Positions 1-64,000 of a stretch of 64,000 bases of DNA are shown in pieces (position 1 is the stretch's first letter; the number at the start of each line of letters is the position of its first letter). The position numbers and the translations under genes are program-made. This stretch comes from Salpingoeca rosetta (Eukaryota; Protista; Choanoflagellata). The DNA lies in the NCBI GenBank assembly GCA_033442325.1, contig JAWQFM010000023.1, forward strand, positions 297,558 through 361,557, read 5' to 3'. Under the pieces are notes generated by a model. The model saw only the letters and a list, made by a program, of their open reading frames with translations. It had not been told where the DNA came from and did no database searches.

Positions 1-66
1 ACTCTGCCAACCAACTCACACGCAACCCTGTCACCCGTGTTCTTCCTTGTCACTGTATGCGTGCAG

Positions 67-182
67 GCAAGGCAACGGGGGAGGTGCTGATGCTGCGCGC
101 CACGTGCCAGCAGCTGCAGGTTGCGTTGATGCTCGCCCTTTGCCTCAACATCTTCTTTGGCATCTCTCTCGTCTTCAAGTGA
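67..182 (+). CDS. Last exon of an upstream gene; C-terminal transmembrane helix (tail-anchored-like)
   Basis: Pyrimidine tract plus CAG acceptor (64-66), then KATGEVLMLRATCQQLQVALMLALCLNIFFGISLVFK-stop (TGA 180-182). The rest of the gene lies outside the window. Confidence 0.5.
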
Positions 183-248
183 TGCCGTTCACCCACGTTA
201 TGATAATGCTTCAGTAGTCAGCTTCGTTGTTCTGTTGTTGCCGACAGG

Positions 249-283
<35 letters not shown>

Positions 284-914
284 CTCCCTCTCCTCTCTCC
301 ATACGTTCTTCAGCCTTCATCTGTATTCTGAGCTTCATTCCGTCTTGTTGACGAACACCCTTCACGACGTTGTGCATCCCTTTATTTCGAACTCAAGTGC
401 ACCTGTGTACACTTCTATATTGACAAGTCGACATACACAATCAATCAAGCAAAAGAACTGTTCGCAACAGTCAAGCAAATGCGAACGTGAACATAAGTAA
501 GTTGTCGAGGCACGCTGAAGCAGAGATAGGGCACATGTGCAGGCACTGCACGCATTGATGGGTAGCGTGATGGGGATGGCTATTCGGTACATAAACGGAG
601 AAGCCCGCAAGGATGATGACATGTAATACAGCAAACCAACAAAAAAGCACAGAACGCAGTGCGCCCGCAAAAACAACAACAAACGTGAGAACGTGAACAG
701 CATGTCATGTCATAAATGAAATGTGCCGTTAGCCAACACGTCTTGCAACACCACGAGCCAAGAACTCAAGCCACAAGTCAAGAAAGAAAGAAAGAAAGTC
801 AACAACCAATCAACCAATCAACCAATCAACCAATCAACCAAGTAAGTAAGCAAGCAAGCAACCAAGCGAGCAGAGCCATACGGTGAAACGACAGTCGTCA
901 TATATTAAAGTGTG

Positions 915-2170
915 TCAGGCAGTACGTTTAGTGGCGCGGTCTTGGAACCACTGGTGAACATATAAACAGTGTGTTGCGTCTTCAACGCCAAACCCGCGCA
1001 GCCCGGCATGGGGTGTGTGCAGGTGCTCCTCCCTTGTGCCTGCCAACGACGTCCATGTGTCTGTCTTTGCATAGAAGCGGAGGCGGGCGCCATCCACAGT
1101 GGCACGCAGCTCCTCGCGTGACTCCATCTCCGAGCCGTGCGTCAGGCCCTTGCCGTAGATGCCAGTGTGGAAAACGTGTTCGCGCAGCGGACACAGGTAT
1201 CTCGTCGGGCCATCCAGCTGCACAAATGCCTGCTTCATCGTCAGGTCCCTAGAAAGAGCGCACAAAGAGCGAGCGGAGCATGACAACCAAGAACGGGTGT
1301 GAACATGCAAGGAGATGGCGGCTTGAGCTGAGGTGTAAGCGCATGTGGGTGTGCAAAATGCATTCACATCCACAGAGGTGCGGGCAATGTGTCCCAGGCA
1401 CGCCAGAGGTCATGCAGCCGAGGCAGACCGCGGCAGACAACAGCCACAACACACACACACACACACACACACAACACACACACAACAAACACACACACAC
1501 ACACGCACAACAACCACACACAGCGCGTCTCTCACCAGTTGTACTCGTCAAAAGTACAGAAGAACTGCGCGCGTTGCAGGAGTGCATCCCACGCTGCCCG
1601 TTTCATGAGCCCGCTGACAGTCCACAGGTTGTCTCGGCACTGGGACATTGCACCAAACACGTCGTCCCTGGCATCTGCCTCCTTCATGAGCGCAGGCAAG
1701 ATGGAGCCAATGTGCTTGCTGACGAGGAAATCCTCTTCGAGGTAGTACAGCCAGCGTGCCCCGCGAAAGTAGTGCCAGACGCGGTGCATGGCCCAGAACC
1801 AGTGGTGCTTGGCGCACGTGTACTGCCAGTACTGGCGCACGCGGCCAAACTGGCTGTACTTGGGGAACCCATGCCGTTCCTCTGCAGTGCGGCAGGCAAA
1901 TGGGTGAAAGATCTGGGATACCCTGAAGCGGCGTCGCAGCCTGCGCGCCGTGCGCTCCATCCGGGAGTCATGCCCGTCATGGGAGACCACAATGTGCGTG
2001 CCGTTTGCCATGTTACAGCGAAGCAAGCTGTCCACCAGCGCTTCAAAGTGAATATCCTTGTTTGAAGCCAGGATGAACACCACAAACGCCGTGTCTCGCT
2101 CATCTTCCTGTCGCGGCGCCGCTTGTTGTTTCTGCCCTTGTTCCACCGTGCGAATCCTTGGGCCCTCATC

Positions 2171-2255
<85 letters not shown>

Positions 2256-2677
2256 ATGTCAGCTTTCTCTTGCACGTGGTTGTGATCTGTTCTGTTCTTC
2301 GCGTGTACCCCATCACCGCCGGCAGCAGCGACATCAGTAGTTGACATGCCCTGCTGCAGCAGCGCCTTGTCCGTGTCCACCCGTCTTGCCAGCAGGCGAT
2401 CGAACAATGCCTGTCCTTGCCACTGTCCGTGGTACAGGCGCACGTGGTCTCCAACCCCCGGTGTCGTGGGTTGTGGTTGGTGGCGACGGTGTCCTCTGCG
2501 ATGGACGGCCGAGCGCACCGACCGCAGCACCCGTTCTGCATGCATGCTTGCGGCTTCAGCACGCAAGTTTGCGCGGTGGAAGGCGCTCAACCCCAACATG
2601 GCCACAGATGCCACCGCAATCAGCACACACAACGCCAGCATCAACGTCAGCAGTCCCCGTCGCCATCGCAGCACCAT
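915..2677 (-). CDS. MGAT2: Alpha-1,6-mannosyl-glycoprotein beta-1,2-N-acetylglucosaminyltransferase (GnT-II, GT16); 2 exons, 2677-1536 and 1248-915
   Basis: Type II membrane anchor at the N-terminus. MGAT2 motifs VVSHD, QIFHPF, KHHWFWAMHRVW, LEED and FCTFDEYNW are present. A GT-AG splice (TG|G) restores YNWDLT, followed by HVFHTG. A poly-Q tract sits in the stem. Confidence 0.85.
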
Positions 2678-3704
2678 CCTGCATCGTCACACGCCGCTGA
2701 CGTAGTGACAATGCAATAAATGCAAGCAATGTAAACGAGGGGCGGGAGGAGGGAGGCTCTGAGGCTCACAGGGACGGGCAAGTCGTGGGTGCAGCGAGGG
2801 TTGCACTGAGGTCTGGTGGACTCGCTCGAGGGCAGTGGTGGAAGGGTGGACCTGTGGACAGCAAGCGAGCAAGTGAAGCCAGCCAAGCAAGCAAGCCAGC
2901 CAAGCAAGAGTGCGTTGGTTGAAATGGTGGTGGTGAACGTTGCTTGTTGCTGGCTGGCTGGTTTGTTTGCCTGCAGGCGTTTCACGGAGGATCACGGGAA
3001 AATATGGCGAATCGCCATCAATGCAACCGGCGAATTTCGGCACACAAACAAACAGCCCAACAACAACCCAGCAACACAACACCAGCCAGCAAACACGACT
3101 TGTGATGGCGGAGGGTGAGGATGTGCTGGCGCACAAGGTGCTGCCAACGGAGACATCAGCCCACGACCTGCACATCCCAACAGCGCCACAATCCACGTTT
3201 ACGACAATGCACATGGATGCACCGCCTTTGTAAGCAACTCCTCGCATGCTGTTGTGTGGCTAGGGCTGTGTTGTGGCTGTACCGTTGTTGATTTGTGGAT
3301 GTGATGAACCGGCACACCCGATCCTACACACCATTTCAGCTGTGTTGGTTGCTGGGCTTGGTGTTGGCCTGGTGTTGGCTTGGGGCGCATGCTCCAGCAT
3401 GAGCGCTTCCATGCCTGTCTTTCCTTTTTTTCCTGTCATGTGTGCTTTTGATGACTCCCACCTGTGTCATCATCATCATCATCATCATCATCGCCTGTAC
3501 GTGGCCATCATAATCTATGTGGTGGCACGGCCAAACGGGTCAGCCACGTGGAAACAAGCACACTCAACTAACGAATCAACAAACCATCGAATCAACGAAC
3601 CAACGATTCCTTTCCCTTACTCACACTCAAACACACACACACACACACACGCACACACGCACGCATACGCTACTCATGCGCACACGCATACCAGGGATAG
3701 CGCG

Positions 3705-13462
<9,758 letters not shown>

Positions 13463-14184
13463 ACCAGTGCAGAATGTGTTCATGGTGTGTGTTCATGGGT
13501 GTGTCCATATGTGTGTGTTCACGTGTGTCTGTGTATGTGTTCATGTGTGTATGTGTGTTCATGTTTGTGTATGTGTATGTGTGTCGTATGAAGTGGGAAA
13601 CGAATGTGCATGACTTTTGCTTGTGATGTCAGCTGCGTGCTCACGCATGCGTGTGATTGTGCACCTGACTGCACTGTAGATACTACGTGTTGGGTGGATG
13701 GGAGAGGGGATTGTATGTTGTGTGCATGCTTGCATGCTTTTGTTGTTTCTTCTGACTTGGATTGCCTGGCTGTGTGATTTGTGACGGGGATTACCTGTCC
13801 ATTGCGACCGTGCACTTTGGCTGAGTTTTTGCATTCATGCTGGAGCAGAGTTGCATGTAGTAACAGCGAGTGGAAGCCGCACAGATGTAACAAACGGTGC
13901 ATGCAACGAGAAAGGGGCAAAGAGATGGAGGGGAGAACGGTCCAACATGGCACATGTGCAAAGCAGAGAGAAGCGACCTCGCTGACGTGAGTGAACAAGC
14001 AGCGAGTAAGCTGTAACGGAGCCGGTGTAAGAACAGAGCAGCGCAAACAAGACGTAACGCGGGCCTTCAACTCACACAGAGCCCAGCGGTACCAACACGC
14101 CATCACAGCGTGTGGCGCGCACGTCTTGACATCATCACACCACACCACACCACACCACACCACACCACACCACACCACAGCCCA

Positions 14185-19641
<5,457 letters not shown>

Positions 19642-19790
19642 GCTCGTTGGTCAATGCTGTGGCTGGGGTTGCTTTGCTCGTTGGCTTGTGGGAAAGTGCG
19701 GCAACTCCACAAGCCACTTGCTTGCTTGCTTGCTTGTGGTTTGTTTGTGGCTTGCTTCTTGCAGGTTTGTGGGCGTGGGGCGTGGGAGGG

Positions 19791-19803
19791 GTTGCCTGGC
19801 AAG
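19791..19803. promoter_or_regulatory. Candidate RFX X-box (GTTGCCTGGCAAG) upstream of the NPHP3-like gene
   Basis: One mismatch to the palindrome GTTGCC-N-GGCAAC, 150 bp upstream of the ATG at 19641. A second half-site, GTTGTCA, lies at 19937-19943. Confidence 0.4.
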
Positions 19804-20555
19804 CCAAGCCATATCCACCTCCGGTGTGTCCCATTTCGGCGCGTCGCCTTGAAGGTCGTAGCTGTGTGCGTGCCATTTTATGGTGTCGTAGACAGCTGTC
19901 CGCGAGGTTGGCGGGCAGGCAGGGTTTGTTTGCTCGGTTGTCATGTTGTACCACATCACATCACATCAGTGCTTGCTGCAGCAAGTCTCTAAGTCTCCAA
20001 TCAGCTCCAGAGACTAAGAGAGCTTAGAGCTTTGAGAGCTTTGCAAGTGTCCTCCTCAAGTCCTCATCTCTTCCCCCTCTTGCCATCATTGCCCCTGTCT
20101 CTCTTTACTATCAAGAATGAATCAGAAACTCAAAGAACACTGCCATGCACCAGTCAACAAGAACAAGAACAGAGCGCAGGGGTGAGGTCAGATCACGAAG
20201 AGGACAGAGACAGGGGTGGAAAGGTGAAGGTAACGGTGAAGGCAACGAAAGTAAGAAAGCACAAAGAAGCAAGCATACGAGACAAGCCACTCGAACCAAA
20301 CACAGAGAAGACAGTAGACAGAGGAATGCAACAGATGGAACAAGAAAGACGCAAAACGCAAGTCAGTCAAGGTAGCAAGGTAGCAAGGTAGCAAGCACAC
20401 TCAGCAAAGCTAAAGGCACCAAAGCAAAGGCACTGGCAGCCTACCCAAAGCAAGGCAGCACAAAAATGCAAGGCAGAGCAGAGCAGGAAAACTTGACATC
20501 CTCGTAGAACCCACATCAGAGAATCATGCACAAGACAGTGGATCACACGACACAC

Positions 20556-20830
<275 letters not shown>

Positions 20831-20924
20831 CACCAATGTCCCGGTTCAGCCATGCACAGGGGTACACGTGCGGTCACCTCACCTGCACTGCACTGCTCTT
20901 CGGCCACGCTTGCCGTTTCAGCCT

Positions 20925-21749
20925 CTAACGGGCAACAACGCACATGTAGATATCATCACTATCGTAACTGCGGTACATGCGCTTCACGGCACCTTCACGG
21001 CACTTGCAAGCGCCGTTGGAGTTGTACATGGCACCATACAGGTTTTCGCAGTTCGAGCCGGCGTCCTCACCAAAGCCCACAATCTCAAAGTTGTAGTTGG
21101 CGCGGCCGACCTGCAGCTGTTGCACTGCAGGGGCGACACCGGCGGGCTTGGCAACAACCGTGCACACAAAGCCTTTGTTGGCGGCGCGGAAGTAGTAGGT
21201 CTTTGCCTCGCGAAGGCGGATGGTGAACTCGCCCCCAATCTTGGCGTTGCCGCTGCTGAACCCGCCCTGCACTGCTGTTGAACCGTCGCTCATGGTCTCG
21301 TACACGGCCTCCAGCGAGCTCCACTTGAAGGTCATGTAGTCGCCAACGAGGGCAGAGACTGTGACTGGGTTCCAGCCGTCCGCAGCCTCCGTCACCTTGT
21401 GCTCCTTGGACGAGCTGAAGAAGACACCATTTGGTGCGGAGATGTACACGGCGTCGTCGTACACCTCAAACACGTCCGTGATGCGGCCCCTGCGCGAGTC
21501 CTGCGCGCCATCAGTGAGGCCAACAACGGCCTTGAGCTCCTTCACGTCCTCCACCAGCTGTTTGAAGCTGACGCCATTCACAAACACATCCTGCTCCGGG
21601 GATGTCGTGTTGATGTGCAGGTGGCCCGAGGAGTCCGAGGCGAAATAAGGGTAGGGCACGTCATTCGCGGCGACAGCCAGCAGTAGACTCTTGTTGGCAG
21701 CAGCGAGGCACGCCACAGCGAGCAGCATGAAGCGAGATACCAAGAGCAT
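20925..21749 (-). CDS. Intronless 274-aa secreted protein: signal peptide, cubilin-N-terminus-like beta motif plus coiled coil, cupredoxin-like domain, small Cys-containing C-terminal domain
   Basis: Clean ORF with coding-type GC3 bias. Signal peptide MLLVSRFMLLAVACLAAA. Motifs: PYFASDSSGHLHINTT-x4-DVFVNGVSFKQLVEDVKELKAVV; VGDYMTFKW...GGFSSG...GEFTIRLREAKTYYF; CENLYG...GACKCREG...YMC. Confidence 0.75.
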   Translation of the reverse strand: MLLVSRFMLLAVACLAAANKSLLLAVAANDVPYPYFASDSSGHLHINTTSPEQDVFVNGVSFKQLVEDVKELKAVVGLTDGAQDSRRGRITDVFEVYDDAVYISAPNGVFFSSSKEHKVTEAADGWNPVTVSALVGDYMTFKWSSLEAVYETMSDGSTAVQGGFSSGNAKIGGEFTIRLREAKTYYFRAANKGFVCTVVAKPAGVAPAVQQLQVGRANYNFEIVGFGEDAGSNCENLYGAMYNSNGACKCREGAVKRMYRSYDSDDIYMCVVAR

Positions 21750-21983
21750 GGCTGGTTGGCTTGGTGGAGAAGCAGTTGTCGTTGGATCAGAGGAGGAGGG
21801 AAGGGAGAGGCTAGGGGGCGGGTGTGTTTGCTTTGTGGCAACAAAGAAAGAGAGAACAAACAAAGAGGAGGCTGAACACTTCAACACACAACGCGCAACG
21901 GGAATTGTGCATAATTTGCACGAAAACTTTCACAAATTGTCCCAGTCAACTTTTCGTTCTTGTCCAACTGCAAGACCAACATC

Positions 21984-24625
21984 ATGCGCGGTGGTTGCTG
22001 TGTTGTGAGAGGGCTGTTGTTGGCGGTGCTTGTCGCCGCAGCGGCACAGGGCGTCGCATCAGCATCGTCGTCGTCTTTGGCTGCATGGATCGGACCAGGG
22101 ACGAAGTGGGTTGCAGTGAGCAATTGGCAAGACGGAACAACTCCGTGCGAAGATGATACCGTCGTTATCCAGGTATGTGGCTGTGTTCTGTTCTGTTCTG
22201 AGTCTGTTGTAGCAGTAGCTGTTCGTTTTGGGAGTTGAGGGGTTGTGTTGTTCTTGTTTCAGTCGTTCTGTGTTGTTTCGTGTATAGTTGGTTGTGCGTG
22301 CTGTGTGTTTTGTTGTGTTGAAGAGGATGGCATTCTCCGTTGTTTGCTAGCCCAGCCATGTTCCCCGATTGCTCCTCCCAACCATCATTCTATCACTCTG
22401 CAAATTCGCTTCCTTCCTGTCATGTCGTCGTCTCAAGTGCTGTTGACTTTTTGGTGCTCATACTCATCGCCCCACTCAACACTCACCCCACTTGTTGTTG
22501 TGTCCTTTTGTTTCCACCGTCTCTTCACCAAATCCCTTTCGTTCCTTGCAGGCCAGTGCTGGAGACACGGCCGTCGTGCAGCTGCCGCCGTCGCAAGTTC
22601 GCGTCGTGCACGCACTTGGACTCGGCCCATCAACCATGCTCCAAGTGCTGCCAAACTCCGTGCTTGCCTTTGAACCACCGGACAATGAGAAGGGCACGGA
22701 AGAGACGAGGGAGCGCGACGCGTACCCGTGCGCCCCGCTTGCCGATCTTCGGGTGAGTCGCTAAGGAAGTAAGGACGGCTGCCGTGAGGTTATTGGGAGC
22801 TCTGCTCATCATGCCCAACAATACTGCTCTGAAGGGCACTTGCACATCTTCTCACACCAGGTTTGCTCTGTATTGCCACCGACGGCGCGTGATGGCCGCG
22901 CACGTGTGATTTTGTGCATGAGCAGGTGGAGCCCGTGACAGGGAGCACACTCCTTGTGACCTGGTCAAGGGCAGCAGCGGGAGTGGACCGGGTCATTGTC
23001 AGGTGCGCACATGCAGGCGAATGAACGACGATGTGCACGAGGTTGACTTGGTGTTTGGAATGGTCTGGGGTTGGGTGCACTGATGACCTCGAGCAGCGCC
23101 TGTGCTGCTGATCGCCAAGCGCGGGACCCTCGATCTTGGTCAACTCCCCCCCCCCAATGCGTATGTCCCCGATAAGGTACATACATGCCTTGTCTCTCAC
23201 ACTGCTCAAACACGCGCATGGTTTGTTTGCGTGCCTGTGTAGCCTGGAGAGGGAAGAGGCGTCGGCCGGCCCACAGATCCCCGCCCTGTCCACGACGCAA
23301 GATGACGTTGCTGCCGGCCAAATGGCGGTTCATCGCCTGACTTCAGGCGCAGCGTACGCTGTGTCTGTATCCGTACAGTACAAAGAAAATGCAACCAGCC
23401 ATGTCCCGGTTCTCACCACCTCCGTCAAGATGCCGCCCACAGGTGCCATGTGATCGTGTGAGAACTGTGCGTGCGTGTGTGCGTGTGTGTGTGTGCGCGT
23501 GTGTGCATGTGTGCGTGTGTGCGTGTGTGCGTGTGTGCGTGTGTGCGTGTGTGTGTGTGCGTGTGTGTGCGTGCGTTTGTGCATACGTGTGTGTTTTACA
23601 TGGTGTTGTGTTGTGGTTCGTTGTGCTGGGCTGTGCCCGAGGCGGTGTAGCGTGTGTGTCTGTGATGACATGACATTGTCCTGTTTGGAATGCCCACTGC
23701 AAGCGTGATGGTGCAGAAGAAGCGTGCGTCCTATTCACCACTCGACCACTCATGCGGGGTTTTGTTCTTATTCCTTGTGTGGCACCACGGCACGCCAGTG
23801 TTCTGGATTGGGGATGGCGATGACACTGCGGTGTGGAGCGCGGTCTCATATTGGCTGTACGGGTCTGACACGAGCGGCCAAGGCACGCCACTCCGCCGTC
23901 CTGCATGCGACGACCACGTTGCTGCTGCCAATGTACGGCACTGCTTGCTGGCATGCCAGTACCACGGTGATGGTGGCGATTTAGTGTGGGGGAAAAGGAG
24001 AGGGAAAGAACTTGGACGTGTGTTTCGTGGCATGTTCGTAGCAAGCGGTAGTCATGATGCATCTGGTATGCACGTGTGGTGTATGTGTGTTTGCATTGAT
24101 TGTTTGTGTGTGTATGTATGCATACATGTGTGTGTGTGTGCCCTCAGCGTCTTGTGTATCCTACATGTGTGCTTGTACACTTGTGCTTGCGTGCACTCTC
24201 TGTCTCTGCTTCTCCCTCAACTCTGCGCTGCTTTCTGATTGAATTCACCGATAGGACATCATCGTTGAAGGCAACCAGCGTGCGGACAGGTATCAGGCAA
24301 CTGGCTGCTGTCGAGTGTCACATCATGTCACCTTCTGAAAGCTAGAGTGCGTGTGATCTGTGGTGTTACATCTGTTTGCCACACGTTGATAGCCGAGTCT
24401 ACATCTTCACCAATTATCCTCTCTCACACACACACACAAACACACACACACACTCACACACACACACAATGCCAGTGTGTCGCTGAAGCCGAACACACAT
24501 CTCTTCATTGCGCCCTCCTCAGCACTCTACTTTCCCTTCCAGGTGCGGTGGTGTCAGCGTCCCTTCACCAAGTGATCGTGGTTCCACGCAGTGTGTGCTC
24601 TTCTTAAATCCCTCAACCTGCTATT

Positions 24626-24688
<63 letters not shown>

Positions 24689-25172
24689 CACACTTACTCA
24701 CTGTGAGCTTCGGCTTGTGTGCGTTTGCTTGGCGGTGGTGGCAGGGCGGTGAAGGGGAAGATGGTTTGGAGCCGTGCGAGCAGCCAACAACAACAACAGC
24801 AGCCACCACCACCACCACGTTCACCACCACCACCACCATCGCAACAACTACAGAGGCGGCAACGACGCTTCCAAGCACCACCACCACCACTAACAACAAC
24901 GACGACGACGACGACGACATTCCTGATGTTGACGATGATTTGGCCGCCACAACCACAACCACAACCACAACGCTGGAACCCGGCGTTGATGTTGTTGTGC
25001 AGGCTGTTCTGCACATTTCGCAACCACCAGCTCATGTTAACACGAGGTGTGTGCGCGTGCGTGTGTGGTGTGTGTTTGCTATTGAAGCGAGCACCAACAC
25101 TCATTGTTTGATGTCTCCCATCCGACCCCTCGCTTTCTCTCTCACTCCCTCTCACATACACACACATACACG

Positions 25173-25210
<38 letters not shown>

Positions 25211-28200
25211 GCGCGTGACCTGTGCTCGCAGGCAATTGACTGCTGCCATCGCCATTGCGCTAGACGGGCGCTTGGATACACACATCTTCTCTCGTGGCGC
25301 TGTTGAAATCACAGCCGTTCTTGCAGCGGCAGCAGGGTACGATGTTGCATCATGCACATATCGTGCGCGTGTGCGTGTGTATATGTGAGCGCGTTTGTTG
25401 ACGATGATGGCGGTGGGGTGGATGCAGATCGTAACTTTGAGAGGTGTAATGCTCTTGCTAGCTCTTGATGTCGCTTTGCTGACTCTCTCATGATTGGTTT
25501 CACCGCAACTTGTTGTGCCACACTCCCACAGCAACAGCACGGTCCTTGTTGAGCTGCGTGTGCCACCGGAACTCAAGTCCGACACCATCTGCACTCTTCC
25601 TGTGCGTGTCAAGTTTGCTTGTGTGCGTGCGTGTGTGCTTTTGTTTGTCGATGACCATGCATGCATGTGTGGGAGTGTGGGAGTGTGGGTGTGTGGGTGT
25701 GGGAGTGTGAGCTTGTGTGAGCTTGTGTGTGTGTGTGCATATGTGCGTGTTTTCAGCCTATTTAGGTGAGACTTGCACGGACTGACCACAATCGCTTGCT
25801 CCACGCTCTATGTGGCACTCTTGCAATCAATGACTCCCCTCCCTTCTCACCCATGTGCCACATTCTGCAGACATTGTTTGCGCCGTTCAGTGCAGTGGAG
25901 GCCGTGGTATCCATCTACACGAGCAATCCCCACATCTCTGTATCTCTTGTCTCCCTCACTCGCTGTCCAGCGTGCAACTGTCCCGCCGGCAAGGTGTGTG
26001 CGTGCTTGTGTGTGCGGCTTGTGTGTGCGGCTTGTGTGTGCGGCTTGTGTGTGTGTGTGTTGTGCGCATGCGTATGTGTGTGTGTTCTTGTGTTGTGCGC
26101 ATGCGTATGTGCACCTGTGTGCGCCTCTGTGTGTGTGTACGTGGATGTGTAATGTGTGTATTTGTGCCTGTGTGTATGTGTGCGTATGCGTGTGCTGCTG
26201 ATGAATTTGCGGCCATTTGTACTGTCGCCATTCTGTCCTGTGGGCCTCTGCTGTTCTGTGACCCCTTCCGCCTCCCGCTCCTTTCGCTGTCTCTTTCCTT
26301 CTCTCTTCTCATGGGAACCGCCCACTATGATTCACTGTGACTCACTACGCACCTTTCATTCCTCCAACGCACTGCACCACCACCATCACCATCACCACCA
26401 CCACCACCACCACCACCATGCGTGTTGTTGTAGGCCACATGTCCCGCTGGCTCTGTACTGCACATCATCACGGGGGAGTGTCTGAGCCGCCCAACATGTG
26501 TTGACGGCTCCACCTGCACGTGTCCCTCCAACGGCGCACCAGAACTTGTGAGCAAGCGCGTGCTGCGTGCTGCATATTCTGCTCTGCATCTGTATGTGTG
26601 TTCCTGTGTTTGTATGTGTGTTCCTGTGTCTGTATGTGTGTGTTCGTGAGTTTGTGTGCATGTGCACGTGCCATGGTTTCCAACGCATCAGGATTCGCGC
26701 TTCTGTGCGCGCGATGGGATTCTGAACACGCTTTCATCTCCATCGCACTTTGTCACACTTGTATTCACACACTCACCTAACATAAGTGCTCATGTGATTG
26801 CCCCACATGTTTACACGCATTCAAACCTTCACGCTCACGCATGGTGTGTGTGTGTGTGTGTTGCAGGTTGATGGTTCGTGGGTGTGCCGCGTGGAGACAG
26901 TGTGCTCGTCAGAGAATGCGCGCTACGTGCCAGAGTTGGGCATGTGCGTCGTCGATGGCAACCCATCCCAAGCCAGTGGGAGCACCGGCAGTGCAGATGT
27001 ACGCACGTGCATGCGTGCATATTTGCATGTATGCATGGTGGTGCACGTTTCTTGTGTGTGTGTGTGTGGCCGAGCTTTGCATGCTCGCTCCCCTGTTGGA
27101 GTGTTGGCGTTGAATGTATGTTCGCGGCCGAAAACAGTCATGTCACACGTTTTCCCATTCATTCGGAGAAGAAGTGTATGAGTTTCGCATCTCCTCACTG
27201 TCCGTGTCACACACACCACGGTCTCCACCGCTACTGTTTCATGACAGCCATCCATCGCGATTGGCGCCAGCGTCGGCGCACTCGCCCTTGTAATCATCGC
27301 TGTATTTGTCGTCTGGCTGCGTCGCACCGCAAAGCCACGCACAGCCGTGCAGGTACGAATTTGAGCATTGCAACGCGCCCGCACGTGGCGAACACAGTGA
27401 TGTGAGCACACTCACAGTGGCACAGTGATCACATGCACACGCTTGTTCATTCAAGTTGGGGGTGGTGCGCCATCGTGTGACGTTGGTGCGTGCTTGGGGC
27501 GTGTTGATGTGTACGTTGTGCTTGTGTTTGTGTTTGTATTTGTACGTGTACGCGTATGTGTCGCGTGTTGAGTGTCTTGGTTCTACCTTATGCTATTGGT
27601 ATGCGTTGCAGTGGCTAAGCTTTTGATTGCACACACTCATATGACAGCTTGGCGACACGTGGAGCAACAAGAATGCCTCGTCTCCGCCATTGTCCTTTTC
27701 ACCATCGGGTGCGCAGTGCAGTCACATTGCAGAGCAGCAACGCACTGTTCTGTGGCCTGCTTGTTCCGATGAGGCTTTCCTGTGTTTGCGCACAGTCGCA
27801 CGCGCCCGCCCCTCTCACAGCCACACGCACACATGCACGCACAAACACATTCCCCGTTCACTCACGCTGTCGCCATACATCCACACACTTTTTTCGCTCG
27901 CTCGCACGCACACTCACATACACCCATCATACGTGACTGTTTAGGTTCGACGTACCACGCCAATCCAATGTGGCAGCCGCCCCCTGGTCATGTGGGCGAC
28001 ACGACAGCAAGCGAGGCCGACTATGCAGATATGAACGGCTTCACCGGCGCTGACGACTACCTGTCACCCGTCTCGGGTGCCTCGTCCTCCACCGCCACCA
28101 ATGGCAATGCGTTGTCTGAACGCGCGCAGAGGAGTCCTGCCCACGCTCAAGAAGCTGTAGCGTCCAGTGGAGTTTACGCCACGCCAGCCTGGCAAGCAGC

Positions 28201-28834
28201 CAAGCAGCAACAGCACAACGGGGAGGCAAGACAATTCCAAGCACCGCCATCATCATCATCATCACTGCCTTCGTCACAAGCGGGCACGACACAGTGGCAG
28301 CGTGCAAACGTGTATGGGTTGCGTGGGGTGTCATCAGCAACGCCGCTGCCACCACTGCCGCGTCAGCACCAGGGCAGCAGGGTGGCTGAAGAGCCCACGG
28401 CCGACTATGGGTTTGAGTATGACGACATGCCTTGCCAAACAACTGCAGTGCCACCGCAGGCACATGCTCCTGGCAATCAACAGCGGCCGCAGCCGCATTT
28501 GTACAATGTTGCGCACTCCAACACGCTCCACCCGTCGCGTGGTAGCAGCAATGCCGTGTATGACAACTGTTTGCCTGCTGTCACTGCTCGTGGTGGTAGC
28601 AGCGGTGACGGCGGCGATGCCGAAGCCACATATGACACGATTGAGGCACCAGCACCACCTCCCATCGTTCCCCGCGCAAACACCAAGCGCAGCCAGCAGC
28701 GGCAGCAGCAGGGATCAGTTCCTGCACGCCATTACGAGAATCCAGCGTACTCGCGGCGCCAGGACGGCGTCACGCTGAGGGCCCGCCCCCACACCTTGTT
28801 CGCTGACGGGGATGATGATGAGCAGCAGGCATGA
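21984..28834 (+). CDS. Amnionless-like type I membrane receptor (16 exons): signal peptide, AMN-type beta-helix 1, FN3, AMN-type beta-helix 2, Thr-rich stalk, SEA-like domain, Cys-rich region, TM, Tyr-rich tail with NPxY
   Basis: Phase-consistent GT-AG exons at 21984-22172, 22552-22752, 22926-23002, 23243-23442, 23799-23932, 24255-24289, 24476-24542, 24745-25046, 25232-25336 and 25532-25601, then approximately 25871-25993, 26434-26547, 26867-26998, 27248-27352, 27648-27707 and 27945-28834. [28 protein letters not shown] resembles the amnionless N-terminus (W..N..F..A.NW....PC....V.F). TM is [23 protein letters not shown], and the tail carries YENPAY. Confidence 0.7.
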
Positions 28835-28860
28835 TGGCGGTGGCGCTGCAGGTGCCGCGT

Positions 28861-28962
28861 GTGTTGTTGTTGCTGTTTAAGTTGTTGTTGTTTAAGTTGT
28901 TGTTGTTGTTGTTTAAGTTGTTGTTGTTGTTGTTGTTGTTGGTGGTGGTGGTGTTGAAGCCC

Positions 28963-29021
<59 letters not shown>

Positions 29022-29052
29022 GGTGGTGGTGGTGATGGTGGTGTTGAAGCCC

Positions 29053-29093
<41 letters not shown>

Positions 29094-29117
29094 GGTGGTG
29101 GTGATGGTGGTGGTGGG
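28861..29117. repeat. Compound (GTT)n/(GGT)n repeat with a duplicated GGTGTTGAAGCCCTT unit and TTTAA interruptions
   Basis: Read directly from the sequence, just 3' of the AMN-like stop codon. Confidence 0.85.
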
Positions 29118-29695
29118 GTGTTTCATCGTGCGTGGCTGGCTTCTTGCTTGTGTCGTATGCATGCATGTGTGCATGCCTGTGTTGTTGTTTTCTGTTTGCG
29201 ATGCGCTGTCTGCTGGCCATCGTTTACTCCAGATGCCCACAACAAGACACAAGCCGCACCAAGTTGCACAAGCAAAAAGTGCAACAGCAATGCAACCCAA
29301 GCACACACACACACACACACACACAAACGAAGTGAATCAATCAATCATACAACCACCGCGCAGCTTGCATCCACTCTCTCCTCTTCACTTTCCCCTGGAG
29401 AACGTCCTTTATGCGCTTCCGTTCTGTCAATGGCAAATTGTCGAGGAGGAAGAAGAAGGATAAAGCAGATCAGCGTTTGTGTGTGAGTGTACGTGAAAAA
29501 CGTGGGCCGTCAAAGCGAGCGGGTGCTGGACAGCAAAGCAGCTCGACGCAGGGCAAAGGAAGTGCCGCAGATCAACACGGCGACCATTCGACAGACGTCG
29601 CATTGAAGCAGGACAAGATACCATGACACAGATGCACGCACACACACACACACACACACCCACACACACACACACACGCACGCACACACACACAA

Positions 29696-29737
<42 letters not shown>

Positions 29738-29977
29738 CATGAAACTACCAGCTCCGGCCCCACACGCGCCTCCCCTCTGCGTTGTGCTTCTTACAGCAAT
29801 GCGCTTGATGTGGATTGTGTCGTTGACAGCTGTGACCAGAACAGTTTGGTTTCCACTCGCAATCTCAATCCTCTTCATTGGCGCCGACTTGAGCACCTGT
29901 CAATATATTCACAAAAGTGTGTTGTCATCCACACGAGAACACAGAGTACTGACGCCCCACCCCACACCTTCACGGCG

Positions 29978-30056
<79 letters not shown>

Positions 30057-30081
30057 TACATCCCACGCTCACCCGGTGTAG

Positions 30082-40273
<10,192 letters not shown>

Positions 40274-41613
40274 CAGCTTCACACCAACCCCCGTGTCTCA
40301 CAAACTTCACAACAGCTTCTGCCACAGCTTCTGTCGCAGCATCACCAGCGAGCCATGCAGCCCCACGGCTGGACTCGATGTCTCTCCTCTATTGTACTTC
40401 TTCTGACACCAGCCGCATCCTGTTCGCGTTCCATCGCCGTTTCGTTCCGGTTTCACTATTTTTCGTTGTTGTCGTTGTCATTGGCCCTGACTTTGTTGAC
40501 ATGTCACTTGCACCGAGCCGCAAGAGCGACGCTGTCCACCTGCTCATCCTCTTGTGTTTCACAGTTGGGGGGGGGGTGTGGACATGACATGCGCCACTCT
40601 TTTTGTTTCGCTTCCTGCAGAACAGCAGCGTCTGAGTGTGGTGCGACGACGCTCGCTCGTTTTGTTCTGGTTGCCCGACGCTTTGTCGTTCGATGCCATT
40701 GGGTGCTCTTAAGATATTCTTCTGGTTCTGTACATGAGGCACGCTCTCGCTGTTTATATCCATCGTCGTGTCATGTCTACTCTATTTTCTCTCTTGGGTG
40801 AACATACTGGTGCTTCCTGCTTGCTTTCCGTTTTTCCTCCTCTCCTTTTCGTTGCGATCGACGCGCGCCACGTTCCTGCCTGCATTCCCTGCCGCTCGCG
40901 TGCATCCCACATTGCCGTGTGCACCACAACTTTTTTCGCACACGCACGCATGTGTGGATGTGGTTGTGGTTGTGCGCGTGCGGGTTGGTATGGGTGGTTG
41001 CTGCTCTTCACCGCTTTGGCGCTTCATGCTTCTTTACCTGTTTCTCATTGATTTGCATTGTCAAGCTTGGTGACATCTGTTCCTTTGTCGTCCTTTAACT
41101 GCAACCTAATCATCGCGACCGACCGACTAAGCAGCCACCACCACACGATTTTTGCTTCTTTGTCTTCGTGTTGTTGGTTTTGGTTCGGGTTGTAACTGAC
41201 GCCTCCCCCCCCCCTCTCTTCTTTCGCACGCCTTGTCGTCTGACACCTTCCTTTGTTTTTGTTTTTTCGTTTCCCCTCTTTCTCTCTTGTAAGCACATTC
41301 GTAACCAAAGAGCAAGCAAGCTAGCTAGCACTAGCCGCACTGTACTGTTGAATAAACCCATCCCTTCATCAAGCAACAAGCAATGCGTACAGCAGCTCTG
41401 TATGTGTGTGTGTGTGCATGCGCGCGTGTATTGAAAATGGTGGCGAGCTGATGCTGAGTTTTCTTGTGAGTGACATTGTGTATTACTGAAAGGACACAGT
41501 GAGATCGAACAAAGTAGCAGATGTGCAGGGGTATTGTAACGTTAATTCTTGGGCGCACACACAACCGAACACCAAAGCACCTTCTCTCGCTTTTCTCGCT
41601 TCTCAGCGGTCAT

Positions 41614-44600
41614 TTATTGGAGTGTTGGCGATGGGCGTGGAATGCCTGCAAGCAACGACTCTCTGCGCTCAAACGCGTGGCGACGGATGACATGCTGATC
41701 CGTCATTGTTGGGGTGATGCGGCCGCATTCACCCTCAATCTCGCCTTCCTCATCGCTCTCATGGATAACTGGCAGCGTGGGTGGTACAGACAGCACACCA
41801 CCGCTACTGCCACCACGCTGCTGCTGTTGTTGCTGTTGCTGCTGTTCCTCCATGATGAGCGGGTCTGACCGACGCCGCTTGACGCGGAGGCGCGCGAGCC
41901 GAATTGCAGCAGCGGCAGTTGTGGTATTTTGCGCGGTCGTGTGCTCTTGTGTTGCTGCTGTGGCTGCTGTTGTTGCTGTTGACTGCGACGATGACGCCCA
42001 TGTGGTGGTGACGGTTCGATACAGTACGAGGCCTGCAGCACCTGCCATGGCCACCGCTGCGGCAATGCCACCGCCAATCAACACCATATTGGAGACGAAC
42101 GCAGCCTGTTCATGATCAGCGTTGCCATCACCTGTGCGGCCACGGATCTCCTCCTGCTCTTGACGCTGCTGCTGTTGTTGTTGCGCTTGTTGATCGTGGT
42201 GGCGTGAGTCATGGTGTGCTGTGCCGGCTGCTCGCTGCCTTCTCTGTCGCGGGCGCGCCCCATCGTTCCACGCCGTGCATCGCATTGGTGACCACAGCCC
42301 ATCTGTGCATGTCATCTGCAACCCAGGCCAGGGCGCGGGGGAGGTGTCGAGGAGACAAGGACAAACCGGTGTGAGCAGTGTGTTCACGGCTGTTTGTTTG
42401 AAAGCGCTGTCGCCACATCAAGCTGAGGGGAGGGGGGTCGGTGGCGAAGAGAACCAGGCCAGACATAAAGACAGAGCCAGACGGACGAAGATACAACCAC
42501 GACCTCAGTTTGGTTGAACTCAACATCAAGTAAGTACACTGCACACACACACACAGACACACACACACACACACAGACACACACACACACATAGACACGC
42601 AGAGACAATCATGTGCGAAAGGCACCCACCTGGCAGGTTGAGTGGATGGATGGCGCGTCGAATTCGCATGTGCTTCCAGTGGGCATGTTTTCACACTCAA
42701 CAATATCGCGCTCTGGCGTGTGGGGAGCATCTGTACACAGCGGCTGTGTGCCCTGAGATCAAGAAGCAAGATGTCATTGGGGTGCATGCGTGCATGTGCG
42801 TGTGCAAGCACGTGTGAATGCGTGGTGTACACACAACTGCAGCAGTGAATGCACAATGCAGGGCATACCCTCATGACATGACAACACAAGGCGGCTCATG
42901 GCAGCTGTGATCCAGACCATGTGCTTGCACCAACACGCGCGTGAGTACAGGGTGAATGCGACGGGTTGATTGACGTACCCTGAACTTTGCTGGCTGTTCG
43001 GATGACGGTGCACTTTGGCGCTGCCGGAGAGCTGCACGGCGGGACCGCTGGACACAACAACAACAACAACCGTGGGGACAACGATAGTGGTTGAGTTGAC
43101 CGTTGTTGGATGAGGTGCGTGGTGTGACCACTACGACACGGGGCTGGGTGCGCTTGCACGGGCATTTAGCAGCAACTACGCGAGCATATGGATTGTCACA
43201 CACACACGCACACACACGCACATACATACACACACACGCACACACGTGCACATACACACGTGCAAACACACACGTGCACACACACACGTGCACACACACA
43301 CACACAAGTGTAGACACGTGCGAGCAAACACAGCGAGAGCACACATACTGCGCATTCGTGCGTGTTGCAGGGGAGAATGTTGAGGAGTGGGGGACAGGCG
43401 GCACCGTTGCCAGCTGGTTCAATCACAACGTCGCGCCGCATGATACGCACGCCGCCACCACACGCTTTGGTGCACGCTTGCTGCTGTCGCCACGGCCCAA
43501 CGACACAATCCACATCTATCGCCAGTCCATGCAAACAGCCGCCAGAGTGAGTGAGTGCATGTGCGTGTGTGAGTGTATGTGTGTGTGTGTGTCTGTGTGT
43601 GTGCGTGCGTGCGTGAGCATGACTCTGTATCCATAGTCACCTCGCCCCTTGCAGTGTGGATACGTTGCTCACCGTAGGCTGCAGCCGCGTTTGGGTCAAT
43701 GTCAATCATAGCATCACCGTCCTCTTTGCACGGGAAAGGGTTGCACACCACGGTGCGTGTTGTTGGACCACACTCTGCGCCACCATTGGACGCAGGTCTC
43801 AGAACCTGCGTCAATGTCAACGTATACAGGTTCGTGTGTGAGAGTGTGGGTGAAAGTGAGCAGGTGGGTGAAAGTGCGTGTGAGCGCAATGCAGCACGAG
43901 CGGCCCATTCGCACACCGCCTCACCTTGCGGCCTTGTCGCTGGGTGCCACGGTTGCACGGTTGAGAGCACCCACCAATGTTCTCCCATTCACTGAGGACA
44001 CAGTCCACAGACTGTGCCTCAGCATTCCCGTCATCATCGCACGGGTTTTCGTTGCATACGACCTTGCGGACCAGCGCTGGGCACTGCGAGTGATGACAAA
44101 CATAGTGTGAGCATATTTTGAAGTGGGTGCATACGACTCGGAGGCATGTTGCTTAACGCACAGGGAAACAGAAAGCAAGCTCCGCAGACAGACCGACAGA
44201 CCGACAGACCGACAGACAGGCAGGCAGACACACAGGCAAGCAGATACACAGGCACACAGACACACAGACACCAGGTAAACAGGCAAACGGGTAGGCAGAG
44301 GGACAGACAGACACACAGACACACACAGACACAGACACACACACACACACACAGACATACAGGCACAGACAGACACACACACACACACACAGACATACAG
44401 ACACAGATACACACACAGATACACACACAGAAACCCCCTCCTCCACCACATGTGCAGACTCACTGGTCGGCCGTTCTCGGAGGGAGGTGCAATCACTTCT
44501 CTCATTTGCTGTTGTGTGCCCCCGCCACAAGCGTGGGTGCAGGCGCTGACATCCACCCAGTCTGACACAACGCAGTTCTGTTCCCCCTGCGCCATGCGCG

Positions 44601-44895
44601 TTTCCTTGTCGAGCACTCGCGCACTGCCTTGCTGGTGGTGCTTGTGCTTCTGTTGCTGCTCTTCCTGATGAAGTGGGGAGCCGATGTGAACGCCTCTTGC
44701 GCGTAGCTTTGCCGACGCAAGGCCTGGCTGGTACTCCTCGGCATTTTCGCTGCCAGGCAGTGCAGCACCGTCTTTTGTTGTTGTATCTCCTGCTGCCCGC
44801 ACGGCTCGCGTGCTCACCAACACACTCGTCAACACCACCGCAACTGCCACCAGCAGCACCTTCCCGACAGCTGCTGTTTTCGATGTGGATGGCAT
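41614..44895 (-). CDS. Type I membrane protein with three spondin-type thrombospondin-1 repeats and a Sushi/CCP-like domain
   Basis: Signal peptide [15 protein letters not shown]. TSRs: NCVVSDW...[10 protein letters not shown]...|[15 protein letters not shown]; DCVLSEW...[15 protein letters not shown]|[13 protein letters not shown]...CNPFPC; DCVVGPW...[10 protein letters not shown]...CNTHEC. Sushi-like segment [12 protein letters not shown]...CQ|[15 protein letters not shown] is [22 protein letters not shown]. Exons between 42.75 and 43.3 kb are not resolved. Confidence 0.75.
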
Positions 44896-45670
44896 CGCTG
44901 CTCTTTTCTCGTCGTGCTTCAGCCGCCCCTCTCAATCTATCTGCCCGTCTGTTCCTGCCACCGTCTTGGCTGCGATGCACACACCATTCACTCGCGCACA
45001 CTCTCTTGGCAAGTGAGTGGTGCGCTGCGAGAGCGATACGGAAGTCAAGGGCACCAAAGCATCGCACACATTCCATCACCACCAGCGTTGTTTTGGTTGT
45101 CGTCCGGATTTTCCTTGAGGAGCAGGAGGAGCTTCAAGGACACACCTCAATAACTCATCTGCCACAGCCGCACATCTGCCAGACAACCTGCCATCACCGC
45201 CACCATGATGAAGTTCCGAACCTTCCAAATCCTCGGCTCTCCTCGCTGTCCCCACTCTCCTCACTGTTGCTTCCCCCGTCTGCTCTCTTGGCCAGTGCAT
45301 CACACCCACCATGCAAGCGAAAACAGGCGAGTGTCATTACGCACACACGCGCGTGCGTGCCACGAACAGCACCACAGCACGCGCCGCTTTTATTTGCTTT
45401 GGTTGCTTCGCATCTCTCACCTCCACACTTACACACACACACACTCTCTCTCTCACTCACTCACTCACTCACTCACTCACACACATACATACACACACAA
45501 TACACACACACACACTTTCACACACATACATATACACACACACACTCACACACACACACAGAGCAGGGCACAGTCTGCACTGCTGACGCTTGACAAGGCC
45601 CGATCCCTGCAACAACCAGAGAAACAAAAGCACCAGCAGGACCGCAACCCGGCTCGTGAGTTTACCAGCA

Positions 45671-48600
45671 ATGGCACCACAGCAGGTGCAGATGCTGGCG
45701 CTGGTCGCTGCGCTTGTGGCGCTCGTTGTTGAGCGTTCGGACCCAACAGATGCGCTGGTCATCGCCAACAGTCGCCTGGAGGTGTGCGAGTCCACAAGCG
45801 CCACGAACCAGCCGCTGTCGTCACTCGGCGGCACTTGCAAGAAGAAACTCGTCATGACCCTGTCCATCGGCAACGGGCAGCAGCTGCCGGAGGTGGTGGA
45901 GGTCACCAACTACATCGAGAACGGCCAGGAGAAGCCCCTTGGACAGCGATATCGCATCTACCCGACCAAGAGTGACGCCTTCGTGAACTACCCGCTCGTG
46001 TACCAGTCGAGCATCAACTCCCTCCCGTACGAGCACTGGTTCAAAGTCAAGCGCAGCAACACGCAGATTGCGTTCTTCTTCGACCCATGCCGCGACGCGC
46101 CAACGGCCGAGCACCCCACGTGCGGGTACTTCGTGCGCAAGGGCGAGCGCATCCCCAACTCGCAGGGGTTCTGCTGCAAGTGCAAGTTCTTTTCTGGTGG
46201 CGGCAACAATGCATACAGGGGTAACCTCAAGTGCAGGCTGTACAGCCCGCACTACTCCTCGGCACACTGCCTGCGCTTTTGGCCCAACTGGTACGACGCA
46301 TGGGAGCTGGATCGCGCGCAGGTCTCGCACACCATCCGCCTCGCCGTGTACAAGGAGACATCGTTCAACGGAACCATACCCGAGCCAACCCAGGCGTGCA
46401 AGGACAGCAACGCGAGGCCAACGAGGCGCGTCAACGGGTTCGCCTTCTACTGCGTGGACGTGCTGTTGATTGGCGTGCAGAACAAGGTTGCGCGCAGCAC
46501 GAACGGCACCGTCATCGCCACGTACCTGGGCGACCTCGCGCCAAGCATTTTTCCGCACGACCTCACCACCCGCGTCCTGCTCACGCCCAACTTCTACCAG
46601 TTCGAGAACTCCACCGACCCCATGTTCCCGTTCCGCCGCTCCCCCGCGCACTGGCTGCTGCTCGACAAGACAGACGTGGACCTGAGCGGCGAGACGTGCA
46701 ACAAGCCGGGGGTCAGCTTCACCGCCTTCTACCAGCACGGGAAGAGCGGCGGGTGCAACATGGACCCGTTCTCGTGCCTGGACAACCAGCCAGCGCACCT
46801 CGTCGCCCAGGACCTCGACCGGTTGGCCGCTGGTAGGGCGGCTCAGTACATGGCAGGCAGGCTGGGGCCACCGCTTGTCAAGCGGCAAGCCGTCGGTGAG
46901 CGTGTGCAGAATATGCTGGCATTCAAGGCCGACATCCCGCAGGAATCGCTCTACACGCTGGAGATTGAGGCGGACGACAGCCGCATCTTCGTGCTCGACG
47001 TCTCCTTCAGCATCTTCGAGCTTGGCGTGTATGGCCTGGCCTCCGTCTCTCGTGACATCTTCCTGTGGATTGAGCTTGCACGACTCGACAAGCGCCCGTC
47101 AACCGTGTACCTCAGCGTCGAGTGCTCAGACCTCGTCCTCCCCGTGCCGACAACAGCGATATCGTGGAAGCAGACAGACACGGGCCACCTCCGTGACGCC
47201 ATCATCCCGCTCCGCACCAGCAGCACGCAGGAGGTCGTGCACACGTGCCGCGTCGAGGCCAAAAACGCCCGCGGGCGCATCACAGACACCGGGTTTGTCG
47301 CCTTCAAGACCACTGCCACATGCGCCTGCCTTGGGCTGTGCGACTGCACGTGCGTGGGGGATCAGCCCGTCGCTTGCTGGGACGACGATGAACCACTTGG
47401 CAACCGCGACGCAGATCAAGGCGACGACGACGACGCCCTTGGCTTGGATGACTTTGGTAAAGGTCTGGGCAAGTTCTTTGATCGCCTGGGGCTCAGCCTG
47501 CCGGGCGTGCTTGGCATTCTTGGCGGCCTCGCTGCGCTGGGCGGCCTGGCCATGTGCATGAAGTTTGGGCTGCTGCCATCCATGCTGTCGTGCGGCACAC
47601 GCGCGCTGTGCTCCGCCTGTGGGTGCGGCATGTGCGGTGGTGACGAGGACGACGATGGCATGGGCGGCAACACCACCACCAACAACACCAACAGCAGCAA
47701 CCCCACGCGCAGCATCTGGGGCCGGCGACAGGCCAACACCCGCCCGACAACCACCAGGCGTGGCCGCACCCGCAACAGGAGGGATGCACGTCGCCCGCGT
47801 GTCGATCGATACGGCAGACCTGTGCCGCGGGGGCGAGACGACGGGCGGCGTGGGCGCAGGGAGCGGGAGTTGAGGCGCAGGAGGGCAAAGGAGACGCACA
47901 TTGGGTGCTTTGTGGACAAGCATGGCAGGTACTACGTCAAGGGTGCAGACGGCAAGCGGAAGTACGTGCACAGGAAGAAAGACTTGAGGAAGGTGGAGAA
48001 GATGGAGCGGAGGAGACTGAAGGCGATGAGGAGGGCGGAGGAGAAGATGAGGAAGAGAGAGGCACGAGGCAGGCGAGGTGAGAGGGACTTGAGCAATCGG
48101 AAGGAAGCACAGGTGAAGACGAAGATGAAGAAGGAGCAGATCAAGATGAACGCGGTGCTGAAAGGAAAGACGGGCAAGGCAGCAAAGGTGGCACTGGAAA
48201 AGCACAACAAGCGCATGCGAAAGTACGCCAAGGATCTACGCAAGGCGCAGGTCAAGGGCGAGCGACGTCGAGTGGACAAGAGGAACAAGGCTCTTCACAA
48301 GACAATGGGGAGTGCCGCTCGTCATCGCGGGCGCATTGGTGCTGTACCGCCACCACCGCCACCACTGCCACCGCAAGCAACGGGAGCAGCAGCAGCAGGA
48401 GCAGTTGTGATGGCGGGTGCGTACGACCCAGTGCACGAGCGCTACTTGCAAGAACGCGAGCGGCAAATCCAGCTTCGCACGCAGCTTCAACACCAGCAAC
48501 AACAGCACCAGCAGCACGCGTTTCAGCGCGCGTCCATCCGCACACGCCGTGTTGGTGAGGATGATGATGCGTGGATGTCAGACATGATTCGCAGGCACAA

Positions 48601-49351
48601 CCGCCCGCTTGCACGCGGCCTGTCACACCTGACATCAGCCTTCTCGCTGGTTTCGCGTGGTGGCAGCGACCGCCGCCGGTTCACACGGCGCAGGCAAACG
48701 CAACGCAGACGCAGCTATGGTGATCGCCATGACGGTCGTGGTGGTGGCAATGGTGGTCGTGGTGGGGACAATGGTCTTGGGGAGTACATGTCAGTTGGCT
48801 ATGCCAGCTCCACCACGACGCTGTGTTCTGTTGCGCCGCCACGCCATCAGCAGAAGCAGCAGCAGCAGCAGCAGCAGGTGCCAGTGGTGCAGGTGCACAT
48901 TCAGCAGCCGCAACCAGTAATGCAACAGCAACAGCAGCAACAGCAACAGCCTCCATCCGGGGTCGTGGCACAGACACTGCCACGGCCTCCTCCATCACAA
49001 CAACAGCAGCAACAGCAGCAGCAACAGCAGCAGCAGACACGCCAGCTGCGCCCTGTTGTGTTGGCGACGCCGCCGCCCCCACCGCCGCGCCAATTCCCAC
49101 CAGCACCATCTGCACCACCGCGCGAGGGGGACCCACACGAGAGCACAGAGAAGCAGCAGAAGCGGCAGCAGCAGCAGCAGCATGATGGGAGTGCTGTGAC
49201 ATCGACCGCTACTGGCAGTGGTAGTGGCAGTGCAAGTCATGCCGCGGCGATGTTTGATGAAATATTCACACAGGACCACGTCAGCATCCCGGAGACCCAA
49301 CAGCAGCAGCAGCAGCAGCAACAGGGGAAGGGCTCAGGCACAAAGCAGTAA
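45671..49351 (+). CDS. HAP2: HAP2/GCS1 class II gamete fusogen, single exon
   Basis: Signal peptide, then IANSRLEVC...CKKKLVMTLSI, YPLVY...PYE, C.D...PTCG...IPNSQGFCCKC...R...C...SAHCL, GETCNKPGVSFTAF and SCLDNQ. These are followed by a TM, a Cys cluster and a long basic tail. The first ATG is at 45671. Confidence 0.95.
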   Translation: MAPQQVQMLALVAALVALVVERSDPTDALVIANSRLEVCESTSATNQPLSSLGGTCKKKLVMTLSIGNGQQLPEVVEVTNYIENGQEKPLGQRYRIYPTKSDAFVNYPLVYQSSINSLPYEHWFKVKRSNTQIAFFFDPCRDAPTAEHPTCGYFVRKGERIPNSQGFCCKCKFFSGGGNNAYRGNLKCRLYSPHYSSAHCLRFWPNWYDAWELDRAQVSHTIRLAVYKETSFNGTIPEPTQACKDSNARPTRRVNGFAFYCVDVLLIGVQNKVARSTNGTVIATYLGDLAPSIFPHDLTTRVLLTPNFYQFENSTDPMFPFRRSPAHWLLLDKTDVDLSGETCNKPGVSFTAFYQHGKSGGCNMDPFSCLDNQPAHLVAQDLDRLAAGRAAQYMAGRLGPPLVKRQAVGERVQNMLAFKADIPQESLYTLEIEADDSRIFVLDVSFSIFELGVYGLASVSRDIFLWIELARLDKRPSTVYLSVECSDLVLPVPTTAISWKQTDTGHLRDAIIPLRTSSTQEVVHTCRVEAKNARGRITDTGFVAFKTTATCACLGLCDCTCVGDQPVACWDDDEPLGNRDADQGDDDDALGLDDFGKGLGKFFDRLGLSLPGVLGILGGLAALGGLAMCMKFGLLPSMLSCGTRALCSACGCGMCGGDEDDDGMGGNTTTNNTNSSNPTRSIWGRRQANTRPTTTRRGRTRNRRDARRPRVDRYGRPVPRGRDDGRRGRRERELRRRRAKETHIGCFVDKHGRYYVKGADGKRKYVHRKKDLRKVEKMERRRLKAMRRAEEKMRKREARGRRGERDLSNRKEAQVKTKMKKEQIKMNAVLKGKTGKAAKVALEKHNKRMRKYAKDLRKAQVKGERRRVDKRNKALHKTMGSAARHRGRIGAVPPPPPPLPPQATGAAAAGAVVMAGAYDPVHERYLQERERQIQLRTQLQHQQQQHQQHAFQRASIRTRRVGEDDDAWMSDMIRRHNRPLARGLSHLTSAFSLVSRGGSDRRRFTRRRQTQRRRSYGDRHDGRGGGNGGRGGDNGLGEYMSVGYASSTTTLCSVAPPRHQQKQQQQQQQVPVVQVHIQQPQPVMQQQQQQQQQPPSGVVAQTLPRPPPSQQQQQQQQQQQQQTRQLRPVVLATPPPPPPRQFPPAPSAPPREGDPHESTEKQQKRQQQQQHDGSAVTSTATGSGSGSASHAAAMFDEIFTQDHVSIPETQQQQQQQQQGKGSGTKQ

Positions 49352-49488
49352 CAGCTGTGTGTCTGTGTGTGTGCCTCTTACGTCGCTTATGGCTTTGATC
49401 TGCGGCTGCGTGTTCATTTCGTGATTGTTGGAAGAGAGGAGTTGTGTATTGGAGAGACAAAGACGACACAGCGCGATGCTAAAAGAGG

Positions 49489-49519
<31 letters not shown>

Positions 49520-49797
49520 GGCTTGAGGAGAAAAGCGAAATGGCATACAGTGGTGTGGTGTGGAATGACAAGACAAAAACAACTGGAATACACAAGCTGA
49601 AGCCTGAGAACGATGGCAGGAAGGGCGAACGCTTCAACGGCGTGCGGGTAAACACTTTCACAAACACACACACACACAGAAATGAGGCAGTTTGTTGCAT
49701 TTCACACGCATGCACGTTAATGCACGAAGCAAACGTACACGTGTAGCCGTGTATGTGCGTGTGCGAGTGCGTGTGCATGCATGCGTACTCGTGTACA

Positions 49798-50539
49798 TCA
49801 GTGCGCATCAGCGTCGTCGGGCTGCGGCTTTGGGGTGATGCTGAACACCTTGATGCCAAAGCTCTGGCTGATGTCGAGGCAAATCTGGATGCCGTAAATC
49901 CCTGATATGGGTGGTGATGGTGTTTGTAGTTGTTGTGGAGTGGCGACGGTTGTTGTAGTTGTAGTAGTGTGTGTTGTGTGTGCGTGTGTTGTGTGTTGTG
50001 TGTGCGTGTGTTGTGTGTTGTGTGTGCGTGTGTTGTGTGTGTGTGTGTCAACACGCCACTGGTGAGTGCACACGCGAAGAGGAAAAATGTGGTGCAAACC
50101 CACCACCACCACAACCACCACCAGTGCAACCACTACTGCCTCCATCTCACACACAATGCCAGCACGCAAGCCGGCAGCCGCCTTCCACCAATCACGCGCG
50201 CAAGACCCCCACACGTACAGAGGTCGATGAACCAGAAGATGCAGGCAGCCAGGAGGAACGTGTGGCCGTCCATGAAGAACGTGCCGCCAGCGCTGATGTA
50301 CGACAGGAGCGGCACCGCGTGCGAAATGTCAAACTGCGGAACGGGCGACTGGTGGTGGTATTGTTGTGTGGTGTTGTGTGGTGTTGTGTGGGCACGTGTG
50401 CGTGCGATGACCGGTGAGCATGTGTACTGATGAATGGAAAATCAACACTCATGCATCAATATCAACAGAATACATCTCTTCACTCAACACACACGCACAC
50501 ACACACTCGCACACAGAGAGCCACGTAAAACAAGCACTG

Positions 50540-50612
<73 letters not shown>

Positions 50613-51966
50613 TGCACCTTTGTCATGTGAGCGACGATGAGCTGGCACGTGATTTTGGCGGATGCGCAGCCCGCGCCGAGGATGAAGATGGCCGGCAGCT
50701 GACGGTGTTGTCATCGTGGTGGTGGTGGTGGTAGTGGTGGAGGTGTTGTCATCGTGGTGTTGTCATCGTGGTGGTGGTAGTGGTAGTGGTGGAGGTGTTG
50801 TCATCGTGGTGGTGGTAGTGGTGGTGGTGGTGGTAGTGGTGATGACGGTGGTGTTAGTGTGAAGAATTGTTGCAAGATGTACCACGAATACAGGCATACC
50901 ACAAACAAACAAACCAAACGAACCAAACAACCGAACGAACGAACAAACACATAAACAAACGCGCGCACACAACAAACCAAAGCGCACACAACAAACAAAG
51001 CACACACACGCAAACAAAGCACACACAGACGCATACGCACACACGCACATCGCTTGCGGCTTCGAGGCTGTGCATGTGCCAGACGCCAAGGCACCACGCA
51101 ACGAGAGCGGTCATGGGCGACAGGATGCCGGTTGCCGCCGCTGATGTGTTCGCAGGGCCTGCACACGTCGCGCGCGCGAGTGTGTATGCGTGTGTGTATG
51201 TGTGTGTGTATGTGTGTGAGTGTGAGTGACTGAGTATGTTTGTTGTGCTGACAATGAACCGTTAGTACGTACACGCGGTGGTGTGTGGTGCAGTTGGGTG
51301 TGCTAGAGGGATGTATAACTTCAGATACAACATGGAAACTTGCACGAGTGCAATCGATAAGCCTCAATGGAGCGAGACAGAGGTTCACGCATGGTGTTCC
51401 GAAGAGGGCGCGGTTGGCTGTGATGTGCAGTGTCACCTGATCCGCCTTCCCAGATGGAGTTGTAGTAGGACGCCATGGTGAACGCAGCAACAGCCAGCCT
51501 GCAGAGGCGGAGAGTTGGGGCGAGTTGGGTAGAGAGGGTTGTCGTGAGGTGACAAGGTGGAACCAACACGAAGGAAAGCAGCGCCATGTCTTGGAAATCC
51601 ACACAGACACACACACAGGGAACAGCAAAACAAACCAAGCAAACAATAAAGGCACAGACACACATACACATGCACACGCACACACATGCACACGCACACA
51701 CACACGGACACACACACACACACACACGGGCACACACATGCACACGCACGGGCACACACACACGAACACACACACACATGCACACATGCACACACACATG
51801 CACACGCACGGGCACGCAGAGACAGCGCGACTCACGTTGGGACGAGGACAAACTGGCGAGCGGGAAAACCAAAGACTTCAGCGCCCCAGATGCCCTCGCC
51901 AAAGATGGCGGTGAGCAGGTGCACCATGATGATCGTCCACTGGGCCTCAGTCACATCAACCCTGCG

Positions 51967-52046
<80 letters not shown>

Positions 52047-53403
52047 GGATGAGGGGCGATAGCGGCACGACAAACGTTGAACAAGGTCGTCCACCCATTG
52101 CAAAGACACAATACACCTCACCACATCATGACACACGACAACACAACTCCACTACAAACATTCCTCCTCCGCCCCTTTCGTGAGCGTACGTGTTGAAGTG
52201 AACGCGGCCCTTGACGTAGCATTCCCAGTGGGCAAAGTAGAACAGGCAGATGGCTTGCGCAGCCGTCAGGAATCCAAGCAGCGAGCTGCCAACCTGATTG
52301 TTTGTTGTTGTTGTTGTTTAAGTTGTTGTTGTTTCAGTCGTTGTTGTTGTTGTTTAAGTTGTTGTTGTTTCAGTCGTTGTTGTGGTTGTTGTTGTTTCAG
52401 TCGTTGTTGTGGTTGTTGTTGTTGTTTAAGTTGTTGTTGTTGTTGTTGTTTAAGTTGTTGTTGTTGTTGTGAGAACAGAGGCAAGGAGCTTTGGATGCAA
52501 CGTGTGCTGCAGGGAATACGAGGAAGTGGGCCGCAATCAGACAAACCTACACAACACACAACACGCAGCAGCATACAGCAGCACAACACAGTCTCAAAAG
52601 CAGTCACCTGAAGGGCGGTGAGGACGCCGACGACGACAACAGAGGTGGAGACAGAGTCGCAGCCGTGATCAAACAGCTCACCGAGCGGCGTGGCGCTCCC
52701 TGATGGAAACGGTGGTGTGGTGACATGGGCAGCGACCGTGTGTGTGTGAGAGAGAGGGGGGTATGCGCACACGGCACTTTGTGGTTGAAGGAACAGCAGG
52801 CATTCAATCCAACGCTTGACGACATCGCGCCTGGTGACAGCCACATTCATGGACACACACACACACACATACGCACCAGTGCGGCGGGCCTGCTTGCCGT
52901 CAATGTTGTCCAGAGACTGATAGAAGAAGATGCCGAGCGCACACAACACGTACACCCACGATGGCACCTGCAACGGCAATAGAGGCTCAATTAATGAGTT
53001 GATTGAAGACCAAACGCCTCGTGGCAGTGCAACACACCTTTAAGTCGTCCAGGTCACGTACTCACACACCCACATACACACACGCACACGCAACTGCACA
53101 TGCACACACGTACGCACACGCAACCGCACACGCAAACGCAACACACCTGCACGCCTTCTTCCATGCTCGGGTTGTAGAAGACGACGAGCGCCGTGGTGAT
53201 GACGTTGACCATGAGACCCACCCAGGTGAGCAGGTTTGGGGCAACCCACATGGGCACTTGCTCAACAAGCCATTTCCAGAACACCTGTTGAGCAGCAGCG
53301 TGGGCCGTGAGTGGAGTTAGAGGGGCATCCCACTTGTTTTCGCTCGCGTGTGCACGTTGAACATCCAAGTGCAACAAACCAACCAACCACCAAACAAGTT
53401 GAA

Positions 53404-53472
<69 letters not shown>

Positions 53473-53677
53473 GACGTTCATGTAAGGGTCGAGAATGGAC
53501 TGGCCCTTGCTCTTGTACTGGTGCTTCTTGAGGCTGCTCACAGCAAGTCAGAAGGAAGGCAGTTGTCCAGTGAGTTGAGCAACAGGTGCATACGCACGTG
53601 GACATGAATGAGACAGTAGGAAGCACAAGCTAGACGGGAGCTTGCATATACACTAATGGCAATCCACCTGCCACTCA

Positions 53678-53752
<75 letters not shown>

Positions 53753-53817
53753 CCGCACCGGTCGATCTGCGACTCGAGCAGAATCCGACGCTTCGTATCC
53801 ACAGCACGGCGCGTCAT
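49798..53817 (-). CDS. CEPT1: Choline/ethanolamine phosphotransferase (CDP-alcohol phosphatidyltransferase), multi-exon
   Basis: [18 protein letters not shown]; [10 protein letters not shown]; catalytic motif [14 protein letters not shown]|[16 protein letters not shown]; FYFAHWE; DVTEAQ; LIVAHMTK; C-terminus [20 protein letters not shown]1 versus CHPT1 cannot be resolved. Confidence 0.9.
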
Positions 53818-54697
53818 GTTGGGACACAAACCCGTACAGAGAGAGAAGAAGGAGGGGGCAAGGAGGGTCAAGGGAACAAAGATGGATGGATGGAAGGCCA
53901 CATACAAAGCACCACCACACACAACAGTCAATGAACGCTGCCACTGACGCTGTCTCACTGCCCTCGCCGCGATTTGCGAATTGCACCACGTTGCAAGTTG
54001 TTGCACTGGTGACAGACTATTAAAAGTACAACCGTGCTACACATATGCCTTGACAACCCACTCAAATCGCACTGGCCAGCAACACACACACACACACGCC
54101 GGAAAAAAAAATAAAATTGTGCACTCGCGCTGTGGCTGGCAACGGCAGTTTTCCCCTCACACACGACGCACCACGACCACATACACACAAAGGTGGACGC
54201 TGAGTTGAGAGAGCTGATGAAGACAAGAGAACACACACACCCGACTACCCTTTGCCCGTGTTCTCCTCTCCCGCCATCTCGCTTTCTCTCATATCTAGTG
54301 ATTTGATCGCCGATCAATCTCTCCCCCTCTCTCTTTCGTTTTGGTTTGGGATTTGAGTTTGCCGTTCTCCTTGTGTTCGGTCTTGAGTGAGTCTGTGTTT
54401 TGACTTGACTCGCTCCCAGCAAGGAAAGGCCCTCTTCATCACCAACCAACCACACCCCCCCCCACCAGCACAACTGAAGCACCTGAAGCTATTATTGATA
54501 CCCACCGACGTTGAACGCGTGAACCACCGACACGCTCACACGTGCACGCACACATCTCCACGACACACCTGCCGCTTCAGCAGTAACCACAGCCACAACA
54601 GCCCACTGTCAAGCCAAGGCGACACAGTGCGCACGCACTCGCTGCCAAACGCTACCACACACATATTCACACACTCTCTCTCTAATCACCCGCAGTA

Positions 54698-54874
54698 ATG
54701 GGCGATGAGGAGTGGAAGGACCCCCGGGCCGACTTCATGGCCCACTGGGTCCTGGACACCACTAAGCAGAAGATGGACAAATGGCAAAAGATGATTGCCG
54801 TTGAGGAATACAAGTCAGTTCTCCTGTCGTGCATGTGTCTGTTGTTGTTGTTGTTGTTTAAGTTGTTGTTTAAG

Positions 54875-54905
<31 letters not shown>

Positions 54906-57900
54906 CGTTGTCGTTGTTGTTGTTGTTGTTGTTGTTGTTGTCGTTGTCGTTGTTGTCGTTGTCGTTGTTGTGGGGTTGTGGGGTTGCATTGCTTGAGCGG
55001 TGATGGCGTTCGTAATCTTTCTCCCGATGCAGCATCTCTTTCCTGCGTAACCTACGTCTTCTTCCTTCTTTCCACACCAAACACACAACTTGACACAATC
55101 GCTCACAAACAAACAAACAAACAAACAAACAAACAAACAAACAAACAAACAAACAAACAAACAAACAAACAAACAAACAAACAAACACACGCTCATCCAC
55201 ACGCACACACCACACTCATCCCTACACCCTCACCCCCTTCTCCTCCGCACTTCCTGTTCCCTGTGCAGACAAGCGCTGTTGGACTTCTTTGACCAGAGGG
55301 ACCAGCGCTTGATTGTGTTCTTGTTGGATGCAAAGGGCGTGTTTCAGCCCTTGTTTGAGTTTCCATCCAAGGTCAAGGCGAAAGGCGCCTTCTTCATCAA
55401 GCAAGGCGCTGACACAATCACAAAGGACAACTACAAGGTGAGACACCGCCGGCTCACGTGCGCGTGCATGTGCATGCGAACCGTGCACACGTACACACGT
55501 TCCCGTGTGTATGCGCGCGTGTGTGTTTGTGCCGCATAGAATGCCAACAGCGAACGCACACACACACACACACAGACACACAGACACACAGACACACACA
55601 CATGTCTCACCGTTTATCCCCGCGTATGCCACTCACATACATCCATCCCGCTCGACCACACCCCACCCTTAATCAACTCGCCGCCCCCACCCCCACCCTC
55701 AACTACACGACAACAGTCGCTGTACTGCGGTGATTTGTCCACGTCGCCTGTTGACCAGGTCAAGTCGCTTGTGGAGGGCGTGCTCATGCCCATCCTGCGC
55801 AACACAGACAACAACGCCGCGTGGCCCGCCGTTGTCACCACAGACGTCTCCACGCAGGCGCAGGCGCTCAACAGCACGACGGAGGTGCTGTGCGGGCGCA
55901 TGAAGGGCCAGATGCCGCTGCCCATGCCCGCCGGCGCAGAGGTCCTCGACGAGGACGATGCGGCAGCAGCACAGACGCAAGCCGGCGCCGCTGGCGACGA
56001 CGAACAGCAGCAGCAGGAGGAGGAGGAGGACGCAGGCGAGGAGGAGCCAGAGAAGGAAGGAGCCAAGAAGGCGCACACTGACGAGCAGGTTATTGCGGAG
56101 CTTGCGCGGGACAAGAGCATGGTGCACGCGATTGAGTCTGGCGTGATTGAGTGGACGCGGCAGATTCGCGAGGTGCTCAAGCGCGACTCTGCGCAGCTGC
56201 TCATGGACGGGCAGCACCCGACAGCACTTGTTGAGCTTGACTTTTGGGCGGCAAAGTGCAAGTCGCTGCAGAGCCTGCATAGCCAGCTCACCAGCGCGCG
56301 CATGAAGAAGATGCAGGCCGTGCTCGACCACGAGCAGAGCTCCTACGCGGCGGCGCTGCGCACGCTGCAGGAGGACGTGCACAGCGCGCTTGAGGAAGCA
56401 ACAGACATCAGCGCGCACCTCGAGCCCTTGCGCCGCTACCTGGAGAGCATCGAGGAGACACCCTTTGAGGACATGGAGAAGCTGCTGACGTCGGCATTTC
56501 ACACGGTCGAGCTCGTCTGGCGCCACGCCAAGCACTACGCAACGCCGCGCCACATTGTCGTGCTGCTGCGCGAGATGATGAACCAAATTATCGTCGCCGT
56601 GCACAACACGCTTGAGCCGCGCAGCGTGTTCTCGCTGGAGGTGGACGAGGGCATTGTCAAGCCACAGCACGCCCTCAAGCTCATTGCTCTCACAGAGCGG
56701 CTGCTCGCGGACACGCGCGCCAGCATCAACACAGCGGCCGATCAGGGCGAGTGCCCACCGTGGAAGTTTGAGACACGCCTGGTGCTTGCGCGCCTGGACG
56801 AGTTTAAGCACCGCGTCACCATGATCCTGGAGCTCTTTGAGCACGCCCTCGACTTTTTCAAGCTGGAGAAGGTCGAAGTCAGCAGCGAGAAGGTGTGCTT
56901 AACATGTCCTTTGTTTGTTTTGCTTTGCTTTGTTTTGCTTTGCTTTGCTTTGTTTTGTTTTGCTTTGCTTTGTTTTGCTTTGTTTCGTTTCGTTTGTCTA
57001 TCTGCCTGCCTGCCTGCCTGTCCGCTCAGTTACACATCGCAGAACTCCTAATTTCATACACACTCATACACACGCACACACTCTCACTCTCCCACACATC
57101 GTTCGCTTTCTTTGCCTTCCTTTCTCCACGCCGCCCCCACCCCCTCCCCCCAATGCAGCTGAACCGCCAGCTGAAGCAGATGTACGACACGATTGTTGCG
57201 CGGTGGGAGCACCTTGGCAAGGTCACTGGCGACGAAGGCTTTGACTGCCTCGACCCTGTCGTGCCTGACTTTGAAGAGGAGTACAAGAGCTTCATGGAGC
57301 TTCGCGCGGATTTCGACTACCGCATCGGCGCCATTGCCCTGCAGAGCTTTGAGCAGTGCGTGGGCCTGGAGGGCGCCTTCAAGCTCATCCACGGCTTTAT
57401 GGGCCTGCTCGACCGCGCTGACGTCATTGACGACGTGGGCCCGCAGTACCCGCGGCTGCTCACCATGTACGAGGAGGACCTCGACACAGTCAAGTCCCTC
57501 TTTGACGACCTGCAGCAGCAGCCCCTGCTGGCCAAGAACATGCCAGACACAGCCGGCCGCCTGCGCGTGCTTGCCGAGTTCCGCCAGCGCACGCAGCGCC
57601 CGCGCGACCAGTTTGTGGCCATGAACCACCCGCTGTTCCAGACGGCCGAGTCTGAGCGCATCTTTGCCAAGCACGACGAGCTGCTTGCTCTCTTCAAGCA
57701 GCACGAGGCAAAGGTCTTTGAGGAGTGGGCGTCGTCCGTTGGTGAGCGTAGCGAGCACAACCTCGCCCTGCCGCTCCTCGTGCGCGACCCAGACACCTTC
57801 CTCATCCACGTCAACTTTGACCCGCAGCTGGTGGCCGTGCTGCGCGAGGTGAAGTACCTGCAGACGCTGCACAACGCCGCCGTGGTCTCCACCCGGCCCA

Positions 57901-60900
57901 ACACCGCCGCCCGCAAGCCCTCCACCGCGCCCGGCACCAAGCGCGCATCCCAGCAGCAGCAGCAGCAGCAGGAGCAGCAGCAGCAGGAGCAGGACAAGGA
58001 CAAGGAGGCGGCCACGGAGAACGGGGGCGCCGCGGGCCCGATGAAGCTCAAGGCCGGCAATCACGACATCCCCGACAGCGCAACAGCCATCTTCGCGCGC
58101 AACGAGCAGTTCCACGAGGTGCTTGGCAACCTCAACATTGCCGTCACAGAGTACAACCGCATCCAGGAGCACCTGCTTGACGTGGAGGCGCCGCTGGTGG
58201 AGCAGGAGTTGGCGGCCATCGACGCGCACCTTGAACGCGGCATCAACGAGCTCAACTGGAACTCGTCCGAGACAGAGGCATACTGCCTGCAGATGAAGGA
58301 GGTGATTGAGGACCTGAGCGACCGCCTGTCCAGCTCCAAGACCAACGTCGAGGTGATGACAAAGGACATGGCGGAGTGGTACGTCGACCCGCTCTTCGTC
58401 CGCGACCACAAGTCCGGCCTGTTGCAGATTCAGGACCGCACCAAGCTCATGGCGCCACACAAGGACAAGATCCGCAAGACGGGCCTCAAGTTTATCCGCT
58501 TGCTTGAGGAGAACAGGCAGCTCTTTGGCGTGGAGCACAGCGACCCCAACTGGCAGGCGTACGTCGACTTTGTTGACCAGCTTGTCCTCAACGGCCTCTA
58601 CAACGTCGTGCACGTGTCCATGGCCTACCTGCTTGATCGCATGGAGGGTAAGGAAACCGCCGCCGCCAACGCCGCTGCGGCGGATGGCGACGTTGACACG
58701 ACCGCTGCTGCTGCCGCCACCGCTGCTGGTGCTGCCCGCCATGGCGCTGGCGCTGGCACACACGCGCACGGCGGCGAGAAGCACCGCCCGCTGCAGGACG
58801 GCAAGATGTCGCTCATTGCGCCCGAAATCTGCTTTGAGCCCGGCATCAACGACACCGACCCGCAGCCGTCGCTCCTGGAGCAGAACTTGCAGGTTGTGTC
58901 CGACTTTCTGGACGTGGGCTCGCTGTTCCCGCGGCTGTCGCAGCACGCGGGCGGGCGGTCGTACCGGGAGGAACTGGCGGACATGGAGGAGCTCATGGAC
59001 CTGCAGGACGAGCTGGAGAGCAAGGTCAACGCCGCCGTCGACGCTGCCCTGGAGCTGGAGCAGACGCTGCGCAACAAGTACGAGCACCTGTGGCGCGACG
59101 ACATGGACGACTTCTTGGAGCAGTTCCTCAAGTACGGGCACGTGCTGACGCAAGAGGAGATTGAGGCCGCTGCGGAGGAGGGCGGGCAGGTGGAGGAGAA
59201 CCCGCCCACGCTGGAGCAGTTCCAGGAGAACATTGACAAGTACAACGCCGTTGCCGAGGAGGTGAAGGCCCTGGACGACTCGAGCGTGTTTGACGGCTGG
59301 CTGGTGATTGACAGCCGAAGCTTCAAGTACGAGCTGTACAACATCATCAAGAAGTGGAGCTTCCTGTTCCTCAACCACCTGCAGACACACGTCACCTCCA
59401 GCCTCAACGACCTGCAGACGTTTATCGAGTCGGCCAAGGTTGGCCTGACCAAGGAGGTGCCCGAGGGCGACTACGACGCGCTGGTCGGCGTGATGGGCTA
59501 CCTCAACGCCCTCACCTCCCGCGCGGAGGCCACCGACGCCATGTTCGGCCCGCTCGGCGACACGGTGAAGCTGCTCAACACGTACGAGGTGGAGGTCGGC
59601 CCCGAGGTGCTGACGCAGCTGGACAAGCTGCCGGAGCGCTGGACCGACTGCAAGAAGCTCGCCAACCAGGTGAGCAACGACGTCGCGCCGCTGCAGGCCG
59701 ACGAGGTGGCCAAGCTCAAGCGCAAGGCCAACCAGTTTGACGTGCGCAACTTTGAGTTCCGCGAGGACTTTGTCAAGCGGGCACCCACGCGGTACGACGC
59801 GCAGCGGGTGTACCAGCAGATTGACAACCACTACCGCGAGTACCTGGAGATGGACGCGGAGATGTCCAAGCTGGCCGAGTCCGCCACCCTCTTCAACGTC
59901 AAGCTGCCGGAGTACAAGCAGCTGCGCGCGTGCAAGCGCGAGCTCATCATGCTCAAGAACCTGTGGGACATGGTTTTCGTCGTGCGCTCCGAGTTTGCGG
60001 CGTGGAAGACGACAAAGTGGAAGGAGGTGAACGTGGAGAACATGGAGATGGAGTGCAAGCGCTTTGTCAAGGAGATTCGCAAGTTGGACAAGGAGTCCCG
60101 CGCGTGGGAGGCGTTCAACGGCGTGGACAACGAGGTGAAAAACATGATCACGTCGCTGGGCGCCGTCGGCCTGCTGCAGAGCCCCTCCATCCGCGACCGC
60201 CACTGGCAGCAGCTCATGCAGGCGACGGGCGTGAAGATTGTCATGACCGAGGACACGCGGCTGGCCGACCTGCTCGCGCTCAACCTGCACAACTTCGAGG
60301 ACGACGTGGCCACGATTGTGGACCGCGCCAACAAGGAGCAGGGCATGGAGAAGACGCTGCGGGAGCTGGACGCGACGTGGAGCGCGCTCGAGTTTGAGTA
60401 CGACACGCACAAGTCCACGGGCACGCCACTGCTGAAGACGTCTGAGGAGCTGATTGAGACGCTGGAGGACAACCAGGTGCAGATCCAGAACCTCATGACG
60501 TCCAAGTACATTGCGTACTTCCTGGAAGACGTCTCTGGCTGGCAGAAGAAGCTGTCCACGGCAGACTCTGTGATTGAGATTTACACGGAGGTGCAGCGCA
60601 CGTGGTCGCACCTCGAGTCCATCTTCATTGGCTCCGAGGACATTCGGCAGCAGCTTCCGGAGGACAGCAAGCGCTTTGACACCATTGACGTCGACTTCAA
60701 GGAGGTGGCGCACGACGCCGCCAAGACGCCCAACGTGATTGAGGCCACGAACAAGGCCGGCCTGTACGAGAAGCTGGAGAACATCCAGTCGCGCCTGGGC
60801 CTGTGCGAGAAGTCGCTGCAGGAGTACCTGGAGACGAAGCGGCTGGCGTTCCCGCGCTTCTACTTCGTGTCCGGCGCGGACTTGCTGGACATTCTGTCCA

Positions 60901-61849
60901 ACGGCAACAACCCGCCCAAGGTTGCCAAGCAGCTTGCCAAGCTGTTCACGGCCATGGGCGGCCTGAAGCAGCCGGACGACGACCCCAACACCGCGCTCGG
61001 CATGTACGCCACGGACGGCGAGTACGTGGAGTTTACGCGCGAGTGTGTGCTGCAGGGCCGCGTGGAGGACTGGCTGAACCACCTCCTGGACGTGCACCGC
61101 GACACGCTGCGCGACATTCTGGCCGAGGCCGTCGTTGGCTACGAGGAGAAGCCGCGGCGCGAGTGGGTGTTTGATTACCCAGCGCAGATCTCGCTCACGG
61201 GCACGCAGATTTGGTGGGCCACAGAGGTGACCATTGCCTTCTCACGCCTGGAGGAGGGCTTTGAGACGGCGATGAAGGAGTACAACAAGAAGCAGGTGTC
61301 GCTGCTCAACGACCTCATCCGCCTGCTGCAGGGCAAGCTGAGCAAGGCGCACCGCCGCATGCTGCAGACCATCTGTACCATTGACGTGCATTGCCGTGAC
61401 GTCGTCATCCACCTCATCAACGTCAAGGCGGAGTCTGCCGAGGCGTTTGACTGGCAGTGCCAGCTGCGCCACATCTGGGACGAGCAAGCCAAATTGTGCC
61501 GCGTGCACATTTGCGATGCCCGCTTCAACTACGCCTACGAGTACCTGGGCAACGTGCCGCGGCTGGTGGTCACGCCGCTCACGGATCGCTGCTACATCAC
61601 CCTCACGCAGTCCCTGCATCTCATCATGTCCGGCGCCCCTGCTGGCCCCGCCGGTACGGGCAAGACAGAGACCACCAAGGATCTTTCCAGGTGTATCAGT
61701 CTTCCCATCTACGTGGTTAGTTACCAACAGACATGTGTGCGTGTGCATGTATTTGGGTGGTAGAGAGTCGGTTTTGCTCGTTTGTATGCGCGTATGCATT
61801 GGTATATGTGTGTTGGTGGTACAGAGTCGGTTGTTTGGTTTGTTCTTGT

Positions 61850-61928
<79 letters not shown>

Positions 61929-64000
61929 TTCTGTCGTCGGTCGTGATTTGGTGTTGGTCTGCTGTGATTGGTTTGCGGTGATCTCATACATAACCTCACC
62001 CTGTGACATTATATATTCTTGCACGCCCTTAACTTCCTCCGCCTCACCCTCTTTCCCTTCCCATCACCATCCCCCCCCCAACACACCAAACAGTTCAACT
62101 GCAGTGAGCAGATGGACTACAAGTCTGTTGGCAACATCTACAAGGGCCTGGCGCAGTCTGGCGCGTGGGGCTGCTTCGACGAGTTCAACCGCATCTCCGT
62201 CGAGGTGCTCTCTGTCGTCGCCGTGCAGGTGAAGACCATCCAGGACGCCATCCGCGCCAAGAAGCAGCGCTTCAACTTCCTGGGCGAGGTGATCTCCCTC
62301 ACCCCGTCTGTGGGCATCTTCATCACCATGAACCCCGGCTACGCCGGCCGCACCGAGCTGCCGGAGAACATCAAGGCGCTCTTCCGCCCCTGTGCCATGG
62401 TCGTGCCCGACTACGGCATGATCTGCGAGATTATGCTCGTGTCCGAAGGTTTCCTCGACGCCAAGCTGCTTGCGCGCAAGTTCATCACGCTCTACACGCT
62501 CAACCGCGATCTCCTCTCCAAGCAGGACCACTACGATTGGGGCCTGCGCGCCATCAAGTCTGTGCTCGTCGTTGCGGGCGCTCTGAAGCGGGCGGACCCG
62601 GACCGCTCCGAGGAGGAGGTGCTCATGCGCGCCCTCCGCGACTTCAACATCCCCAAGATTGTCAACGAGGATCTGCCCGTGTTTATGGGCCTCATTGGCG
62701 ACCTGTTCCCCGGCCTGGACGTCCCGCGCAAGCGTGACATGGACTTTGAGAAGACGGTGCGCGAAGCTGTGCTGTCCCTCGGCTACCAGGCGGAGGACAG
62801 CTTCCTGCTCAAGATTGTGCAGCTGCAGGAGCTGCTTGACGTGCGCCACTCTGTGTTTGTGCTCGGCCCCGCCGCCACGGGCAAGACGGGCGTCCTGCGC
62901 TCCCTCAACAAGACGTACCAGCTGCAAGGGCGCAAGCCCATCTGGGCCGACCTCAACCCAAAGGCGGTCACCAATCACGAGCTGTACGGCTACATCAACC
63001 TGGCCACGCGCGAGTGGGTGGACGGGCTCTTCTCGCACATCATGCGCGACATTGCCAACTCCCCCGGCGACAGCCCCAAGTGGATGGTGCTGGACGGTGA
63101 CATTGACACCATGTGGATCGAGTCCCTCAACACGGTCATGGACGACAACAAGGTGCTCACGCTCGCCTCCAACGAGCGCATTGCCCTGCAGCCGTCCATG
63201 CGCCTCCTGTTTGAGATTGCCAACCTCACCTACGCCAGCCCCGCCACCGTGTCGCGCGCGGGCATCCTCTTCGTCAACCCAACCGATCTCGGCTGGAACC
63301 CGTTTGTTGCGTCGTGGATTGAGACGCTGGAGAGCCCCGGGCAGCGCACCAACCTCATGATCCTCTTTGAGAAGTACGTGCCGCCGTGCCTCGACGCGCT
63401 GCGCACGCGCTTCAAGACCATCACCCCGATGACCGAGTGGTCCATGGTCAACACGTTGTGCCACCTGCTCGAGCTGCTGCTCACCCCGGAGCACACGCCC
63501 GAGGGCTGCCCCAAGGAGGACTACGAACTCTTCTTCGCCTGGGCGGCCGTGTGGGCCTTTGGCGGCCAGCTCTTCAAGGACCAGCTGGTCGACTGGCGCG
63601 AGGAGTTTAGCAAGTGGTGGGTCACCGAGTTCAAGACGGTCAAGTTCCCCAGCAGCGGCACGGTCTTTGACTACTACATCAACAAGGACAAGAAGTTCTG
63701 CCCCTGGTCCGAGCTCGTGCAGCCAATGGAGTACGACCCGGAGGTGCCCATGTCCTCTGCGCTCGTGCCTACCACGGAGACGGTGCGCGTGCGCTACTGG
63801 ATGGACCTGCTCGTGGACGCGGGCCAGCCCGTGCTGCTGGTGGGCTCGCCAGGTACCGGCAAGACGGCCACCATCCTCGACAAGCTGCGCTCGCTCAACA
63901 GCGACGAGTGGATCTACTCCATCACGTCGTTCAACCACTACACGACGCACCACACCATCCAGGGCGTGCTGGAGGAGCCCCTGGAGAAGAAGGCCGGCAA
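54698..64000 (+). CDS. Axonemal outer-arm dynein heavy chain, beta type (DNAH9/11/17 clade), 3'-partial; exons 54698-54813, 55269-55437, 55717-56892, 57159-61715, 62094->64000
   Basis: N-terminus [17 protein letters not shown] resembles beta-type ciliary dyneins. Linker [12 protein letters not shown]; AAA1 [38 protein letters not shown]; AAA2 GPAATGKT; AAA3 GSPGTGKT. Confidence 0.95.

What the first reader, a model, noticed from the sequence alone, without database searches (positions are those of the whole stretch)
20925..28834. Head-to-head pair resembling a unicellular, modular CUBAM (cubilin-amnionless) receptor
Seen: two genes start 234 bp apart on opposite strands (ATG 21749 minus, ATG 21984 plus). 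One is a membrane protein with two copies of a W-x6/9-W-x5-W...P(A)C.D.V...beta-rich...PC unit, a SEA-like domain ([11 protein letters not shown]), a Cys-rich region, a TM and a cytoplasmic YENPAY. The other is a small secreted protein beginning PYFASDSSGHLHINT...DVFVNGVSFKQLVEDVKELK. Known: animal amnionless has two beta-helices, a Cys-rich segment, a SEA domain, a TM and FxNPxF endocytic motifs. It docks a cubilin trimer through cubilin's N-terminal intertwined beta-helix (PRMATERGNLVFLTG...IKLNDEDL) followed by a coiled coil. Inference: this is an anchor plus trimeric ligand-binding subunit sharing a bidirectional promoter. The cubilin docking module here carries a different cargo (cupredoxin-like plus small Cys domain) in place of EGF/CUB arrays. 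That would be a pre-animal plug-in receptor system, possibly for prey, ligand or nutrient capture. I am not aware of a description of it.
Basis: partly seen in the sequence, partly recalled or inferred. Interest (0 to 1): 0.88.

Follow-up and report, generated by a model that had tools for sequence, protein, structure and literature searches.

The report
Choanoflagellate CUBAM-like receptor gene pair
In the choanoflagellate Salpingoeca rosetta, two genes that start 234 bp apart encode a membrane protein resembling animal amnionless and a small secreted protein, and a structure model docks three copies of the small protein onto the large one in the way cubilin docks onto amnionless, which suggests this receptor design predates animals.

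Summary
ATG 21749 (-) and ATG 21984 (+) lie 234 bp apart. The minus gene is one exon (274 aa, P0001). The plus gene has 16 GT-AG exons that reproduce the annotated 934-aa protein XP_004989259.1 (P0006).

- **For:** ESMFold2 docks three copies of P0001 residues 28-100 onto P0006 residues 28-320 with ipSAE 0.79/0.79/0.81, against 0.01 for the best of 3 controls. The mark was reached by 51 of 78 solved complexes and 2 of 108 mismatched pairs. The N-terminal strand of each copy (aa 31-40) pairs antiparallel with one of three consecutive strands (84-86, 91-94, 100-103) of repeat unit 1. This is the published AMN-cubilin geometry.
- **For:** Pfam Amnionless is the only hit to exon 1, but below threshold (15.9 against 30.4 bits).
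- **For:** The head-to-head layout recurs in one uncultured marine relative.
- **Against:** No sequence search reached AMN or cubilin in the PDB, and no P0006 orthologue beyond one exon was found. AlphaFold2 could not fold the units. FN3 and mucin inserts and a reversed SEA/Cys-rich order differ from AMN. The complex may be recalled from the solved CUBAM structure.
- **New:** The docking module heads at least 150 genes in this genome, while the anchor is single-copy.

The parts
20925..21749 (-). Small gene: single exon, 274 aa plus stop (P0001); a secreted protein
21666..21749 (-). Signal peptide of P0001 (about aa 1-28; the cleavage site is inferred, not predicted by a tool)
   Evidence: sequence; alignment with orthologues
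21567..21659 (-). Docking strand (aa 31-40) plus the two-turn beta-cap motif GHLHINT...DVFVNGV (aa 42-61). D39, G42, T48, N58 and G59 are invariant in 25 family members, and position 36 is always hydrophobic
21480..21566 (-). Short helical, coiled-coil-like stalk (about aa 62-90)
   Evidence: AF2 helices 62-75 and 85-90; orthologues and paralogues have longer heptad stalks
21135..21422 (-). Cupredoxin-fold cargo domain (aa 110-205) without copper ligands
   Evidence: pLDDT 77-87; Foldseek against PDB 5fc9 E 7.7e-5, TM 0.71 by target; Atlas neighbours
20928..21119 (-). C-terminal beta-rich domain with 4 Cys (aa 211-274), shared with paralogue L003
21750..21983 (.). Intergenic region of 234 bp between the two divergent ATGs; a presumed shared promoter, not tested
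   Evidence: no clear conservation with the 312-bp spacer of the relative
21984..28834 (+). Large gene. Its 16 exons are 21984-22172, 22552-22752, 22926-23002, 23243-23442, 23799-23932, 24255-24289, 24476-24542, 24745-25046, 25232-25336, 25532-25601, 25871-25993, 26434-26547, 26867-26998, 27248-27352, 27648-27708 and 27945-28834. The product is P0006, 934 aa
   Evidence: (translation identical to P0006)
22080..22737 (+). Repeat unit 1 (aa 33-125; spans intron 1), a candidate for AMN-like beta-helix 1 with Cys55 and Cys123
   Evidence: Pfam Amnionless aa 38-79 to profile positions 6-44, E 0.006; repeat E 9e-5
22609..22680 (+). Predicted docking face, aa 83-106. Three strands (84-86, 91-94, 100-103) each pair with one copy of the small protein. 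Hydrophobic residues recur every 8 positions (L85/L93/L101 and L87/V95/F103)
   Evidence: sequence; compare the AMN base residues M69, L71, L77, L79, F85 in PMC6283879
22741..23442 (+). FN3 domain (aa 127-222; spans introns 2 and 3)
   Evidence: Pfam fn3 E 3e-4, 21.3 bits against a 25-bit cut-off; AF2 pLDDT 70-80 in this part only; Atlas neighbours
23799..24786 (+). Repeat unit 2 (aa 223-315; spans introns 5-7), with Cys259 and Cys312
24787..25017 (+). Thr-rich, acidic mucin-like linker (aa 316-392)
   Evidence: sequence
25018..25963 (+). SEA-like alpha/beta region (aa 393-491; spans introns 8-10) with a G-N-S-T-V-L-V motif; the fold is not confirmed
   Evidence: TM 0.44-0.51 to ALE2_N and Nup54 clusters; no Pfam SEA hit
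25964..26947 (+). Cys-rich, EGF-like region (aa 492-566, 11 Cys; spans introns 11 and 12)
   Evidence: weak EGF/TNFR-type Pfam hits
27248..27316 (+). Transmembrane helix (aa 584-606)
   Evidence: sequence
27953..27973 (+). YHANPMW (aa 642-648), a non-canonical NPx-aromatic motif in the tail
28733..28750 (+). YENPAY (aa 902-907), a canonical [FY]xNPx[FY] endocytic or PTB-binding motif
   Evidence: PID/PTB domains match at 19 places in the genome

Best explanation
The pair encodes a membrane anchor and its trimeric soluble subunit, assembled like animal CUBAM. The steps below are marked as shown, predicted or inferred.

1. The small protein P0001 is secreted into the ER. This is inferred from its signal peptide.
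2. Three chains join through a two-turn beta-cap (G-x-L-H-I-N-T ... V-F-V-N-G) and a short coiled coil. This is inferred from the motif, the heptads and the predicted symmetric complex.
3. The three N-terminal strands (aa 31-40, hydrophobic centre around Y35/F36/A37) form a triangular face. That face stacks on the open last turn of repeat unit 1 of P0006 (aa 83-106) through antiparallel strand pairing. This is predicted.
4. The cupredoxin-fold and Cys-domain heads are thereby tethered to a type-I membrane protein. A YxNPxY motif in its tail could recruit PTB adaptors for endocytosis. This is inferred.
5. P0006 is most likely a very divergent relative of amnionless, and the module a relative of the cubilin N-terminus. 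The evidence for common descent is weaker than the evidence for a common mechanism.
For: - **Predicted complex:** ESMFold2, run without alignments, folded P0006 residues 28-320 with three copies of P0001 residues 28-100. ipSAE was 0.79, 0.79 and 0.81, against 0.01 for the best of 3 controls. The mark was reached by 51 of 78 solved complexes and 2 of 108 mismatched pairs, counts that hold only roughly for this multi-copy job. Partner pLDDT was at least 70, and the runs share at least 83% of their contacts.
- **Symmetry:** all three copies use the same residues (fragment positions 4-13, 15, 17, which are P0001 31-40, 42, 44). Each copy touches a different strand of P0006 (84-86, 91-94, 100-103). 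The residue indices run in opposite directions, so the pairing is antiparallel.
[quoted passage not shown] P0006 has the same 8-residue hydrophobic period (L85/L93/L101 and L87/V95/F103).
- **Pfam:** Amnionless is the only family hit by exon 1 (E 0.006), and it aligns in register with the start of the profile (positions 5-29 and 6-44 of 442).
- **Repeat:** the two units are related (E 9e-5), each with a Cys pair 53-68 residues apart.
- **Membrane-proximal parts:** an SEA-like region, a Cys-rich region, a TM segment and YENPAY are present.
- **Synteny:** the head-to-head layout is conserved in one relative.
- **Expression:** runs that look like transcriptomes hold all of the small gene and about the exon fraction (0.42-0.48 against an expected 0.45) of the whole stretch.
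- **Module conservation:** the docking-strand position that matches Met44 is hydrophobic in 24 of 24 family members.
Against: - The only direct evidence for binding is a structure model. A like complex (CUBAM) was solved in 2018, so the pass may show likeness recalled from memory rather than binding.
- The calibration of the complex test held pairs of single chains, not 3+1 chains.
- The Pfam hit is below threshold (15.9 against 30.4 bits), covers only about 40 residues, and is absent for the relative's exon 1.
- Neither P0006 nor the exon-1 profile hits AMN, and the 25-sequence module profile does not hit the cubilin chain, among PDB sequences at E up to 10.
- AF2 without an alignment left both units below pLDDT 50, so the beta-helix fold is not independently modelled.
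- No orthologue of P0006 beyond one exon was found.
- In a second relative (the P0004 species) the 2.1 kb upstream holds a different gene.
- The W..NW..PC..D.V.I opening also resembles the starts of other right-handed beta-helix domains. This last point rests on my own knowledge and was not tested.
Confidence: 0.55

Rival explanations
1. The two genes are unrelated neighbours. P0006 is a mucin-type adhesion or sensing protein (beta-helix-like units, FN3, mucin stalk, SEA-like, EGF-like, TM). P0001 is one more member of a huge secreted family. The predicted docking is an artefact of a model that likes to stack open beta-edges or that recalls 6GJE.
For: - The membrane-proximal half (mucin linker, SEA-like, Cys-rich, TM) looks as much like a transmembrane mucin as like AMN.
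- All sequence tests for AMN or cubilin are sub-threshold or negative.
- The module family has 150 or more members, and only this one lies next to P0006.
- Seven of 44 blind-drawn neighbour pairs also pass the complex test.
- The layout is not kept in the P0004 species.
Against: - The score of 0.79 is far above the 0.34-0.59 range of the mismatches that passed, and all three controls are at or below 0.01.
- The interface is three-fold symmetric and lands on three consecutive strands that share an 8-residue hydrophobic period. This is a specific and physically sensible geometry.
- The head-to-head layout is kept in a relative whose exon-1 product is only 37% identical.
Confidence: 0.28
2. The two proteins do bind, but as a soluble trimeric ligand and its receptor for signalling or adhesion, possibly between cells. 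They would not be a co-assembled anchor-subunit complex, and the resemblance to CUBAM would be convergent.
For: - Phage tailspike and type VI secretion spike assemblies use a similar beta-helix end-to-end contact, which the CUBAM authors themselves called an unexpected homology (PMC6283879). Whether such contacts share descent or arose more than once is not settled.
- The long 328-aa tail with several Tyr motifs (YADM, YDDM, YDTI, YENPAY) would suit a signalling receptor in an organism rich in PTB domains.
- Sequence similarity to AMN and cubilin is not significant.
Against: - The open hydrophobic face of an uncapped trimer argues for assembly in the ER, as proposed for AMN and cubilin.
- The cap motif aligns in register with the Pfam Amnionless profile.
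- The two-unit, Cys-pair and SEA-like/Cys-rich/TM/NPxY set is a long list to arise by convergence.
Confidence: 0.17

Closest known systems
[quoted passage not shown]
   Same: - Type-I membrane protein with two related N-terminal units of about 95 residues that open with W..NW..PC.
- A trimer whose N-terminal strands are predicted to dock on the last turn of unit 1 by antiparallel pairing around a hydrophobic centre.
- An SEA-like and a Cys-rich region next to the membrane, a single TM segment, and an [FY]xNPx[FY] motif.
- A partner that starts with a docking strand, then a G-x-L-x-h-x-T ... F-x-x-G beta-cap, then a coiled coil.
   Different: - Not an animal.
- Below the Pfam threshold.
- An FN3 domain sits between the units, and a mucin-like linker follows unit 2.
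- The SEA-like part precedes the Cys-rich part.
- The tail is 328 aa with one canonical motif.
- The partner's cap has two turns rather than three and a short stalk.
- The cargo is a copper-less cupredoxin fold plus a Cys domain, in place of 8 EGF and 27 CUB domains.
- The module is reused in 150 or more genes.
Type VI secretion spike (VgrG trimer capped by a PAAR protein) and phage T4 gp5 with its tip protein
   Same: [quoted passage not shown] The CUBAM authors themselves draw this comparison.
   Different: Bacterial and phage puncturing devices. There is no membrane anchor, no coiled-coil stalk and no sequence match (PHROGs scan of the module: no consistent family).
Transmembrane mucins (mucin domain, SEA, EGF-like, TM; for example the MUC3/12/13/17 type). 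This comparison rests on my own knowledge.
   Same: A Thr-rich linker, an SEA-like region with a G-(N)-S-T-V-L-V motif reminiscent of the G/SVVV cleavage site, EGF-like Cys-rich repeats, a TM segment and a cytoplasmic tail.
   Different: The N-terminal half (two beta-helix-like units and an FN3 domain) is not found in those mucins. There is no Pfam SEA or EGF hit above threshold.

Membership tests
Amnionless (PF14828) | Sequence scores above the Pfam gathering threshold (30.4 bits) | tested here: not met
   15.9 bits, E 0.006, aa 38-79 to profile positions 6-44. It is the only family hit for exon 1. The relative's exon 1 has no hit. A whole-genome scan gives only a spurious low-complexity hit elsewhere.
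Amnionless (PF14828) | Two N-terminal right-handed three-faced beta-helix domains | tested here: inconclusive
   Two related units are present (E 9e-5) with cap motifs and Cys pairs. AF2 without an alignment gives pLDDT below 50. ESMFold2 gives partner pLDDT of at least 70 in the complex, but no coordinates were returned.
Amnionless (PF14828) | [quoted passage not shown] | tested here: met
   By prediction only. ipSAE 0.79 against 0.01 for the best of 3 controls; the mark was reached by 51 of 78 solved complexes and 2 of 108 mismatched pairs. Interface: aa 83-106 with aa 31-40 of each copy. The geometry is as in PMC6283879.
Amnionless (PF14828) | A Cys-rich region followed by an SEA domain directly before the TM helix | tested here: not met
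   Both kinds of region seem present, but in the reverse order: SEA-like aa 393-491, then Cys-rich aa 492-566. The SEA fold is only suggestive, and there is no Pfam SEA hit.
Amnionless (PF14828) | A single TM segment and cytoplasmic FxNPxF-type endocytic motifs | tested here: met
   TM aa 584-606; YENPAY aa 902-907; a second, non-canonical YHANPMW at aa 642-648.
Cubilin | An N-terminal intertwined beta-helix plus coiled coil that trimerises | tested here: inconclusive
   The motif and spacing resemble cubilin (a docking strand directly before G-x-L-x-h-x-T). AF2 places strands at 35-38, 44-47 and 54-57, then a helix at 62-75, at low confidence. The three copies are placed symmetrically. A 25-sequence profile does not hit the cubilin chain among PDB sequences.
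Cubilin | Arrays of EGF-like and CUB domains that bind ligands | tested here: not met
   No EGF or CUB hit. The cargo is a cupredoxin fold plus a small Cys domain.
Cupredoxin (blue copper proteins) | A Greek-key beta-sandwich with His, Cys, His and Met copper ligands | tested here: not met
   The fold is met (Foldseek E 7.7e-5, TM 0.71 by target). The ligand positions are not: the stretch that should carry C..H..M reads F-R-A-A-N-K-G, and the one nearby Cys (196) is not conserved.

The most novel reading that the evidence does not exclude
The single-copy amnionless-like protein is a universal membrane dock, and perhaps an ER escort, for the whole family of 150 or more secreted trimers that share the same N-terminal docking strand and beta-cap but carry different heads (mostly beta-propellers, also cupredoxin-like and other domains). 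This would give a unicellular relative of animals a combinatorial plug-in set of surface receptors, of which animal CUBAM is the one surviving descendant.
Probability: 0.18. Interest if true: 0.93.

Novelty: new variant of a known kind. Interest (0 to 1): 0.8.

Why it matters
CUBAM is the receptor for vitamin B12 uptake in the intestine and for protein reabsorption in the kidney. Its unusual beta-helix-on-beta-helix anchoring has so far been described only as conserved from insects to man (PMC6283879).

A working counterpart in a choanoflagellate would move the origin of this architecture to before animals. It would show that the docking module can be separated from the EGF/CUB arrays. It would also give a function to a very large, uncharacterised secreted family, 150 or more places in a 55-Mb genome.

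S. rosetta can be genetically manipulated. If so, the prediction can be tested directly.

Tried and rejected
- **Read laying:** No read depth, splice joints or transcript ends were obtained. They lie inside some loci that tools fetched by themselves (L001, L002, L012, L013, L076-L080), and I did not search with those loci.
- **My own splice variants A and B for exons 5-7:** dropped in favour of the annotated exon 24476-24542, which completes unit 2 and gives an exact match to P0006.
- **The search for homologous proteins with P0006:** only the protein itself came back, and all three searches are used.
- **The search of protein representatives with exon 1:** returned P0006 itself plus P0007, a 1960-aa protein with Rhs/YD-like repeats whose W..NW..PP.C repeats match by chance.
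- **Two scans of JGI metagenome contigs:** no relatives found.
- **PF14828 over the whole genome:** one hit, which is low-complexity sequence in an unrelated locus.
- **AF2 of P0006 residues 28-320 without an alignment:** only the FN3 domain folds, so no fold search against the AMN structure was possible.
- **PDB sequence searches with P0006, unit 1, the exon-1 profile and the module profile:** only chance hits.
- **PHROGs scan of the module:** nothing consistent.
- **Intergenic alignment with the relative:** no clear shared promoter element.
- **Searches for a second anchor in the genome:** none found.

Full report
**What is there**

The window is from Salpingoeca rosetta (GCA_000188695.1, scaffold GL832984.1). 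The minus-strand ORF 20925-21749 is a single exon of 274 aa (P0001).

The plus-strand gene begins at ATG 21984, 234 bp from the other ATG, and ends at 28834. I built its exons by hand from the sequence. I then recovered the annotated product (P0006, 934 aa, XP_004989259.1, auto-named 'histidine-rich metal-binding polypeptide') with a library search seeded by exon 1. A 16-exon GT-AG model reproduces it exactly. My first guesses for exons 5-7 were wrong and were replaced by exon 24476-24542.

**Anatomy of the large protein**

| Residues | Feature |
|---|---|
| 1-27 | Signal peptide |
| 33-125 | Unit 1: W-x6-W-x5-W ... [10 protein letters not shown]; Cys55 and Cys123 |
| 127-222 | FN3 domain (Pfam E 3e-4, 21.3 bits, below the 25-bit cut-off; the only part that AF2 folds with confidence) |
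| 223-315 | Unit 2: the same pattern; Cys259 and Cys312; BLASTP against unit 1 E 9e-5 |
| 316-392 | Thr-rich, acidic mucin-like linker |
| 492-566 | Eleven Cys |
| 584-606 | TM segment |
| 607-934 | Tail of 328 aa with YHANPMW (642-648), YENPAY (902-907) and three YxxPhi motifs |

It omits the FN3 domain and the mucin linker, and it hides the fact that the SEA-like part precedes the Cys-rich part, the reverse of AMN.

**Anatomy of the small protein**

- A signal peptide comes first.
- A short strand (aa 31-40) follows, then G-H-L-H-I-N-T-T-S-P-E-Q-D-V-F-V-N-G-V, then a short helix (62-75).
- Residues 110-205 form a confident beta-sandwich (pLDDT 77-87). It matches cupredoxins in the PDB (5fc9 E 7.7e-5, TM 0.71 by target).
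- The copper ligands are absent.
- The protein ends in a beta-rich domain with four Cys.

Four homologues (35-62% identical) come from Tara Oceans and other marine metagenome contigs.

**Sequence tests for amnionless and cubilin**

- Pfam Amnionless is the only family that exon 1 hits (E 0.0059, 15.9 bits). It aligns aa 37-61 to profile positions 5-29, and in the longer query aa 38-79 to positions 6-44, so the match is in register with the start of AMN.
- That score is half the curated cut-off of 30.4 bits. The hit does not recur for the relative's exon 1.
- phmmer and profile searches of PDB sequences with P0006, with unit 1, with an exon-1 profile and with a 25-sequence profile of the small protein's module found only chance matches. 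They found neither AMN nor the cubilin chain.
- By sequence, homology is therefore suggestive at best.
- From memory, and checked only where the paper names residues (N27, N35, N39, T41, L59, M69, L71, L77, L79, F85 of AMN; M44 of cubilin), the human cap [20 protein letters not shown] lines up well with [21 protein letters not shown]. This is a lead, not a test.

**Structure tests**

AlphaFold2 on P0006 residues 28-320 without an alignment failed for both units (pLDDT below 50). No orthologues could be found to build an alignment. A fold comparison with the AMN crystal structure was therefore not possible.

The one complex job was decisive in the other direction:
- ESMFold2, without alignments, folded P0006 residues 28-320 with three copies of P0001 residues 28-100.
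- ipSAE was 0.79, 0.79 and 0.81. The best of 3 controls scored 0.01.
- The mark was reached by 51 of 78 solved complexes and 2 of 108 mismatched pairs. These counts hold only roughly here, because the calibration used pairs of single chains.
- Partner pLDDT was at least 70, and the runs agree in at least 83% of their contacts.
- The interface is P0006 residues 59, 61, 63, 73, 79, 81 and 83-106. It is the same residues of each copy of the small protein: fragment positions 4-13, 15 and 17, which are P0001 31-40, 42 and 44.
- Copy 2 pairs with 84-86, copy 1 with 91-94 and copy 3 with 100-103. The indices run in opposite directions, so the pairing is antiparallel.

The CUBAM paper describes exactly this. 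[quoted passage not shown] P0006 shows the same 8-residue hydrophobic period (L85/L93/L101 and L87/V95/F103).

The caveat printed by the tool applies. Because a like complex has been solved, the pass may come from memory. It then shows likeness to CUBAM rather than binding by this particular copy.

**Context**

In the relative whose small protein is 62% identical (P0002), four contigs carry the orthologue of exon 1 of the large gene on the opposite strand, 312 bp away. It has a signal peptide, then ...S-W-V-D-S-S-T-W-S-S-Q-G-A-P-C-D-N-T-S-V-V-I-Q, followed by a GT donor. It is 37% identical to the S. rosetta exon 1.

In the P0004 species the 2.1 kb upstream holds another gene. The contigs of P0003 and P0005 are too short to tell.

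Indirectly, runs whose contig totals look like transcriptomes hold 1.00 of the small gene and 0.42-0.48 of the stretch 20900-28900. That share equals the exon fraction of 0.45, so both genes appear to be transcribed and spliced in the same runs. Co-regulation was not tested.

**A large family**

The N-terminal module is not private to this gene. A single-protein search found 51 places in the genome. A profile found at least 151, from 188 candidates of which 150 were scored. Many lie on one contig.

Typical members are single-exon ORFs of 400-600 aa. They have a signal peptide, then E-V-V-[LF]-x-E-D-D-x-G-A-[LF]-H-I-N-T-S-D-P-x-x-Q-P-V-F-V-N-G-V-D-V, then a Gln-rich coiled coil, then propeller-type repeats (Pfam DUF5074 and DUF6923). 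Others carry different heads.

D39, G42, T48, N58 and G59 are invariant, and position 36 is always hydrophobic. So the docking strand is a feature of the whole family.

The anchor is single-copy. Unit 1, and a profile of units 1 and 2, find only this gene. Two earlier first-reader notes on other pieces of this genome describe the same 'beta-cap, coiled coil, propeller' family. I confirmed the family by my own searches.

**Verdict**

The mechanism, a trimer docked on a membrane anchor as in CUBAM, is supported by a strong and geometrically specific prediction, by a sub-threshold but in-register Pfam match, by the shared list of parts and by conserved synteny in one relative. I put it at about 0.55.

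Membership in the Amnionless family is not established. The threshold and the domain order fail, and the fold is untested. The small protein is not a cubilin, since it has no EGF or CUB domains.

No paper in the searched library links amnionless or cubilin with choanoflagellates. I rate this a new variant of a known kind, of high interest, and directly testable.

Noticed in passing
S. rosetta genome, at least 151 places (e.g. L006, L007, L008, L010, L062-L065); none other inside this window: A very large family of single-exon secreted proteins. Each has a signal peptide, a conserved docking strand and beta-cap (..EDDxGALHINTSDPxxQPVFVNGVDV), a Gln-rich coiled coil, and propeller repeats (Pfam DUF5074/DUF6923) that end in ..IDPGC. 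Many members cluster on contig C4.
   Followed up: partly
L003 (G000:C4:568882-572034), L011, L072, L074, L069: Module variants. L003 is a 181-aa protein with two tandem modules plus the same Cys domain as P0001. A 'GRLIINTTDP' subtype carries a roughly 200-aa Trp/Cys-rich head with no Pfam hit. One member has a Ser/Thr-rich mucin-like tail.
   Followed up: partly
L017:50-1800 (+), Tara Oceans metagenome contig: In an uncultured relative, the gene upstream of the P0004 homologue carries three tandem copies of the module, followed by leucine-rich-repeat-like sequence.
   Followed up: no
window 21135-21422 (-): The cupredoxin-fold domain of the small protein lacks all copper ligands, so it is probably a binding module and not a redox module.
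   Followed up: partly
window 23463-23583, 24620-24690, 25150-25210, 26000-26200 and other introns; 20560-20800; 28840-29220: The introns of the large gene are packed with (TG)n/(CA)n microsatellites. One of them (23463-23583) tripped the reads filter. A (GA)n tract lies 3' of the small gene, and CAG/CAA-type low-complexity sequence lies 3' of the large gene.
   Followed up: no
window about 14185-19641 (-), about 10925-13462 (+), from about 30121 (+): Neighbouring annotated genes: an NPHP3-like NACHT/TPR protein (1234 aa), an ankyrin-repeat protein (1421 aa, running out of the fetched locus), and the start of a 2470-aa protein (from the gene table of L001).
   Followed up: no
G000:C26:818669-818797 (-), L081: A 3987-aa open frame gives a weak match (E 0.24) to the unit profile. 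It may be another beta-helix-type surface protein. I did not look at it.
   Followed up: no
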